64,000 nucleotides of DNA from Candidatus Marinacidobacterales bacterium (GCA_965237685.1 CBDEGF010000002.1:487043-551042); one strand, 5' to 3'; counted from the first letter of the stretch, positions 1 through 64,000 are shown. A program made the numbers and translations. Notes: generated from the letters alone by a model not told the origin.

Positions 1-663
1 GATGACTTCGGGATCGAGGGCGACCACGGCCTCGACGTTGATCTGGACATATTGGTGAGCGGAGGGTGGCGCAATCGGCTCCCCGCCCGCGGTACGGACG
101 AGGTCGGTGAGAAAGCTCCCCTCGGTCGCGACGTACATGTCCCGCAGCGTTCCGGGAAGCCGGTCGACGACACACAGCACGCGCGGCCGGGGCGCTCCTT
201 CCACCGCCCGGGCCACACGATCTAGACGCTCACGCGTGTCGGAAATCAGATGAAGCGCACGCTCGTCGTTTCCCACGACGCTTCCGATAGCCCGAATCGC
301 CTCGTAGACGTCCTGAAGCGATTGCCCGCCCACCACCAGCGTCTCGATGCCCAGCGTCTCGAGCTGGTTCTTCACCAGAGGCGCCTGGTCGTCGATCATC
401 ATCACGATATCCGGTCGGAGCGCCACCACTTGCTCGAGATTGGTGTTCGTCCAGCCGCCGATCTTGGGTAGCGATTCGGCCTCGGGCGGATACTTGCAGT
501 AGCTCGAGACCGCCACCACGCGATCGAAAGCTCCAACTCCATAAAGGATCTCCGTCACGCTCGGGGAAAGAGAGATGATGCGCTGGGGCGGCTCGGCCAA
601 CGCGAACGCCGATACGAAGAGATGCCCCACCAGAAAGACGGATTGAATGGATACTTTCTCCAT
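1..663 (-). CDS. btuF: Cobalamin/metal ABC transporter substrate-binding protein (BtuF-like), runs off window edge
   Basis: Manual translation MEKVSIQ...PQRIISLSPSVTEILYGVGAFDRVVAVSSYCKYPPEA...; GAGGAG RBS; downstream of TonB receptor and B12 riboswitch. Confidence 0.8.
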   Translation of the reverse strand, partial: MEKVSIQSVFLVGHLFVSAFALAEPPQRIISLSPSVTEILYGVGAFDRVVAVSSYCKYPPEAESLPKIGGWTNTNLEQVVALRPDIVMMIDDQAPLVKNQLETLGIETLVVGGQSLQDVYEAIRAIGSVVGNDERALHLISDTRERLDRVARAVEGAPRPRVLCVVDRLPGTLRDMYVATEGSFLTDLVRTAGGEPIAPPSAHQYVQINVEAVVALDPEVI

Positions 664-692
664 TCCTGGACTCCTCGTTTCCTGGCTTCCCC

Positions 693-3107
693 TCAGAACT
701 CCACCGCGACACCGGCGATTCCGACACGGCCGGGAGTGCGAAAGCCACTCTCGAAGTACGTACTGTCGAAGAGATTCTCCATCTTTCCGAACAAACGAAG
801 GCGAGCTCCACTGAGCGCCAGGCGATAGCTGGCGACGAGGTCGGCTTTCACGAAGCTCTCGAACCGGTAGACGCGACTGGCAAAAGTGGACGGGTCGAAA
901 ACGGGCGCAAGGTAGCTGCTCGAGGCGTAGAGGTCGACGCTCAGGAGCACTCTTGGCCCCAGAGCTTGTGTCGCCACCAGTGAGACCTGGTGGCGGGGAA
1001 CGACGAACGCCTGAGTCTGCTCCGGAAGGCTTCCCGGCGGAGGCTCCGCGTCGGTGAACGTATACGACCCGCCGAGCCGAAGTCCAGCGGTCGGGAACGC
1101 CGCATCACCTGTGAGCTCGAGGCCACGGTTCGTGACGCCTTCCGCGGTTCGATAGCCGAAGAAACGCCCGAACGGATCCGTCCCGGGGTCGATACCACCG
1201 GTGGAGTCGAAGACGATGACGTCGGAGAGCCGCGTCCTGAACCACGTTGCCGTGGCGCGCAGCCGATCCTCCGCGAACGATTGCTCGATGCCCACGTCGA
1301 ACGTCAGCGACCGCTCGGGAGGAAGTCTCGGATCGCCGAACACCGAGTAGCCGAAAAAGCTCGAAAAAAACGTACCGTACCGCTCGAAGAGCGATGGCGC
1401 GCGATAGCCTGAGCCGAAATGGGTCCGTAGTTTGGTGCCGGTACCTTCGAAGCCGTAGGAGATCGCGCCATCGCCGGTCAACGCATCGTCGAGCGCCTGG
1501 AGCTCGAGCCCCTGGTAGGGAGCACCGTCCGCCGGAAGGAACGTCGGTCGGTCCAGCGAGAAGAACTGGGCACGAATCGCGCCCGCCAGCTGAAGAGCGC
1601 CGCCGGAAAGGGAGAGCTGATCCTGTGCAAACAGGGTATGACTCCGCTGGGAGACGTCGACGTCCGAGTCATCGGAGGTGACACCGGAACGGGAGCGAGT
1701 CTTGAGGCGCTCATCTTCGAGCTCGTAAGCCACGTCGAGCCGGTGCACGCCCCATGCGTAGTCGAGCCGGCCGTTCAGCGTGTGAATGCGCCCGTCGAAG
1801 TCCTGACGAGACTGGTCGACCGGCTCGAACGGCGTCACACCGGAGGGCCCGTCGAGAAACGTGCGATTGGTGAACAGCCCGTGATAGTTGATGCGATAAC
1901 CGAGCTCACGGCGAGGTTGTTGCTCGAAAGTGATCAGGGTCGAGACGAAGCTCGACTCTCGAAGGTTGTCCGGATCGTTGGCCGACGGAACGTAGTTGGC
2001 CGCGCCAAGGTCGAGCTCCGCGAGCGGCGTCCCCGATTCGTAGCGGGCGAGCTCCTCCGCTGCAAGCGGCACCGCATCGACCACACCCTTTGGCAAATCT
2101 CCAATCGCCCCCGGGCTCTCGTTCAATCCGAGTCGAGAGTCGGCAGCGTAGGTCCGCACGGACAGGCTCGCCGTCGGGCTCAATCGCACGAGGGCACGCC
2201 CCTGAACATTCGTGTTCCGCGCCGGATCGTCGCCGTCCACACCGTCGGAGACATTCAAGTGAGAGAGACCAGCGCTGTACAGGAACCGATCGTCACTCGC
2301 GCCGCCCGACGTGTAGGCGCGTGCGCGAACGAGCCCGAGTCCCCCCACTTCGAGGAGTGCACTTCCCTGCGGAGGTCCTCCCCCGCCCTGGGTCACGATA
2401 TTGATGACACCGCCACCGGCGTTGCTTCCATAGAGCGACGATCCTGTTCCTCGCAGAATCTCTACACGGTCGAGTGCCGTTGCGTGGAGCGATTCCATGA
2501 AGCCCGAAGCGTCTCCTTGTGGAGCAGCGGCATCACGAAAGCGAACGCCGTCGATGACTACCGCGGTATCCTCGTTTCGAAGGCCGCGTATCTTGATGGA
2601 AGTGAAACTCCCGGGCCCCCCGAGCCGCTGAACGCGAAGCCCCGGGACGGTCCTCAACGCCTCCGGAATCGAGTACTCGTTGCGCGCTTCGATCTCTTCG
2701 TTGCTGACAACGGAAAGAGACTTGGCCACCTCCGATGCGATTTGCGCGGTGGCGGAAGCGGTGACGACGACCGACTCCTGATAGGCCGCGAGAGCCAACG
2801 AGAGCGTCAGCTCTTCGACCGCCCCCTCGCCGAGGCGCACTTCGGTCGCTTCGGAGTCGGAGAAACCCCGCGAGCGGGCCGAAACGAGATAGGTGCCCGG
2901 GCCGACGTCGTCGAAACGACAGGTCCCGTCCGAACCGACGCGAGCCTCGAGGCGAAACTGGGCGTCCCTCCGCACGAGCTGCACGACCGCCTGAGGCAGC
3001 CCTGCCCCCTGCGGGTCGACGACGCGAACCCGGACCGAGGCGGGCTCGGCCGCGGCGAGCGTCAGAGAAATCGAGATGAACAGAAGAGTGGCAGCGAAAC
3101 GATGCAT
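693..3107 (-). CDS. btuB: TonB-dependent outer membrane receptor, probably BtuB-like, with N-terminal carboxypeptidase-regulatory-like domain
   Basis: Signal peptide, plug motifs (IRGL...VVIDG, RVEILRG..SSLYG), C-terminal Phe; under cobalamin riboswitch. Confidence 0.85.
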   Translation of the reverse strand: MHRFAATLLFISISLTLAAAEPASVRVRVVDPQGAGLPQAVVQLVRRDAQFRLEARVGSDGTCRFDDVGPGTYLVSARSRGFSDSEATEVRLGEGAVEELTLSLALAAYQESVVVTASATAQIASEVAKSLSVVSNEEIEARNEYSIPEALRTVPGLRVQRLGGPGSFTSIKIRGLRNEDTAVVIDGVRFRDAAAPQGDASGFMESLHATALDRVEILRGTGSSLYGSNAGGGVINIVTQGGGGPPQGSALLEVGGLGLVRARAYTSGGASDDRFLYSAGLSHLNVSDGVDGDDPARNTNVQGRALVRLSPTASLSVRTYAADSRLGLNESPGAIGDLPKGVVDAVPLAAEELARYESGTPLAELDLGAANYVPSANDPDNLRESSFVSTLITFEQQPRRELGYRINYHGLFTNRTFLDGPSGVTPFEPVDQSRQDFDGRIHTLNGRLDYAWGVHRLDVAYELEDERLKTRSRSGVTSDDSDVDVSQRSHTLFAQDQLSLSGGALQLAGAIRAQFFSLDRPTFLPADGAPYQGLELQALDDALTGDGAISYGFEGTGTKLRTHFGSGYRAPSLFERYGTFFSSFFGYSVFGDPRLPPERSLTFDVGIEQSFAEDRLRATATWFRTRLSDVIVFDSTGGIDPGTDPFGRFFGYRTAEGVTNRGLELTGDAAFPTAGLRLGGSYTFTDAEPPPGSLPEQTQAFVVPRHQVSLVATQALGPRVLLSVDLYASSSYLAPVFDPSTFASRVYRFESFVKADLVASYRLALSGARLRLFGKMENLFDSTYFESGFRTPGRVGIAGVAVEF

Positions 3108-3237
3108 GAACGAAACCTCCGAGCCATTTTTCTATGGACTCGCCGAAACGAAGGTCTCGGAGGCAGGTGAGTCAAAGACGGTAGCTGCCTTCGAAACCGG
3201 ACTCTTCCCATCGAAGAGTGCTCCGACTTCTTCGGCT

Positions 3238-3430
3238 CGGGCAGGTTTCCTGACTTACGGATGGAACGCCTGGGCCCGCCTTCCCTGCGCCTTTCGTTGC
3301 AAGTGGCTTGGCTGGCCGCGCCCGCGTGGACGCGACACCCTGGGCTTCGGCTCTCCGATCACAGTGGCGTGGGCCGTTGGGGATTCGAACCCCCATTCCC
3401 TTTTACCCCGTAAAGGGCACCCGAGCCTGT
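3238..3430 (-). ncRNA. Cobalamin (AdoCbl) riboswitch
   Basis: Minus strand reads GGTGC...AAAGGGAATGGGGGTTCGAATCCCC...GCCACTGTGA...GCCACT...GGGAAGGC...AAGTCAGGAAACCTGCC, the conserved B12-element motifs, upstream of btuB. Confidence 0.93.
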
Positions 3431-3487
3431 CCGTCAATCAACGGCAGTATAGAACGGATTGTCGGCCGGGTTCAATCGGAAAGAGAG

Positions 3488-3680
3488 TTATCCGCGCGAC
3501 CGGCGACGGGACGCGGCGAGACCGCCGAGTCCTATTGCCAGCAGAAGGATTCCACCGGGTGCGGGCACTTGAGAATCACGCAACCGAATGTTGTCGTACG
3601 CGCTCGAGCCGCCAACGATGATGCGCACCTCGTCGAACGGGTCGATTTCCAGGTCCTCCGCCGTGAAGTTCGCCACTCGT
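3488..3680 (-). pseudogene. Orphan C-terminal fragment with PEP-CTERM-type sorting signal
   Basis: ...VPAPGGILLLAIGLGGLAASRRRSRG: VPxP motif, TM helix, Arg cluster; no credible N-terminus. Confidence 0.6.
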
Positions 3681-3851
3681 AAAAACCGACGGTTGCCGCG
3701 GGCTCGATGGCGCCACAATACTAGAAACAAAGACGGTACCCGCAATCGAGCGGACTGAGAGCTTCTCCGACCCACAGAAGTCGGCAACTCCGCTTCTGGA
3801 GGGTCGCTGAGCTATAATGTTCGTTTTGTGTGCTCCGGCATACAGGCGACC

Positions 3852-5027
3852 ATGGACAAGCTTGGATTGAAATCCCTCGACCTCGAAGGCAAGCGCGTCT
3901 TCGTTCGGGTGGACTTCAACGTTCCGTTGTCGGACGGGCAGGTGAGCGACGACACGCGCGTTCGGGCAGCCCTCCCGACGATCGAATACATCGGCGAAGC
4001 GGGAGGCCGACTCGTCCTGGCGTCGCATCTGGGGAGACCGAAAGGCCAGCCCAGGCCCGAGATGAGCCTGAGGCCAGTGGCCCACCGACTCACCGAGCTT
4101 CTGGGCAAGACCGTCTTCTTTCCCGGCGAGACCGTGCGGGAGGAAATGGAGCAGGACGTGGAGTTGCTCGGCGGCGGCGATGTGCTTCTGCTCGAGAACC
4201 TGCGGTTCGACCCCGGAGAGACGGCCAACGATGCGGGCTTCTCGAAGTCGCTGGCCGATCTGGCCGATATCTATGTCAACGACGCCTTCGGAACCGCGCA
4301 TCGCGCCCATGCCTCGACCGTCGGTATGGTGAAGTATTTCGACCGGGCGGCGGCCGGGTTCCTGATGGAGCGGGAGCTCCACTACCTGGGGATGGCCTTG
4401 TCGTCACCCCCTCGTCCCTTTACGGCACTTCTCGGTGGGGCGAAAGTCTCGGACAAGATTCAGGTTGTGAATTCACTTCTGGAGAAGGTGGACCGGCTCC
4501 TGATCGGAGGCGGCATGGCCTATACCTTTCTGAGAGCAAAGGGAATTGCGACCGGGACCTCGCTCGTGGAGGAAGACAAAATCGGGCTCGCCGGCGAGGT
4601 GCTCGACAAGCACCGCGACAAGCTCGAGCTTCCGGTCGACCACGTCGCGGCAGCAGCTTTCGCCGCGGATGCCGAAACGCGTAACTTGCCCATCGATGAG
4701 ATCCCGGACAGCTGGATGGGACTGGACATCGGACCGGAGACCGTCGAAAGATACGTGGAGCACATCCGAGGCTCGAAAATGGTGCTCTGGAACGGGCCCA
4801 TGGGAGTTTTCGAGATGGAGCCCTTCGCACAGGGCACGGTTCGAGTGGCCGAGGCGCTCGCGGGCAGTGAGGCAACGAGTGTGGTGGGTGGCGGGGATTC
4901 CGTGGCTGCGGTCCGAAAGGCGGGAGTTTCCGATGCCATCACTCATATCTGTACCGGGGGAGGCGCGTCGCTCGAATTTCTCGCCGGTTCCAGACTTCCG
5001 GGAGTCGAGGTATTGACCGATGCGTAG
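3852..5027 (+). CDS. pgk: Phosphoglycerate kinase
   Basis: RVDFNVP, SHLGRP, LLENLRF, NDAFGTAHRAH, GGAKVSDKI, NGPMGVFE, TGGGASLEFL. Confidence 0.98.
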   Translation: MDKLGLKSLDLEGKRVFVRVDFNVPLSDGQVSDDTRVRAALPTIEYIGEAGGRLVLASHLGRPKGQPRPEMSLRPVAHRLTELLGKTVFFPGETVREEMEQDVELLGGGDVLLLENLRFDPGETANDAGFSKSLADLADIYVNDAFGTAHRAHASTVGMVKYFDRAAAGFLMERELHYLGMALSSPPRPFTALLGGAKVSDKIQVVNSLLEKVDRLLIGGGMAYTFLRAKGIATGTSLVEEDKIGLAGEVLDKHRDKLELPVDHVAAAAFAADAETRNLPIDEIPDSWMGLDIGPETVERYVEHIRGSKMVLWNGPMGVFEMEPFAQGTVRVAEALAGSEATSVVGGGDSVAAVRKAGVSDAITHICTGGGASLEFLAGSRLPGVEVLTDA

Positions 5028-5778
5028 AGCAGTGATCGCAGGCAACTGGAAGATGAATACGACGCTCCGCGAGGCGGAGAAGCTGGCTCGCGGCGTTGTG
5101 GAAGGCTGCCGGGACTTCGATGACATCGATATCGTGCTCGCTCCACCTTTCACCGGTCTCTCGGCGGTCGCGGAAGCCATTCGAGAAAGCGGGGTCGCGC
5201 TCGGTGCCCAGGACGTCTACTGGGAGGAGAAGGGTGCGTTCACCGGCGAGGTCTCCCCGGTGATGCTCAAAGACGTCGGTTGCCGCTACGTCATCGTGGG
5301 ACACTCGGAGAGACGGCAATTTTTCGGTGAGACCGACAAAACGGTGAACCAGAAGGTGCTCGCCGCACTCGCCCACGGACTCGTCCCGATTGTCTGCGTC
5401 GGCGAGTCGGACGCGGAGCGCGATCGGGGCGTCACTTTCGTGGTGGACCGCCAGATCAAGGGCGCCTTCAAGGACGTCGCGGCCGGACAGCTCGGCGCGG
5501 TCATCGTTGCCTACGAGCCCATCTGGGCCATCGGGACGGGGCGGACCGCCACGCCGGCGCAGGCCCAGGAGGTTCACCAGTCGATTCGAGGCCAGCTGGC
5601 CACCGTCTTCAACAAGGACGACGCGGCCAACTGCCGCGTTCTTTACGGCGGCAGTGTAAAGCCGGATAATGTAGACGACCTCATGGCAGAGGCCGATATC
5701 GACGGAGCCCTGGTCGGAGGAGCGAGCCTCAAGGCCGATTCCTTCACCCGCATCTGCGGCTTCGAACGGAGTAACTAG
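5020..5778 (+). CDS. tpiA: Triosephosphate isomerase
   Basis: AGNWKMN, GHSERR, AYEPIWAIGTG, LYGGSVK, LVGGASL. Confidence 0.98.
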   Translation: MRRAVIAGNWKMNTTLREAEKLARGVVEGCRDFDDIDIVLAPPFTGLSAVAEAIRESGVALGAQDVYWEEKGAFTGEVSPVMLKDVGCRYVIVGHSERRQFFGETDKTVNQKVLAALAHGLVPIVCVGESDAERDRGVTFVVDRQIKGAFKDVAAGQLGAVIVAYEPIWAIGTGRTATPAQAQEVHQSIRGQLATVFNKDDAANCRVLYGGSVKPDNVDDLMAEADIDGALVGGASLKADSFTRICGFERSN

Positions 5779-5784
5779 CAAACG

Positions 5785-6132
5785 ATGCTCACCATACTTA
5801 TCAAGATCGTTCACGTCATCGTGTCGCTCTTCCTCATCCTCGTGGTCATGGCCCAGCAAGGAAAAGGGCAGGACCTGGCGAGCGCTTTCGGTGGCGGGGG
5901 CTCCCAGACGGCCTTCGGAGCCCGGGGAACGGCGACCCTTCTCGCGAAAATCACGGCCGGCGCGGCCGTGCTGTTCATGCTCACCTCGCTCACGTTGGGC
6001 TATCTCCGGCCCTCGACCGGTCCGGGAACCGTCATCCCGGACTCGCCCGCGGCCAGCGCGCCGAGCGAGGCCCCCGGCGAGAGTGGTGAGGCCACGCCCC
6101 CTCCTAAGGGCAAGGACAACCGTCAGCAGTAG
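5785..6132 (+). CDS. secG: Preprotein translocase subunit SecG
   Basis: Two TM helices with [24 protein letters not shown] loop; canonical position after tpiA. Confidence 0.95.
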
Positions 6133-6147
6133 CGTCCGATTGGCGTG

Positions 6148-6180
6148 CCCTCTCCCGGTGGACGGCGGTTAGGGTGAGGG
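6148..6180. repeat. REP-like CCCTCTCCC...GGGTGAGGG element
   Basis: Same motif family recurs at 29464-29532. Confidence 0.5.
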
Positions 6181-6204
6181 CCGCGGTGCTTTGCGCGACG
6201 AACC

Positions 6205-6233
6205 TTGCGGCTGCGCAAGCGACTTCTTATAAT
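6205..6233 (+). promoter_or_regulatory. Sigma70-like promoter for tRNA-Leu
   Basis: TTGCGG-17 nt-TATAAT upstream of tRNA. Confidence 0.6.
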
Positions 6234-6279
6234 GACGGCCCGTCTGGCCGTTACCCGGTAGACCCGGGCTCACCCGAGT

Positions 6280-6364
6280 GCCGAAGTGGTGGAACTGGTA
6301 GACACGTGCGCTTGAGGGGCGTATGGGGCGACCCGTGGGGGTTCGAATCCCCCCTTCGGCACCA
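6280..6364 (+). tRNA. tRNA-Leu(GAG)
   Basis: Acceptor GCCGAAG/CTTCGGC, GGTAGAC D-loop, GAG anticodon, long variable arm, GTTCGAATC, encoded CCA; follows secG. Confidence 0.96.
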
Positions 6365-6519
6365 AACTATTGGTCGATCCAACAGAGTCAACGAGTTACA
6401 TCCCGCCCGAGGTGATTTTGCTAACGAATTGCTAACGGCGCGTTTTCGGGAGGCCCCGGATAGGTCTCCCCAATCGCTAGCGGCGTTGGCCTCGAGACCA
6501 ACGTACAGCCAACATTTTC

Positions 6520-6693
6520 TCAGTTGGCGGTGGGAACGAGTCGCTTCAACTCTTCGAACCAGTTCTGTACGAGGATGAACTCCGTCGAGGAGGCCTGGTC
6601 GCTCGCGCTTTCCTTGATCATCAGGAAGCGCTCGCCATCGGGGGAGATGTCGTAGGTGCGTGCCGGTGATCCCACGTAGTACCCCTCGAAGAG
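6520..6693 (-). pseudogene. C-terminal fragment of Ser/Thr kinase-TolB-like protein
   Basis: ...YDISPDGERFLMIK...[16 protein letters not shown], paralogous to the end of the ORF at 38479-39216. Confidence 0.75.
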
Positions 6694-6886
6694 CTAGGCC
6701 GACGGCCGAACTGCAATAATGCAGCAACGAAGCCAGCGCGCAAGGGGACCGAGACTTAGGAGACGAACTACTGAACACTGACGTCGGGCGACTACGCCCG
6801 GGCGATGGCTCGAGACGCAACATAGCACTGACTTGGTTTTAGTAGTCTAATAGGGCTGGGCCGCGTCTTCGAGAAAGGGGGCTTTC

Positions 6887-7315
6887 ATGAAGCGTGTACT
6901 CTCATTTCTAACCGTTCTTCTTTTTGCAGGACTATCCATCAAGTGTGGTTCATCGACAGAACTTGCGGGACTTGCTATCAACAAGATTCAACTCGAAGGT
7001 GAGCATGCTGAAGACCTGAATGCGGATCTGGAAAAGGCGCTTGGCGCAGCCGGAGCAACCCTGAACGAATCGGGCCAGCCAGACCTCACCGGCACCGTAA
7101 CTTGGGAGTGGGCTGGAGCGAAGGAAAACCCTTACCCCACGGCGGTCCGTGTTTTCATACAGTCAGAGCCCAAAGAAGACAGTCTCACCTTGACGGCAAG
7201 ATATGAAGTGGCGAGAGGCGCACAACCTCAGAACGAAGCTCACTACCGGAGAGCAGTCGTCGAGCGCATTGTGAGTAGACTTGCTGCTCAGACCGGTGGT
7301 ACAGGTCGACCTTGA
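6887..7315 (+). CDS. Hypothetical lipoprotein
   Basis: Signal peptide with Cys at position 20, GGGG RBS. Confidence 0.6.
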   Translation: MKRVLSFLTVLLFAGLSIKCGSSTELAGLAINKIQLEGEHAEDLNADLEKALGAAGATLNESGQPDLTGTVTWEWAGAKENPYPTAVRVFIQSEPKEDSLTLTARYEVARGAQPQNEAHYRRAVVERIVSRLAAQTGGTGRP

Positions 7316-7693
7316 ACTCCTATGCCGGCTAGCGGGCTGTGCCGCGTAGCGGCGGAGCCAGCTCGCGCAAGCGACGCCAATCCACATCGTGGAAGCGTTC
7401 CTGGGAGCGCAGCTGGGGGGACGCGTCGAGAACTTTGGCCGTGATCTGGAGGACGCCGGGCTTCGGATCAAAGTGGGCGCCGGGGAGGTTCCGGGGCTCG
7501 AGCGCTACTGGCAGGTGTCGCGCGGCAGTCGTTCGTTATCGGTCCAATAAGTTCCTATGGCGCAGGCAGTCTCACCTCGAAGCGATCCGACACCTTACGC
7601 AGGGCGTTTCGACGCTCGGTACACCGCGGTCGCGCGCTTCTGTTTCGCGGCTGTCTTGCTTGTCGCAGCCTTCTTTCTCGTTGTTGTAGCTTT

Positions 7694-8617
7694 CTATTTC
7701 TTCTTCTTCCGCGTGCTTCGTGTTGTGGTCCGCCTCTTTGCCTCAGCCGCCTTCTTCGTCAAAGGCTTCTTCTTGCTCGTCGGGGCGCGAGCCGCCGGCT
7801 TCCTGGTTGCGGTCGAGCGCCTACCCGGTTTCTTTCTGCTCTGCCCAGCGCGGCGACTCTTCTTGGCGGCCGGCGTGAGATCGTCATGAGAAACCCCACC
7901 CATATCGATGTCGACGCCGAAGACCGATGACAGTCCTTCGGATTCGAGCACCCTGCCACTCCTGGACTTGCCTCCGGTCCGTGGCCGGTCAAGAGCGGCC
8001 TCCACCATCTCGGCGGGGTCGACACCTCGCAAGGTGAACAGCAGCTCCGGCTCGCGGTCGAGGCGCGCGCCCACGCCGTAGAGCGACGCCGCCACGTGCT
8101 TGCACATGGTCGCCCAGTCGGGGCACGAGCAGCTCAGCGAGATCTCTCGAGGTGAAGGAAAGAGTCCCTCTCCCTTGCGGGTCACGATCTCCATCACGCC
8201 CTTGGAGATGGAGCCCTGCAGCAGCTCGACCAGCGAGTCGATCTGGCCCGCGCACTGGCCCTTGATGCCGGTCCATCGCTGCTTCGCGAGGGGCTTGATC
8301 TTGATGTCTACCTTGTAGATGTCCATGCCGCTGACGAGAGAGCGCACACGTCCCGCCTCGATATGCAGATCGATCACCGAGCCGTTGCGCACGTAGGTCC
8401 GGCCGCGAGGCAGGCGGTTCGAGTAGTCACTGTACGACTCGAGGTTCTTGCACCAAGCATCGCCCCAGAAGGTGACTGCGATCTTGCGGCCCGCTATCTC
8501 GACCGGCGAGACCTGCCGACCGGCCTTCTTCATCCTGGCGACCTTCTTCGCGGCCTTACGGCGGCGCTCGGCCACTGAAACATAGGGCCGCCAGTTGTGG
8601 TACGAATACCAGCCCAT
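7694..8617 (-). CDS. SWIM zinc-finger protein with Lys/Arg-rich tail
   Basis: NRLPRGRTY, CSCPDWATMCKH (CxC...CKH). Confidence 0.9.
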   Translation of the reverse strand: MGWYSYHNWRPYVSVAERRRKAAKKVARMKKAGRQVSPVEIAGRKIAVTFWGDAWCKNLESYSDYSNRLPRGRTYVRNGSVIDLHIEAGRVRSLVSGMDIYKVDIKIKPLAKQRWTGIKGQCAGQIDSLVELLQGSISKGVMEIVTRKGEGLFPSPREISLSCSCPDWATMCKHVAASLYGVGARLDREPELLFTLRGVDPAEMVEAALDRPRTGGKSRSGRVLESEGLSSVFGVDIDMGGVSHDDLTPAAKKSRRAGQSRKKPGRRSTATRKPAARAPTSKKKPLTKKAAEAKRRTTTRSTRKKKK

Positions 8618-8663
8618 GGGCTCACCTCACGCTGTTCTTGCGACAAGCACGTTAGGCCATCTT

Positions 8664-11450
8664 CTATCTCTCCACGGCGCTCGTCAGGTCGAGCGACACC
8701 ATCGAGATCAACTCCTCGTTGCTCATCTCAGTCAAGGCCGACTCCGCGCCGCCAGACAGGATCTCGTCGGAGAGCTTCTGTTTGCCGGCGATCAGCTCGT
8801 CGATGCGCTCCTCCACCGTGCCCCGGCAGAGGAACTTGTGAACGAGCACGTTCTTCTTTTGGCCGATGCGAAAGGCGCGGTCCGTGGCCTGGTTTTCGAC
8901 CGCCGGGTTCCACCACCGGTCGAAGTGGATCACATGGGACGCTGCGGTCAGGTTGAGCCCGAGGCCCCCCGCCTTCAGCGAAAGCACCATGAAGGGTACT
9001 CGATCGTTCTCCTGAAAGCTCTCGACCATCCCCTGGCGCTTCTTGACCGGCGTGCCGCCGTGTAGCACGAGGCCGCTGCGGCCGAAGACCTTGGTCAGAA
9101 AAGAAGCCAGCGGCTCCGTCATCTCGCGAAACTGGGTAAACACGAGCACTTTGTCCTGCCGCGCTGCGATGGACTCGCCGAGCTCGCGCAGTCGCGAGAG
9201 CTTGCCGCTGTCTTCATCCTCGTAGTTCCCGTCGCCGAGCCATTGGGACGGATGGTTGCAGATCTGCTTGAAGCGCATCAGAAAGGCGAGGACCACACCG
9301 CGCCGCTCGATGCCTTCGAGCTTTTCGATAGTCTTCTTCATCTCTTCGACCGACTGCTTGTACAGGGCAGCCTGGCGCTTGCTCAGAAGGCAGTAGGCAT
9401 TGACCTCGGTCTTGTCGGGCAAATCGGCAATGACCGTCTTGTCGGTCTTGAGCCTTCTCAATATGTACGGCTGCACCAGCCTGCGCAGCGGCGCGTAGCC
9501 TCCTTGCTTGCCCGACGCCATGGACTTGCACAGTCCATTGAAGGCCTTGGCCGAGCCCAGAAGCCCCGGGTTCAGGAAGTCGAAGATCGACCACAGATCG
9601 CCGAGCCGGTTCTCCACCGGCGTGCCGGTCAGAGCCAGGCGCCACTTCGCGTCCAGCGCCTTGACCGACTTGGTCTGCTTGGCACCAGGATTCTTGATGG
9701 CCTGGGCCTCGTCCAGGATCACGTACCGCCACGCATAGGATTTTATCCACTCGGTGCGCATCGCGGTGCCGTAGGTGGTGATCACCGCGTCGTGAGTCTC
9801 TACCTTCTTTATTGGTAGCTTCTTGAGCTCGGGCGAGGGGATACGCGACGGGTGGGCGATGAGCACCTCGAGCTGCGGGGCGAAGCGCTCGAACTCCAGG
9901 CGCCAGTTGTCGAGGAGCGAGGCCGGCACCACCAAGAGGTCTGTGCCCTTCTCCCTGTTGTGCCGACTCAGGTTGTTGCGCCGACTCAGGGACAGCACGC
10001 CGAGCACCTGGATAGTCTTGCCCAGGCCCATGTCGTCGGCCAGACAGCCGCCAAGCTCCAGACCGCGCAGGGTCCACAGCCACTGCACACCGAGCTTCTG
10101 GTAGGGTCGGAGCTCGCCCCGTAAGCCAGCGTCCGCGTCGATCTCCGCCCGTAGCTCGGACGAGCGCAGCGCGTCGAGCCTCGACGAAAGCCATTTTCCG
10201 GCGATGACTTCAGACCATTCCGGCCGGGCGTCCTCGGCACGGTCCGAGTCGCCGACATCGAGCTCGGCGCCTGCCAGCATGCGCATGGCCTCGCTAAAGC
10301 TCACTCCACCCGCCTGGGCTTGCTCTTGCACGTCGCGCCACTGATCGAGGACCTCGCCGAGCTTGTCCCTGTCCACCTCGACCCACTTGCCCTTGATCAG
10401 GACCAGGCCCTCGGTGGATGCGAGCAACGCGTCAATTTCCTTCGGTGACAGGCTCTTGCCGTCGAGGGTGAGCTTCACGTCGAAGTCCAAGAGGGCGTCC
10501 ATGCCGAGCGCCGACGGTGCCTTGCCGCCCACCGACACGGAGACCTTGGGGCGGGGACGACTCTTGGCGTTCCACCAGTCGGGCATACGTACGACCAGAC
10601 CGGCTTGCTCGTAGAGCGCGATCTCGCACAGGAAGCGGTGGGCCTCCTTTGGCGTCCAGGACAGCGGGTGGTAGATATCGCCGGAGTCGACCAGCTCGCG
10701 GACGAACTCGCTCTGCTCAGCCGCGCGCGACAGGGGAGAGAGCAGCGCGAGCAACTTCTGGCGGTTCTTCGCCCCGGCGTAGTCCTTGAGCGCACGCCCG
10801 AGTGGCAGATATTGGGGCTTGGCCTGCTTCGAAACCTTGTGCACGTAGGTCGCGATGAAGGCGAAGGGAAACGAAGGGTCGCGCTTGTTCTCGGCCAGAT
10901 GAAAGCAGACCCGTCCGACCACGTTCCAGACCGAGCTCTGCTTCTTCAGATAGCCCTGGACCCCGTCCTCGAACCGCGCTGCCTCGGCCGTCAGGGCCTT
11001 GCCGATGTCGGCCCACAGGTCGCCGAGCAGCGCGGGCGTGAGCAGCTCGGCGCCCTGCATGGGAGGCGTCGCCTCGAAGAAAGCCGCGATCTCGTCCGGG
11101 GCGGGGGCGGGGATGACCAGGGACTTCGGGTCGGTCGGATCCAGCGCACCGCAGACCCTGGCCACGAACGACCGCCCGATGTCGCGCCAGTACGAAAGCG
11201 TAGGGTGAAGTACGGTGTTCAGCTCTCCCGCGCCCAGGTGCAGCACTCCATGCCCGCGCCCGACGGTGAACGCATCGACAATGCGCCGTTGCACTGCGGT
11301 GGACAGGCTAGGGCCCTCATCAGCCTCATCAGGCGAGCCGGTGTGGACGTCAATGTGGCCGCTCGGCGTCAATCCGCAGAGAAGGCTGCCGCTTTTGTCA
11401 GGGGCGCTATCGAGGGAAAGCTGGGTCATTGGGTGTTGTTCATCTTTCAT
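8664..11450 (-). CDS. SNF2-family ATP-dependent helicase/translocase
   Basis: LADDMGLGKT, ILDEAQ, LTGTPVEN, GLNLTAA, WWNPAVENQATDRAFRIGQ; start uncertain. Confidence 0.95.
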   Translation of the reverse strand: MKDEQHPMTQLSLDSAPDKSGSLLCGLTPSGHIDVHTGSPDEADEGPSLSTAVQRRIVDAFTVGRGHGVLHLGAGELNTVLHPTLSYWRDIGRSFVARVCGALDPTDPKSLVIPAPAPDEIAAFFEATPPMQGAELLTPALLGDLWADIGKALTAEAARFEDGVQGYLKKQSSVWNVVGRVCFHLAENKRDPSFPFAFIATYVHKVSKQAKPQYLPLGRALKDYAGAKNRQKLLALLSPLSRAAEQSEFVRELVDSGDIYHPLSWTPKEAHRFLCEIALYEQAGLVVRMPDWWNAKSRPRPKVSVSVGGKAPSALGMDALLDFDVKLTLDGKSLSPKEIDALLASTEGLVLIKGKWVEVDRDKLGEVLDQWRDVQEQAQAGGVSFSEAMRMLAGAELDVGDSDRAEDARPEWSEVIAGKWLSSRLDALRSSELRAEIDADAGLRGELRPYQKLGVQWLWTLRGLELGGCLADDMGLGKTIQVLGVLSLSRRNNLSRHNREKGTDLLVVPASLLDNWRLEFERFAPQLEVLIAHPSRIPSPELKKLPIKKVETHDAVITTYGTAMRTEWIKSYAWRYVILDEAQAIKNPGAKQTKSVKALDAKWRLALTGTPVENRLGDLWSIFDFLNPGLLGSAKAFNGLCKSMASGKQGGYAPLRRLVQPYILRRLKTDKTVIADLPDKTEVNAYCLLSKRQAALYKQSVEEMKKTIEKLEGIERRGVVLAFLMRFKQICNHPSQWLGDGNYEDEDSGKLSRLRELGESIAARQDKVLVFTQFREMTEPLASFLTKVFGRSGLVLHGGTPVKKRQGMVESFQENDRVPFMVLSLKAGGLGLNLTAASHVIHFDRWWNPAVENQATDRAFRIGQKKNVLVHKFLCRGTVEERIDELIAGKQKLSDEILSGGAESALTEMSNEELISMVSLDLTSAVER

Positions 11451-11626
11451 CACCGCAAACCAGATCGGTATCTCGGCTATTTGCGTCAGCGACAACCGGG
11501 TGCTTCCCTGGGGTCGGCTACGACTGGCTCCTTCGTATCACATGCTGTTCGCAAGTTCAGCTGTAACATCGGAGGAATGCCCAGGTTCCCGGAATCAGTC
11601 TGGCCGCCCGCAGGCTTCGACCGACC

Positions 11627-11842
11627 GGCCGCTTCTCTGAGGACCTCGACTTCACCTTGGACAGCGACAGGCCCGACGATGACGTGCTCACAGAGCTCGT
11701 CGAAGTCTTCAACGGCGAGCACCACTGCATCGTCTTCACCTTTGATGAGTACTACAAGCCAAACCCAACGGAAAATGCGACTTGGACGCCCGATCACCTC
11801 ACGAGCCACCTGGATACACAGCAAGTCAAGCCATCCATCTGA
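11627..11842 (+). pseudogene. Fragment with AbiEii-like nucleotidyltransferase motif
   Basis: In-frame GRFSEDLDFTLD at 11627-11662; no intact N-terminus. Confidence 0.45.
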
Positions 11843-11939
11843 ACTATGAGGCCGGTGATATAAGTAACCTTCGAGTTAACTATTAGGCCGCTCAGCACTT
11901 AAAATCGAGTTTGGGTAAACTACACGGAAGGGGGGTGCG

Positions 11940-13334
11940 ATGTCACATCTACAAGCGACTACTATTACGGGCGACCTCGTCGTCCTTGAAGACGCGGACG
12001 TTAAAGAATTCTAAAAAGGGTTGCGCGGATACTTGCTCGGACGCGGCGATGACGGCTACGACGACGCCCGGAAGGTCTGGAACGGCATGATCGACAGGAG
12101 ACCCGCGCTGATTGCCCGCTGCACGGGAGCAGGGGATGTCATCCAGTGCGTGCGGTTTGCGCGCCAGCATGAGCTGCTCATATCCATTCGCGGCGGCGGG
12201 CACAATGTCGCGGGCAACGCCGTCTGTGACGGCGGCCTGATGATCGACCTGGCGCCGATGAAGAGCATCCGCGTCGATCCCGGCGCAAGGACGGCGCGCG
12301 CCGAGCCCGGTGTGCTCTGGGGCGAGTTCGATCGCGAGACCCAGGCTTTCGGCCTCGCGACCACCGGCGGCTTTGTCACGACGACGGGTATCGCCGGACT
12401 GACCCTGGGCGGTGGCCAAGGCTGGCTCGCCAGCAAGCACGGCTTCACCATCGACAACCTACTCTCGGTCGATATGGTGACGGCCGACGGGCAATTGCTC
12501 ACCGCGAGCGCCACACAGAACGAGGACCTGTTCTGGGCAGTGCGCGGCGCCGGGCACAACTTCGGTGTGGTTACCTCGTTTGAGTACCGGCTCCATCCTG
12601 TCAGCACGGTCCTCGGCGGGATGATCATCCATCCTTTCAACCGGGCGACCGACGTCTTGCGCTTCTACCGGGAGTTCACCGCCGATCTACCCGACGATCT
12701 AACTACCGCCGCAGCCATCCTGACCGGACCGGACGGGAACCTCGTGACCGCCATCGCCGTGTGCTATGCGGGGTCGCTCGAGGAGGGCGAGCGCGTCCTG
12801 GCACCGCTGCGCCGCTTCGGATCGCCTGTCGCTGACACGGCCGCGCCCATCCCCTACAGCGCCCAGCAGACAATCTTCGACGAGGCTTTCCCATACGGGA
12901 GGCTGAACTACTGGAAATCGAGCCTGACGGACGAACTGAGCGACGAGGTGATCGCGGCGGTCGTCGACTATGCCGGGCAGATGCCGTCGCCGCTTTCGGC
13001 GATCCCGATCGCGGACTTTCACGGCGCCTACCGCCGCGTGGGCAAGACCGAAACGGCCTACTATCACCGTGATCTCCGCTATGACATTGTCATCGCGGCG
13101 AACTGGACCGACCCGGCTGACACGGAGCGCAACGTACGGTGGACGCGCGATCTCTACGTGCTCCAGCGACACCTGCCATACGGGGTATATGTGAACGACC
13201 TGGACTACGACGAGGTGGAAGAGAGAGTCCGTCTCGCTTACGGCGAGAACTACGAGCGGCTCGTCACGCTCAAGAAGAAGTACGACCCGACGAACTTCTT
13301 TCGTGTGAATCAGAACATCAAACCGACCTTGTGA
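11940..13334 (+). pseudogene. FAD-binding oxidoreductase (berberine-bridge-enzyme-like) with early in-frame stop
   Basis: RGGGHN, GLTLGGG, DLFWAVRG, KYDPTNFF; ATG 11940 in frame but TAA at 12012-12014; possible restart at TTG 12021. Confidence 0.85.
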
Positions 13335-13429
13335 CAGCACCATACATGCAACGTCGGAGGGAAACTGGACAGACTCGTGGAGCGTTGAGCCGTTGACACC
13401 GTTCGTGCGTATCGTATCGAGTGAAGGCG

Positions 13430-13513
13430 ACGTAACATCACGTGCAGCCGTCGGACGCCGCCACCACCGCTTCCTCGATCGCGGGCGTCCGCAGCTGACG
13501 TGGGTCGTTAGGC
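13430..13513 (+). mobile_element. Integron attC site 1
   Basis: R'' ACGTAAC, L'' CACGT(G)CAGC / L' GCTGACGTG with one extrahelical base, inner stem CGGACGCC/GGCGTCCG, R' GTTAGGC. Confidence 0.75.
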
Positions 13514-13573
13514 GACTTTGAGTTGCTATCGTCTGCGAGACACGGGCGGGGTGTCGAGGTACAATCGAGTTAA

Positions 13574-13855
13574 ATGAGGGTTCGGTTCTATGTCGACCCA
13601 GCCACGGACCGCGCCCACATTTACGATCATGATGTGTCCGAAGAAGAGGTTGAAGAGGTGCTTGAGTCGCCGGGTGAGGATCGTCCGGGTAGAGAGGGCT
13701 CGCGAGTGGCCATCGGGCAAACTGAGGCCGGTCGCTACCTCCGAGTCATCTACAGTCCGGACCCTGAGCCCGACAGCGTCTTTGTGATTACCGCATACGA
13801 ACTCAAGGGCAAGCCACTTCTGGCATATCGGAGACGTCAAAGGAAGAGACGATGA
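13574..13855 (+). CDS. BrnT/DUF4258-like toxin (gene cassette)
   Basis: HIYDHDVSEEEVEEVL...AIGQTEAGRYLRVIY...FVITAYEL. Confidence 0.75.
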   Translation: MRVRFYVDPATDRAHIYDHDVSEEEVEEVLESPGEDRPGREGSRVAIGQTEAGRYLRVIYSPDPEPDSVFVITAYELKGKPLLAYRRRQRKRR

Positions 13856-14058
13856 AAGAAAGCGAATTCCCGCCGGGCTGGGACGAGGCTCGGGTTCGGA
13901 GAGTGCTTGCGCATTATGAGCGGCAGAACGAGGAGGAAGCAGTCGCTGAAGATGAAGCTGCCTACGAGAGTTCAACGCAAACTTTCGTAGAGATCCCGAA
14001 CGAGCTTCTGCCTGCTGTTCGCGAACTCATTGCCAAGCACGACAGCGACGGAGACTAG
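13852..14058 (+). CDS. Probable cognate antitoxin
   Basis: ATGA overlap with toxin; small acidic protein FPPGWDEARVRRVLAHYE. Confidence 0.7.
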   Translation: MKESEFPPGWDEARVRRVLAHYERQNEEEAVAEDEAAYESSTQTFVEIPNELLPAVRELIAKHDSDGD

Positions 14059-14113
14059 CTCCGTCCACTCGGGCAAGCCACGTGAGGCCATCCTTCGCCT
14101 GCATGAAGGAGTC

Positions 14114-14234
14114 GTCCAACCATGAGTTCGAGCGGACGGCGCCGAGTCCACGTGAATGAATGAGTGAAACGACGGTGGGGCTGCGCCTTCGGGAGCAGTG
14201 TCCCTCTGTGCCGCCGCTCAGCTCACTGTTAGAC
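14114..14234 (+). mobile_element. Integron attC site 2
   Basis: R'' GTCCAAC, L'' GAGTT(C)GAGCGG / L' CCGCTCAGCTC, R' GTTAGAC. Confidence 0.8.
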
Positions 14235-14427
14235 GGCAGGTTCCAGGAGCAAGTGACGAGCTGGGAAATGACCGATGGCACAATAAAGCTGGGCCTGCGG
14301 CGCGTCCAGTATGAGGATCCCGAGGGCGACGAGGAATCCCTATCGGACTCCAAGCACCACTGCGTTGACAGTGAGATTAGGCTGAGCGGCGAGGACGGCG
14401 AAATCTACGGGATCGATTGCGCATAAA

Positions 14428-14662
14428 TGGTGGTGTCCACGCTTCGCGCGCCTCGTCTGAGAACCAAACGGTGATGTTGCCACGGCTCCTGAGGCCACGC
14501 TCGTACTCCCGCCAGTTTGGTCACGCGATACTTCGTCTTGTATTTGCGATTCTCTCTAGTGGACTTGCGCGCGGCCATGGGTTCATCTCCTCGATATTCG
14601 ATGTATCGAGAAGCTCAGTCGAAGCGGTTGCCAGAGTCAAGAGCTATTCGCGCACCAAAGCC
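14428..14662 (-). mobile_element. IS5-family (IS903-like) remnant: left end plus frameshifted transposase N-terminus
   Basis: End GGCTTTGGTGC at 14662; ATG 14578 gives KYRVT(fs)NWREYERGLRSRGNITVWFSDEAREAW. Confidence 0.75.
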
Positions 14663-17205
14663 GGTAGGGATCCTTGACGCGTTCCTCCAAGACCCTGGCC
14701 GCTCGCTCGAAGCGCCGCACCCGAGTCCGATAAATGGCGACCGTGAGCCCGATGGCGGAAAGACTGGCGCATGCGCGGAACCACCAGGTCTGCCAAGGCG
14801 GTGGGTCCACGACGACGCGCACCGAGGCGACATGTTGGCTCCATCCCCGTCCTCATTGGCGGCCATGGCTTCGAGGGTGTAGTCCCCACCGGGAAGGCCG
14901 ACATACCGGCCGCGCCGCTCACCCCCGGCTTCGTACCAGTCGGAGTCGACCCCTTTGAGTCGGTAGCGATATCGAGTGGCCGCGGGGTTGCGATAGTCGA
15001 GAGCGGCGACCTCGAACTCGAAAGAGTTCTCTCGCCAATCGAGGTGGATCTCAGTGACCTGCTCCGGCGCCGGTCCGAGCTCCAGCGACTCTCCGTCCCG
15101 GGTAAACCCGGTCAAGAAAACCGGGGCCACGTTGAGCTCCTCCCGAATGGACTCGGGGCGAAAACGCGTGATCCCGCGATCGTAGAACCAGAGCTCGCCG
15201 TCTCGCGTCTCGAGCGGTGAGAACACGACGCCGACGTTCTTGAGGACTCCCCGGTTCATGCCGTAGTAGCGGTGGATGTTTTTCGAGGGGTCGATCCGAA
15301 CCAGTCCCTCGTGGCCCCCAACCACAGACTTCCCCAGCGATCGGCGATGACCGACATGACGCCCACAATCGGCAATGTGCCGTCGCGCTTTGACAAGTGC
15401 GTGAACGTCTCGGTTTCGGGATGAAAGCGATCGAGGCCGACGTCGGTTGCAACCCAAAACTCCCCGGTGGGCGCGCGGTAGAACTCGTAGACCGTATCGC
15501 TACTCAGCGACGTCGGATCGTCGGGATCGTGCTTGTACTTGCGGATGACTTGCTCGGTCTTTGGATCGAAGACATCTAGGCCACCCCCGAGCGTGCTGAT
15601 CCAGATGAGCCCGTCAGCCTCCTGGTGGATGTCGTACATCATGCTTCCGCTAACGGTGGTCTCCGGTCGATTGGGGTGAGAGCGGAAATACGTCGTCTCT
15701 CCGGTCTTCTTGTCGAGTCGAAGAAGACCCGAACCCGCGGTGCCCATCCATAAGATGTTGGGGTCGTGAACATCGTCGCCCGGCGCCAACGGCCAATTCT
15801 CCGCCGGATATGTAGCAATGACCTCGCCCGTCCGGCGATCCAGCTTGGTGATCCAATTGACCGATGTGAACCACAAGGTGCCTTCCCCGTCTTCGTATAC
15901 GGCCTGTCCGAAGGACTCCGGCAAGCTCTTGGGGTTTCCTGGCTCGTGGCGAAAATGGGTAAACGTGTCGGTGTCGCGATCGTAGCGATCGAGGCCGGAC
16001 CCAGCCACCGCGATCCACACCGCACCGTCGCTGTCTTCGATCAACCCGCCTATGTACGGCGTCTTGCTGATGCTGTTGCGAAAGCCAGGTTGGTGGCGAT
16101 ACACCGTAAACCTGCGCGGACTGTCGTCGTACCGATTCAGGTCTCCTCCCAGGCTGGCGATCCATATGGCGCCGCGTGAATCCGAGAATACGTTCATGAG
16201 AAAGTTGCTGCTAATACCGTCGGGGCGCCAGTCATCCGGGTCGTACTGAGCCCGTACAAAGCGATCGGATCCGGGTGGGAGGATGCTCAATCCGCCGCCG
16301 ACCGAAGTAATCCAAAGATTCCTCTCTTCATCTTCGAGCAAGGCGACCAAGAAGTTGTCGCCAATGGTCCCGGGATCCGTTGGGTCGTGGCGGTAGTGAG
16401 TGAACGTCTTGTTCGACCGATCCAAGCGACTGAGTCCTCCTCGGGTGCCGATCCACAGGGTCCCGTCTGAAGCTTCCAGGAGCCCGCTGACATGATTGAG
16501 CAGCTTGCTTGGATCGCCGCCCGGTACATCACCCGAGGTCGAATAGCGCTCGACCACCATTCCCTTCTCGGGGTCGAAGCGATGGAGGCCGCTGCGCGTA
16601 CCGATCCATAGAAATCCTTCAGAGTCCTCGATAATCGCGCTTACCCAGTCATCGAGGAGACTGCTTGGATCCTCAGGGTCGGCGTGGAAACGGGTGAAAT
16701 ATCCGGCGGACTTGTCGAATCGATTGAGTCCGCGCTCGGTCCCAATCCAGATCCTGCCCCGACGATCCTCGAGGATGGCCTGCAACATGAAGTTGGTAAT
16801 CCTGTCGTTGCTGATGCTGTGGGCATCGTCCGGATCGTGGAGGTAGGTCGTGAAGCCACCAGTCCGCTTGTCATAGACGCTGAGACCGCTCGCGGTGCCG
16901 ATCCAAATCAACCCTTCTCGGTCCTGATAGAGCGCGTTGACGTAGTTGCTGGCGATTGACGAGGGTCCAGCGACGTAGTGCTCGAAAGTATAACCGTTGT
17001 ACTTCGTGAGCCCGGTTTGGCTGCCCAACCAAAAAAAGCCGTCGCTATCCAGTAGTGCGGTGTTGAGCCTTGTTCCGGTGGCGATCTTTTGGAAACGAAG
17101 CGGTTCAATCCTGCTGGGGAGCGACTCCGTCGCCGCCCCGATGTGTTCGAACACCAGCATTACTGTAATGCAGGCGAGAATGCGACTTCCTTCACGTAGC
17201 TCCAT
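14663..17205 (-). pseudogene. Hybrid two-component sensor periplasmic region (Reg_prop beta-propellers, Y_Y_Y, TM), frameshifted and truncated before any output domain
   Basis: Repeated D..G.LWIGT..GL blades; frameshifts near G-runs at ~15317 and ~14846; YRYRLKG.D.DW, PPPWQTWW; cut by IS5 end. Confidence 0.85.
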
Positions 17206-17857
17206 GGCCTACATCTAGTCCTTCCAGGCGCTGAGACGTTACATTACGCCCTTCCCCCCGCCTCAATTTCTGCCGCCGGACGGCGTAACGAAACCTCCGG
17301 ACCGGAGACAACGTACGTGTAGCGATTTTGCCCTCTCGGCAGGAGGGGAGGGTCGAAATCATAGGACATTGGATCCCGGCCGCTGCTAGTGCCCTTGTCT
17401 CAGTAGTACGTTACATAAACCACGGCCCCTTTTGCGCGCTGGCTTCGTTGCGGCATTAGGGCAATTCGGCCTTCGGCCTAGCCCTCCGCTCGACAGGCTC
17501 GCTGCGGAAGGCGGGTCGGCACGCCTTGCCAGCACACAAAATGGCCTCTCACGACCGATACGGATAACCAGGCCAGCTTTGAAGTCGGCAACCTTGCCGA
17601 CTGGTTGACGTGGCGACGAGGACTTGTACCGGGTCGACGGCCAGAAGGATCGCGACAACTCTTATCGGCATGCTCGTGGACGACGGACGTTTGGCGATGA
17701 GGGGGGTGTGCCTGGTAATAAAAATGACTGACGGTGACAGCTCGGGCGGAACCGCTCTCGCCTTTTTGGTTGCGACGCCGACGGGCTAAGATATTCTTGG
17801 CCGAATCTTGGCGGTGAGCTCCTTTAGATTAGAATTGACAACGCGAGGAGGTGCGAG

Positions 17858-18822
17858 ATGACGACCATCGTGTTGGCTCATGGATTTCCCGGTTTTGCGA
17901 AATTCGGGAGACTGACTTATTTCAGGGACGTGGCGGCTTTCCTGGAGGATGAGCTCGGCGTCAAGGTTCTGACTCCGGATGTGGGGCCCTTCGGTCTCAT
18001 CGAAGAGAGGGCACTCAAATTGAAAGAGGCGATCGAAGCCGAATCCGACCGCGTGCACATCATCGCCCACAGCGCTGGAGGCATAGATGCACGTTATCTC
18101 ATTTCACCAGAGGGGCTAGAACTGGCCGATCGTGTGGCTTCGGTCACGACCGTTTCCACACCCCATCAGGGAGCTTCCATTGCGGAAGCCGCTCTAGGTT
18201 CGCTGAACTTCGCGAGCTTGAAAGAGCTGACCTCCAATAGCCCAGAAATCGACTCGGATCGCATGAAGCGGATTAGGGACAGCCTCTTGGGCGCGGTACA
18301 GGACCGTAAGGGTTCCTTCTTGCCCAAGATGCTGGGTCGCTTCTTGACCAGGATGCAGGGTGTCTTTGACTCTTCGTTGCCTTTCCCTTCCCTGGAATCT
18401 ACCAAACCGGAGGTGAGTCGCTTGGCGTTGGGCTTGTTCGGTGTGAAAGAGCTTACCGTCACGCTGAAAGTAGAGATAGAGCAATACACCAGAAAATCGA
18501 TGGAGCTTTTCAACAAAGAACACAAGGTTCCCGGAAACGTAAAATTTTTTCCTGCGCTGGCGCCTCGGGACCCGGAGAAGACGATATCCTGCCCCCAATT
18601 TTCTACCTTTCCTATCTCATCGTGCTTTCCAAGGAGGGGCCGAACGACGGCTGGATCTCCGTCCGCTCGGCAACCCGAGACACTTTCCGAAGAAAGGTTC
18701 CCGCCGACCACGCTCAAGTGGTTGGGCACGATTTCTCCCTCCTTAGTAGCCTCACCTTTCGAAGGCGGTTCAATCATCGCGAGTTCTATAAGCAAATTGT
18801 TGAGGAACTGCCTTCCAGTTAG
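17858..18822 (+). pseudogene. Triacylglycerol lipase/esterase (alpha/beta hydrolase), frameshifted
   Basis: VLAHGF, AHSAGG nucleophile elbow, STPHQG; after T-run at 18544-18550 another frame gives PNDG and DH. Confidence 0.8.
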
Positions 18823-19183
18823 CCCGTTGCTGGCGAGATTCGAGTCATCGTGCACCGGCTCAGCGGATGGCGTGATCGGATTGGTATGGGCGCCCGCGAG
18901 GATGCGCAGGGCGATCCAGCCCGAATCATCGACGTCGTGCTCGAACGAAACGTCCCGCCAACATGCGAATGTGACCGCGGGTTCCGCGTCGCGCGAACGC
19001 CGAACGATGCTCGCACCCCGTGTCCACGACGCCATGCGCGGGTGATGCGCAGGAGGTTTAGGCGCGTGAGCAAGAGCGACATGCTTGACATTGGTCAAGT
19101 CATGGCCGCTCTAGGACGGACGAAGCTCTGGTGCCGTTGTACGAAGAGCTCGTCTCAGAGGTGCGGGCGGCGCTGATCCTGTC

Positions 19184-21400
19184 TCACCACAACGAGAGGT
19201 CCGCCAAGGCCTCCGGATGCAAGTAAGCCAGTACCCCGAGAACCACCGCCAAGAGCACGGCGATTATGGCAAGAATTCGCCCCCACTTGGACTGTGCCAC
19301 CTCGATTTCGGCGAGAAAACCCTCGGTGAGATCGCGACGCCTCTTTACCGCGTCTTTGGGCAACTCCCGCCTGCGGGTGAAGAGTCGGCCCAAACGTCGC
19401 GTCAGCTTCATGCGGAAGTTCACCGCCCAACCCGCTGCTTCCAGCAGAGCGCTCATGTCGCGCGATCGCAGTTTTAGGTAGCCGAGAAGTCCGCTCGAGA
19501 GCGTGACAACGCCTCCCAGGGCTAGAACCGCCGCCCCCAGGTGCAAAGGATTCACTTCCGAGAGGGTCTTGACAATGAACGCCAGCGAGGAGCCCACTGC
19601 GGCGAAAGCAAGGCCCCCACCGAGCAAAAGGTCGCGAACCGACGTTTTGTGAGCCGGGGCGGCGGCAGACATGGTGGGAGGTTTTTCTTCTCTTGCAGGT
19701 GTGGCGTCGTCGATTTTCTCCAAGCCCGCTTCGGTGGTCTTTTCGATCGATTCAGTCTCTCTTGCGGCGATCTGCTCCACCTTCCGCGCAGCCAGTCCTC
19801 CGATTCGCTGAAACGGTGCTTTCACCGCCTCCCACAGGCTGATGGGATTCTCCACGACTTCCATGACGCGCGCGTCCCATTCGCGCTCCTCGATGTCGAA
19901 GAAGACGCCTCGTTTACCGACGGCAATACCGCCTCGCTGGCCTGCCGTTACCGCCACGACGAGCTCGAACTTTTCGCGATGCGAGGAAGTTACTACCTTG
20001 GAGGTGATCTCGGCGTAGATGAGAAACAAACGGCTCATCTCGGCGAGCTTCCTATGCTCGGAGCGGTTCGTCACTTTCATGCTGAACGCTAATTCGCGAC
20101 CGTCGATGACCAGTGTGCCTTCCTCGAAAAGGGAGCGCCGATTGGGGGCATACAGCTGGGAGAAATTCACGAAGTTGTTCGCGAGCTCCAGGAGCCAGCG
20201 CTGCAGCAGGCAGAGCTTCTCCAGCGTGGCGATTTGCTCGGGCTCATCTCTGACGGCCAAGTCGCGCTCGATGAGCACCTCCGCTTCTTTCGGCAGCTCG
20301 CCTTCGAGGTAGGCGGTCAGTCTTTCCTCTCCGAGAGCCTCGATCTCGTCTTTCGGTTTCGCGTCATACCAGGCTTTGTGCGGCTCGAAAAGAGCCTTCA
20401 CTTTTCCCCAGTCTTCGCGGGTGAGCTTCTCCACTTCCGCTCCCAGGGCTCGCTTCAGGACTTTGTCTCTGAGCTCCCAGACCCGTTCTTCATAACAAGG
20501 ATTGAGACCGCTATTCAGGTTCAATTCCCCGGCTGCGTCCGGACGACTGAGCGGGGCCATGCTCAATCTCTTTTCGATGCCGAGGGCGTTCTCGAGGTCG
20601 AATCCCTCGAGCTCGTCCTCGCTCAGCTCGAATTGGCTCGCCGCACGAGGCTCCACTCTCAACAAGTCGCATTGCCAAAAGAACTGCTCGAGCTTCGCCT
20701 CGAGACCGGAGACGATGGCGGTCGCTTCGGGAGTGGCATCGCCCCACCTCCAGAGCTCCGAGCCGGGTTGCTCGCCTGCCGCCGGCTGCTTTCCCTCGAC
20801 CATCCAATCCCGCATGGCTCGCGCGCGATCGAGAAAGCGCTGGAGCTGCTCCTTGCCGTATCCGATCTTCCCGGCAGCGTCCCTGACTTCCCCCGCGTAT
20901 TTGACGACATCCGCGCAGAACGCCCAGGTGTTTTCGGCTTCGATATCGACCAGCGGCACGATGCCGTCTCCGTTCGGGAAGACGCGAGCGTAGCCGGCGC
21001 GAAAGGCGCGAATCTGCTCGAGGGAGATTTCCTTGCTCCCTCGCCTCTCGAGTCGTTCCAGAATCCATTTGCAAACTTCCTGCAGCTTGCGGCCTTCCGA
21101 GTGGGTCGTGTCCAAGTCGTCGAGACGCAGAACGTCGCTCTGGCGGGTGGCACCCTCGCGGTTGCTCAAGAAGTGAAACAGCCACTCTTGCGCATCTTTC
21201 AGCTCTTGGGTGCGGATGCGTCCGGTCTCATCGGGGTCGAGACACTTCAGCACGGCGGGATCGCAGCGAAAACAGTCAACCGGCGCGCTCGTTGCGGCCC
21301 ACCTGGACTCTTTCAGTTTCCCCAGAAAGGCGAGATCCTCGGCCGTTTCCAGACGCAGCTGGAAAATACCGCCGTAGTTCTCAAATACCATGGAGCTCAA
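19184..21400 (-). CDS. Uncharacterised 738-aa membrane protein with EF-hand-like loop and C-terminal TM helices
   Basis: Long ORF, DPDETGRIRTQEL loop, three hydrophobic segments near C-terminus. Confidence 0.75.
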   Translation of the reverse strand: MSSMVFENYGGIFQLRLETAEDLAFLGKLKESRWAATSAPVDCFRCDPAVLKCLDPDETGRIRTQELKDAQEWLFHFLSNREGATRQSDVLRLDDLDTTHSEGRKLQEVCKWILERLERRGSKEISLEQIRAFRAGYARVFPNGDGIVPLVDIEAENTWAFCADVVKYAGEVRDAAGKIGYGKEQLQRFLDRARAMRDWMVEGKQPAAGEQPGSELWRWGDATPEATAIVSGLEAKLEQFFWQCDLLRVEPRAASQFELSEDELEGFDLENALGIEKRLSMAPLSRPDAAGELNLNSGLNPCYEERVWELRDKVLKRALGAEVEKLTREDWGKVKALFEPHKAWYDAKPKDEIEALGEERLTAYLEGELPKEAEVLIERDLAVRDEPEQIATLEKLCLLQRWLLELANNFVNFSQLYAPNRRSLFEEGTLVIDGRELAFSMKVTNRSEHRKLAEMSRLFLIYAEITSKVVTSSHREKFELVVAVTAGQRGGIAVGKRGVFFDIEEREWDARVMEVVENPISLWEAVKAPFQRIGGLAARKVEQIAARETESIEKTTEAGLEKIDDATPAREEKPPTMSAAAPAHKTSVRDLLLGGGLAFAAVGSSLAFIVKTLSEVNPLHLGAAVLALGGVVTLSSGLLGYLKLRSRDMSALLEAAGWAVNFRMKLTRRLGRLFTRRRELPKDAVKRRRDLTEGFLAEIEVAQSKWGRILAIIAVLLAVVLGVLAYLHPEALADLSLW

Positions 21401-21453
21401 AGCTGCACTTCAGTCATATCAACCCCGCAATTCCCGCAACCACGAGGAGATTA

Positions 21454-21610
21454 GGGTCTTGGCAAGAATAAGTTCCCATTCTCGGGCGTCGAGGCGCCCG
21501 CCTGGCAAGACGCGAGGAGTGAATAATATCTGGATATATGACCGACGAGCAACGCAGCCAGGGGGGATGGATCGGCGCCCCAGAATGGGAAGTTATTCTT
21601 GCCAGGGCCC
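21454..21610. mobile_element. MITE copy 1 (157 bp, ~29-bp imperfect TIRs, TTA target duplication)
   Basis: TTA|GGGTCTTGGCAAGAATAAGTTCCCATTCT...AGAATGGGAAGTTATTCTTGCCAGGGCCC|TTA; second copy at 59099-59253. Confidence 0.88.
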
Positions 21611-21694
21611 TTAGCCCGGCCGCGAGTTCCTTTCAACCTACGGATCAAGGAAATCCGTCGCGCAAGGACGTCGATGTGCGAGCGAGTGAACTCC

Positions 21695-21892
21695 GTGTAA
21701 ATCTTGACTTCACGAGCGGACGGGTATTGACGAGGGACAGGTCGTGCTCTGGCGCAGCTACTGTTGGGGTGGGGTTGTGACGTTACCGGGCCAAACAATG
21801 GCGCCTTCGTCCACTGTCAGTCGACCGGTTGCCGGATCCACGCTGCCCACGTGTAAATCTTTGACTTCACGGGCGGATGGGTATTGACGGGG
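21695..21892. repeat. Pair of ~40-bp direct repeats
   Basis: GTGTAAATCTT(T)GACTTCACG(A/G)GCGGA(C/T)GGGTATTGACG at ~21695 and ~21851. Confidence 0.75.
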
Positions 21893-21997
21893 TGACGGGT
21901 ATCCAGTATCCGGCGTCCAGTATCCAATCCGTCGACTTGAGCTCTGAGTTCTTGTGTAATACAATCAGTATTATAATCTAAGAAGGGAGCAAGCGTC

Positions 21998-22258
21998 GTG
22001 GGAACCCGAACGGTCAGGCTGGATGATGAGATGGAGAAGGTCCTGCACGAGATATGTCGGACCACCGGCCTTTCCATCTCCAACGTCCTCCAGAGGGGCA
22101 TCCTCGCCTTCTACAAGGAAGTTTCGGAGCGGGCGACGAAGACTCCCTTCGGCGTATACCGAGACTTGGATCTGGGACCGGGCGGCTACGCGATCGCACC
22201 GTCTACCGACGTCCGCCGCGCCGTCGGTGAAGCTTTGGAACGGAAACGGCGCCGTTGA
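21998..22258 (+). CDS. RHH/CopG-like antitoxin (VapB-like)
   Basis: TRTVRLDDE N-terminus, overlaps PIN gene. Confidence 0.75.
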   Translation: MGTRTVRLDDEMEKVLHEICRTTGLSISNVLQRGILAFYKEVSERATKTPFGVYRDLDLGPGGYAIAPSTDVRRAVGEALERKRRR

Positions 22259-22692
22259 TCCTGACGGACACCGGGCCGCTGGTCGCGCTCTTCGATCCGC
22301 AGGACGCGCTGCATGCGAGCTCCGCCGACGCGCTCGAGACCGTTCGAGAGTCGCTGATCACGACGGTTCCGGTGCTCACCGAAGCGTTTCACATGTTGAC
22401 TCCAGCAAGCCAAGGCTCGGACCGACTTCGTGACTTCATCCTCCAAGGTGGCCTTTCCGTGTGGTTCTCGAGCGCGGTGTCGCTCGAACGAGCCTTCGAA
22501 CTGATGGAACAATATGCCGATCACCCCATGGACCTGGCGGACGCCTCATTGGTTTCAGCCGCAGAAGAATTGGGCACGAGGAAAATCTTCACTCTCGATC
22601 TCGATGATTTTGAGACCTACCGCGTCAAGCGTGGACACCGTCACTATTCTTTCGAGATCCTGGCGCCTCGTGACGTAAAGCGACGTCGCTAG
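22255..22692 (+). CDS. vapC: PIN-domain toxin
   Basis: ILTDTGPLVA, VLTEA, MDLADASL, TLDLDDF. Confidence 0.9.
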   Translation: MILTDTGPLVALFDPQDALHASSADALETVRESLITTVPVLTEAFHMLTPASQGSDRLRDFILQGGLSVWFSSAVSLERAFELMEQYADHPMDLADASLVSAAEELGTRKIFTLDLDDFETYRVKRGHRHYSFEILAPRDVKRRR

Positions 22693-22751
22693 TCGGTTAT
22701 TTACACCAAGACGGGAGTGGGTGAACCGCTTCGAACAAAGAGGAGACATGC

Positions 22752-23527
22752 TATGCGTTCCGTTGACCGTCGTGCCTTCCTGAAAACTGCCACCGCCGGG
22801 CTGGCGATGACTCCGGCGCTCGGGAGCGCACCGCCCCGCGACGACACCGATCCGCTGGGCGTTCGCGCCGATTTCCCGGTCACCGAGGCTCAGGCCTACC
22901 TGAACACGGCCTACTCTGGACCGATATCGAGGGCCGTGCATCAGGCGGCCGTGGCGTTTGCCGACGAGAAAATGCTCAAATCCTCTCCGGGGCGCCGCGC
23001 CGAGATGCGGGAGGAGACACGGACCCGGTTCGCGGAGCTCTTCGGGGCGAAGAAGGAAGAGGTCGGACTCCTTTATTCCACGAGCGACGGTGAGAACATC
23101 GTGGCACGAGCGATCGACTGGAAGGCGGGGGACAACGTGGTGGTCGATGAGACTCAGCGGGACGGCGCGCAAGTACGAGTATGCGAATCTCGCCTTTGGT
23201 CCCCTCGACCAGCTCCGGGTGGCGCTCGACTACCTGGAGGACGTCGGCCTCGCGCGGATCGAAGCGCACACGTTCGCCCTTGCGAGTGAGCTCCGGGAGG
23301 GTGTGGCGAAGCTAGGGCTCGCGGTCCTCACGCCGCCCGGAAATCTCTCGCCGATCGTCAGCTTTTTGCACGGTCGCGAGCCCGAGGCGCTTGCGAGCGC
23401 GCTCGAGCGCGAGAACGTCGTCATCAGCTTTCGTGAGAGAGGCACTCAGGTGCGTGCCGCCGTCGCAATGTTCAACAACCGAGGTGACGTCGAGCGACTG
23501 CTCGGAGTTTTGCAAGAGCTCGCCTGA
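22752..23527 (+). pseudogene. Tat-exported class V aminotransferase with central deletion
   Basis: DRRAFLK signal, RADFP..AYLNTA, GDNVVVDE joined out of frame at ~23150 to C-terminal RKYEYA...VRAAVAMFNN; PLP-Lys region absent. Confidence 0.8.
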
Positions 23528-23564
23528 CAACCTCAGGGAGGCGCCTCGCAACGCCCGCTGACGC

Positions 23565-23936
23565 CTAATGAATAATCCACTTCTGTAGCCCGACGTCCCA
23601 GACGTACTCGAACTTCTTGTGGGTCTCTTCGGTGATGTAGCCGTCGAGCTCCTTGATGCGGCTGGTGATCGTGAAGTCGATGGTGCCTGCCCACGGCTGG
23701 TTCTCGTCGTTCGGTCGCGGCCGGATGTCGACGGAGTTGATATTCCAGGTCATCTGGACTTCGAGCTTCGGGTTGACGTTCTCGCCCTCGGATTTCATGG
23801 CCTGCGCTTCCTGCTGCAGCAGCGGCAGAACGTCTTCTCTCGATGGTGGTTCCGGGCCGTCGCCCGAGCAGGACATGCAAACAGCGAGCGCCAGGACACA
23901 CCAGAACATAGGCACACTTTTTCGAGGGGATGTCAT
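23565..23936 (-). CDS. Hypothetical lipoprotein
   Basis: Hydrophobic signal with MSC lipobox-like motif. Confidence 0.65.
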   Translation of the reverse strand: MTSPRKSVPMFWCVLALAVCMSCSGDGPEPPSREDVLPLLQQEAQAMKSEGENVNPKLEVQMTWNINSVDIRPRPNDENQPWAGTIDFTITSRIKELDGYITEETHKKFEYVWDVGLQKWIIH

Positions 23937-23984
23937 AGAGGCAGGCTAGCAACAAGGCCGGGCGCGGATCAAACGCTTCGGTTC

Positions 23985-25172
23985 TCAGGCCGCCCGGAGC
24001 AACCGCTCGCGATTCATATAGACGAACCAGCCAATGAGGTGCGCCTGCAGAATGATGCCGTAAGCCTTTGCAAGGCTGCCCAGTACACCGCGAATACCGG
24101 GAATGAAGCCGAAAACGGTGTGCAGCGCCAGGACGGCGACCACCACGATGAGCAGCAGCATGAGGCACAGGATGTAGTCCTCTTTGATGGCGGTGATCGT
24201 CCGAATCACGGTCCGCGGCTGGAGCGCTCGCTGGGGGTCGTCCATGAGAACCAGAAGTCCGAGCGCCATCGGGTAGTAGACGAAGCCGAGAAGACCGAGC
24301 GGGAACATGACGATGATGCCCAGAAAGGGAGCCAGATAGGCGACGAACAGCACTGGAACCGTGACGGCGATCGTGAGGAGCACTGCGGGAACCGCCTGCC
24401 CGAGAAACGCGCGGCCGTCGAGGTCTTTCCTCAGGGTGAGCGTCTTCTCGCCTCGCGCCGAGCGCATGACGACATAGATGGCGGCCACCAGCACGAGGAG
24501 ATAGAGAGGCATCGTGACCACGGACAAGCCGGCCAGCCAGATCAACAACCCCATGCTGAGCGTCAGAATCCATCCCCAGGCGACGATAGGGAAGAGCGCG
24601 ACTTCGTCCGGTCGTTTCCACGGAGGCTTCTCCCGCAGGCGCGGGTCCGGATCCTGGATGCCTCCGTTACAGGCCGGGCACAATTGCGGCTTGACCTGCA
24701 TCAACTTTTCGATGCACTCGGAGCAATAGCCGCGACCGCATCGCCGACAGTTGCCAGCCGATATTGCCGTGTCGTGATTGGTGCATTTGCGCTGGTAGGT
24801 GACGGCGAAGTCCGCGTCCATGAAGTGTTCACGGAACATTGGATGCTTCGATATGGGCTCGAAGCGTTGGCCGTCGTCCGAAACCTGGTCCCACGGCAGG
24901 ATCCGCCGGGCCTCGACCCCGTGTTGCACCGCTTCGGCGCTGAGGTTCTCGACACTGCCCTTGGACATCTTGAGGTGTACCCTGGCCTCGCCGTCACCTC
25001 CCCGCGCCGCGCGGGCCGGAGCGGCCGGATCTGCCACGCCTTCCCGAGTGACGACGATCTGCTCGCCGCAGCTTGCGCAGGTGCCAGAGACGTCGTGCCC
25101 GCTCATCTGCGAGCCGTCGAGGACCTGGACGCGGCCGCAGGATGGACAGTTGATTTCGAGGAAATCGGACAT
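23985..25172 (-). CDS. Zn-ribbon/B-box-like membrane protein (DUF4013-like TM region)
   Basis: CPSC..CASC, CTNH...CRRC...CSEC...CPAC, followed by multiple TM helices. Confidence 0.7.
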   Translation of the reverse strand: MSDFLEINCPSCGRVQVLDGSQMSGHDVSGTCASCGEQIVVTREGVADPAAPARAARGGDGEARVHLKMSKGSVENLSAEAVQHGVEARRILPWDQVSDDGQRFEPISKHPMFREHFMDADFAVTYQRKCTNHDTAISAGNCRRCGRGYCSECIEKLMQVKPQLCPACNGGIQDPDPRLREKPPWKRPDEVALFPIVAWGWILTLSMGLLIWLAGLSVVTMPLYLLVLVAAIYVVMRSARGEKTLTLRKDLDGRAFLGQAVPAVLLTIAVTVPVLFVAYLAPFLGIIVMFPLGLLGFVYYPMALGLLVLMDDPQRALQPRTVIRTITAIKEDYILCLMLLLIVVVAVLALHTVFGFIPGIRGVLGSLAKAYGIILQAHLIGWFVYMNRERLLRAA

Positions 25173-25290
25173 TGGCTGTATTATATAATCCTTGTTCCGG
25201 CCAGGAACGTTGGTCCGCAAGTTCCTGACACACCGAAGCTTTGGGACGCGGTGGTTGGGCCATCCCCGAAACTCCAGTCATCTGCACATC

Positions 25291-26220
25291 ATGGGTCGCA
25301 AGAAACGCAGTCAGTTGCGCAACGTCGCGGAGTACGTTGCCGCGCGGGGGACGCTCGGGGCGATCGGGCTGCTGCCGCGGGGTCTCGTAACGTCGCTCGG
25401 GCGAAATGTTCTCGGACCGCTGGCGCACCGGGTGGTGCCGCGGGCACGCAAAAGGGGTCAGAGCAATCTGGAGCAGGCATTCGGTAACGAGCTGCCGGAC
25501 GACGCGCGCGGAGAGCTCCTTCGGGCAGTGTTCCGCCACATTGCCGAGACGGCGGTCGAGCTCAGCCTCTACCCGAGGTGGATCTCGAATGGCCACTACC
25601 CGCTGATCCTGAACCCCGGCGACCTGCCGGTTTACGAAGAGCTCTGGGAGCGAGGCGGGAGCATCATCTTTGTCACCGCGCATTTCGGGAACTGGGAGCT
25701 CGTCGGCGCCCTTGCACGGCGGATGGGCCCGATCCTGCACTCGGTGGCGCGCCCTCTCGACAATCCCTATCTGGACACGTGGGTCCGCGAGCTGCGCGAG
25801 GCGCGGGGCCAGAAAGTGCACAGCAAGAAGGGATCCCTTCGGGCGCTCGCCACTGCGCTTCGCCAGGGGGACTGCGTCGGCTATCTGGTCGATCAGGACG
25901 CCGGCCCCGGCGGTCTCTTCGTCGATTTCCTGGGCAGGAAAGCTTCGACGACGCGAGCTCCCGCCTCGCTCGCCTACCGCACGGGCGCTCCCATCGTTCC
26001 TGGCTGCGCGATCCGATCCGGCTCAGGATTCGAGTTCGAGGTTCGGCTGGGAAAGCCCATCTACCCCCGACAGGAAGAGCCCAGGGAGGCGGAGATCTTT
26101 CGAATGACGCAGGCGTTTACGTCCGTTCTCGAGGGATGGATTCGAGAGTTCCCTGAGCAGTGGCTGTGGCTCCACCGGCGGTGGAAGACTCGCCCTCCGG
26201 AGGAGTCACCGGAGCACTAG
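25291..26220 (+). CDS. Lipid A acyltransferase (LpxL/HtrB family)
   Basis: TAHFGNWEL, LVDQD, PEQWLWLHRRWKTRP. Confidence 0.92.
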   Translation: MGRKKRSQLRNVAEYVAARGTLGAIGLLPRGLVTSLGRNVLGPLAHRVVPRARKRGQSNLEQAFGNELPDDARGELLRAVFRHIAETAVELSLYPRWISNGHYPLILNPGDLPVYEELWERGGSIIFVTAHFGNWELVGALARRMGPILHSVARPLDNPYLDTWVRELREARGQKVHSKKGSLRALATALRQGDCVGYLVDQDAGPGGLFVDFLGRKASTTRAPASLAYRTGAPIVPGCAIRSGSGFEFEVRLGKPIYPRQEEPREAEIFRMTQAFTSVLEGWIREFPEQWLWLHRRWKTRPPEESPEH

Positions 26221-26542
26221 TGTCCAAAATCCTTTCCGACCAGATTCAGCGACTGAAACATCGTTCGCAGCGGATGCTTCTCCTGCAGGGGTGAGTTGAA
26301 GAATCGGTTCAGCCCGTTCTTTCAAGGAGATCGCCTCGATCCAGCTCATGTTCGTCCTCGACTATTGGATCGTGTAGCCGCCACCCGAGTAATCGAGGCA
26401 GCCAGTAGAAGAGGGAGGGTCATCGCCAGCTTCATTTCGGGGCCAGTTTATCAAGGAGAGGACCGTCGATCGAGACGTCCTCTCGAGGTAGTGATGATTA
26501 TTCCTCGGACAGGGGCAGGGGCCCGCCTACGCCGTCGGGACG

Positions 26543-26607
26543 ACGGCTACGGCGAGGTCTCGCCGTCCGACTTCGCTGAAGCTTCGTCGAGACCTCGCCG
26601 TAGCCGT
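26543..26607. repeat. REP-like hairpin with perfect 20-bp arms
   Basis: ACGGCTACGGCGAGGTCTCG (26543-26562) and its reverse complement (26588-26607); GGCTACGGCGAGG recurs at ~29418. Confidence 0.8.
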
Positions 26608-26685
26608 GGCCAGAGATACAGCCGCCACGGTGGAGGCGGGAAGGCTTGGCGAAGGCGGACAGGGGTGTGAATAGCAGGTGCTACA

Positions 26686-26838
26686 ATGAATCCATGTTCC
26701 CGCGAGCCATGTTTGCGACGTTGATTGTGTGCATGACGGCGACTCTCCTCGCTCAGGAGTCGTCCGAGCTGGACAACGTTCTCGTCTGGTACGACTTCGA
26801 GAGCGACGGTATCGAGACCGGGCCCTACACGCTCTGGG
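26686..26838 (+). pseudogene. N-terminus of secreted protein interrupted by IS66
   Basis: Signal peptide MFPRAMFATLIVCMTATLLAQ then VWYDFESDGIETGPYTLWV, abutting tnpC. Confidence 0.55.
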
Positions 26839-27940
26839 TCGACTTCTTCCGCGGAGGCCACCGTGCCGTTAAACACGCGTCGAACACGCTCGCGGCGTCG
26901 GCCTGCACGTATCCCGTGCGGCCCGCCAAAAACTCCCACGGACCCGTCGCTCCTTCGCCCGTCGGCGCGTAGCGAAACACCACGTCTCGGTCGTCGCCCA
27001 TGTAGCACCACATCGTGCCTCGCTCGATGTTCTCCGGGCTTTGCGGATCGAGCACTTTCACTCCGGTGGCATCGGTTCGGATGACACCGGCCTTCAGGAC
27101 CCGCTTCTCCAACTGGTCCACAAGCGGCTCCACAAGGTTTGCCACCTCGCCCACCCAATCCGACATCGTGGAGACCGCAATCCCCGCGCCGCTACGGGCG
27201 TAGATACGATGCAAACGGTGAAGGGGAACGTGGTCTACGTACTTGCTCACCACCACATGAGCTAAAAGCGAGGCGTCAGCGCTGCTCCGCTCGATCACCG
27301 GGGCCGGGCCCTCGGCTCTCGTGACGCCTTCCCGGCACTTCCCGCAGGCGTACTTCTCCAGATGGTACTCATGCTCGATGAAGTGCCCCGGCACGTACTC
27401 GAGCCTCCGTCGGACGTCTTTACCGAGAGGCTTCTTGAGTTTGCCGCATCGAGAGCAGCCCCGCTCCTCTTCAGGTATCTCGCGCAAGTGAACCTGGCGT
27501 TCGATCCCGTCCGTTCGGATTGTTTCGCGGCGCGGTTTGTTGCCCTTGCCTCGTGGCCGAGTCTTTTTCGCTTCTTCGATCTGCTGTTCCAGCTCCGCGT
27601 CTTCCCGAGCCTCGGTTTGTGGGTCGAGCTCCGGCTCCAGCTCTTCACCACCGCTTTGGCTCATCAGCTGCTCGAACATCAGCTGGAGCTGTCCGGGGTC
27701 CACCTTCTCGGAGCGCTTGCCTACTCGTTCCCTCTGAAGCTTCAACACCATCAGCTCCAGCTCTCTCGATTTGCGCAACACCGCATCCAGCGCCGAGACC
27801 AGCAGGTCGAACGCTTCCTCCGTCTTGCCCTCGCTTGCTAGACTTCGGGCCGAATCCCGAATCTGCCCCAGAGCGTTGGGCGCCCTCGTACTGCCAGCGC
27901 CCTCTCGGCGCGACTGGGTCGATTCGGAGCTCGTGTTCAC
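26825..27940 (-). pseudogene. tnpC: IS66 TnpC transposase, C-terminally truncated
   Basis: GKRSEK, CSRC...CGKC, SKYVDHVPLHR, TDATG, YVQADA; frameshift and break before GCWxH. Confidence 0.9.
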
Positions 27941-28260
27941 TACTTACGCCTTTGACGCAGCTGTTTCGCTAGCCCCTTGCGATTCTGATTGCCCAACTGA
28001 GCCACCGCCTCTCGCATCTTCGACCAGGCCTCGACTCCACGACGAACTTCCCGTTCGTGGCTTCGCGGGATGTACAGCGATGTCGACCGACTCTCCTCGT
28101 TGCGAAACTTCAGGTACAGGTGGGGACCATGGAGACGATTCGGGTCGGTTCGGCACCCGCAGGCGGTTTTACCACAGCGAAGCATGACCTCCGTAAGCGT
28201 GCCCGGTACAGCGTTCTCGCCGAGGGTTTGAAGCCGTTGCAGTAGTCGCGTCTTAGTCAT
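27940..28260 (-). CDS. DUF6788-like small basic Zn-finger protein
   Basis: PGTLTE..RCGKTACGC...HGPHLYL; TAG overlaps tnpC GTG. Confidence 0.75.
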   Translation of the reverse strand: MTKTRLLQRLQTLGENAVPGTLTEVMLRCGKTACGCRTDPNRLHGPHLYLKFRNEESRSTSLYIPRSHEREVRRGVEAWSKMREAVAQLGNQNRKGLAKQLRQRRK

Positions 28261-28273
28261 ATATAGAAGATTA

Positions 28274-28302
28274 AGACTAATCGCAAAAAGCAAGAAAGTC
28301 AA
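28274..28302 (-). promoter_or_regulatory. Internal sigma70-like promoter for DUF6788-tnpC
   Basis: TTGACT-17 nt-TAGTCT in AT-rich spacer, 13 nt before ATG. Confidence 0.5.
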
Positions 28303-28337
28303 GTCCCTGCTGCGTTCTTGGGAAGAAAATCAGCCCT

Positions 28338-28724
28338 TCAACCGTGAAGGGCGACTCTCTTCTCCTCAGCTCGCTGATACCATCGCTTCCGGCGTCGAGC
28401 GCCACGAAGGTCCAACCCCTCCAGCATCAGTCCCAGCTCGCCAGAGTCCAACTCAACGTGCCTATCACCCGGACGCGGTGACGTCGGCAGTTCAAAGGTC
28501 CCTCGCTCCAGCCTCTTGTACAGCAAAACGTACCCCGTCCGATCCCAAGCGAGGATCTTCACACGATTCTGACGCCGATTCAGAAACACGAACAGATGAC
28601 CGCTCAGGGGCGATTGACCGATCACACTCCGCGTCGCTGCAGCCAGCCCGTCAAAGCCGCGACGCAGGTCCATCGGCTCCGCCGCAACGTAGATCCTCAC
28701 AGACGATGGGAGCATCCACATCAC
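28338..28724 (-). CDS. tnpB: IS66 accessory protein TnpB
   Basis: [38 protein letters not shown]. Confidence 0.95.
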
Positions 28725-29086
28725 GCTCGACCTTCTAGAACTTCGAGCACCCGACCCAGCTCCTCAGATGAGAACCCCTCACGCACTCGTACGCGCCTGC
28801 CGTCCAACAACACCACCTCGATCGCGTCCCTCTCGCCTCCTCGCTCGCCTTCTCGCTCGCCTCCCACCAGGCGAACCGGATGAAACCGTACACTCCCCCT
28901 CGACCCACCTTGCAGTCGCTCCGACCACCGAACCAGCCGCTGGGAGGTCAACCCGTACTCCCTGGCGAACTCCGAGACACGCTTCCCACTACGCTGCCAT
29001 GACGACACAACATTCCGCGCATCCGCCTCTGCCCAGCGCCGCTTCCCTATCACTTTCGATATCCCCGCTGTCCTTCGCTTCGACAT
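28721..29086 (-). CDS. tnpA: IS66 accessory protein TnpA
   Basis: [33 protein letters not shown]. Confidence 0.85.
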
Positions 29087-29180
29087 CTCTTGCCTCCTTC
29101 GTCCCCCGCCTCCAGTGGCGAGCACACAAAGGATGCCTCGGGAGCGACGTATCGGGAACATGGTGGGAGCGGACGCTTAC

Positions 29181-29359
29181 ACGCCGCCTTCTATGCCGGG
29201 GACTATCCAGAAGCGCAGTCCAGCTACGAACGGAGCCTTCGCTTCCGCCAGAACCCCGACGAGATCTACCTGAAGCTCTCCGACGTCCACTTCAAGCTCG
29301 GAAACCTGGATCTCGAGCGCGTTTACCGCGAGAAGATCTACGGCAGCCTCAGGCCTTGA
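29181..29359 (+). pseudogene. TPR-like C-terminal fragment of the IS66-disrupted gene
   Basis: AAFYAGDYPEAQSSYERSL...YLKLSDVHFKLGNLDLER. Confidence 0.6.
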
Positions 29360-29552
29360 GGAGGTCAACGCCGCAGGCGTCGATCCCGCCTCCGCCAGCT
29401 TCATCGTTTCTGCTGGCTGGCTACGGCGAGGCTCGCTGAAGCCTTGGCGAAGGTGGCCGTTCTCCCTCTCCCTGTGAGGGAGAGGGTGGCGGCGCGAGCC
29501 CGCCATCGTCTGCGAGTGCGGCCGGGTGAGGGTGCATCCAGCATCCAGTGAC

Positions 29553-30260
29553 AACCGCCGCGGGAAGCTCCGCGCGGGCTTTTTCGGGGCCGAGCCCTGG
29601 AGCGAACCGATGCGCAAGGAGATCGAGGCCCGTCTGGGGGTCGAGGCCTTCGACATCTACGGCCTCAGCGAGATCATCGGGCCGGGCGTGGCGGTGGAGT
29701 GCTCGGAGCATCACGGATTGCACATCTGGGAAGATCATTTCCTCCCGGAGGTCGTCGATTCCGGGACCGGCGAAGCTTTGCCGCACGACGGCGAAGGCGA
29801 GCTGGTGCTTACCTCCCTGACCAAACAGGCGCTGCCTCTCCTGAGATACCGGACACGAGACCGCGTCCGTCTCAACCGGGAGCCGTGCGGTTGCGGCCGG
29901 ACGCTGACGCGAATGAGCAAGGTCACGGGTCGTACCGACGACATGCTCATCGTCCGTGGCGTCAACGTCTTTCCCTCCCAGATCGAAGAGGCGCTCCTGA
30001 CACTGGACGAGCTGGCGCCTCAGTACCTCATCCTGGTGGATCGCAGGGTCGATCACCTCGACGATCTGGAAATCTGGGTCGAGCCCACCGCCGAGGTCCA
30101 GTCACAGGGAGGGTACGCGCTCGGCCGGCTCCAGGAGAAAGCGCACGAGCGCGTCGTCCAGGCCCTCGGCATCAACGTTCGGGTCCGTGTCGTCGCGCCC
30201 CGTGAGATCGAGCGAAGTCAGGGCAAGGCGGTTCGCGTCATCGATCGCCGTCCGGAGTAG
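29553..30260 (+). pseudogene. paaK: Phenylacetate-CoA ligase, C-terminal half only
   Basis: FGAEPWSE, DIYGLSEIIGPGVA.EC, HIWEDHF, LLRYRTRD, GRTDDMLIVRGVNVFPSQIE; N-terminus missing. Confidence 0.85.
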
Positions 30261-31047
30261 TCGCGCACTGCCTCTGGTGTTGGCGCGCGCGTGGTGCCCA
30301 GATTGACGAGAAGGATCGGTGAGGTAGCGCGCCCCACCATGAGCGTAGGCGAGGGGATTGTCCGAGTCGACATCGATGCGAATCAGTGAGCCCGGGATGA
30401 AGAACTCGCTCGGCCGCATCCCCTTGACGACGTTCCGTACCGGAAGACCGAGCTCCTTTCCAATCGATTCGAGCTGCCCTCGGTCGGCCTCTTTAATAAT
30501 GATGGAAAAAGGGGGACAGGTAATTCTTTTTTCCATTTTCGTAAAAAGAATTGCTACATTACTGTCGGTCGCGGGAACCGAGCCGCGACCTACTTCTGCG
30601 CGTTCAGTTCCGACACCTCCGAGTCGAGCTTCTGAATCTTCTTGAACTCGGCGGCGTCTTTGAACATGTGCGCTATCAAGGCCAGACTCAGAAGGGCCAG
30701 CCAGGCGATATGCCAATCCATGATCCACCCCCGCGCGTTCCCCTTGCAGGCGTGGTGCCATCCTGGCTGGGTTCACCGGCTTTACGGTTCAGTGACTTGC
30801 GAGTAGAGCGGCCTCCGAAGGGGGGAAATCGCCCGGCGAATGAGGAACACCACGCAGGGCGCAGGACTCGACCGCATTGCTCGAGAGCTTCGGGATTGCG
30901 AGCCTCCGTTCATTCCTTAGAACGGCACTTCATCGCCCCTGGGCTGCAGTCTGTTCCTTGAAACGGCACCTCATGCCGGTGGATCCGCGCCGGCGTGGCA
31001 CCTGTCGAGGACGGATTCGTTTGTGTTAGGCTCCCCGCGGTCGCCGA

Positions 31048-32400
31048 ATGTCTGGAGCGAGCCTGGTTCGTCGCATCGGTGTCGTGGGTGCCACCGCCCT
31101 CGTCGTCTCCAACATGATCGGCACCGGCATCTTCACGACGACAGGCTTTCTCGCCGGAGATCTGGGCTCGCCCGGTCTGGTCATCTTCATCTGGATCGTT
31201 GGCGGTGGCATCGCGCTCGCCGGCGCCCTCTGCTACGTGGAGCTTGCGCTCAACTTTCCCCGCTCGGGCGGGGAGTACGTGTACCTGTCAGAGGCCTGGG
31301 GACCGGCCTGGGGCTTCATCAACGGCTGGGTCAGCTTCTTCGCCGGCTTCTCCGCTCCCGTCGCCGCCGCGGCGCTGGCGATCTCCGCCTATCTGGGGTT
31401 GAGTGATGCGGGGCGCGCACTCCCGGCGGGTCCACTGACGTTCCATCTCGGCGATGCGCAGCTAGCGGCCTGCGCCGTTGTGGTGATCTTCACCGTCCTC
31501 AACGTTCTCGGTGCCGGCGAGGTGGCGAGGCTTCAAACGCTTCTCACCGCCCTCAAGCTGCTCGTCATCGCCGGATTCCTGGGCCTCGGATTCTCGATCG
31601 GGCAAGGCGACGCGGCCCACTTCTCGGCGGTGGTGGAACGAAGCTCGAGCCTGTCTCTCTTCGAGCAGTTCGCCATCAGCCTGGTGTTCGTGTACTTCGG
31701 CTACAGCGGGTGGAACGCGGCCGTCTATGTCGCCGAAGAAGTCGAAGAGCCCGAGAAGACCTTCCCCATCGCCCTCGCCGCCGGCACCGCTCTGGTCATG
31801 GTTCTGTACGTGGCGCTGAACGTCCTCTACATCTACGGCTCGTCGCTCGAGGATCTCAAGGGGGTCGTCGCGGTGGGCTCAGTGGTGGCGAGCGCGCTCT
31901 TCGGCTCCGAGACGGCGCGAATCTTCAGTCTCGCCATGGCCTTCTCTCTGCTTGCCACGGTCAACGCCATGTGTCTCGTCGGCCCCCGGGTCTACTACGC
32001 GATGGCGCAAAACCGGGCTTTTTTTCCCGTCGCGGCGCGCATCCATCCGAAGTGGAAGAGTCCCTGGGTGGCCGTGGTGATGCAAGGGGTATGCACGGTG
32101 CTTCTCATCGTCATTCCCACCTTCCGGGGCCTAGTGCTCTACATCGGGTTCACCCTTTACTTGTTCACTGCTCTTTCCGTTCTGGGCCTGTTCAAGTTTC
32201 GGCGTCGTGCGGGCTGGAAGCGGTTCGCCTGGCTCGACCGCACCTATCCGCTGATCCCTCTGCTGTATGTGGGCATGAGCGGCTGGGTGCTCGTCTTTTC
32301 CATCCGGGGCGCCCCGGTCGCATCGGGCATGGCTCTCGCGACGGTGCTCGGAGGGGCGCTGGTCTATCACTTCTATATCTCCCGTCTGCGGGCGGAGTAG
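31048..32400 (+). CDS. APC-family amino acid permease
   Basis: NMIGTGIF, PRSGGEYVYL, YSGWN, ~12 TM helices. Confidence 0.93.
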   Translation: MSGASLVRRIGVVGATALVVSNMIGTGIFTTTGFLAGDLGSPGLVIFIWIVGGGIALAGALCYVELALNFPRSGGEYVYLSEAWGPAWGFINGWVSFFAGFSAPVAAAALAISAYLGLSDAGRALPAGPLTFHLGDAQLAACAVVVIFTVLNVLGAGEVARLQTLLTALKLLVIAGFLGLGFSIGQGDAAHFSAVVERSSSLSLFEQFAISLVFVYFGYSGWNAAVYVAEEVEEPEKTFPIALAAGTALVMVLYVALNVLYIYGSSLEDLKGVVAVGSVVASALFGSETARIFSLAMAFSLLATVNAMCLVGPRVYYAMAQNRAFFPVAARIHPKWKSPWVAVVMQGVCTVLLIVIPTFRGLVLYIGFTLYLFTALSVLGLFKFRRRAGWKRFAWLDRTYPLIPLLYVGMSGWVLVFSIRGAPVASGMALATVLGGALVYHFYISRLRAE

Positions 32401-32413
32401 GCGCGTATTACCG

Positions 32414-32568
32414 TTACTTGGGTCGGGAGCGGCGGTCGGATGCCGACTTCCGTGGCGCCTCCTCAGTCGACACGTCTTCCCAGAAATCGTCGTGCTTCAT
32501 GCCTCCAGTGCGCCGGATGCGTTCCTCGGCAGCCTCCAGAAGGCGGCGAAACCGTGGTGTGTGTGCGA
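32414..32568 (-). pseudogene. Possible antitoxin C-terminal fragment
   Basis: LAHTPRFRRLLEAAEERIRRTGGMKHDDFWE...* resembles tails of Phd/YefM-type antitoxins. Confidence 0.4.
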
Positions 32569-32644
32569 GTCATTGCCCTATCATTTATTATGGCAAACGC
32601 TACTCTGAACAGCTTTGGAAGCCGCCCTCGGTAGGGAGCGCTGG

Positions 32645-32987
32645 ATGTTTCGAAACCGTCTCTTCTGGATTCTCTTTGCACTCGTTGCCGCCGCGTGCGC
32701 CGTCGTTCCTCGGAGCGTGGGTCGTGGGTGGATTGGTGAGCGGTATCGTACTCCTCGCCTTCTATGTTTTCCTGGTGCGTTTCGAGCTCGCGCTCGTGCC
32801 ACTCGCCGCTGGTACACTCACTGCCCTGGGCGAGCTCCAGGGGGGCCTGCAGCAGGCCTACGGCGCGGCGCTCCCAGGTGCCGTTGTGAGCGCCGTACTC
32901 ATCGCCGCCCTTGCGGCGTTGTGGAGCGGCAGAATCCAGCGAGGAATTCTCGGGAGTCCGGCCGGCGTCGCAGAGCCTCCTGACTGA
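32645..32987 (+). pseudogene. Membrane protein reduced to its N- and C-termini
   Basis: GGGAG RBS, MFRNRLFWILFALVAAACAV joined out of frame at ~32705 to multi-TM C-terminus. Confidence 0.55.
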
Positions 32988-33227
32988 CCAACCGTGTTTC
33001 ATCGACTAGGATCTCATACGTCGGCATCCTTGTGAGCACGCATGTAGGAACGCAGGATCGCGTTGATGCGAGTCTGGTATCCCCTGCCCTGCTTGCGGTA
33101 CCACTTCCGTGCCGGCAAAGGTACGACAACCGACGAGATCCTGGACGCCGGATTCGTTCTCGAAAAAGAGGTCCCGCTGCTACCGTCTACGTACTACTTT
33201 CTCGTTTTCGAGGAACGTTGAGAGATT

Positions 33228-34847
33228 TTACTTGACAACAAACGGCTCATTCACCGCATTGACCGGGTCGACACCCTTTTTCGATTCCTTGGTCATCCGG
33301 GCGACCTCTTCCATCAACTTGTCGTTGTTGATGACGATCCCATCCTTGATGGTATGTACGATTCCCTTCGTGCGATACATCTGGCCGTTTTCGTCCAGGG
33401 TCAGCGCACCGAAGGAATACAGGAATCGCAGGTTATAGGCGGGACTGCCGTCCACGATGAGAAGGTCGGCGATATACCCGGGACGTACCAGGCCGAGTCT
33501 GTCCTGGCGCAGGGTCTGGGCACTGTAGTGGGTCGCCGCGCGGAGGACTTCGAGCGTATGCATGCCGGTCTCCCTGAGCAGCTGTAGCTCTCGGATATTG
33601 GAAAAGCCCGGGGTGCCCCACGTGTAATTATCATCCGTCCCGTAGGAGACGTGGCCACCGCGTTTGTTGAACTCGAAAATCAAGTCTCCCCACAGATCGA
33701 ACGCGTAGTACCAGTAGTACTCGTCGTCGGAGGTCCAGTCATAATGAAAGACGGCGTGCAGATTCGGGTTTGGCACGCTCCAGTCGATCAGGGCCTGATG
33801 GGTGTACTTCTCGTGCCAGGGTCGGCTGACCTTCCGGAGCCAGTCACGATTGGCCTCGTAAGTGACACGTGTGGGGAGCATGTGTACGCCGGATTCCACG
33901 AGAGCATCTACGACTTCGTTCAAGAGTCGGTCTTTGTTGGCCTCTGACCATACCTTTCCGGCGTGACGAAAGCGGGCGTTCTCGTCGTTGTAGCTGTAGT
34001 CTCTCGGGTAATCCTGCACCGTCCGGTCCAGCGAGGATTCGGCATAAGCATAATGGTGCTCGATCATCGTCACACCCAATCGGGCGGCATCGACCGCGTT
34101 GGTGACGGGGGTCGTGCTCGGGGGAATGTGATACGTCGTGATGCCTCCGGCGTCATAAACGGCCTTGCAGACCGCGCCCAGTAGCTCCGGATTCCAGCCG
34201 AGAGGGCCGACGGTGACGACGTGCGCCCCGGCGGCGACCATTTCCGCTGCCACCGTCTGAGCGTTCGCCGGATTTTCGAGAAACTCACGGTTGTAATCGG
34301 TACTCTCGCCCCACCTGAAGATGGGGAACATTCTTGGGGCCAGTATCTCGTTGTCGGCGCTCCGCTCGGCCTCCTCCACCGCCTGCTCGAGGCCCCGGTC
34401 CGCAGCGGGAACCATCGTCGTCGAGCCATGAGCCAGTTTGAGGTAGTACACGTACTGGAGCTCCATCGGCAACTGACGCAGATGCATGTGCAGATCGATC
34501 ATGCCCGGCATTACGTACATGCCTTCGGCATCGATGACGCGATCACCGGTGGCACGCCTCGCATCGCCCCGGCGTCCAACGCTCACCGGATCGAATATCG
34601 TCATGTCGGTGATCCGGTTCCCCTCGATGACGATGTCGTACGGGCCCACCGGCGGACCGCCATGGCCCGGAATGACCATGGCATTGAGGATGACCAGCTT
34701 GTCGTAAGGCCCGTCCGCCAGGTTGCCGAAATCTCCGGTCTGTGCGGTTGCCTCTTCGCTCGAGACCAGCACTGCACACAAGGCCAGCAGCGAAACGGAC
34801 ACAAGAAGACGTCGCGTCAGCTTGTCAGCTCTACCCATGTATTCCAT
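33228..34847 (-). CDS. Secreted amidohydrolase family protein
   Basis: MPGMIDLHMH, IEHHY, GTDD, GLVRPGYIADLLIVDG. Confidence 0.9.
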   Translation of the reverse strand: MEYMGRADKLTRRLLVSVSLLALCAVLVSSEEATAQTGDFGNLADGPYDKLVILNAMVIPGHGGPPVGPYDIVIEGNRITDMTIFDPVSVGRRGDARRATGDRVIDAEGMYVMPGMIDLHMHLRQLPMELQYVYYLKLAHGSTTMVPAADRGLEQAVEEAERSADNEILAPRMFPIFRWGESTDYNREFLENPANAQTVAAEMVAAGAHVVTVGPLGWNPELLGAVCKAVYDAGGITTYHIPPSTTPVTNAVDAARLGVTMIEHHYAYAESSLDRTVQDYPRDYSYNDENARFRHAGKVWSEANKDRLLNEVVDALVESGVHMLPTRVTYEANRDWLRKVSRPWHEKYTHQALIDWSVPNPNLHAVFHYDWTSDDEYYWYYAFDLWGDLIFEFNKRGGHVSYGTDDNYTWGTPGFSNIRELQLLRETGMHTLEVLRAATHYSAQTLRQDRLGLVRPGYIADLLIVDGSPAYNLRFLYSFGALTLDENGQMYRTKGIVHTIKDGIVINNDKLMEEVARMTKESKKGVDPVNAVNEPFVVK

Positions 34848-34902
34848 TTTGGACCCCCTGTTTTTGTTTGTGGATAAGGTTCGTCGGCATCGATCCGTCG
34901 TC

Positions 34903-35548
34903 TCAACCACCGCTGCGAACGATCCAGAGCCCCGTCTGTGGGCCCGTCAGGAAGCGGGCCGTGCCATCGGTATCGATCCATCCCCAGACCTCCATCAGGC
35001 GAGTGCGACCCGGTGTGATGACCTCATTGGAGAAAGCACGGCGAAGGATGTTCCATGTGCGCCAGCTCGCCTCGGTCTCGATCGCCAGCTCGGCAGGCGT
35101 GCGCCGGCTCACGTAGTCGATCACCAGCGGTTCTGACGACACGAGCCGCGATGCGTACTCCGGGCCAATGGCCTCCTCGAGATAGGCAAGCAGCTCGGCG
35201 GTGATGCCGTCGGCCATCGCCACCGTCCTGGACCGGTTGATGGCAATGCGCGTCGGATTGGCCTGTTGCACGTATTCCCGCAAGTGCGGTTCCAGCCCCT
35301 CTTCCCCGTAGCTCTCGATGCGCTCGAAGAAGCGATGCATGTGCTCACTCTGGTGCGTGCCGAGAATCACGCTCGTGAGCGGCCGGTCGCTGCCGGGATC
35401 GCGATGTAGGCGTTGCGATGCCCGTGCGCTCCAGAGCCAAGCCTGCCGGTTGGCAGGTGGAGAAGGCCGACGTGGTGGCTCCCGGTTCGGAGAGCGCGAC
35501 GGCAATCACCAGAGTCACAGCGATCGAGAGACGTCGGCGTAGGGTCAT
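34903..35548 (-). pseudogene. M24 (Xaa-Pro) peptidase-like gene, internally deleted
   Basis: Signal peptide, PTRIAINRS...ADGIT, AFSNEVITPGRTRLMEV fused to extreme C-terminus; catalytic domain absent. Confidence 0.7.
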
Positions 35549-35799
35549 GGTCGGTCCTGCCGTACAGTCGCACCGAATCGTTGCAGCCTGTCGCTCACGT
35601 GGCCTCCCACTCACCACTGAAGCCGCGCGAGACCATAATGACCCATGCGGTGACGTTGGGATTCATCGCTCGAATACGCTAACCCGCGCCAGAATCTATA
35701 CCAAGGACCCCATGACCGCCAGTCTTGTCTACATTTCGAGGCTCGGTGGCGCTCGCCAGGCCATCCAGCTAGAATCCTTTCACTCTCGGAGGCTCGTCT

Positions 35800-36048
35800 G
35801 TGTCCTTCAGCCCCGGTCAGAAACACGCCCATTACGAGATTGTCGAGCTCCTTGGCAAAGGCGGCATGGGTGAAGTCTATCGGGCGAAGGACTCCAAGCT
35901 CGGCAGGGACGTGGCGGTCAAAGTCCTGCCCGACGAGTTCGCCGAGGATGAAGAGCGCCTGCGACGATTTCAGCGCGAGGCCAAAGTCCTCGCTTCGCTG
36001 AACCATCCGAACATCGGCTCGATTTACGGCTTGGAGGAGTCGGAGGAC
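35800..36048 (+). pseudogene. Ser/Thr protein kinase N-terminal fragment
   Basis: LGKGGMGEVYRAKD...VAVKVL...LNHPNI; ends at IS21 sequence. Confidence 0.9.
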
Positions 36049-36049
36049 G

Positions 36050-37569
36050 ATGCAGAAGCTCGGTGCGAGTCGGCGGGAGTTGTACGAGAGGCTGGACCGG
36101 CCCGCCCTGAAACCGTTACCGCAGGAGCGCTACGAGTTATCGACGTGGAAGCGATGCCGGGTGAACATCGACTACCACGTGGATGTGGACGACAACTTGT
36201 ACAGCGTTCCCTATCAGCTCATTCACGAAAAAGTCGAGCTACGCCTGACGCCCTTGGTGGTGGAGGTCCTGTTCAAGGGAGAACGCGTCGCTTCGCATCA
36301 CCGAAAGAAAGGAAAAGGTCAGTTCGCAACGAATCCGGAGCACATGCCGCGTTCACGGTTGATCCACTGGGCCGAGAGGACAGGTCCTGCAACGGGTAGG
36401 CTGGTTTCCGAGATTCTGAGACGCCGGCCTCATCCGGAGCAGGGATTTCGCTCCTGCCTGGGAGTGATGCGACTGGGCCGACGCTGGGGCAACGAACGTC
36501 TCGAGGCCGCTTGCGTGCGAGCGGAGGCTTTGAGCTCTTACACCTATCGCACGGTGAAAAACATTCTCTCGGCTGGCCTCGATCGTGTGGTGCTCGAAGC
36601 GGACGGCGAAGCGAAACCGCGAGAGGAGCACGGGAACATCCGAGGAGCCGATTACTACGAAGGAGGAGAGTTCCGATGCTGAGACACGAAACGACGGAAA
36701 AAATGAACACCATGAAGTTGTTCGGCATGGTGTCCTCGTTCGAAGCCCAGCTGAGCTCGAGCGAGTACAAAGAGCTGAGCTTTGAGGAACGCGTGGGGCT
36801 CATGGTCGATGCCGAGTGGACCGAGCGCGAACAGCGTAAGCTTTCTCGACGACTGCGGGCTGCGAAACTCCGCTATCCGGCATGTTTGGAGAACGTGAAC
36901 TTCCAAGCGCAGCTCTCCCGTCTTCGGATCGACGATGTGGGGTTTCTTCCCCGAGAAGTCCACGAACGTCTTCTCGCCCGCTCGATGCCGTTGACGCATC
37001 GTCGGATTCAGCTTCTTCTTCCACCGCCCGTACAGCTCGCAATACCGGCTGTAGCGGTACGCTCCCGGGTTGTCCTCGGCGTACTCCACCCACAGCTGCA
37101 GCAGCGTTAGCCCTCGGTGCCGCTTCAGCTCCTCGTGGATGTAGGCGAAGTCCGCCCTCACTCGCTCTCGTGACGACGGCGGTGGCGGAAACAGCCGCGC
37201 CTCCAGCTTCGAGTCACTCAGCTCCTCCGGAAGCGGCCAGCTCAGCCCCCGCTTCTTTGCCTTGGCCAGGTACTCGCTCACCGTCCCCACCGCCACATGA
37301 AGCGCTTGCGCGATCGAACGGTGGGTAAAGCCCACCTCGTGCTTCAGCCTTAGAATCTCTCGTATCTTTCTCATCGATAACCTCTTAGCTGCCATTGCTA
37401 GGTCGTCCTCCTTCCGGTACGACCTAGACTGCCTCGAAAAGCGCTACCGATGAGCGTTCACGATGCCCGAGACCGGTGTTCACCTTCCCCGGAATCCGTG
37501 TTCACGATGCTTTGGAATGGATGTTCACGTTCGGCTGGAATCTGCGTTCACGATGCCCCGGAATACACA
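36050..37569. mobile_element. Scrambled IS21-family element
   Basis: istA C-terminal part (+, 36050-36682), istB start (+, 36676-~36908), inverted istA N-terminus (-, ~36908-37395), left end TGTGTATTCCGGGGCATCGTGAAC at 37569. Confidence 0.88.
37452..37569 (-). repeat. IS21 subterminal transposase-binding repeats
   Basis: Five GTTCAC-containing units at ~22-23-bp period. Confidence 0.85.
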
Positions 37570-37679
37570 ATAGAGACGACAAAAGGGGCGGGAAGCCTCC
37601 CTGATAGCCAAAATCTTGCAGCACCGGTTGATCCTGGAGCCGTCGGACACTAGATTGCTTCCATATAGAGGAGCGGCAC

Positions 37680-39216
37680 ATGGGTCTCAATCCTGGAACG
37701 AAGCTGGGTCCTTACGAAGTCCTGTCCCTCGTCGGAAAGGGTGGCATGGGCGAGGTCTACCGAGCCCGCGACACGAAACTCGGCCGCGAAGTCGCTATCA
37801 AAGTCTTGCCGGAGGCGTTCGCGCAGGACAAGGAACGCCTGGCCCGCTTCGAGCGCGAGGCACGTCTGCTCGCCTCGCTGAACCACCCCGGCATTGCCAC
37901 GTTGCATGGGCTCGAAGACTCGGGCGATGTCCACTTCCTGGTCATGGAGCTTGTCCCAGGTGAAACCCTCGCGGAGCGGATCGCTTCTGGCCCGCTCGAG
38001 GCGGACGAGGCCCTTCCGCTCTTCAAACAGAACGCGGAGGCCCTCGCGGCCGCACATGACAGGGGAGTCCTCCACCGGGACCTCAAGCCCGCCAACATCA
38101 AGGTGACACCCGACGGGAAGATCAAAGTTCTGGATTTCGGCCTGGCGAAGGCGTTTGGTGACGAGGGGGTCGAAGCTTCCGACACCTCGCGCTCACCCAC
38201 TCTGACCAGAGACGCCACACGAGCCGGCGTCCTTCTCGGCACCGCGCCCTACATGAGTCCCGAGCAAGCCCGCGGGAAGTCGGTGAACGCTCGTCTACCT
38301 CTCTGACGAGGTCACCAGGTGGAGCACTATACCAGTCTGGGTCGATCGGCAGGGAAACGCGCAGCCGCTCCTGGACACGCAGGAGGGTTGGCAGCTCCCG
38401 CGTCTCTCGCCCGACGGCCAGCGGCTTGCCGTCCGCATCGCTGAGAGACTTGCACCCGACATCTGGCTCCTCGACCTCGTGCGGGGCACGTTGACGCGAC
38501 TGACGTTCAGTGAAGGAGCTGACTCGTGGCCTGTGTGGTCGTCCGATGGCCAACAGGTGTTCTTTGGTTCGTCTCGAGCCGGCGGGAATGACCTCTTCTC
38601 GAAGCCCGCGGACGGGAGCGGTGAGGCCGCGCAATGGACGGCGGGCCCCGCTCGTTTCCCGACTTCGCTCTCGGCGGACGGGAATTTTTTGATCTTCAAT
38701 CAGATCGGTGAGACAGGTCACGAGATCGGTATGCTTCGCCTCGACGAAGGCGAGACGGAAATGATTCTTGAAACGCCGTTCAACGAGCACAGTGCCATGC
38801 TCTTGCCGGACGACCTCTGGCTCGCCTACGTATCGGACGAATCGGGCCGGAACGAAGTTAACGTGCGGCCCTTTCCCGCTCTCGACCGCAAATGGCAGGT
38901 TTCGACCGAAGGTGGCACCGAGCCCATGTGGGCGACGCCGAACGGCAACGAGCTCTTCTATCGAAGCGGCGACAGGATGATGGCGGTCGACATCCGTACC
39001 GACTCGGATTTCACCGCCGGTAAGCCCACCCTACTGTTCGAAGGACGGTACTTGTCCGTCCACTACACCGAGCCTGCATTCGCAAACTACGACGTCGCTC
39101 CAGACGGCCAGCGTTTCCTCATGCTCCGGGCAGCAGAGGAGGCGGGCCCCACGCGAATCAACGTCGTCCTCAACTGGTTCGAAGAGCTGAAACGGCGCGT
39201 GCCGGTGAACGACTGA
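37680..39216 (+). pseudogene. Ser/Thr kinase-TolB-like propeller protein, internally deleted
   Basis: HRDLKPAN, DFG, GTAPYMSPEQARG cut at ~38285 and joined to propeller C-terminus ending [11 protein letters not shown]. Confidence 0.88.
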
Positions 39217-39436
39217 CATCGCGGCGTCTCGAAAGGCCCAGCCAAAAAACGGCAAACGTTTGCCGGTTTTGTTTGAGGGATAAAACTCGCGTTCGGGTGC
39301 GCGGTCGCACGTCCTGTCAAGAGGAGAAAACTGCCTCCACACGACGACGGGACTCGAGATTTGGCTGCGGGAAGGGCTCGGATCGGCGAAGGCACACACG
39401 TCGGCCGACGACTTGGAGGACGGCTCGGACATTGAG

Positions 39437-40395
39437 CTAGGTGAGACACTGCAGGAGGCGCGCGTCACCGGGAAACAGGCTGAGCGCATCTCCCAATCGC
39501 AAGAGCGCCTGCTTCATGAGAGCAGGTGCCTCCCACCGAAGCTGGAACGGAGCTTTTCCTTTCACCCCGATGAGCTCGTCGTGCCGCATCGAATGGTGGA
39601 ATTCACAGATCGTCACGATGTTACTCGGGTCGTCGCGCGCCTTCCGCCCCTTCGTGCCGAAACGGCTTCGGAGCTCGATATGATGGGGATGGAGCTCGGA
39701 GCGGGCGGTACAACCGGGATATCGACAAGAATAACCGTCCCTCTCGTAGACGAGCCGATAAGTCGCCTGCTCGGACAACTCCCCGGGATTTGCGTTCGCC
39801 TCGGCGACGTCTTCGGGGACCGCCGCTGGCGTTTCCTCTCCGCCTGACGTCTCGGAGGTTTCTTCACCGCCACCCGAGGCATCGTCGTCATCATCATCGT
39901 CCTGCAGCTGGCCCCACGTGCCGATGAACTCTGCCGCCATGTACTCGAGACAGCGAGCGGGGCTCAGCTCAACGCCCGCCGCCTTGCGACAGAGCTCCAT
40001 CGCCAATTCCCAGACCTCGAACTGTCCTTCCGTCAGAAAGACACGGAGCGTGGTTCCCTCAATGGGCTGGTCGCGGATGAAGTTGTCGAGCACACGCACC
40101 GACATGGTGCGCGCCCGTTTCAGCCAGATGTCCTGATCCTCGGGCTTGGCCACGGCAGCGATACGCACGGCCTTGGACCATCCGATCGTTTTCGCGGCAA
40201 GTGCTTCGCGTAGCTTGGGGAGCTTGTCGAGAGAGCGGGCGAGCTCCAGGAAGTAGCGTACCTTCCTCTCGCCGAAGCCGAAGCGCTCGGCCGCATAGTC
40301 CTGAAGGTTTCGGTAGCCGAGCACCCGGTACGTGCGCTTGTTGCGCGCCTGGTACAGGTAGCAGCAGATGTGAAGCTCGGATGTTTCGAGCTGTT
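39437..40395 (-). CDS. HNH endonuclease (DUF222-like N-terminal region), native start lost
   Basis: RDGYSCRYPGC...HPHHI...NIVTICEFHH. Confidence 0.75.
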
Positions 40396-40399
40396 GGGT

Positions 40400-40578
40400 A
40401 CTTTCGTAGTACCGGTCCCGGGCGCCGGCGAAAGCTTTGAACTCCTCCGGGGAAACGTATCGGAGGTCGCCCACCGCGTTCCAGAACTCGTGATTGCCGA
40501 TCAGGGCGTGGACCCGTCCCCCGGCAGCCTTCGCTTGTCGCTCGAGGTCGATCAATAGATCCATGACCCTTCGCGACT
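40400..40578 (-). pseudogene. Metallophosphoesterase internal fragment
   Basis: SRRVMDLL...GGRVHALIGNHE...GDLRYVSPEE. Confidence 0.7.
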
Positions 40579-40579
40579 G

Positions 40580-40995
40580 GATGGGACCGAAGTGAACCAT
40601 CCAACGGCCGTCATCGACTTGCTCGAGACCGACGCGCTCTGACTTTAGACAGCTGCTTATGTACCACTGCTTGGACTCAAAAGAGAGCATTCCGTTGGGA
40701 TAGGTCTGGGCAACGTAGAAGTGCTCCGGGTATTCGAGTTGCGGGAGCTGACGAGGGTAGGGGCGGTGCGACGGCTGATAGCGAGATGCAGGCACCTCCT
40801 GACCAAGTGCCTCCATGCGGACGGATTTCGTTGTACTCCTCCCGGAACCGATCGAATGCCCGTTGCTGTGCTCGAAAGCTCGCTCGGGGCGGTTTAGCCG
40901 TCTCTGACTTCAAGGTGCTGTGCATCCGTTCATGTCTTCCGTTTTGATCGGGTCGGCCGGGCTGAATCCGCTCAGGACGGATTCCGAGACGAATC
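40580..40995 (-). mobile_element. IS481-family transposase C-terminal remnant
   Basis: PERIQPGRPDQNGRHERMHSTLK...FREEYNEIRPH(fs)EALG..PASRY. Confidence 0.8.
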
Positions 40996-41442
40996 CACCA
41001 AACGGTGCTGTCAAGTTGGCGAATCGCGCCCCAATATCCTGGGGTTCAGGGATGCGCCGTCAACCATATCTTGGGGTCGAATCGGCCTTGAAGCCCTCAA
41101 CTTGACAATACCGAAGCGGGTCGTGTTCTCCAGAACTGGGAGAAACAGACGTGAGCCGAGCTAGACGCGATGAATAGGCTGATTGCGTAATAGCTAAACA
41201 TCCTGCGGGGCGGGAGGATCCGACGATTCGTACCAGGATGCAACGATTTGGATCGGCTTTGGTGCATGGCGAATCGAGCCATCCAACAAAGCCCCTTGGC
41301 TCCGTTCTCGTTTTTGGACAGGACGGCCTGCTAGACGCCTCCTTTGCCGACGCCACCAGGAGGAGGAGAGCCTCGACGCTGTGTTAAGATCGCCGGGCTG
41401 TCTCCCTGCCCCAAGAGATACGATGAGATAAGAAGAGACAAG

Positions 41443-42456
41443 ATGCCTATTGACAACGACATCCGCCACGACTGGTCCGTGGACGAAGTGCGGACGATCT
41501 ACGGGCAGCCCGCCCTGTCGCTGCTTTACCAAGCCGCCTCGCTCCACCGACGGTTTCACGACCCCTCCGAGGTCCAGGTCTGCACTCTTCTGTCGATCAA
41601 AACGGGTGGTTGTCCGGAAGACTGCGCCTATTGCCCGCAGTCGAGCCGGTACGAGACCGGTGTGAAACCTCACCCGCTGCTTTCCATGGATGAAGTCCTC
41701 GACGCCGCCCAAAAAGCGAAGGCGTCCGGCTCGACCCGCTTTTGCATGGGCGCTGCGTGGCGCGACGTGCGGGACAACGAGGACTTCGAAGCAATTCTGA
41801 AGATGGTCCACGCGGTTCGGGACCTCGAACTGGAGGTCTGCTGCACCCTCGGGATGCTCAATCCGGAGCAAGCGCGCCGCCTCAAGGAGGCCGGATTGAC
41901 CGCGTACAACCACAACTTGGACACCAGCGAATCTTTCTATGCGGAGATCATCAGCACGCGTAGCTATCAGGAAAGACTCGACACCCTAAAGGCGGTTCGC
42001 GACGCGGGCTTGACGGTTTGCTGCGGTGGCATCGTCGGCATGGGAGAAAGCGAGTCCGATCGCATCGAGTTGCTAAAGACCCTGGCGACCCTCGAGCCAC
42101 ACCCCGAGTCCGTGCCCATCAACTTGCTGGTTGCGGTAGAAGGGACGCCGCTTGCGAGCTCCAAGCCGGTACCGACCTGGGACATGATTCGGATGATCGC
42201 CACGGCGAGGATCCTCATGCCTTCGTCCATGGTGAGGCTTTCCGCGGGGCGCTTGAATATGTCCCCGGAAGCCCAGGCTCTCTGCTTTCTCGCCGGCGCG
42301 AACTCCATCTTCGCCGGTGAGAAGTTGCTGACGACGCCCAATCCGTCACGAAGTGAGGACGATTTTCTGTTCGATCAGCTTGGCTTGATGGCCAAGCCAG
42401 CCTTCGATCACGCTGTAGGTGCTTCTCCGCCTGGTGTAAGAGATGCCGGACGCTGA
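41443..42456 (+). CDS. bioB: Biotin synthase
   Basis: GGCPEDCAYCPQS, RFCMGAAWR, YNHNLDT, PESVPIN, VRLSAGR. Confidence 0.97.
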   Translation: MPIDNDIRHDWSVDEVRTIYGQPALSLLYQAASLHRRFHDPSEVQVCTLLSIKTGGCPEDCAYCPQSSRYETGVKPHPLLSMDEVLDAAQKAKASGSTRFCMGAAWRDVRDNEDFEAILKMVHAVRDLELEVCCTLGMLNPEQARRLKEAGLTAYNHNLDTSESFYAEIISTRSYQERLDTLKAVRDAGLTVCCGGIVGMGESESDRIELLKTLATLEPHPESVPINLLVAVEGTPLASSKPVPTWDMIRMIATARILMPSSMVRLSAGRLNMSPEAQALCFLAGANSIFAGEKLLTTPNPSRSEDDFLFDQLGLMAKPAFDHAVGASPPGVRDAGR

Positions 42457-43612
42457 TTTAGAAGCCTACCTGAGGACAGCGATCGAGGAGAGAAAAGCCG
42501 CCAACGCTCTGCGGGCTCTGACCTTGCCTGGCGACCGCATCGATTTCTGCTCGAACGACTACCTCGGTTTCGCGCGTTCTCCCCAGCTTCGCAGCATGGT
42601 GCAGGAACGCCATGCCCGTCGCGAAAACGACTTCCTGGGTTCCACCGGGTCGCGCTTGATCAGCGGAAACTCCGTGCTCTGCGAATCGTTGGAAGCACGG
42701 ATTGCCGATTTTCACGGAGCCAAAGCGGGCCTGATCTTCAACTCCGGCTACGATGCCAACCTCGGCTTGATCTCCTGCGTTCCTCAACGATCGGATACGG
42801 TCCTTTACGACGGGCTCGCGCACGCCTCGATCCGCGACGGCCTCCGTCTGACATTCGCTAAGTCCTACTCGTTTCGCCACAACGACCTGGATGACTTGAA
42901 GCAGAAGATCGGTCTAGGTCGAGGGCAAGTGTTCGTCGCCGTCGAGTCGATCTACTCGATGGATGGCGACGCCGCGCCCTTAGCGGAAATGGCGGAGCTC
43001 TGCCGAGACCACAGTTGTCACTTGATCGTGGACGAGGCGCACGCGACGGGGGTCTTCGGGCCCGGCGGGCGAGGCCGAACCGTCGAGTTCGGCCTCACCG
43101 ACGAGGTCTTCGCCCGCGTCCACACGTTCGGAAAGGGATTGGGAAGCCATGGCGCCATCGTTCTCGGTTCCGATACGCTTCGGACGTTCCTCATCAACTT
43201 TGCGCGCTCGTTCATCTACACGACTTTCTTGCCGCCCCACAGTCTCTTGGCCATTCAGTCCGCTTACGACGTGCTCGGTGAATCCCAGAGACTCGTCGAG
43301 AACCTGCACGACAATATCCAGCTCTTTCGTTCGGGGATACCGGCGGAGCTCGGCAAGTCGTTCATCGAAAGCGATAGCCCCATCCAGTGCTTGCTGATTT
43401 CGGGGAATGAGCGCGTCAGGCACGCCGCCCGCTACTTGCGGGGCGAAGGCTTCGACGTGCGGCCCATCCTGTCACCGACGGTGCCGCGGGGAAAAGAACG
43501 GTTGAGGATTTGCCTCCATGCCTTCAACACACCGAAGGACATTCAACGTCTGACCGAGCTCCTGAGAACCTGCCTCCAGGATGCAGCGCGGCCGGCGGTG
43601 GCCGGGTCATGA
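42443..43612 (+). CDS. bioF: 8-amino-7-oxononanoate synthase
   Basis: FCSNDYLG, GSTGSRLISG, SGYDAN, VDEAH, TFGKG. Confidence 0.95.
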   Translation: MPDADLEAYLRTAIEERKAANALRALTLPGDRIDFCSNDYLGFARSPQLRSMVQERHARRENDFLGSTGSRLISGNSVLCESLEARIADFHGAKAGLIFNSGYDANLGLISCVPQRSDTVLYDGLAHASIRDGLRLTFAKSYSFRHNDLDDLKQKIGLGRGQVFVAVESIYSMDGDAAPLAEMAELCRDHSCHLIVDEAHATGVFGPGGRGRTVEFGLTDEVFARVHTFGKGLGSHGAIVLGSDTLRTFLINFARSFIYTTFLPPHSLLAIQSAYDVLGESQRLVENLHDNIQLFRSGIPAELGKSFIESDSPIQCLLISGNERVRHAARYLRGEGFDVRPILSPTVPRGKERLRICLHAFNTPKDIQRLTELLRTCLQDAARPAVAGS

Positions 43613-44262
43613 GACCGATCTTCGTGACCGGAATCGGGACCGAGGTGGGCAAGACGGTCGTCTCGGCCATCCTCGTCGAAGCATTGTGTGCGGACTACTG
43701 GAAACCCGTTCAGGCCGGCGATTTGGAAGAGACCGACACCGAACGCGTGAGGAAGCTCGTCACCAACAAGCTCTCGCACTTTCATCCCGAGACCGTGCGC
43801 TTGCGGATACCCGCGTCCCCGCACGCCGCGGCCAAATTGGAGGGACGGAAGATCGATCTCGATAGGTTCGAGCTTCCTTCAGCTACTCGAGGAAGGCCTC
43901 TCGTCATCGAAGGTGCCGGTGGGGTGCTCGTACCGCTCAACGAACGCCATTCGATGGTGGATCTCATCGCGAAGCTCCGCTGCGAGACCGTCGTGGTCTC
44001 TAGAAATTACCTGGGAAGCATCAACCACACGCTCTTGACCATCGAAGCACTGCGCCGGCGCGGAATCAAGATACTCGGTCTCGTTTTCAATGGCGCAGAA
44101 AACTCCGAGACCGAGTCTGTGATCCTGAGCAAGACCGGCGTCGCCCTCTTGGGATGCGTTCGATGGGAAGCGACGCTCACCCCGGAGCTCATTCGACGTT
44201 ATGCAGACGAATTCGCGCCTGCATGGGCCCGCCACGGTCGGCAGTGGGCGGTCGGCACGTAG
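43609..44262 (+). CDS. bioD: Dethiobiotin synthase
   Basis: TGIGTEVGKT, WKPVQAG, EGAGG, LGSINHTLLT. Confidence 0.95.
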   Translation: MRPIFVTGIGTEVGKTVVSAILVEALCADYWKPVQAGDLEETDTERVRKLVTNKLSHFHPETVRLRIPASPHAAAKLEGRKIDLDRFELPSATRGRPLVIEGAGGVLVPLNERHSMVDLIAKLRCETVVVSRNYLGSINHTLLTIEALRRRGIKILGLVFNGAENSETESVILSKTGVALLGCVRWEATLTPELIRRYADEFAPAWARHGRQWAVGT

Positions 44263-44319
44263 CGCAACGGGCCATTTAGACATATCAGGCGCACTAAGCT
44301 TCTTTCACTTCTGAAAAAG

Positions 44320-45618
44320 ATGAATCTGGTCGAACGCGATCGCCGGGCGATCTGGCACCCTTACACCCAGATGAAAACCGCCGATCCACCGATTGCCATC
44401 ACACGCGGCGAAGGCACCTTGCTGTTCGATGAGGACGGCCGCGCCTACATCGATGCCATCTCGTCATGGTGGGTCTGCCTGCACGGGCATTCCCATCCTC
44501 ACATCGCCAGGAAAATTCAGGAGCAGCTGGCGCGCTTGGACCACGTCCTCTTCGCCGGATTCACTCACGCCCCCGCAGTAACGCTGGCGGAACGGCTGCT
44601 TCAAAAAATGCCCGAGAACCACGCAAAGTTGTTCTTCTCGGACAACGGATCCACGGCGGTCGAGGTGGGTCTCAAGATGGCGATTCAGTACTGGGTGAAT
44701 CGCGGCATAGAGAAACGGCGCATCATTGCCCTCGAGAACGGCTATCACGGAGATACGTTCGGAGCCATGTCGGCGAGCGGCAGAGGCGCCTTCGTCCAAC
44801 CCTTCGCACCCTTTCTCTTCGAGGTGAGCCACCTTCCGGCACCCACTCCGGGCCACGAAGAAGAAACGCTGGCCGCATTGAAGAACGTACTGAGCAACGG
44901 AGACGTCGCTGCGTTCATCTTCGAGCCCTTGGTGCAAGGCGCTGGCGGAATGATCATGTATGCTCCGGATGTTCTGAAGGATCTCCTCACTCTATGCAGA
45001 CAACACGACGTCGTTACCATTGCCGACGAAGTGATGACCGGGTTCGGACGGTGCGGCCGATTCCTGGCAGTCGACCACCAGGATGTACCTCCGGATATCG
45101 TTTGCCTGTCGAAAGGGCTCACCGGCGGTACGCTCCCGATGGGAGCTACGAGCTGCTCGGGTAACATTTACGAGGCGTTTCACTCGGAGGACAAGAGGCA
45201 CACGTTTTTCCACGGGCACTCCTTTGCGGCGAATCCCGTCGGATGTGCAACCGCTCTCGCCAGTCTGGACCTTCTGGAGCGCGACACGTGCGGGGAAGAC
45301 ATTCGACGCATCGAGGCGCGTCACAGGGATCAGATCGAGGCATTCCGAGATCACCGTTTGGTGCGAGACGCGCGTCAGACTGGCACTATTCTGGCCGTGG
45401 AGATCGACTCTGGAAGCGAGACCTCCTATTTCAACGAGATCCGCGACCAGCTCTATCGCTCCTTCCTCGAAAAGGGCGTCCTACTCCGCCCGCTCGGCAA
45501 CGTGGTCTACGTGCTGCCTCCGTACTGTATCTCCGACGAGCAGCTCGACACCGTCTACCACAGTATTGAAGATGCCCTCGAGGCCCTTGCACGAGTTGAT
45601 GAGCGAGGCCGCCGGTGA
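44320..45618 (+). CDS. bioA: DAPA aminotransferase
   Basis: WHPYTQ, SSWW, YHGDTFG, DEVMTGFGR, SKGLTGG. Confidence 0.96.
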   Translation: MNLVERDRRAIWHPYTQMKTADPPIAITRGEGTLLFDEDGRAYIDAISSWWVCLHGHSHPHIARKIQEQLARLDHVLFAGFTHAPAVTLAERLLQKMPENHAKLFFSDNGSTAVEVGLKMAIQYWVNRGIEKRRIIALENGYHGDTFGAMSASGRGAFVQPFAPFLFEVSHLPAPTPGHEEETLAALKNVLSNGDVAAFIFEPLVQGAGGMIMYAPDVLKDLLTLCRQHDVVTIADEVMTGFGRCGRFLAVDHQDVPPDIVCLSKGLTGGTLPMGATSCSGNIYEAFHSEDKRHTFFHGHSFAANPVGCATALASLDLLERDTCGEDIRRIEARHRDQIEAFRDHRLVRDARQTGTILAVEIDSGSETSYFNEIRDQLYRSFLEKGVLLRPLGNVVYVLPPYCISDEQLDTVYHSIEDALEALARVDERGRR

Positions 45619-45629
45619 CGACAAAGCCC

Positions 45630-46450
45630 GTAGTGTGCCAATACTAGGTAGTTTCACTGTCTCCACCCCAGTCGCGGAGAGCGTGGCGCAGAATGACGCT
45701 GAGAACAGCAGGTCTCGATCGTGGATGAGAAATCGAGCGTCGCGAAGAAATCCATCGATCGCGTCCGTCAAGTTTCGCGCCATTTGCTTCATCCAATCAT
45801 CGTAGGGCTGATGGCCGATGCCCGCGATCTCGACACGACGGGTCTTGAGGTCGATGACGAAAAGCACGAAGTAGCGAATCAATCCGCGGGTGGTAAGCAC
45901 TTCCACGGTGAGGAAATCCGTCGCAGCTATAGCCCCCCAATGGGCTTTCAGAAACGTGCTCCAGGGGGTGCGTTTGTCCCTCGCGGGTGCGGGCTCGATA
46001 CCGTGTTCCGCGAGGATGCGTTTCACGGTATTTCTGCCGACCTCATGGCCCATGTTAGCGAGAGCCCCACAAATCCTCGTATAGCCCCAGCTTGAATTTT
46101 CTTTCGCTCATGCGGCGTTCCGGTAGTGTGCCAAAACTCGGCCGACGCGAAGCAGCACCTCGCAGGGTGGCGTCTTCCAGAAGTAAGAATAGCCCCGCTG
46201 CCCCGAACAGCTAGAATGCGGCCTATGCAGCCCCACCTATGGCGGTTCCTCGCGTTGACCTTCGCAGGGTGGGTCAACCGGTCCCAGCAGGATGCGATCG
46301 AATACCTGAAGGAAGAGAATCGAGTTCTCCGGGAGCAGCTCGGCGCTCGTCGCCTACGTTTCACCGATGACCAGCGTCGACGTCTGGCAGCGAAGGCGAA
46401 GGCGTTGTGCCGGGAGAACCTGAAGGAAATCGCCGAGCTCGTGATCAAGG
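45630..46450. mobile_element. Split integrase-core (rve) transposase element, halves in opposite orientation
   Basis: Minus-strand core (FLKAHW..IAATDFLTVEV, IHDRD) at 45650-46100; plus-strand N-terminus ([22 protein letters not shown]) at 46225-46445; GTAGTGTGCCAA at 45630 and 46123. Confidence 0.8.
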
Positions 46451-46638
46451 CCACATTGCAGCATGTACTCGAGGGTGATGACGGCCGAGTGATCGGCATT
46501 CATCATAACAGCGGAGAACGGAACGGCAATCGTCTCGATGTAGGCTGCTGTATCGACTTCGAGGTCAAGGACGGCCGCATTGTCAGCGGTCGGGAGCACT
46601 TCTACGACCTTTACGCCTGGGACAAATTCTGGTCGTAG
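46450..46638 (+). pseudogene. SnoaL/NTF2-like C-terminal fragment fused to transposase N-terminus
   Basis: [19 protein letters not shown]...[26 protein letters not shown]. Confidence 0.65.
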
Positions 46639-46738
46639 CGCCTCGGGGCAGCCGCGCGGCGGGGCACGCGGGGCAAGTTGCTTTGCCTCGCGCCGTCCCG
46701 GTGGCGCTGGCCTCGGCGCACGGGTTCATATCTAGGGG

Positions 46739-47086
46739 ATGCCCGACGTATGGGTGATGCTGATGCGCACTTTTGGTGCATCGCTGTACTCGGCCTGCAA
46801 AGGGAGCTACATCCTCGACTATTTCGCACGCGAAGGGGCGAGCGACCCGGCGTTGGTGTCGATGATGAACGTCTTTCGCAAGACGCCCGAGGGCATCTTC
46901 CACACCTGGGGCTCGGAGCTCGTCAGCCACCCGAAGGAAAACGGCCATCCGTGTCACGTGGACATGGTGTGGCCGTTCTGGAACCTGCTCGACATGACGT
47001 CGGACGGCCGAGGCGAGCTTTCGATCCCGATCCAGAACTACGAGCACGCCTACTTTTCCGAGCACGTTTACGGCGGGGAAAGCTGA
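46739..47086 (+). pseudogene. DUF899-like thioredoxin-family C-terminal fragment
   Basis: VFRK..EGIFHTW...HVDMVWPFWNLLDMT..GR. Confidence 0.6.
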
Positions 47087-47211
47087 GGAAGCCTCGATCC
47101 TAGGTGCCAACCGTTTGCTCCCCAGACGCCGTCACGCGTGGAGATGCGTTCTGTTCATCGGCGAGCGATCGGCCGTTGCGATCGCACGATGTTTCGCGTA
47201 TACAGTGCCCC

Positions 47212-48450
47212 ATGACTGACAGCTCCCTCTCACGCCGACGATTCCTTCAAGCCGTTGGTGCCGCGAGCGTCTGGACACAGGCCTCGGCATCTGCCGTGTC
47301 AGGCGCCGAGGCGCGCTCCGTGACCCTTCAGGCCGCTCGCGAGGTAGGGATATCGAAGTGGGTTCTAGACACTCCCGCGCTGTGTGTCGACCTCGATGCG
47401 CTCGAGGCCAACCTCGCCACGATGCAGCAGACGCTCAGCCGCAACGGGATTGCGAGCCGCCCGCACGTCAAGACCCACAAGTGCCCAGCCATCGCACGGC
47501 TCCAGCTCGCGGGTGGCTCCGTGGGCATCTGCGCTGCCAAGGTGAGCGAGGCAGAGGTGATGTTCGAGCACGGGATCGACCGGATCCTCATGACGACCGC
47601 CAACATGACGCCGTACAAGATCCAACGGGCGATGACGCTACGCAAATGGTGCACGGAATTCGTCCAGGCCACGGACAGTCCGGCCAACGCGCGTGACCTC
47701 TCCGAGGCGGCAGAGGCCGCTGCTCTGGTCGCGGATGTCGTGATCGATGTCGATCCTGGAGGGCATCGCACGGGCATTACGCCGGGCGAGCCGGCCCTCG
47801 ACCTCGCGCGTCTCGTGGACGGGCTCCCCGGCCTGAGGCTGCGCGGCATGCTCTGTTACGACGGCGGCTCTCAACACGTGCAGGGCTTCGAGAACAGGAA
47901 AGCACAGACGCTGGAGCGGCTCGTGCCAGCCGCTGAAACGCTGGTGTCATTTCAACGGTCAGGGTTGAACACCGAGATCTTCAGCGGCGGTGGGACAGGC
48001 ACGTACAACATCGACCACGAGACCGCAGGTCTCACCGACGTGCAGGTTGGGAGCTACGTCTTCATGGATGCCCAGTATCTCGCGATCGGCGGTAAGACGG
48101 ACCCGGAGGTGTATTCCGACTTCGAGCCGTCGCTGACGATTCTGACCACGGTGCTGAACGACCAGTACGAAGGCCGTGTCACGACGGACGCGGGCGCGAA
48201 GGCGTGCACGATCAACCAACCATGGCCCATCGTGAAAGGTGAGACTGGCATGACGTATCGGTCGGGGTCCGATGAGTTCGGATCGATCCGTTACGAAGAC
48301 GCCAGCCGAACGTACCGCGCGGGCGACAAGCTCGAGCTGATCGTCTCCCACTGCGACCCGGTTGTGAACCTCTACAATCAGATGTACGCGATCCGGAACG
48401 ACCGCGTGGAGGCTGTCTGGCCGGTGGCGGCACGCGGGAAGTCCACGTAG
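47212..48450 (+). CDS. DSD1/D-threonine aldolase-like PLP enzyme with Tat signal
   Basis: SRRRFL, RPHVKTHK, SGGGTGT, QVGSYVFMD, HCDPVVN. Confidence 0.9.
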   Translation: MTDSSLSRRRFLQAVGAASVWTQASASAVSGAEARSVTLQAAREVGISKWVLDTPALCVDLDALEANLATMQQTLSRNGIASRPHVKTHKCPAIARLQLAGGSVGICAAKVSEAEVMFEHGIDRILMTTANMTPYKIQRAMTLRKWCTEFVQATDSPANARDLSEAAEAAALVADVVIDVDPGGHRTGITPGEPALDLARLVDGLPGLRLRGMLCYDGGSQHVQGFENRKAQTLERLVPAAETLVSFQRSGLNTEIFSGGGTGTYNIDHETAGLTDVQVGSYVFMDAQYLAIGGKTDPEVYSDFEPSLTILTTVLNDQYEGRVTTDAGAKACTINQPWPIVKGETGMTYRSGSDEFGSIRYEDASRTYRAGDKLELIVSHCDPVVNLYNQMYAIRNDRVEAVWPVAARGKST

Positions 48451-48716
48451 GCCGATCTGGCCCGGTGTTTCGCCCCTTTCAGGCTGGCCTCTCCGTCGCA
48501 GGAGGAGATTGAGATGACGGCAAGTTTCGCGACGGGTGCTGTTCGATGTCCGACTAAGAACCAAAAAAGAAGGTGGGCGATCCGACAGACCGCTCGGTCC
48601 AGATCGGGCCGCTGGCGCGGAAGGACTTGAAAGACGTGTCCTTGCGGCAGCAGTGCGTGACTTAGGTGCTGTTGGGTTCGTAAGCTGAGCGGAGAGATTG
48701 CTCAAGGAGGCCATCG

Positions 48717-49259
48717 ATGCGCTCAAAGAAGGCAGAACTCGAAGACGTTGTGAAACAGTTCGAAGCATGGCGGGCGAAGCCACACGGACGGCTGATCCCG
48801 GAGGAGTTGTGGAAAGCGGCGCTGGGGTTGCTCGATCGGTATGCGCCGAGCACGATCTGCAGTCATCTCCGAGTCAATGCGGCGCGATTCAAACAGGTCC
48901 GAGAGAGTGGAGGGGCCGTTGTGGGCGAGAAGCGTTTCAAGGGGCACGGGCGAACGGGTGCTACGGGTCGGTCCCCGCGCACAGTACAGGATCGGAGCGC
49001 GGCGGAGCGGGTCACGGCGTTAGCTCCAAGTGGCAACGCGTTCGTCGAGCTGCCGCAGTTCGGCATGGGCTTAGGGGGCGGCATGATGACACCGCCGCTC
49101 GGCGAGGTTCAGCATGGAGCGAGCAGATGCCGTCTGACGGTGGAGAGCGCAGCGGGGAGCCTCACGGTCGTGACGGCGAGCGGCGAGGGTGAGAATGAGT
49201 TGGTCGAAGCCGTGTGTCGTTTCGTGCTCGGCGCGCTGGAAGGCAGCTCCCGAGCATGA
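48717..49259 (+). CDS. IS66 TnpA-like protein
   Basis: FEAWR...IPEELWKAA, AFVEL; ATGA overlap with tnpB. Confidence 0.75.
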   Translation: MRSKKAELEDVVKQFEAWRAKPHGRLIPEELWKAALGLLDRYAPSTICSHLRVNAARFKQVRESGGAVVGEKRFKGHGRTGATGRSPRTVQDRSAAERVTALAPSGNAFVELPQFGMGLGGGMMTPPLGEVQHGASRCRLTVESAAGSLTVVTASGEGENELVEAVCRFVLGALEGSSRA

Positions 49260-49609
49260 TCCAGCTCGTTCCCCAGCTGAAGGTGCTGGTTGCCTGCGAG
49301 CCCGTCGATTTCCGCAAGGGCATCGATTCTTTGGCTTGTGTGTGCCGGCAACAGTTCCAGCTCGACCCATTCCTCGGAACGCTATTCGTTTTCCGCAACC
49401 GTTCAGGCACGGCCCTCAAACTATTGGTCTACGACGGCCAGGGCTTTTGGTTGTGCCAGAAGCGTTTCTCGAAGGGGCGCCTGCAGTGGTGGCCGCGTCA
49501 GACGACGGATGGCGTTGCGGCGCTACCCGCCGAGCAGTTGGCGGTGCTTATCTACAACGGACTTCCGCTGCGAGCGGGGATGGCCGAGCCGTGGCGGCGG
49601 GTCGGTTGA
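49256..49609 (+). CDS. tnpB: IS66 accessory protein TnpB
   Basis: EPVDFRKGIDSL, LFVFRNR, LVYDGQGFWLCQKRFSKGR. Confidence 0.93.
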   Translation: MIQLVPQLKVLVACEPVDFRKGIDSLACVCRQQFQLDPFLGTLFVFRNRSGTALKLLVYDGQGFWLCQKRFSKGRLQWWPRQTTDGVAALPAEQLAVLIYNGLPLRAGMAEPWRRVG

Positions 49610-51101
49610 GCCTTTCCAACGTCTTCTGGTAGCTCCAAGGCAGCCACGACTCGGGTGCTGCTCTAGCGTCTCGAGCGTGCATGGAGATGTTCGTCAGATA
49701 GTGCACCGGGTCGACACCGTTTTTTACCGCGGTGCGGATCATGCTCAGGAGCACGTCGCCCACGTCGGCGCCTGCCTGGGTCTTGAAGAAGAGCGAGTTC
49801 TTGCGATGCCGTTGTGAGGGCTTCAGCTCCTGCTCGACCTCGTTGTTGTCGAGGGGCACGCCCGGCACTTCGCGGAAGCGGGTTAGCCCTTGCCAGTGAT
49901 TTTTGACGTAGGAAAAGGCTTTTCCAAGGCGGCTGTTGGGCTCCACCACGCGCTCGCGGAACTGCTTTTCGATCCACTCGTAGAGCGCATCCATCACCGG
50001 CCGGCTGTGTTGCTGGTGATATGCAAGCCGCGCATCGGGGGTCATGTCGCGCGTTTCGTCGTCGTTGCGGTAGATGGTCGCGATGTCCTCGAGCACCCGC
50101 TCGCAGTGTTCGGGGAAGGCTGGCTCGGCCTCGAAGAAGTAGCGGCGTGCGTGCACCATGCACTTGGCGGTAATCCGTCGCGGCGAGCGCGGTGCCATCG
50201 AGGAGGCGTCGGCCATATGGATGACATCGCTCTCCTGAACGGTGCGCTGATTCAGGAGCCGGTCCATGTTTTCGCCCGCATGCCGTCGTCCGCTCGCGTA
50301 CAGGATGATCGGAGCAAGCGTGGCGTCCAAGCCGCGGGCAACAATGCCCGTGGTGAAGATGCCCGTGCGCTCGCCTTTGCCTTGAGTCAAGGTCTCGTTC
50401 TCCGCCATCAACGTGAGGATCCGTGCGCCGGTGTCGTCACTGTGAACCAGCGGCCGGTTCGCGGCTATCGTCTCCATGTGGCGGAAGACCGGGAACACGG
50501 CATTCGCCATCGCTTCGACCCGCTCGAACTGCGTGGAGGCGGCAAACGGAACCCCCGCCCACTTTTGCCACTGCGCCAGGCGGTGGTGGGGCATGCCCAT
50601 GGCGTAGCGCAACACCGAAACGACCGCGTCCACACTCGGATGGTACTTGCTCGCCCAGGCCTGAGACGGAAGTGGCGCTGTGAACGTCTTCTGGCAACTT
50701 GCGCATCGCAGCATCTGGCGCTCGTACACCGTCGCCTGGATCGGCGGCTGAGCCTTCAGCTCCACATCCTTGTTCGCCGCATGGGTGTCGTAGAGCTTGC
50801 CCCGGCACAGTGGCTCGGGGCAGGGGCCGCTCGCCTTCAGCTCGGGATGCGAAACCGCTACGTGCTCGGCACCAGGGTAGTCCTTGGCCCCGTTGCGCCC
50901 GTGGCCCTTGTTCTTCCCTTTCCCCTTTGCCTTCGTGCGTTTCGCGCGACGTTCCGTTGTCGCCATGCCAGCGCCTCGACGATGGCGACATCGCAGCAGA
51001 TGACGCACCGCCTCGAGCAGCACCGGACACGCATCCTCGGGAATCTCCCCTTTCGACAGCCGCTCTTCCAGGCGCAGGAGCTCGGCCCGCTCGACCTTCA
51101 T
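49548..51101 (-). CDS. tnpC: IS66 TnpC transposase
   Basis: GHGRNGA, Zn-ribbon CPEPLC..CASC, HSDDT, MADAS, CMVHARR, PLDNNEVE, RKNSLF, WLPW. Confidence 0.92.
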   Translation of the reverse strand: MKVERAELLRLEERLSKGEIPEDACPVLLEAVRHLLRCRHRRGAGMATTERRAKRTKAKGKGKNKGHGRNGAKDYPGAEHVAVSHPELKASGPCPEPLCRGKLYDTHAANKDVELKAQPPIQATVYERQMLRCASCQKTFTAPLPSQAWASKYHPSVDAVVSVLRYAMGMPHHRLAQWQKWAGVPFAASTQFERVEAMANAVFPVFRHMETIAANRPLVHSDDTGARILTLMAENETLTQGKGERTGIFTTGIVARGLDATLAPIILYASGRRHAGENMDRLLNQRTVQESDVIHMADASSMAPRSPRRITAKCMVHARRYFFEAEPAFPEHCERVLEDIATIYRNDDETRDMTPDARLAYHQQHSRPVMDALYEWIEKQFRERVVEPNSRLGKAFSYVKNHWQGLTRFREVPGVPLDNNEVEQELKPSQRHRKNSLFFKTQAGADVGDVLLSMIRTAVKNGVDPVHYLTNISMHARDARAAPESWLPWSYQKTLERLNRPAATARPSPLAAEVRCR

Positions 51102-52012
51102 CGCGAAACGCCGAGCTCTCGGCGAAACTCACGCACCAGCGGATACACCAAGCATGTTTTCACCGCTTCGGCTTTTCTCTTGTGCCGGTCCATCCGGCCC
51201 CGGCCCGAAGTCACTCCCACCTCCACCCAGTTCGCTGCCAGATAGCACGTCCCCTCGTAACGCTCCCTCTCCACAAACGTCTCGAGCAACACCGGCCTCA
51301 CCCCGTAGGCTTCCTCCCAGTCATCGACCACCACTCGCGCTGCCAACGACAGCACGTGACTCGCGAGGCCTTTGATGGAAAGCCACGGCAGGATCAGGAA
51401 CCGACTGTTGTTGACCACCCGGGGAAGGTTCTTCTGCCGCGTTGCGTCATCCCAACCGATGAAGCCGTCACGCGCCTGAAGCCACCGCGCCGCCGAGGAG
51501 AACTGCACGCACCCACAGAGCTCCCGCCGAGGATTCGACATCCAGACCAAGTACCGCAGGTGCGCGCCAAAGGCCACCTTGTGGCCCAGGTAGTGGTAAC
51601 GCGCGACCAGTTCCCTCCATAGCGCTCGCTCCTCAGCGTTCGCCACCAAGCCCAGCATCACCGGAGCGACGTCCGATAGCTTGCCCTCACGCCGTGGCCG
51701 CTCGCGACCAGCCTTCGTGTAGTGGATGCTCGTCGGTCCGCGGCGCCGCTGCTCGTGACGCGGGGGCAACGTCACCAGCCCCTTCGCTTCGACAACCTCC
51801 AGGTACTCGTAGCATTCCCGGGTCTTGAGATTGCCGTTCCGACGAACCCACCCCAGGCCCTCACAGATCGTGCGCGCCAGCTCGTGCCGGGACAGACCAC
51901 ACGTGGCGATGATCTCCGTCAGCACGCTCCATTCCTCGTCGGTCACGGTCGTGCCGCAAAAGGTGGGTCGCTTGGCTGCGGTGTCGAGTGCAGCGTTTCC
52001 TGCCTGGGTCAC
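51098..52012 (-). CDS. DUF4338 (DruA-like) domain protein
   Basis: YHYLG, LRYLV, RDGFIGW, NNSRFLILPW, LASHVL, LLETFVE, GTCYLAANW, GRGRMD. Confidence 0.88.
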   Translation of the reverse strand: MTQAGNAALDTAAKRPTFCGTTVTDEEWSVLTEIIATCGLSRHELARTICEGLGWVRRNGNLKTRECYEYLEVVEAKGLVTLPPRHEQRRRGPTSIHYTKAGRERPRREGKLSDVAPVMLGLVANAEERALWRELVARYHYLGHKVAFGAHLRYLVWMSNPRRELCGCVQFSSAARWLQARDGFIGWDDATRQKNLPRVVNNSRFLILPWLSIKGLASHVLSLAARVVVDDWEEAYGVRPVLLETFVERERYEGTCYLAANWVEVGVTSGRGRMDRHKRKAEAVKTCLVYPLVREFRRELGVSR

Positions 52013-52030
52013 TGTTTTCCTCCCAGCCTG

Positions 52031-52059
52031 AGGTTACACAGTCAGCCAGCGTTTGTCCA
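52031..52059 (-). promoter_or_regulatory. Sigma70-like promoter inside IS end for DUF4338-tnpC
   Basis: TGGACA-17 nt-TAACCT, then GGAGG RBS and GTG 52012. Confidence 0.5.
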
Positions 52060-52169
52060 GTCCTTTTTTCCCTCTCTCTCTGCCCGCGAGAAAAACGACA
52101 CACCCGGCGTTCAGCTTACCGAATCGCCCCCACGTTCTCACGCACTACTACCGCAAGGACACGAAAGAC

Positions 52170-52601
52170 AACCTGGTCCGTCAGGTTTCCGAGAGCGTCG
52201 CCGCGGGCGCCGAGGTGGTGTTTCGCGGTGAGGCTCCCGACGGCCCGGGCTTGTTCTATCCGGTGTCGGCCATCACGAAAGTGACCGAGGAGATGCCCGC
52301 CTATAGCGAAGAGCTCTTCGGACCGGCCGCGGTGCTCCTGCCGTTCGACGACGAGGATCGCGCGGTTTCGGTAGCCAACGACACCTCGTACGGGCTCGGC
52401 GCGAGCCTGTGGACGAGCGACCGCTCCCGCGCCGAGCGACTGATCCCGCGCATCGAGGCGGGCGCGGTCTTCATCAACGGTCTCGTGAAATCGGATCCAA
52501 GGATCCCGTTCGGGGGGATCAAGGAGTCCGGTTTCGGGCGCGAGGTCGCCCACGAAGGCCTGAGGGAGTTCGTGAACCGCAAGACGGTCTGGATCAAGTG
52601 A
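52170..52601 (+). pseudogene. Aldehyde dehydrogenase (succinate-semialdehyde type) C-terminal fragment
   Basis: EELFGP, ANDTSYGLGASLWT, PFGGIKESGFGRE. Confidence 0.85.
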
Positions 52602-52637
52602 ACCGCGCACACCGCGTCGCGTTCGTCTCGCACCGTG

Positions 52638-53426
52638 TCACCCGCGCGGCCCCAGATAGATACCCTTCGGGTCGAGCTCGTTCCGAAGAAGCTCCAGAAC
52701 GTCTTTGCCGGGACGCTCGGTGATCGAGAGGGGTTCTTTGATTTTCAATGGCCAGCCCACCTCGGAGCGGACCTCGTCGACACTCACCCCAGGATGGAGC
52801 TTCTCCAGCACCATTTCGCGCGACTCGGGATCGAAGCCGTAGACACCCAGGTTGGTGATCACTCGCCCGGGTCCACCACCCGGTGACCCAAGAGCTTCGC
52901 GAGAGCGGCCTCCCTCGTGATAACCGACGCTCGTCCGGAAATCGAGGGATTCCGGAAACTTGTTCTTCTTCTGCGGAAGGATGATGACAGTCCTTTTGGC
53001 CAGCCACGCGATCTCTGCGGCACCGCCCGCGCCGGGAAGCCGAACCTCGGGCTGCCTGTAGTCGGCGCCGATGACAGTGGTGTTGAGGTTCCCGAAGCGA
53101 TCGATCTGGGCCGCGCCGAGAAAGCCGACGTCGATGAGCCCCTGCTGGAGGAAGTACTGGAATATCTCTGTCATCGGCAGCACCTGAACGGCGCCGGTGA
53201 CGAGACAGGGATCGCCGATCGAGATGGGAAGCCGCGAAGGCCGCGCCCCGTACACCCCGGCTTCGTAGACCATCCGGACGTCGGGCGCATGGGTGCGCTG
53301 CGCGAGGTTCGCGGCGAGATTGGGAAGGCCGATGCCGACGAAAACGACGTCGCCATTGCGGATCTCCTGCGCTGCGGCCAGGGCCATGATCTCCGAAAGA
53401 CGCGGCTCGTCAGCGGTAGAGGCCAT
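52638..53426 (-). CDS. CoA-transferase beta subunit (GctB/PcaJ-like)
   Basis: VFVGIGLP, YEAG, GAAQIDRFGNLN, RLPGAGG. Confidence 0.9.
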   Translation of the reverse strand: MASTADEPRLSEIMALAAAQEIRNGDVVFVGIGLPNLAANLAQRTHAPDVRMVYEAGVYGARPSRLPISIGDPCLVTGAVQVLPMTEIFQYFLQQGLIDVGFLGAAQIDRFGNLNTTVIGADYRQPEVRLPGAGGAAEIAWLAKRTVIILPQKKNKFPESLDFRTSVGYHEGGRSREALGSPGGGPGRVITNLGVYGFDPESREMVLEKLHPGVSVDEVRSEVGWPLKIKEPLSITERPGKDVLELLRNELDPKGIYLGPRG

Positions 53427-54327
53427 AGTCGACGGAGGGCGAAGGAGCGGGCTCGGGCCGGAGGCGTGCCAGGGTTTCCTCGCCGCATTTCTCGCGATAG
53501 GCAGCGCGGTCGGGGAGGCCATAGACCCACTCTTCGAGATAGGCGTTCATCCCGTCAACCGAACGACTTCTGCGATCCCACGCCAGGTAGAACTCGTTGT
53601 CTCGATCGTAGAATCCCTGCACGTAGCTCGGGTGGGCGCCAAAGGGCTCGTGAACGACGGCATTCACGACGAGGCCCGGAATCAACGTCCGGTTCGGGTC
53701 GGATCGAATCACGGTCTCGTCGACGAGATCCTCCACGACGACGATCACTTTCTTTGCCGCGAAGGCCGCTTCCTTCTGAACGCCCGTGAGGCCCCAGATC
53801 TGAGTATTGCCTTCGCTGTCCGATCTCTGGGCGTGAACAATGGCCACGTCTGGCCTGAGAGCCGGCACGGCGTAGAGCGTATCGCCGGTGAAAGGACAGA
53901 CGATGGGCCGGATCTGCGGGTTGACGCGCGGCAAATCGGTCCCGTGGTAGTTCCTCAGAGGCAGGAACGGCAGCCCCGCGGCGCCCGCCTGGAGTCGTGA
54001 CACCAACCCGAAGTGCGAGTACTCCTCGATCTCGATGGAGCGAGGGATGCCTCTCTCCACTGCCCGACGGATGCCGTGCAGCGAGCCCACCCCGGGGTTT
54101 CCGATCCAGCCGAAGACGAGCTTTCTCGCGACTCCGGCCGCCACCATCTGATCGAAGATGAGATCCGGCGTCAGTCGGCAGAGCGAGAGGTCCCGCCTGC
54201 GCTGACGAATGATCTCGTGGCCGGCAGCGAAGGGAATCAAATGGGTGAAGCCTTCGGCCACCAGCGAATCCCCGTCCGACACGTAGCGCGCGATCGCCTC
54301 CCTCATCGAGAGGAGCTTTCCGCTCAT
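53410..54327 (-). CDS. CoA-transferase alpha subunit (GctA/PcaI-like)
   Basis: EGFTHLIPFAAGHEIIRQ, GNPGVGSL, PFGAHPS. Confidence 0.9.
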   Translation of the reverse strand: MSGKLLSMREAIARYVSDGDSLVAEGFTHLIPFAAGHEIIRQRRRDLSLCRLTPDLIFDQMVAAGVARKLVFGWIGNPGVGSLHGIRRAVERGIPRSIEIEEYSHFGLVSRLQAGAAGLPFLPLRNYHGTDLPRVNPQIRPIVCPFTGDTLYAVPALRPDVAIVHAQRSDSEGNTQIWGLTGVQKEAAFAAKKVIVVVEDLVDETVIRSDPNRTLIPGLVVNAVVHEPFGAHPSYVQGFYDRDNEFYLAWDRRSRSVDGMNAYLEEWVYGLPDRAAYREKCGEETLARLRPEPAPSPSVDYGLYR

Positions 54328-54345
54328 AGTGAGGATTCTTTGCTC

Positions 54346-55296
54346 CTACCAGTCGACCGTCTGGCCGCTTCCCTCTCGAGACACGCGATCGACGACGATG
54401 CGAGCGCTGACCACATCCTCGAATGCCATCCCTTCCGGCTTGAAAATCGTTACGTCCTCAGCTGTGATGCGTCCTTTGGCCGAGCCCACCAGGACCTCGC
54501 CGAGCTCCGCCTCGACCGCTGGATGGTCTCCGGGCTCCCAGTGCTCTCGAAACTTCTTTCGAGTATCGACGAACAGACGACTCCTTCCCAGGAGCTCCAA
54601 CGGGATCTCCGAATAGTGGCTTCCCATGGGGGCGGCCACCCCGATGTGAGTGCCAGCACGAACGGCCTCTGCCCGAAACAAGGGTGCCTCGGAGCTCGTC
54701 GTGCAAGCAATCACATCGGCCTCGGCGCAGACGGTATCGGCGTCATGCATGGAATCCAGGGGAACATCCACCTTCGAGCGCATTTCGGTCAAGTACTCCC
54801 GCACGCGTCCCGCGTTGCGGCCCCAGACGAGGACCCGCTGAAACGCGTGGGCCGCAAGGTGACACAACAGGTGCGTGCGGGCGTGAAGACCGGTTCCCAG
54901 GATTCCCAACACTTCACCGTTTCGCCGACCCAGTTCCCGCGCCGCGATTGCCGTCGCTGCCCCGGTCCGCAATGCGGTCAGGTAGGTCGCGTCGACAACG
55001 GCCTCGAGCTCACCCGTGTCCGGATCCAAAAGGGTGACCACCGCCCGGATGTAGGGTTTGCCCTTTGCGGGGTTGTCGGCATAAAGCCCCAGAATCTTCG
55101 CGCCAACCCCCACTCGAGGAACATGGGCCGCGTAGAGCTTGATCGAAGTTTCCCCGTTGTAGCTCAGCCCTCCATAGGCGTCGCCGACATCGCCTCGGGC
55201 GACGAGCCGAAAGCCCGACTCCACCGCTTCGTTGCACTCCTCCACGCTGATGGACCGTCGCACCAGCGCGTCGGACACGAGCAGCAAAGGCATCAC
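54346..55296 (-). CDS. Ornithine cyclodeaminase/mu-crystallin family protein
   Basis: LTALRTGAA, GILGTG, AELGEVL.G...GR. Confidence 0.88.
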   Translation of the reverse strand: MMPLLLVSDALVRRSISVEECNEAVESGFRLVARGDVGDAYGGLSYNGETSIKLYAAHVPRVGVGAKILGLYADNPAKGKPYIRAVVTLLDPDTGELEAVVDATYLTALRTGAATAIAARELGRRNGEVLGILGTGLHARTHLLCHLAAHAFQRVLVWGRNAGRVREYLTEMRSKVDVPLDSMHDADTVCAEADVIACTTSSEAPLFRAEAVRAGTHIGVAAPMGSHYSEIPLELLGRSRLFVDTRKKFREHWEPGDHPAVEAELGEVLVGSAKGRITAEDVTIFKPEGMAFEDVVSARIVVDRVSREGSGQTVDW

Positions 55297-55339
55297 GCAG
55301 ACCTTTCGCCACCCGGTACCCTCGAACGACTGAGAGCGG

Positions 55340-56941
55340 TCACTTGTATCGCACGCCTCCTTTGACCACGGCGTAGACGCGCTTCATCGCGCCTTCCATG
55401 TCCAGCAAAGGATTTCCAGCGACCACGATGACATCGGCCAGCTTGCCTTCCTCGATCGTACCGAGCTCCGACAACAATCCCAGACCCTCCGCCCCGTTGC
55501 GCGTCGCGGCCTGGATCGCCTGCATGGGTGTCATACCCAGCTCCACCATATGGGCCATCTCACCAGCGTATGGGTCTTCCTGGCGCATGGTCATGAAGGC
55601 GCCGGTATCCGTGCCCATCCAGAACTTCGCTCCGGCTTTGATGAAGCGCCGCATGTTCTCTTTCGACGTCTCCAGGCGTCTCAGTTGCTCGTTATAGGAC
55701 CGACTCGTACGTTGGATGGCGTCTGGCGGATACATCGTCAGGCCGGGCTGATCCGGGTGCCTCTTGTTGTATAGAAGCTTGTCCCGATACTGCATGAGAA
55801 CGCGGTGCTCGAAAGGTCCCGAGAAGTGGCCGTTTCCATACAGCGACATCGTGTAGAGCGTTTCGTCGAAGCGATGCGGATCCATGGCGAGCTCGATCTT
55901 TTGAATCATCACCTCGAGGAGCGTATCCACGATCACGCCCTTTTTGACGTAGCCTTCGATGATGTCCCATTCGATGATCTCGTTACCGTAGAAGGGATGC
56001 TGGAGCGTATCGACATCGAATGCCAGCATCCGCCGGAGGCCGTTGTTGTGTCCACCGCAGTGGACATCGACGATCTTTCCGAGCTCATGCGCCCGGTCGA
56101 TGATGAACTCCAGCTCCTCATCCGTGAAGTCGTTCTCTCCGTCGTAGGGCTCGTGCCACATGTACAGCTTCCAGAAATTGAAGTCGGGACCCTCCTGACC
56201 CCAGTCGTTGGGGTCCAGATCGTTGAGATCCTCGATGACGTTGTACTCGAACTGGTGCTTGATGAACTCGATGGCTGCCGGGTCCGTCTGGTTGTTCATC
56301 TTCAGATGTCGTTCCCAGTGCGCCTTGCTCATCCAGAGCGAGCCGCCCAAATAGATGCGAGGGCCGGGTATCTCTCCCCGTTCGATTCTCCGTTTGAGAT
56401 CGAGCTCTAGATCCGCCGGACCCGGAGTCTGGCGAAATCCGGTGATGCCCTGCATCAGATAGGTCCAGGCGATGAACTCCATTTGCGACCAATTGTGTTC
56501 CCATCGCGTCTTGAAATCCTCCAGCGAAAGGCTGACATCCGGCGTCGAGAACAACGGATTCAGTACCATGTGCTGGTTCGAATCGATCAACCCCGGCATG
56601 ATGGTCATCCCACGGGCGTCGATGACATGGGCGCCTTCGGGGATCCGGACCTCTTCCATCGGGGCCACCTGGACGATCCGCTCACCTTCGATCAAGACCG
56701 CCTGGTCATGCCTCGGAGTCCCACCCGTCGCGTCGACCAGAAGCCCCCCCATAATCACGATCGGTCCCCGTGGAAGATAAGGAGGCCCCTGCGGTCCTTG
56801 AACCAGCTGGTCGACGGGTATCTGGTCCAGTCGCGCCGAAGGCCGCGCCTGTACGGCCTCTCCGCCATGAGTCGCAAAACCGATGAGTGAAGCCAGGCTG
56901 CCAATTCCCAGAGCCGCAACCGTTACAGTAATTCCCTTCAC
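55340..56941 (-). CDS. Secreted amidohydrolase family protein with divergent metal site
   Basis: MPGLIDSNQH, VDVH, GTDTG, GTIEEGKLADVIVV. Confidence 0.85.
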   Translation of the reverse strand: MKGITVTVAALGIGSLASLIGFATHGGEAVQARPSARLDQIPVDQLVQGPQGPPYLPRGPIVIMGGLLVDATGGTPRHDQAVLIEGERIVQVAPMEEVRIPEGAHVIDARGMTIMPGLIDSNQHMVLNPLFSTPDVSLSLEDFKTRWEHNWSQMEFIAWTYLMQGITGFRQTPGPADLELDLKRRIERGEIPGPRIYLGGSLWMSKAHWERHLKMNNQTDPAAIEFIKHQFEYNVIEDLNDLDPNDWGQEGPDFNFWKLYMWHEPYDGENDFTDEELEFIIDRAHELGKIVDVHCGGHNNGLRRMLAFDVDTLQHPFYGNEIIEWDIIEGYVKKGVIVDTLLEVMIQKIELAMDPHRFDETLYTMSLYGNGHFSGPFEHRVLMQYRDKLLYNKRHPDQPGLTMYPPDAIQRTSRSYNEQLRRLETSKENMRRFIKAGAKFWMGTDTGAFMTMRQEDPYAGEMAHMVELGMTPMQAIQAATRNGAEGLGLLSELGTIEEGKLADVIVVAGNPLLDMEGAMKRVYAVVKGGVRYK

Positions 56942-57042
56942 TGTTCCCTCCTTGGCGCGACACCCCCGAAATGCACAAACGTCGCAGCTTCCTACTATCA
57001 TCGCGTAACGAACGAGGGCAAACGCGGCGCCGTGTTAGGTTT

Positions 57043-57138
57043 CGGTCGCGCGCCCGGAGAGACGGCGCCGGCCAGAGCCTACGTCAAAGCTTCCGACGGC
57101 AGGAGCTACGCGCCGCTCGGAGCGTTTCACAAGGTCAA
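57043..57138 (+). repeat. 96-bp duplicate of 60246-60341
   Basis: Ungapped match, 5 mismatches. Confidence 0.9.
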
Positions 57139-57253
57139 TACCGCCTTTCACGCTGCGCGGGCCCGAGCAATTGGTTGGCGCGGGTCGTCTCCTTGCGTCT
57201 GCCGTGGGCGCGGTGAGAAGATCTCCCGTCCACGTCGGACCAGGGAGGAAACC

Positions 57254-59098
57254 ATGAGCCGCATTCGCGTTCTCGTCGTTGCCATATGCGCTCTCGCAGC
57301 AATCTGGGTTTCGGTTGACGCCGGTTGGGCGCAGAGGACCCAGAAGCCCGTGCTCCACGCCAAGCATTGGATGGCCATCACCGGCAAGCCGCTGGCCGCC
57401 ACCGCTGGCGCGATGATGTTCCAGAAAGGTGGAAACGCCGTCGATGCCGCCTGCGCCATGCTCGGGGCCACGTCGACCATGTTCGACGCGCTCAGCTGGG
57501 GAGGGGAGACGCAGGCGCTCATCTACCATCCCGGACAGAAGAAAGTCATCGGGATCAATGCCCTCGGTGTCGCACCGAGCGGCGCGACCCCGAGCTTCTT
57601 CAAGGAAAGGGGCATGGAATATCCACCCCAGTACGGCCCTTTGGCAGCGGTCACGCCCGGGACACCGGGCGGCCTCCTGGTCATGCTGGCAGAGTACGGA
57701 ACGCTCAGCCTGGAGGACGTCCTCGAGCCCGCGATCCAGATGGCCGAGGGCTATGCCATCGAGGAGGGCACCGCGGACAACATCGAGCGAAACAAGGAGC
57801 ACATCAAAAAGTGGCCGTACTCGCGGGAAGCCCTGTTGCCTCACCTTGGTGAAGAGCGCGAGGCGCCCCGGCCGGGGGAGATCTTCCGCCAACCGGAGCT
57901 CGCCGAGACCCTGCGAAAGCTCGTTACCGCGGAGCAGGAAGCTCTTGCCGGCGGAGCCAGCCGGAAAGAGGCGATCAACGCCGCCTACGATCGTTTCTAC
58001 AAAGGAGACATCGCTCAGGAGTTCGTTCGCGGCTCGCAGGAGCAGGGTGGACTCCACACACTGGACGATCTCGCCAACTGGCAGGTGCACATCGAAGAAC
58101 CGGTCAGGACCACCTACAAGGGCGTCGAAGTGTACAAGCTCACGCACTGGGTGCAAGGTCCGGTGCTCCTTCAGACTCTGAACATCGTCGAGAACTTCGA
58201 TGTGCAGTCGATGGGCTACAACACCGCCCAATACATCCATACGCTCTACCAGGCGATGAACCTGGCCTACGCGGATCGGGACTTCTACTACGGGGACCCT
58301 TACTTTCCGCCCGAGGAGCCCATCGCTGGTCTGCTGTCGAAGGAGTACGCGAAGGAGCGGGCGAAGCTCATCGACCGGGACAAGAACGATCCCGACGCCG
58401 GGCCGGGCGACCCCTATCCGTACCAGGACGGAACCAATCCTTACCTCCACTACATCGAGAAATGGAACAAGCGTGAGACGACCGAAAACGACCAGCAGTT
58501 CGAAGAGGGTTTCTACGCTGGAACCACCTCGATCCAGGCGGCGGACGAAAACGGATGGGTCGTTTCGATTACGCCTAGTGGCGGGTGGATTCCCGCCTGC
58601 CTTGCCGGGCGCACCGGAATCGGCATGAGCCAACGGATGCAAAGCTTTGTTCTGGACGCGTCGGCCAACCCGTTCAACGTGCTCGAGCCGGGAAAGCGGC
58701 CGCGTGCAACGCTCACTCCCAGTCTCGCTCTCAAGGATGGACGGCCCTTCCTCTCGTTCGCGGTTCAAGGTGGGGATGCTCAGGATCAGAACCTCCTTCA
58801 GTTCTTCCTGAACGTCGTGGAGTTCGGGATGAACGTTCAGCAGGCGGCGGAAGCGGCCAACATCAACAGCAACCAGATGAGAAGCTCGTTTCGGGCCCAC
58901 GAATCGAGACCGGGCCGGCTGGTACTGAATACCGCTGTGCCACCCTGGGTGCGGGCGAAGCTCCAGGACAAGGGGTACGAGCTCACGTTCCGTGACCGGA
59001 CGTCCGGGCCAATCAACGCCATCTTCTTCGACTGGAAGCACGGCTCGATGTGGGGTGGATCGAGCAATCACGGCGACGACTACGGGATCGCGTGGTAA
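57254..59098 (+). CDS. ggt: Gamma-glutamyltransferase
   Basis: GGNAVDAA, FYKGDIA, AYADRD, Thr nucleophile in GTTS, PGKRP. Confidence 0.93.
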   Translation: MSRIRVLVVAICALAAIWVSVDAGWAQRTQKPVLHAKHWMAITGKPLAATAGAMMFQKGGNAVDAACAMLGATSTMFDALSWGGETQALIYHPGQKKVIGINALGVAPSGATPSFFKERGMEYPPQYGPLAAVTPGTPGGLLVMLAEYGTLSLEDVLEPAIQMAEGYAIEEGTADNIERNKEHIKKWPYSREALLPHLGEEREAPRPGEIFRQPELAETLRKLVTAEQEALAGGASRKEAINAAYDRFYKGDIAQEFVRGSQEQGGLHTLDDLANWQVHIEEPVRTTYKGVEVYKLTHWVQGPVLLQTLNIVENFDVQSMGYNTAQYIHTLYQAMNLAYADRDFYYGDPYFPPEEPIAGLLSKEYAKERAKLIDRDKNDPDAGPGDPYPYQDGTNPYLHYIEKWNKRETTENDQQFEEGFYAGTTSIQAADENGWVVSITPSGGWIPACLAGRTGIGMSQRMQSFVLDASANPFNVLEPGKRPRATLTPSLALKDGRPFLSFAVQGGDAQDQNLLQFFLNVVEFGMNVQQAAEAANINSNQMRSSFRAHESRPGRLVLNTAVPPWVRAKLQDKGYELTFRDRTSGPINAIFFDWKHGSMWGGSSNHGDDYGIAW

Positions 59099-59253
59099 GG
59101 GCCGTGGCAAGAATAATTCCCCATTCTGGGGCGCCGATCCATCCCGTCTGGCGGCGTTGCTCGTCGCATATATCCAGATATTACTCACTTCTCGCGCCTT
59201 GCCAGGCGGGCGCCTCGACGCCCGAGAATGGGAACTTATTTTTGCCACGACCC
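59099..59253. mobile_element. MITE copy 2 (155 bp, TAA target duplication)
   Basis: Reverse-complement relative of 21454-21610, flanked by TAA at 59096-59098 and 59254-59256. Confidence 0.88.
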
Positions 59254-59268
59254 TAAGGAGGTGGCCAC

Positions 59269-61773
59269 ATGAGTGCCGGCGCACTGCGATGCTCGATCTT
59301 GCTGTCCGTGACGATCGTGCTGGCTTCCGAGGCCTTTCCGCACAGCGATGCGGTCTACCCCGGTGCCATCGGCTACATGGAAATGATCTTCCTGCCACCG
59401 GTCACGACCGGGCCGTGGTCGCCGGCCTGGTCGCCGGACGGCCGGGAGATCGCGTTCTCGATGCAAGGGAGCCTGTGGACGGTCCCGGTGGAAGGCGGCG
59501 AAGCAAGGCAGCTCACGACCGGCCCCCACTACGACTCCGAGCCTTCGTGGTCTCCCGACGGTCGACAGATCGTTTTCACACGGGATAACGACGCTTCGAT
59601 TCATCTCTGGCTCGTCGACTCCGACGGGACCCACCCCCGTCAGCTCACCCGCGCCGGTGACATCAACGTCAATCCGGCCTGGTCTCCGGCAGGTGACCGC
59701 ATCGCCTACGCCTCCCTAGCCGAAGGACAGAGCTTGAACCTGTGGTCGATCGCACCCTCGGGAGGAGAGCCCAAGGCCCTGTTGGAGGACGAGTACCAGA
59801 ACTTCGAGCCGAGCTGGTCTCCGGATGGAAGCAAGATTGCTTTTCTCAGTAGTCGAGAGGCCCGCTACGGGACCGGCGACATCTGGATCCTGAGCGTGGC
59901 CGACCGGACGCCAAAGCTGCTGTTGAAGGAGGAGAGCCTCTACCACGCTCGACCGCAATGGTCCCCGGACGGTAACACACTCGCTTTCGTTTCCCATCGC
60001 ACCGGGCGGAACCAGATTTGGCTGCTTCATGCGGAGTCCGGCATTCCGATGCAGCTCACGCGGCAGACGGCGGAGGTCTTTGCGCCTCGGTGGTCTCCCG
60101 ATGGTCGCCAGCTCGCCTACGTTTCCAACGCCGGTCACGACTTTTCATTGTGGACGATGCCCGCGCGGGGGGGTGCGGCTTCGGAGGTGAACATCACGTC
60201 TTTCGCTCATAAACATCCCGTCGGCACCCTCGAGATCGTTGTTCGCGATCGCACGACCGGAGAGACGACACCGGCCAGAGCCTACGTCAAAGCTTCCGAC
60301 GGCAGGAGCTACGCGCCGCTCGGAGCGTTTCACAAGGTCAACAACGCCGGGGACGACCGCCTGCCCGGCAACGTCGCGCACTATTTTCATACAATGGGCG
60401 AGTTCACCATCGACCTCCCTGCGGGACGTGCTTCCATCGAGCTGACAAGAGGCTTCGAGTATCGACCCGTCTCGGCGGACGTCGAGATCGTCGCAGGCGA
60501 GACCAGGACGCTGGAGCTCGAGCTCGAGCGTTTCATGGACATGGCCGCGAGAGGCTGGTACTCGGGAGACAACCACCTCCACATGAACTATGGCGGGATT
60601 TTCGGCCAGACCCCCGAATCCTTGATGCGGGAGGCGGCCGCGGAAGACGTGCGCGTCGTCAACGATCTGATCGCGAACCATCACAACCGCATCATCGATC
60701 TCGAGCACTTCGAGGGGAGGCCGCACGCGCTGTCCGACGAGGAGCGCATTCTGTACTTCAACCAGGAGTTCCGCCCCAGCTTTCCCGGGCACCTGTCGCT
60801 CCTCAATCTGAAGCAGTACTTCTTTCCCTCGTACACGACCTACGTTGGCACCGCCAACCAGGCCTATTACCCGACCAACACCCAGGTGCTGGATGCCGTG
60901 CACGCTCAGGGTGCGGTAGGCGGCTACGTGCACCCGTTCTACGGGCCGGACCGGGGCCTCCCCCGGCGCTCGAAGGAGTTTCCGGTCAGCGTCGCACTCG
61001 GTGTGCTGGACTATTACGACGTGATGTGCATCTGGACCGATGAGCGGGCCTCGGCCGCCGAGTGGTATCGGGCATTGAACCTCGGTTTCCGAATCCCCGC
61101 GTCAGCGGGTACCGACGCGTTTCCCAACTTCTGGAGGAGTCCGGCAGTGGGAACGGTGCGCGTATACGCTCGAAGCGGCACGCCGTTGACCTACGGCGAC
61201 TGGATTCGCGCCCTCACCGAGGGCCGAACGTTCGTGACGAACGGCCCGCTCTTGTCCTTCCGCGCCGAAAATCAGGAGCCGGGAGACGAGCTGCGATTGC
61301 CGGGAGGTGGCCCGAGCACCGTCCGGGTCCAGGCCGAAGCGCGCTCCATCTTCCCGATGGAAACGCTGGACATCCTTCGGAACGGAAAGGTCGTTCGGTC
61401 GATCACCCCCGACGATCCGTACCTCGTGAAGCTCGATGAGGCGATCACGGTCGAGGAAAGCGGCTGGCTGGCGGCTCGGGTGAGTGGGCCGGAGCGACAG
61501 CAACTGATGATGGACGGCTATGTCTATGCCCACACCAGCCCGGTGTACGTCACCAAGGGAGGACGGCCGACCCGATCGCCCGAGGACGCCCGTTACTTCG
61601 TCGAGTGGATCGACGAGATTCTGCCAGCCCTCGAAGAAGCCACTTGTCGCCAGGAACTGGGCTCATCGACGCGGATCATCAACGCGTGCTTCGACAGCCC
61701 AGAGCAGAAACAGGAGGTGCTCGGGATCTGGAGAAAGGCCCGCCGCGTGTACGAGGGCCTGACCAAAGAGTGA
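59269..61773 (+). CDS. TolB-like propeller fused to CehA/McbA-family metallohydrolase
   Basis: Multiple P.WSPDG repeats; WYSGDNHLH, YVHP, SAGTD, GRTFVTNGP, AHTSPVY. Confidence 0.88.
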   Translation: MSAGALRCSILLSVTIVLASEAFPHSDAVYPGAIGYMEMIFLPPVTTGPWSPAWSPDGREIAFSMQGSLWTVPVEGGEARQLTTGPHYDSEPSWSPDGRQIVFTRDNDASIHLWLVDSDGTHPRQLTRAGDINVNPAWSPAGDRIAYASLAEGQSLNLWSIAPSGGEPKALLEDEYQNFEPSWSPDGSKIAFLSSREARYGTGDIWILSVADRTPKLLLKEESLYHARPQWSPDGNTLAFVSHRTGRNQIWLLHAESGIPMQLTRQTAEVFAPRWSPDGRQLAYVSNAGHDFSLWTMPARGGAASEVNITSFAHKHPVGTLEIVVRDRTTGETTPARAYVKASDGRSYAPLGAFHKVNNAGDDRLPGNVAHYFHTMGEFTIDLPAGRASIELTRGFEYRPVSADVEIVAGETRTLELELERFMDMAARGWYSGDNHLHMNYGGIFGQTPESLMREAAAEDVRVVNDLIANHHNRIIDLEHFEGRPHALSDEERILYFNQEFRPSFPGHLSLLNLKQYFFPSYTTYVGTANQAYYPTNTQVLDAVHAQGAVGGYVHPFYGPDRGLPRRSKEFPVSVALGVLDYYDVMCIWTDERASAAEWYRALNLGFRIPASAGTDAFPNFWRSPAVGTVRVYARSGTPLTYGDWIRALTEGRTFVTNGPLLSFRAENQEPGDELRLPGGGPSTVRVQAEARSIFPMETLDILRNGKVVRSITPDDPYLVKLDEAITVEESGWLAARVSGPERQQLMMDGYVYAHTSPVYVTKGGRPTRSPEDARYFVEWIDEILPALEEATCRQELGSSTRIINACFDSPEQKQEVLGIWRKARRVYEGLTKE

Positions 61774-61851
61774 GCTCACCGCTCTGTTCTCGCGGTGTTG
61801 ACAGAATGGATTGCTACCTTGGGTGCCACCACTTTCGTGTATACTAGACGC

Positions 61852-62085
61852 ATGAAACGTACAAATCTTGTGTTAGACGAAGATTTGCTCGAGGAAGCCC
61901 TTCGCTTGAGCGGAGAGAGAACCTACTCGAAGGCAGTAGGGCTGGCTCTCACTGACTTCGTGCGACGGGCCAAGGCGGGGCGGATCCTCGAGCTCGCCGG
62001 CTCCGGCTTGTGGGAAGGAAGTCTCGCGGAGATGCGACGAGACGAAGGGGCGGGCAAGCGCCGGAAAGCTCGTGTTTCTCGTTGA
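61852..62085 (+). CDS. vapB: VapB antitoxin
   Basis: MKRTNLVLDEDLLEEA...LWEGSLAEMR. Confidence 0.88.
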   Translation: MKRTNLVLDEDLLEEALRLSGERTYSKAVGLALTDFVRRAKAGRILELAGSGLWEGSLAEMRRDEGAGKRRKARVSR

Positions 62086-62461
62086 CACGTCGGTGTGGAT
62101 CGAGGTCTTCGCCAAACCGAGCCGCATCGACCTGCAATCGAAGGTCGAGCTCGACGAAATCGTCACCTGCCTTCCCGTGGTCCAGGAGGTCCTGCAGGGA
62201 TTTCGGGACGACCGAGCTTTTCGCGTCGCACGGGACGCGATGTTTGCCTTCCCGATCGTGGAATCTCCGCTCGTTCGAGGCGTCTTCGAAGAAGCGGTCG
62301 CTTTGTATCGCAACGCACGGCGGGCAGGTCTGACCGTTCGATCGAGTGTCGACTGCTTGATCGCTACCTGCGCCATGCGGCACGACCTGAGTATCCTTCA
62401 TCGCGACCGGGATTTCGCCTCGTTGGCCCGGATCGCACCACTCGATGAACGGGCGGTGTGA
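62072..62461 (+). CDS. vapC: PIN-domain toxin
   Basis: LVDTSVWI, VQEVLQG, VDCLIA, HRDRDF. Confidence 0.92.
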   Translation: MFLVDTSVWIEVFAKPSRIDLQSKVELDEIVTCLPVVQEVLQGFRDDRAFRVARDAMFAFPIVESPLVRGVFEEAVALYRNARRAGLTVRSSVDCLIATCAMRHDLSILHRDRDFASLARIAPLDERAV

Positions 62462-62551
62462 GACCGACTTCGATCGCTCGGAGGAGGTCGGCTCTTTCTT
62501 GCGCGTCGGCCGTCCGGCGCGGCGTTTCCGGGGAGCCGGCCTTCCCCCGCC

Positions 62552-63556
62552 CTATCGTCGGGTTCCGGTGATGTCGGTCCGGATCTTGAACAGCGTCTTC
62601 CCGGCGGTCACGTACAAGGTCTTCAAATCCGGACCTCCAAACGCACAGTTCGTAACGGTATCTTCGGGAATGGGAATGAATTCCTCGAGCTGGCCGTCGG
62701 GAGAGAACACGTGGACGCCGGCCTTCGTGTCCAGCGTCTCACTCGTACCTCGAAGCCTGTTGAGACCAGCGGCCACATAGAGGTTGCCTTCGCTGTCGAC
62801 GGTCATCCCATCGCCGCTGCGACCTGGATAGAAGTCGTGGAACACACGCATGGTGCCGACCGTTCCCTCCTCGGTCAAGTCATAGGCCCGAATCATTCGT
62901 GCGCCACCCTCGCCGTGATCGGCCTCGATCAGGTACAGGGTACGATCGTCCGGTGCGATCACGATCCCGTTCGGCCGTTCGATCTCGGGCTCCGTCAAGA
63001 TGCGCTCGATCGTGCCGTCGGCGTCGACGCGGTAGACACCGTGCACACCAGCGGGCTCGGAGGCAGCGTTGAGTCCGGGCCGATCGGTGAAGTAGATACG
63101 TCCACGGCCGTCGAAGGTCAGGTCGTTCGGCAGGTAGAGCGGTTTGCCCTCGTAGCCGTCGGCGATCACTTTGATCTCACCGGTCTCGATATTGGTGCGC
63201 GTGACGCGCGGCACGTGGGCCGCTCCATCTCCACCTTCACAGGCGAGCAGCCGCCACGCGCTGTCGAAAACCAGGCCGTTGGCACGATGGCTCGGCTGTC
63301 GAAACGTGGACAGCGCACCGTCGGGAGAGAGCGTCATGATGCGGCTGTTGGCAAGGTCGGTGAAGTACACCGTTCCCTCTCGGTCGACGGTGGGTCCTTC
63401 CGTGAACGACACCGTGGTGGCCACCTCGACGCTTCTCGAGACCGCTCGGGGCAGCGCTTCGGTCGGTGTTGGAGGAGCTGGCGAGCACGCCGGTGAGAGC
63501 AAGACTGCCCCTGCCAGAGCGCCCCTGACGAAATGGTTGCCGGTGGAGTGCAGCAT
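62552..63556 (-). CDS. SMP-30/gluconolactonase/LRE family lipoprotein
   Basis: FTEGP, PND, PNG, GDGMTVD, TNCAFGG. Confidence 0.9.
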   Translation of the reverse strand: MLHSTGNHFVRGALAGAVLLSPACSPAPPTPTEALPRAVSRSVEVATTVSFTEGPTVDREGTVYFTDLANSRIMTLSPDGALSTFRQPSHRANGLVFDSAWRLLACEGGDGAAHVPRVTRTNIETGEIKVIADGYEGKPLYLPNDLTFDGRGRIYFTDRPGLNAASEPAGVHGVYRVDADGTIERILTEPEIERPNGIVIAPDDRTLYLIEADHGEGGARMIRAYDLTEEGTVGTMRVFHDFYPGRSGDGMTVDSEGNLYVAAGLNRLRGTSETLDTKAGVHVFSPDGQLEEFIPIPEDTVTNCAFGGPDLKTLYVTAGKTLFKIRTDITGTRR

Positions 63557-63605
63557 GGTTACCTCCGTTTTTTTTCTCCGATGTCGTGACATACGTCCGA
63601 CCCTA

Positions 63606-64000
63606 CTATCTCGCTCCATCCAGAGCGTCACTGCTGGGCCCTCGTCCCAGGTAACGGTCGAAGTGCTCCACCAGCTTCCTCGTCAGGAAGATCGCCTCGT
63701 GCTCTCTCCGTGTCCAGCCGTGGGTGGCTCCGGGAGCGAAGACAAAATCGAAGTTTTTTCCCAGCATCATCAGTTTTTCTGCCAGCACGACCGATGTCTT
63801 GAAGGGAACGATGTCATCCTGCATTCCGTGAATGATGAGCAGGTGGTCCTCCAGGTCTTCGCCCAGGTGGATCGCCGAGACGCGGCGATAGACGTCCGGG
63901 TCGGTTCGGGGAAGCCCCATGAGGGCAATGTCGTCGGTGCCGAAGAACCGAGCATCGACCGCCGGGGCGGCAGCGACGCCCGCCCGGAACAAACCGGGCT
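63606..64000 (-). CDS. S9 prolyl oligopeptidase family, C-terminal part
   Basis: LLIIHGMQDDIV, PGATHGW. Confidence 0.85.
   Translation of the reverse strand, partial: PGLFRAGVAAAPAVDARFFGTDDIALMGLPRTDPDVYRRVSAIHLGEDLEDHLLIIHGMQDDIVPFKTSVVLAEKLMMLGKNFDFVFAPGATHGWTRREHEAIFLTRKLVEHFDRYLGRGPSSDALDGAR

Follow-up and report, generated by a model that had tools for sequence, protein, structure and literature searches.

The 64-kb stretch of DNA analysed here (the window) contains a single copy of an IS66 element, an insertion sequence of 3,527 bp at 48636..52162 (no strand assigned; ends ± about 1 nt) in which four uninterrupted open reading frames (ORFs) form two pairs running inward from opposite ends. 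From the left end, on the plus strand, a tnpA-like ORF (48717..49259; 180 aa) overlaps the gene for the IS66 accessory protein, tnpB (49214..49609; 131 aa), and from the right end, on the minus strand, a gene encoding a DUF4338 protein (51098..52012; 304 aa; PF14236, 'DruA'/DUF4338, 1.4e-46) precedes tnpC, which encodes the IS66 DDE transposase (49548..51101; 517 aa). TnpB (TnpB_IS66 PF05717, 1.5e-28; NF033819, 94.2 bits against a cutoff of 50) and TnpC (DDE_Tnp_IS66 PF03050, 1.7e-48; NF033517, 220.6 bits against a cutoff of 180) both pass curated models, and the TnpC residues D222, D298, E423, C314, and H317 are invariant in all 13 aligned IS66 transposases. The tail-to-tail overlap of tnpB and tnpC spans 62 nt (49548-49609), and the ATGA at 51098-51101 both ends DUF4338 and opens tnpC, coupling the translation of DUF4338 to that of the transposase. 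The intact ORFs, both overlaps, and the IS66 assignment had all been described in a first-pass annotation of this DNA and were reproduced here.

Searches of Pfam and NCBIfam, taken as far as E 10, found no family for the tnpA-like ORF, and its Atlas neighbours were unnamed or labelled 'transposase family', with helix-turn-helix families appearing only below a score of 0.9; homologues occupy the same position in three of the loci fetched for comparison (L001, L004, and L011). Relative to L001, dN/dS was 0.39 for this ORF. It was 0.22 for DUF4338, 0.25 for tnpC, and 0.22 for tnpB, values that indicate purifying selection on these three genes, and DUF4338 was the best conserved protein (74% identity).

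The element was delimited at 48636-52162 because of its inverted repeats, the flanking GAAAGAC, and an aldehyde-dehydrogenase reading frame and profile that continue across it. A repeat search recovered an inverted repeat of 26 nt, 24/26 complementary, at 48635-48660 and 52138-52163, from which the left terminal repeat (48636..48660, plus strand), beginning GTGTCCTTGCGG, and the right terminal repeat with which it pairs (52138..52162, minus strand) were annotated. Both ends of L001 carry the same repeat (38 nt, 92%), both ends of L011 have a diverged form of it (26 nt, 85%), and GTGTCC is present in all six ends of these three elements. Identical plus-strand copies of GAAAGAC, a heptamer with 14 occurrences on the two strands of the window, abut the left (48629..48635) and right (52163..52169) ends and represent the target duplication. 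The target is an aldehyde-dehydrogenase remnant on the plus strand (Pfam Aldedh; left piece 48558-48635, 3′ part 52163..52601), in which profile positions 296-315 lie to the left of the element (E 0.19) and 314-461 to the right; the codon phase is identical on the two sides, and the element splits the remnant in frame. A single intact insertion sequence of the IS66 family interrupts what is left of an aldehyde-dehydrogenase gene.

These bounds replace those of the first-pass annotation, which had placed the ends at 48680 and 52119, on two GTAAGCTGA motifs (48680..48688 on the plus strand and, as the complement, 52111..52119 on the minus strand), and had expected an 8-bp duplication there. The 9-mers were rejected as termini, since the real ends are 43-44 nt farther out on each side and no target duplication adjoins the motifs, whose flanks read ..TTGGGTTC and CGAATCGC..; the duplication is the 7-bp one at the real ends. 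On the tnpA side, the subterminal GTAAGCTGA is shared with L001 and, in the form GTAAACTGA, with L004; on the DUF4338 side of L001 it is absent.

Canonical IS66 elements carry tnpA, tnpB, and tnpC in one direction, have inverted repeats that start with GTAA, and generate an 8-bp target duplication. The window element resembles them in its TnpB and TnpC, in the small upstream ORF that overlaps tnpB, and in having terminal inverted repeats with a short target duplication; however, its tnpC is read from the other strand, toward tnpB, and follows a fourth gene (DUF4338) to which it is coupled, its ends read GTGTCC instead of GTAA, and its duplication is 7 bp instead of 8 bp. IS66-type relatives from Accumulibacter, in which tnpC is followed by DUF4338, likewise differ from the window element in their GTAAG ends and 8-bp duplications. 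Considering the canonical gene order, and the existence of a co-directional relative with the order tnpB > DUF4338 > tnpC (L044), the convergence might be an artefact, with the tnpC segment of a canonical element flipped either through misassembly or in one recombination event. We give this explanation hardly any credence: the same layout and junction were found in 4 of the 80 fetched loci (L001, L003, L004, and L011), which come from different assemblies and phyla and have TnpC identities of 35-72% (35% in a Hyphomicrobiales copy); the inverted repeats, duplication, and four ORFs of the window element are all intact; and a 99%-identical protein represents 67 member sequences elsewhere. The search for further copies bore out the convergent architecture proposed earlier. 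The layout is genuine, and elements of this kind, observed in five places in all, form a distinct, recurrent IS66 subgroup with two convergent operons, whose tail-to-tail junctions vary between a gap of 8 nt and an overlap of 62 nt. Convergent transcription over the overlapping 3′ ends would probably balance the expression of tnpB against that of tnpC.

A −35/−10 match had also been reported inside the right end. This was only partly upheld, as a consensus promoter scan of 48500-52300 returned no promoter-like sites; what stands is a promoter-like block upstream of DUF4338 (52019..52059, minus strand), TGGACA-N17-TAACCT with GGGAGG, that is kept in the window element, L001, L004, and L011.

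The DUF4338 protein was modelled with AF2 (pLDDT 91.8) as a helix-rich N-terminal domain (approximately residues 20-80), probably a winged helix, joined to a Mom-like GNAT domain (approximately 108-300). In a Foldseek search of the PDB with this model, the DNA-modifying protein Mom of phage Mu (8bv8_B) ranked first among 107 matches at E≤1e-3 (E 1.1e-5, TM 0.60, 18% identity), and every match among those listed was a GNAT-fold acyltransferase, in agreement with a study in which DUF4338 is termed a GNAT (PMC10853773). At the profile level, Pfam Mom (PF25680) matched 42 of 50 DUF4338 relatives at E≤0.1 (best 7.1e-8), and alignment to the Mom alignment with hhalign gave E 5e-4 over 153 columns at a probability of 31%; the window protein itself reached 13.1 bits, below the Pfam cutoff of 27.1. 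The HYL and G.CY.AANW..VG motifs that had earlier been thought to recall Mom do align with it: H140/Y141 correspond to Mom H58/Y59 and Y257 to Mom Y159 (numbering of the Mom paper), and conservation among the 50 relatives is high at H140 (50/50), Y141 (46/50), S218 (50/50), D/E248 (49/50), and Y257 (50/50). According to that paper, H58, Y59, R111, S124, D149, R151, and Y159 are important or essential for catalysis, and a helix-turn-helix-like insertion at approximately 175-209 is essential (PMC13219725). DUF4338 keeps equivalents of H58/Y59, S124, D149, and Y159, as well as a [KR]-N-x-x-S loop, whereas no arginine aligns with the essential R111 or R151 (R204, in 50/50, and R251, in 32/50, are nearby), the DUF4338 profile is gapped across the Mom insertion, and DUF4338 has an additional N-terminal helical domain of ∼80 residues. 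DUF4338 further differs from Mom in being encoded by insertion sequences instead of phages. By sequence profile and structure together, phage Mu Mom is the closest characterised relative of DUF4338, and the structural kinship to Mom and GNATs anticipated in the first-pass annotation was recovered.

The structural margin is narrow, with Mom at 1.1e-5 versus 1.9e-5 for ordinary acetyl-CoA GNATs, and the protein could instead be an ordinary acetyl-CoA-dependent acetyltransferase that tunes transposition by acting on the transposase, TnpB, or a host nucleoid protein, and not on DNA. Consistent with such an activity, AAC(6′)-Ib, PaiA, SpeG, and RimI scored near Mom and were the best matches of a first, poorer model (pLDDT 75), for which Mom was not among the Foldseek matches listed; the window protein also has S-I-K-G-L-A, with G-x-A at the CoA-binding loop position, which fits the classical xxxGxA pattern. 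In the family consensus, however, this loop reads K-N-L-A-S and resembles the R-N-S-E-S of Mom, with glycine in just 10 of the 50 relatives, and no acetyltransferase Pfam family matched any of those 50, for which Mom is the only recurrent second family. We regard action on a protein as unlikely.

The genomic company of DUF4338 was surveyed in a neighbourhood census of 54 dereplicated loci of its relatives. In 41 of these, the gene was fused to a transposase or had one next to it on the same strand, with partners from IS66 (20 loci), ISKra4 (6), ISAs1-like (6), and IS1634 (1), along with IS4 fusions (6) and adjacent IS4/Tn5-like transposases (2). No transposase was seen at the other 13 loci, eight of which are short contigs or end soon after the gene (L009, L013, L017, L019, L032, L033, L038, and L043). 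Fusions reach full-length transposases: 119 of the best 120 longer homologues were transposase fusions (ISAzo13, IS4, IS630-type, IS66, and Tn5-like), and the DUF4338 tree clusters by partner transposase family. Minimal mobile units composed of DUF4338 and a transposase alone were also found, measuring 2.7-2.8 kb, with copies at least 98.8% identical within one genome and clean 8- or 9-bp duplications; one Accumulibacter genome holds 20 DUF4338 loci. No DUF4338 relatives were detected in 50,697 phage records, and matches of the DUF4338 model in BFVD include phage 'endonuclease-like' proteins of approximately 500-560 aa.

These data bear on the earlier proposal that the gene is a passenger, an anti-restriction or phage-defence cargo that benefits the host or replicon and shares no more than its expression with the transposase. 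Its Pfam family is named after Druantia DruA, close homologues appear at NCBI under the name 'Druantia anti-phage system protein DruA', and one of the transposase-less relatives (L005) lies between restriction-modification genes, hsdM-like and hsdS-like. Two published studies point the same way, in that Mom is an anti-restriction enzyme (PMC13219725) and DUF4338 is listed among the variable N-terminal domains of DndF (PMC10853773). The match to Druantia is nonetheless slight: apart from the shared PF14236/DUF4338, only a 65-residue core of the window protein (residues 145-209; PADLOC PDLC00002, 26.7 bits) matched the PADLOC DruA models, which are 407 and 675 positions long, with no full-length match. 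In type I Druantia systems, druA stands beside druB-druE, including the gene for the large DruE helicase; at 304 aa, the window protein has transposition genes as neighbours and no druB-E nearby, none of the 16 surrounding ORFs matched any PADLOC model, and the longest ORF in the window encodes 943 aa. Membership in a Druantia system was accordingly rejected, and cargo for defence in general is set against the empty phage search, the transposase fusions, the multi-copy units holding DUF4338 and a transposase alone, the co-directional or fused arrangement at most census loci, and a tree that follows the partner transposase; on this evidence the passenger role, which the first-pass annotation had suggested, is quite improbable. 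In several insertion-sequence families, DUF4338 relatives belong to the core genes, and we read the window gene likewise, as a core gene of its element that acts together with the transposase rather than as cargo for defence. That the locus as a whole is an intact convergent IS66 element whose Mom-related core gene acts with its transposase is, in our judgement, moderately probable.

As a toxin-like module, the GNAT would instead acetylate aminoacyl-tRNA in the manner of AtaT, TacT, and KacT and cause addiction or growth arrest. AtaT (rank 25) and KacT (rank 36) do appear in the Foldseek results, although well under Mom, and Mom itself binds charged tRNA (PMC13219725). The element, however, has no antitoxin-like small ORF, and both the fusion of the domain to full-length transposases and the coexistence of 20 loci in one genome argue against a toxin, which leaves this role very improbable.

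For the preferred reading, in which the gene is a core partner of the transposase, the DUF4338 protein is predicted to be an active acyl- or aminoacyl-transferase that acts within the transposition complex, alongside the DDE transposase. Its N-terminal domain, probably a winged helix, would replace the DNA-binding insertion of Mom and bring the protein to DNA, and the chemistry that we favour would be a Mom-like acylation of a DNA base at the ends of the element or at its target, a mark that could tell the transposase which DNA to cut or spare. Mom itself modifies adenine in double-stranded DNA in a reaction that depends on glycyl-tRNA. DNA modification by the DUF4338 protein is something we infer. 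A comparable marking logic may operate in jumbo phages, in which Mom-family domains are fused to restriction-endonuclease-fold nucleases (PMC7824862). Those fusions, too, unite a Mom-type GNAT with a DNA-cutting enzyme in one protein, but the partner of DUF4338 is a DDE transposase and its host element an insertion sequence, and the modification-restriction logic is an analogy only. More broadly, DUF4338 proteins may be transposase-coupled nucleic-acid acylating enzymes with Mom-like, possibly aminoacyl-tRNA-dependent, chemistry, through which at least seven insertion-sequence families (IS66, ISKra4, ISAs1-like, IS1634, IS4/Tn5-like, ISAzo13, and IS630-type) would mark DNA covalently to control where or when their own transposase cuts, with Druantia DruA as a defence offshoot; we put this generalisation forward tentatively, as a possibility with the odds clearly against it.

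If this reading holds, a family of 13,948 cluster representatives, now merely called 'DUF4338/DruA' and annotated as Druantia defence, would gain a context as an enzyme accompanying DDE transposases or forming one protein with them, and DruA would gain a testable function. DUF4338 would then join Mom as a second GNAT with a possible action on DNA, and would represent an undescribed helper role in transposition and possibly a new level at which transposition is controlled. The analysis also defines an IS66 subgroup that is convergent and has unusual ends. Current names can distort censuses of both defence systems and insertion sequences, as homologues borne by insertion sequences are recorded as Druantia DruA and the fusions are recorded as plain 'IS4 family transposase' or 'ISAs1 family transposase'.

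The element was delimited to positions 48636-52162 of the window (3,527 bp, ± 1 nt) because of its terminal repeat, the sequence GAAAGAC on both sides and an aldehyde-dehydrogenase frame that resumes in phase beyond it. Four open reading frames were present as the first-pass annotation had described them: a tnpA-like ORF (48717-49259, +), tnpB (49214-49609, +; TnpB_IS66, E = 1.5e-28; NF033819, 94.2 bits against a cutoff of 50), tnpC (49548-51101, −; DDE_Tnp_IS66, E = 1.7e-48; NF033517, 220.6 bits against a cutoff of 180), and the DUF4338 gene (51098-52012, −; PF14236 'DruA'/DUF4338, E = 1.4e-46). Pfam and NCBIfam thus identified three of the four (tnpB, tnpC, and DUF4338); the tnpA-like ORF matched no family in either collection at E values up to 10, and the Atlas gave leads only. 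The 62-nt tail-to-tail overlap of tnpB and tnpC (49548-49609) and the ATGA in which the DUF4338 stop overlaps the tnpC start were likewise both found, and antisense control may arise where the two convergent operons overlap. The proposed promoter stood in part: a TGGACA-N17-TAACCT block, followed by GGGAGG, lies upstream of DUF4338 and is kept in all four loci having that region, whereas a scan of the element for sigma-70 consensus promoters returned no site. An Rfam scan found nothing within the element.

The ends were revised. They had been set at GTAAGCTGA (48680-48688, with its complement at 52111-52119) and an 8-bp duplication was expected there; no 8-bp duplication was found beside these motifs and an inverted repeat lies further out, so the 9-mers were ruled out as termini. 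The outer repeat spans 26 nt, 24 of them matching (48635-48660 and 52138-52163). The same repeat occurs at both ends of L001, one of the genome-contig loci encoding a DUF4338 relative (38 nt, 92%), where its spacing to GTAAGCTGAGCG on the tnpA side is identical to that in the window, and a diverged version bounds the Hyphomicrobiales copy, L011 (26 nt, 85%); GTGTCC was found at all six of these ends. That the outer repeat might be an inverted aldehyde-dehydrogenase copy, and hence a sign of rearrangement, was considered and rejected, since the ends of L001 and L011 carry it too.

GAAAGAC flanks the element directly (48629-48635 and 52163-52169), and the target duplication is 7 bp. On the left, the flank encodes the last part of an aldehyde-dehydrogenase segment (a weak match to Pfam positions 296-315, E = 0.19, over only 26 residues), and the right flank continues at Pfam positions 314-461 in the same codon phase. 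This aldehyde dehydrogenase (within 48451-48635 and 52163-52601) is itself a 3′ remnant, covering about 296-461 of 461 Pfam positions; a stop codon in frame immediately precedes its short left piece, and position 48450 is the last of the D-serine-dehydratase-like gene upstream. Some two thirds of the aldehyde-dehydrogenase gene must have been lost in an earlier deletion or rearrangement. Duplications were unreadable in L011 (a 4.1-kb contig), in L004 (decayed ends), and in L001, where 49 nt of the contig's flank recur as a perfect inverted copy (180-228 and 4102-4150) directly outside the element's end, in what looks like an assembly fold-back.

When genome contigs were scanned with aligned DUF4338 homologues, 509 stretches matched; a relative is encoded in 485, of which the best 80 were retained as loci. 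Further copies with the same layout, which the first-pass annotation had proposed to look for, were found among them: tblastn with the four window proteins recovered the order DUF4338 > tnpC > < tnpB < tnpA in L001, L003, L004, and L011, except that the contig of L003 stops short of the tnpA end. Compared with the window, TnpC was between 35% (L011) and 72% (a segment of L004) identical, frame breaks were present in L003 and L004, and the tail junction of tnpB and tnpC was kept throughout, as an 8-nt gap in L003 and as overlaps of 8, 22, 58, and 62 nt elsewhere. An artefactual origin of the layout was the least probable of four rival explanations that we weighed; the recurrence of both layout and junction in these four loci speaks against it, and the convergent layout is not an artefact. 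A protein 99% identical to the window DUF4338 represents 67 member sequences, and many close homologues lie on contigs of 3-4.8 kb.

Canonical IS66 elements carry co-directional tnpA-tnpB-tnpC, have GTAA ends, and generate 8-bp target duplications. The TnpB and TnpC of the window element belong to the family at the protein level; however, its gene order is convergent rather than co-directional, its ends read GTGTCC rather than GTAA, and its duplication is 7 bp rather than 8 bp. The convergent subgroup, in which tnpA-tnpB and DUF4338-tnpC read inward from opposite ends, thus differs from the family norm in its ends as well as in its duplication, and on the balance of protein membership against order, ends, and duplication the element was filed as a variant IS66 subgroup. 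A co-directional variant, tnpB > DUF4338 > tnpC, was seen in L044 (2-2819), whose tnpA was not seen because the locus starts inside tnpB; this arrangement may bridge canonical IS66 and the convergent subgroup.

Within the element, DUF4338 is a core, selected, and coupled component. It is the most conserved of the four proteins between the window and L001 (74% identity), and its dN/dS in that comparison (0.22) is similar to those of tnpC (0.25) and tnpB (0.22), with tnpA at 0.39. The association also extends well beyond this subgroup. After dereplication at 90% identity, the 80 loci were reduced to 54, and scanning of neighbouring and extended ORFs revealed, in 41, a transposase that immediately neighbours DUF4338 on the same strand or shares its ORF. 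IS66 TnpC was downstream of DUF4338 in six loci (L001-L004, L011, L023) and upstream in 14 (one of them, L068, in frame); downstream partners also included ISKra4 (six loci), the DDE_Tnp_1_assoc type (six loci; a relative is named 'ISAs1 family' in RefSeq), and IS1634 (one locus), while IS4-family transposases were fused with DUF4338 in a single ORF in six loci and IS4/Tn5-like transposases lay upstream in two. In the remaining 13 of the 54 loci no transposase was seen, eight of these being short contigs or ending soon past the gene (L009, L013, L017, L019, L032, L033, L038, L043). In L005 (4084-7929), a DUF4338 homologue stands between an ORF with an HsdM N-terminal domain and one with a type I specificity domain, with no transposase adjoining it. 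In the tree this homologue is almost the same as ISKra4-linked copies of related genomes, so that either a stranded copy or a true restriction-modification association is possible. In Geomonas edaphica (L012, 5932-7872), DUF4338 and a glutamine cyclotransferase domain share one 647-aa ORF.

Searched with a profile, 1.84 billion cluster representatives yielded 13,948 matches at E ≤ 1e-3, of which 2,555 reached E ≤ 1e-30, and 33 of the best 150 of the 13,948 were at least 550 aa long. Longer proteins with DUF4338 at E ≤ 1e-3 numbered 886, and precomputed Pfam domains marked 119 of the best 120 of these as transposase fusions: Tn5-like PF14706 with or without PF02281 (39), PF07592 of the ISAzo13 type (24), PF03050 of IS66 (23), PF01609 (22), and an IS630-type set including PF13358 (11), leaving one with PF14236 alone. 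When eight longer proteins were re-scanned, DUF4338 was N-terminal in the ISAzo13, IS4, IS630-type, and Tn5-like fusions and C-terminal in three IS66 fusions, and one protein (P0242) held the DruA domain only. The domain is thus repeatedly joined to DDE transposases. No paper tying DUF4338 to insertion sequences was found by a literature search, as far as the available text of the sources goes.

The unit repeated within genomes consists of DUF4338 and a transposase alone, flanked by 8- or 9-bp duplications. One Accumulibacter genome supplied 20 of the 80 loci, and its IS66-type unit of 2,716 bp, tnpC > DUF4338 only (L051-L075; for example L051, 4183-6898), was at least 99.9% identical in seven comparisons, with ends reading GTAAGTATTCGG.. 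and 8-bp duplications; the three copies examined had GTAAG ends and clean duplications. Units of about 2.83 kb in a Vicinamibacterales genome were 100% and 98.8% identical in two comparisons, and those of 2,777 bp in Desulfospira at least 99.9% identical. Multi-copy units with 9-bp duplications pair DUF4338 with ISKra4 (L015/L016/L018, 5753-8575) or with an ISAs1-like transposase (L040-L042, 5816-8592). In a maximum-likelihood tree of 50 DUF4338 proteins, from which L003, L004, L013, L017, L025, and L071 were excluded as broken or partial, sequences clustered by partner family: all eight partner labels together required 18 changes, whereas shuffling gave a mean of 32.2 and no value as low in 200 rounds. 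The window protein fell with L001 and L002 in one group (support 100) that adjoins an ISKra4-linked clade (82), and the tnpC > DUF4338 IS66 group formed a separate clade (98). From these separate positions it follows that the IS66 link arose, or was rearranged, more than once.

An AlphaFold2 model of the window DUF4338 from a 50-sequence alignment of homologues (A3) reached a pLDDT of 91.8 and a pTM of 0.72. Three helices and a short hairpin make up its N-terminal domain (about residues 20-80), probably a winged helix to judge from secondary structure alone; a basic linker and a GNAT core (about residues 108-300) follow. DUF4338 was previously termed a GNAT in the available text of PMC10853773. 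Foldseek against 350,542 PDB chains gave 107 matches at E ≤ 1e-3, the best being the DNA-modifying Mom of phage Mu (8bv8_B; E = 1.1e-5; target-normalised TM 0.60, rmsd 4.8 over 198 columns, 18% identity), with AAC(6′)-Ib close behind (1.9e-5) and then other GNATs. A previous model, built on 20 close sequences (pLDDT 75) and superseded by this one, matched generic GNATs, Mom being absent among the matches listed. Pfam Mom was the only recurrent family besides DruA, matching 42 of 50 relatives at E ≤ 0.1 (best 7.1e-8), and acetyltransferase Pfam families were absent from the same 50; a protein acetyltransferase is the first of the four rivals in order of falling probability. Profile-profile comparison with 24 Mom homologues gave E = 5e-4 (probability 31%, 153 columns); with Mu Mom as the sole target, hhalign gave E = 0.16 (25 columns) for a narrow alignment and 0.016 for a wider one, and a sequence-profile search of the PDB with a further homologue alignment (A2) gave no match.

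Mom residues are numbered as in PMC13219725, apparently Mu CDS positions plus 10, with which W48, H58/Y59, R111, S124, D149, R151, and Y159 fit. H58/Y59 align with DUF4338 H140/Y141 (kept in 50 and 46 of 50), S124 with S218 (50 of 50), D149 with D/E248 (49 of 50), and Y159 with Y257 (50 of 50), and the loop before S218 is similar (family consensus K-N-L-A-S, Mom R-N-S-E-S). However, R111 and R151 of Mom have no aligned arginine, and its insertion at about 175-209 is missing, both of which tell against close kinship. The available text of PMC13219725 describes S124, R111, R151, and the insertion as essential in Mom, which takes glycine from Gly-tRNA and attaches it to adenine N6 in double-stranded DNA; a tRNA-directed, toxin-like function of DUF4338 is the third rival. 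The Mom likeness proposed by the first-pass annotation stands for the overall fold. The protein resembles Mom most, yet it scores 13.1 bits on Pfam Mom, under the cutoff of 27.1, and lacks two Mom features.

The second rival, proposed by the first-pass annotation, is that DUF4338 is defence or anti-restriction cargo. It shares a Pfam family with the Druantia protein DruA, but it fell outside Druantia membership: PADLOC DruA models covered residues 145-209 only (26.7 bits), PADLOC models matched nothing in 16 ORFs around the element, and ORFs in the window reach at most 943 aa. A tblastn search of 50,697 phage records found no DUF4338 relative, and two records of a plasmid collection matched. 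By these searches, the window DUF4338 belongs neither to Druantia nor to phages. Publicly, the IS-carried homologous proteins P0005 and P0006 are named 'Druantia anti-phage system protein DruA', and fusions (P0352; L083, 2420-3754) bear only the names 'IS4 family' or 'ISAs1 family transposase'; names of either kind conceal the association of DUF4338 with transposases.

We consider DUF4338 more likely than not to be a core helper of transposition. It would be an active transferase working within the transposition complex, with DNA as its most likely substrate and with the N-terminal domain probably standing in for the DNA-binding insertion of Mom. Within the helper reading, Mom-like base acylation is the chemistry that we prefer, though we hold it to be less likely than not. 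In the available text of PMC7824862, jumbo phages carry Mom-family domains fused to restriction-fold nucleases, a possible precedent, by analogy, for linking a modifier of the Mom type to an enzyme that cuts DNA. In BFVD, several phage proteins of ~500-560 aa, named 'homing endonuclease' or 'endonuclease-like', matched the GNAT model, and the 'endonuclease-like' matches fit those fusions as far as the same text describes them.

Elsewhere in the window, and unrelated to the element, a cobalamin riboswitch (3223-3439, −; 86.1 bits) lies upstream of an 804-aa ORF (693-3107, −), and a tRNA gene occupies 6280-6361 (+).
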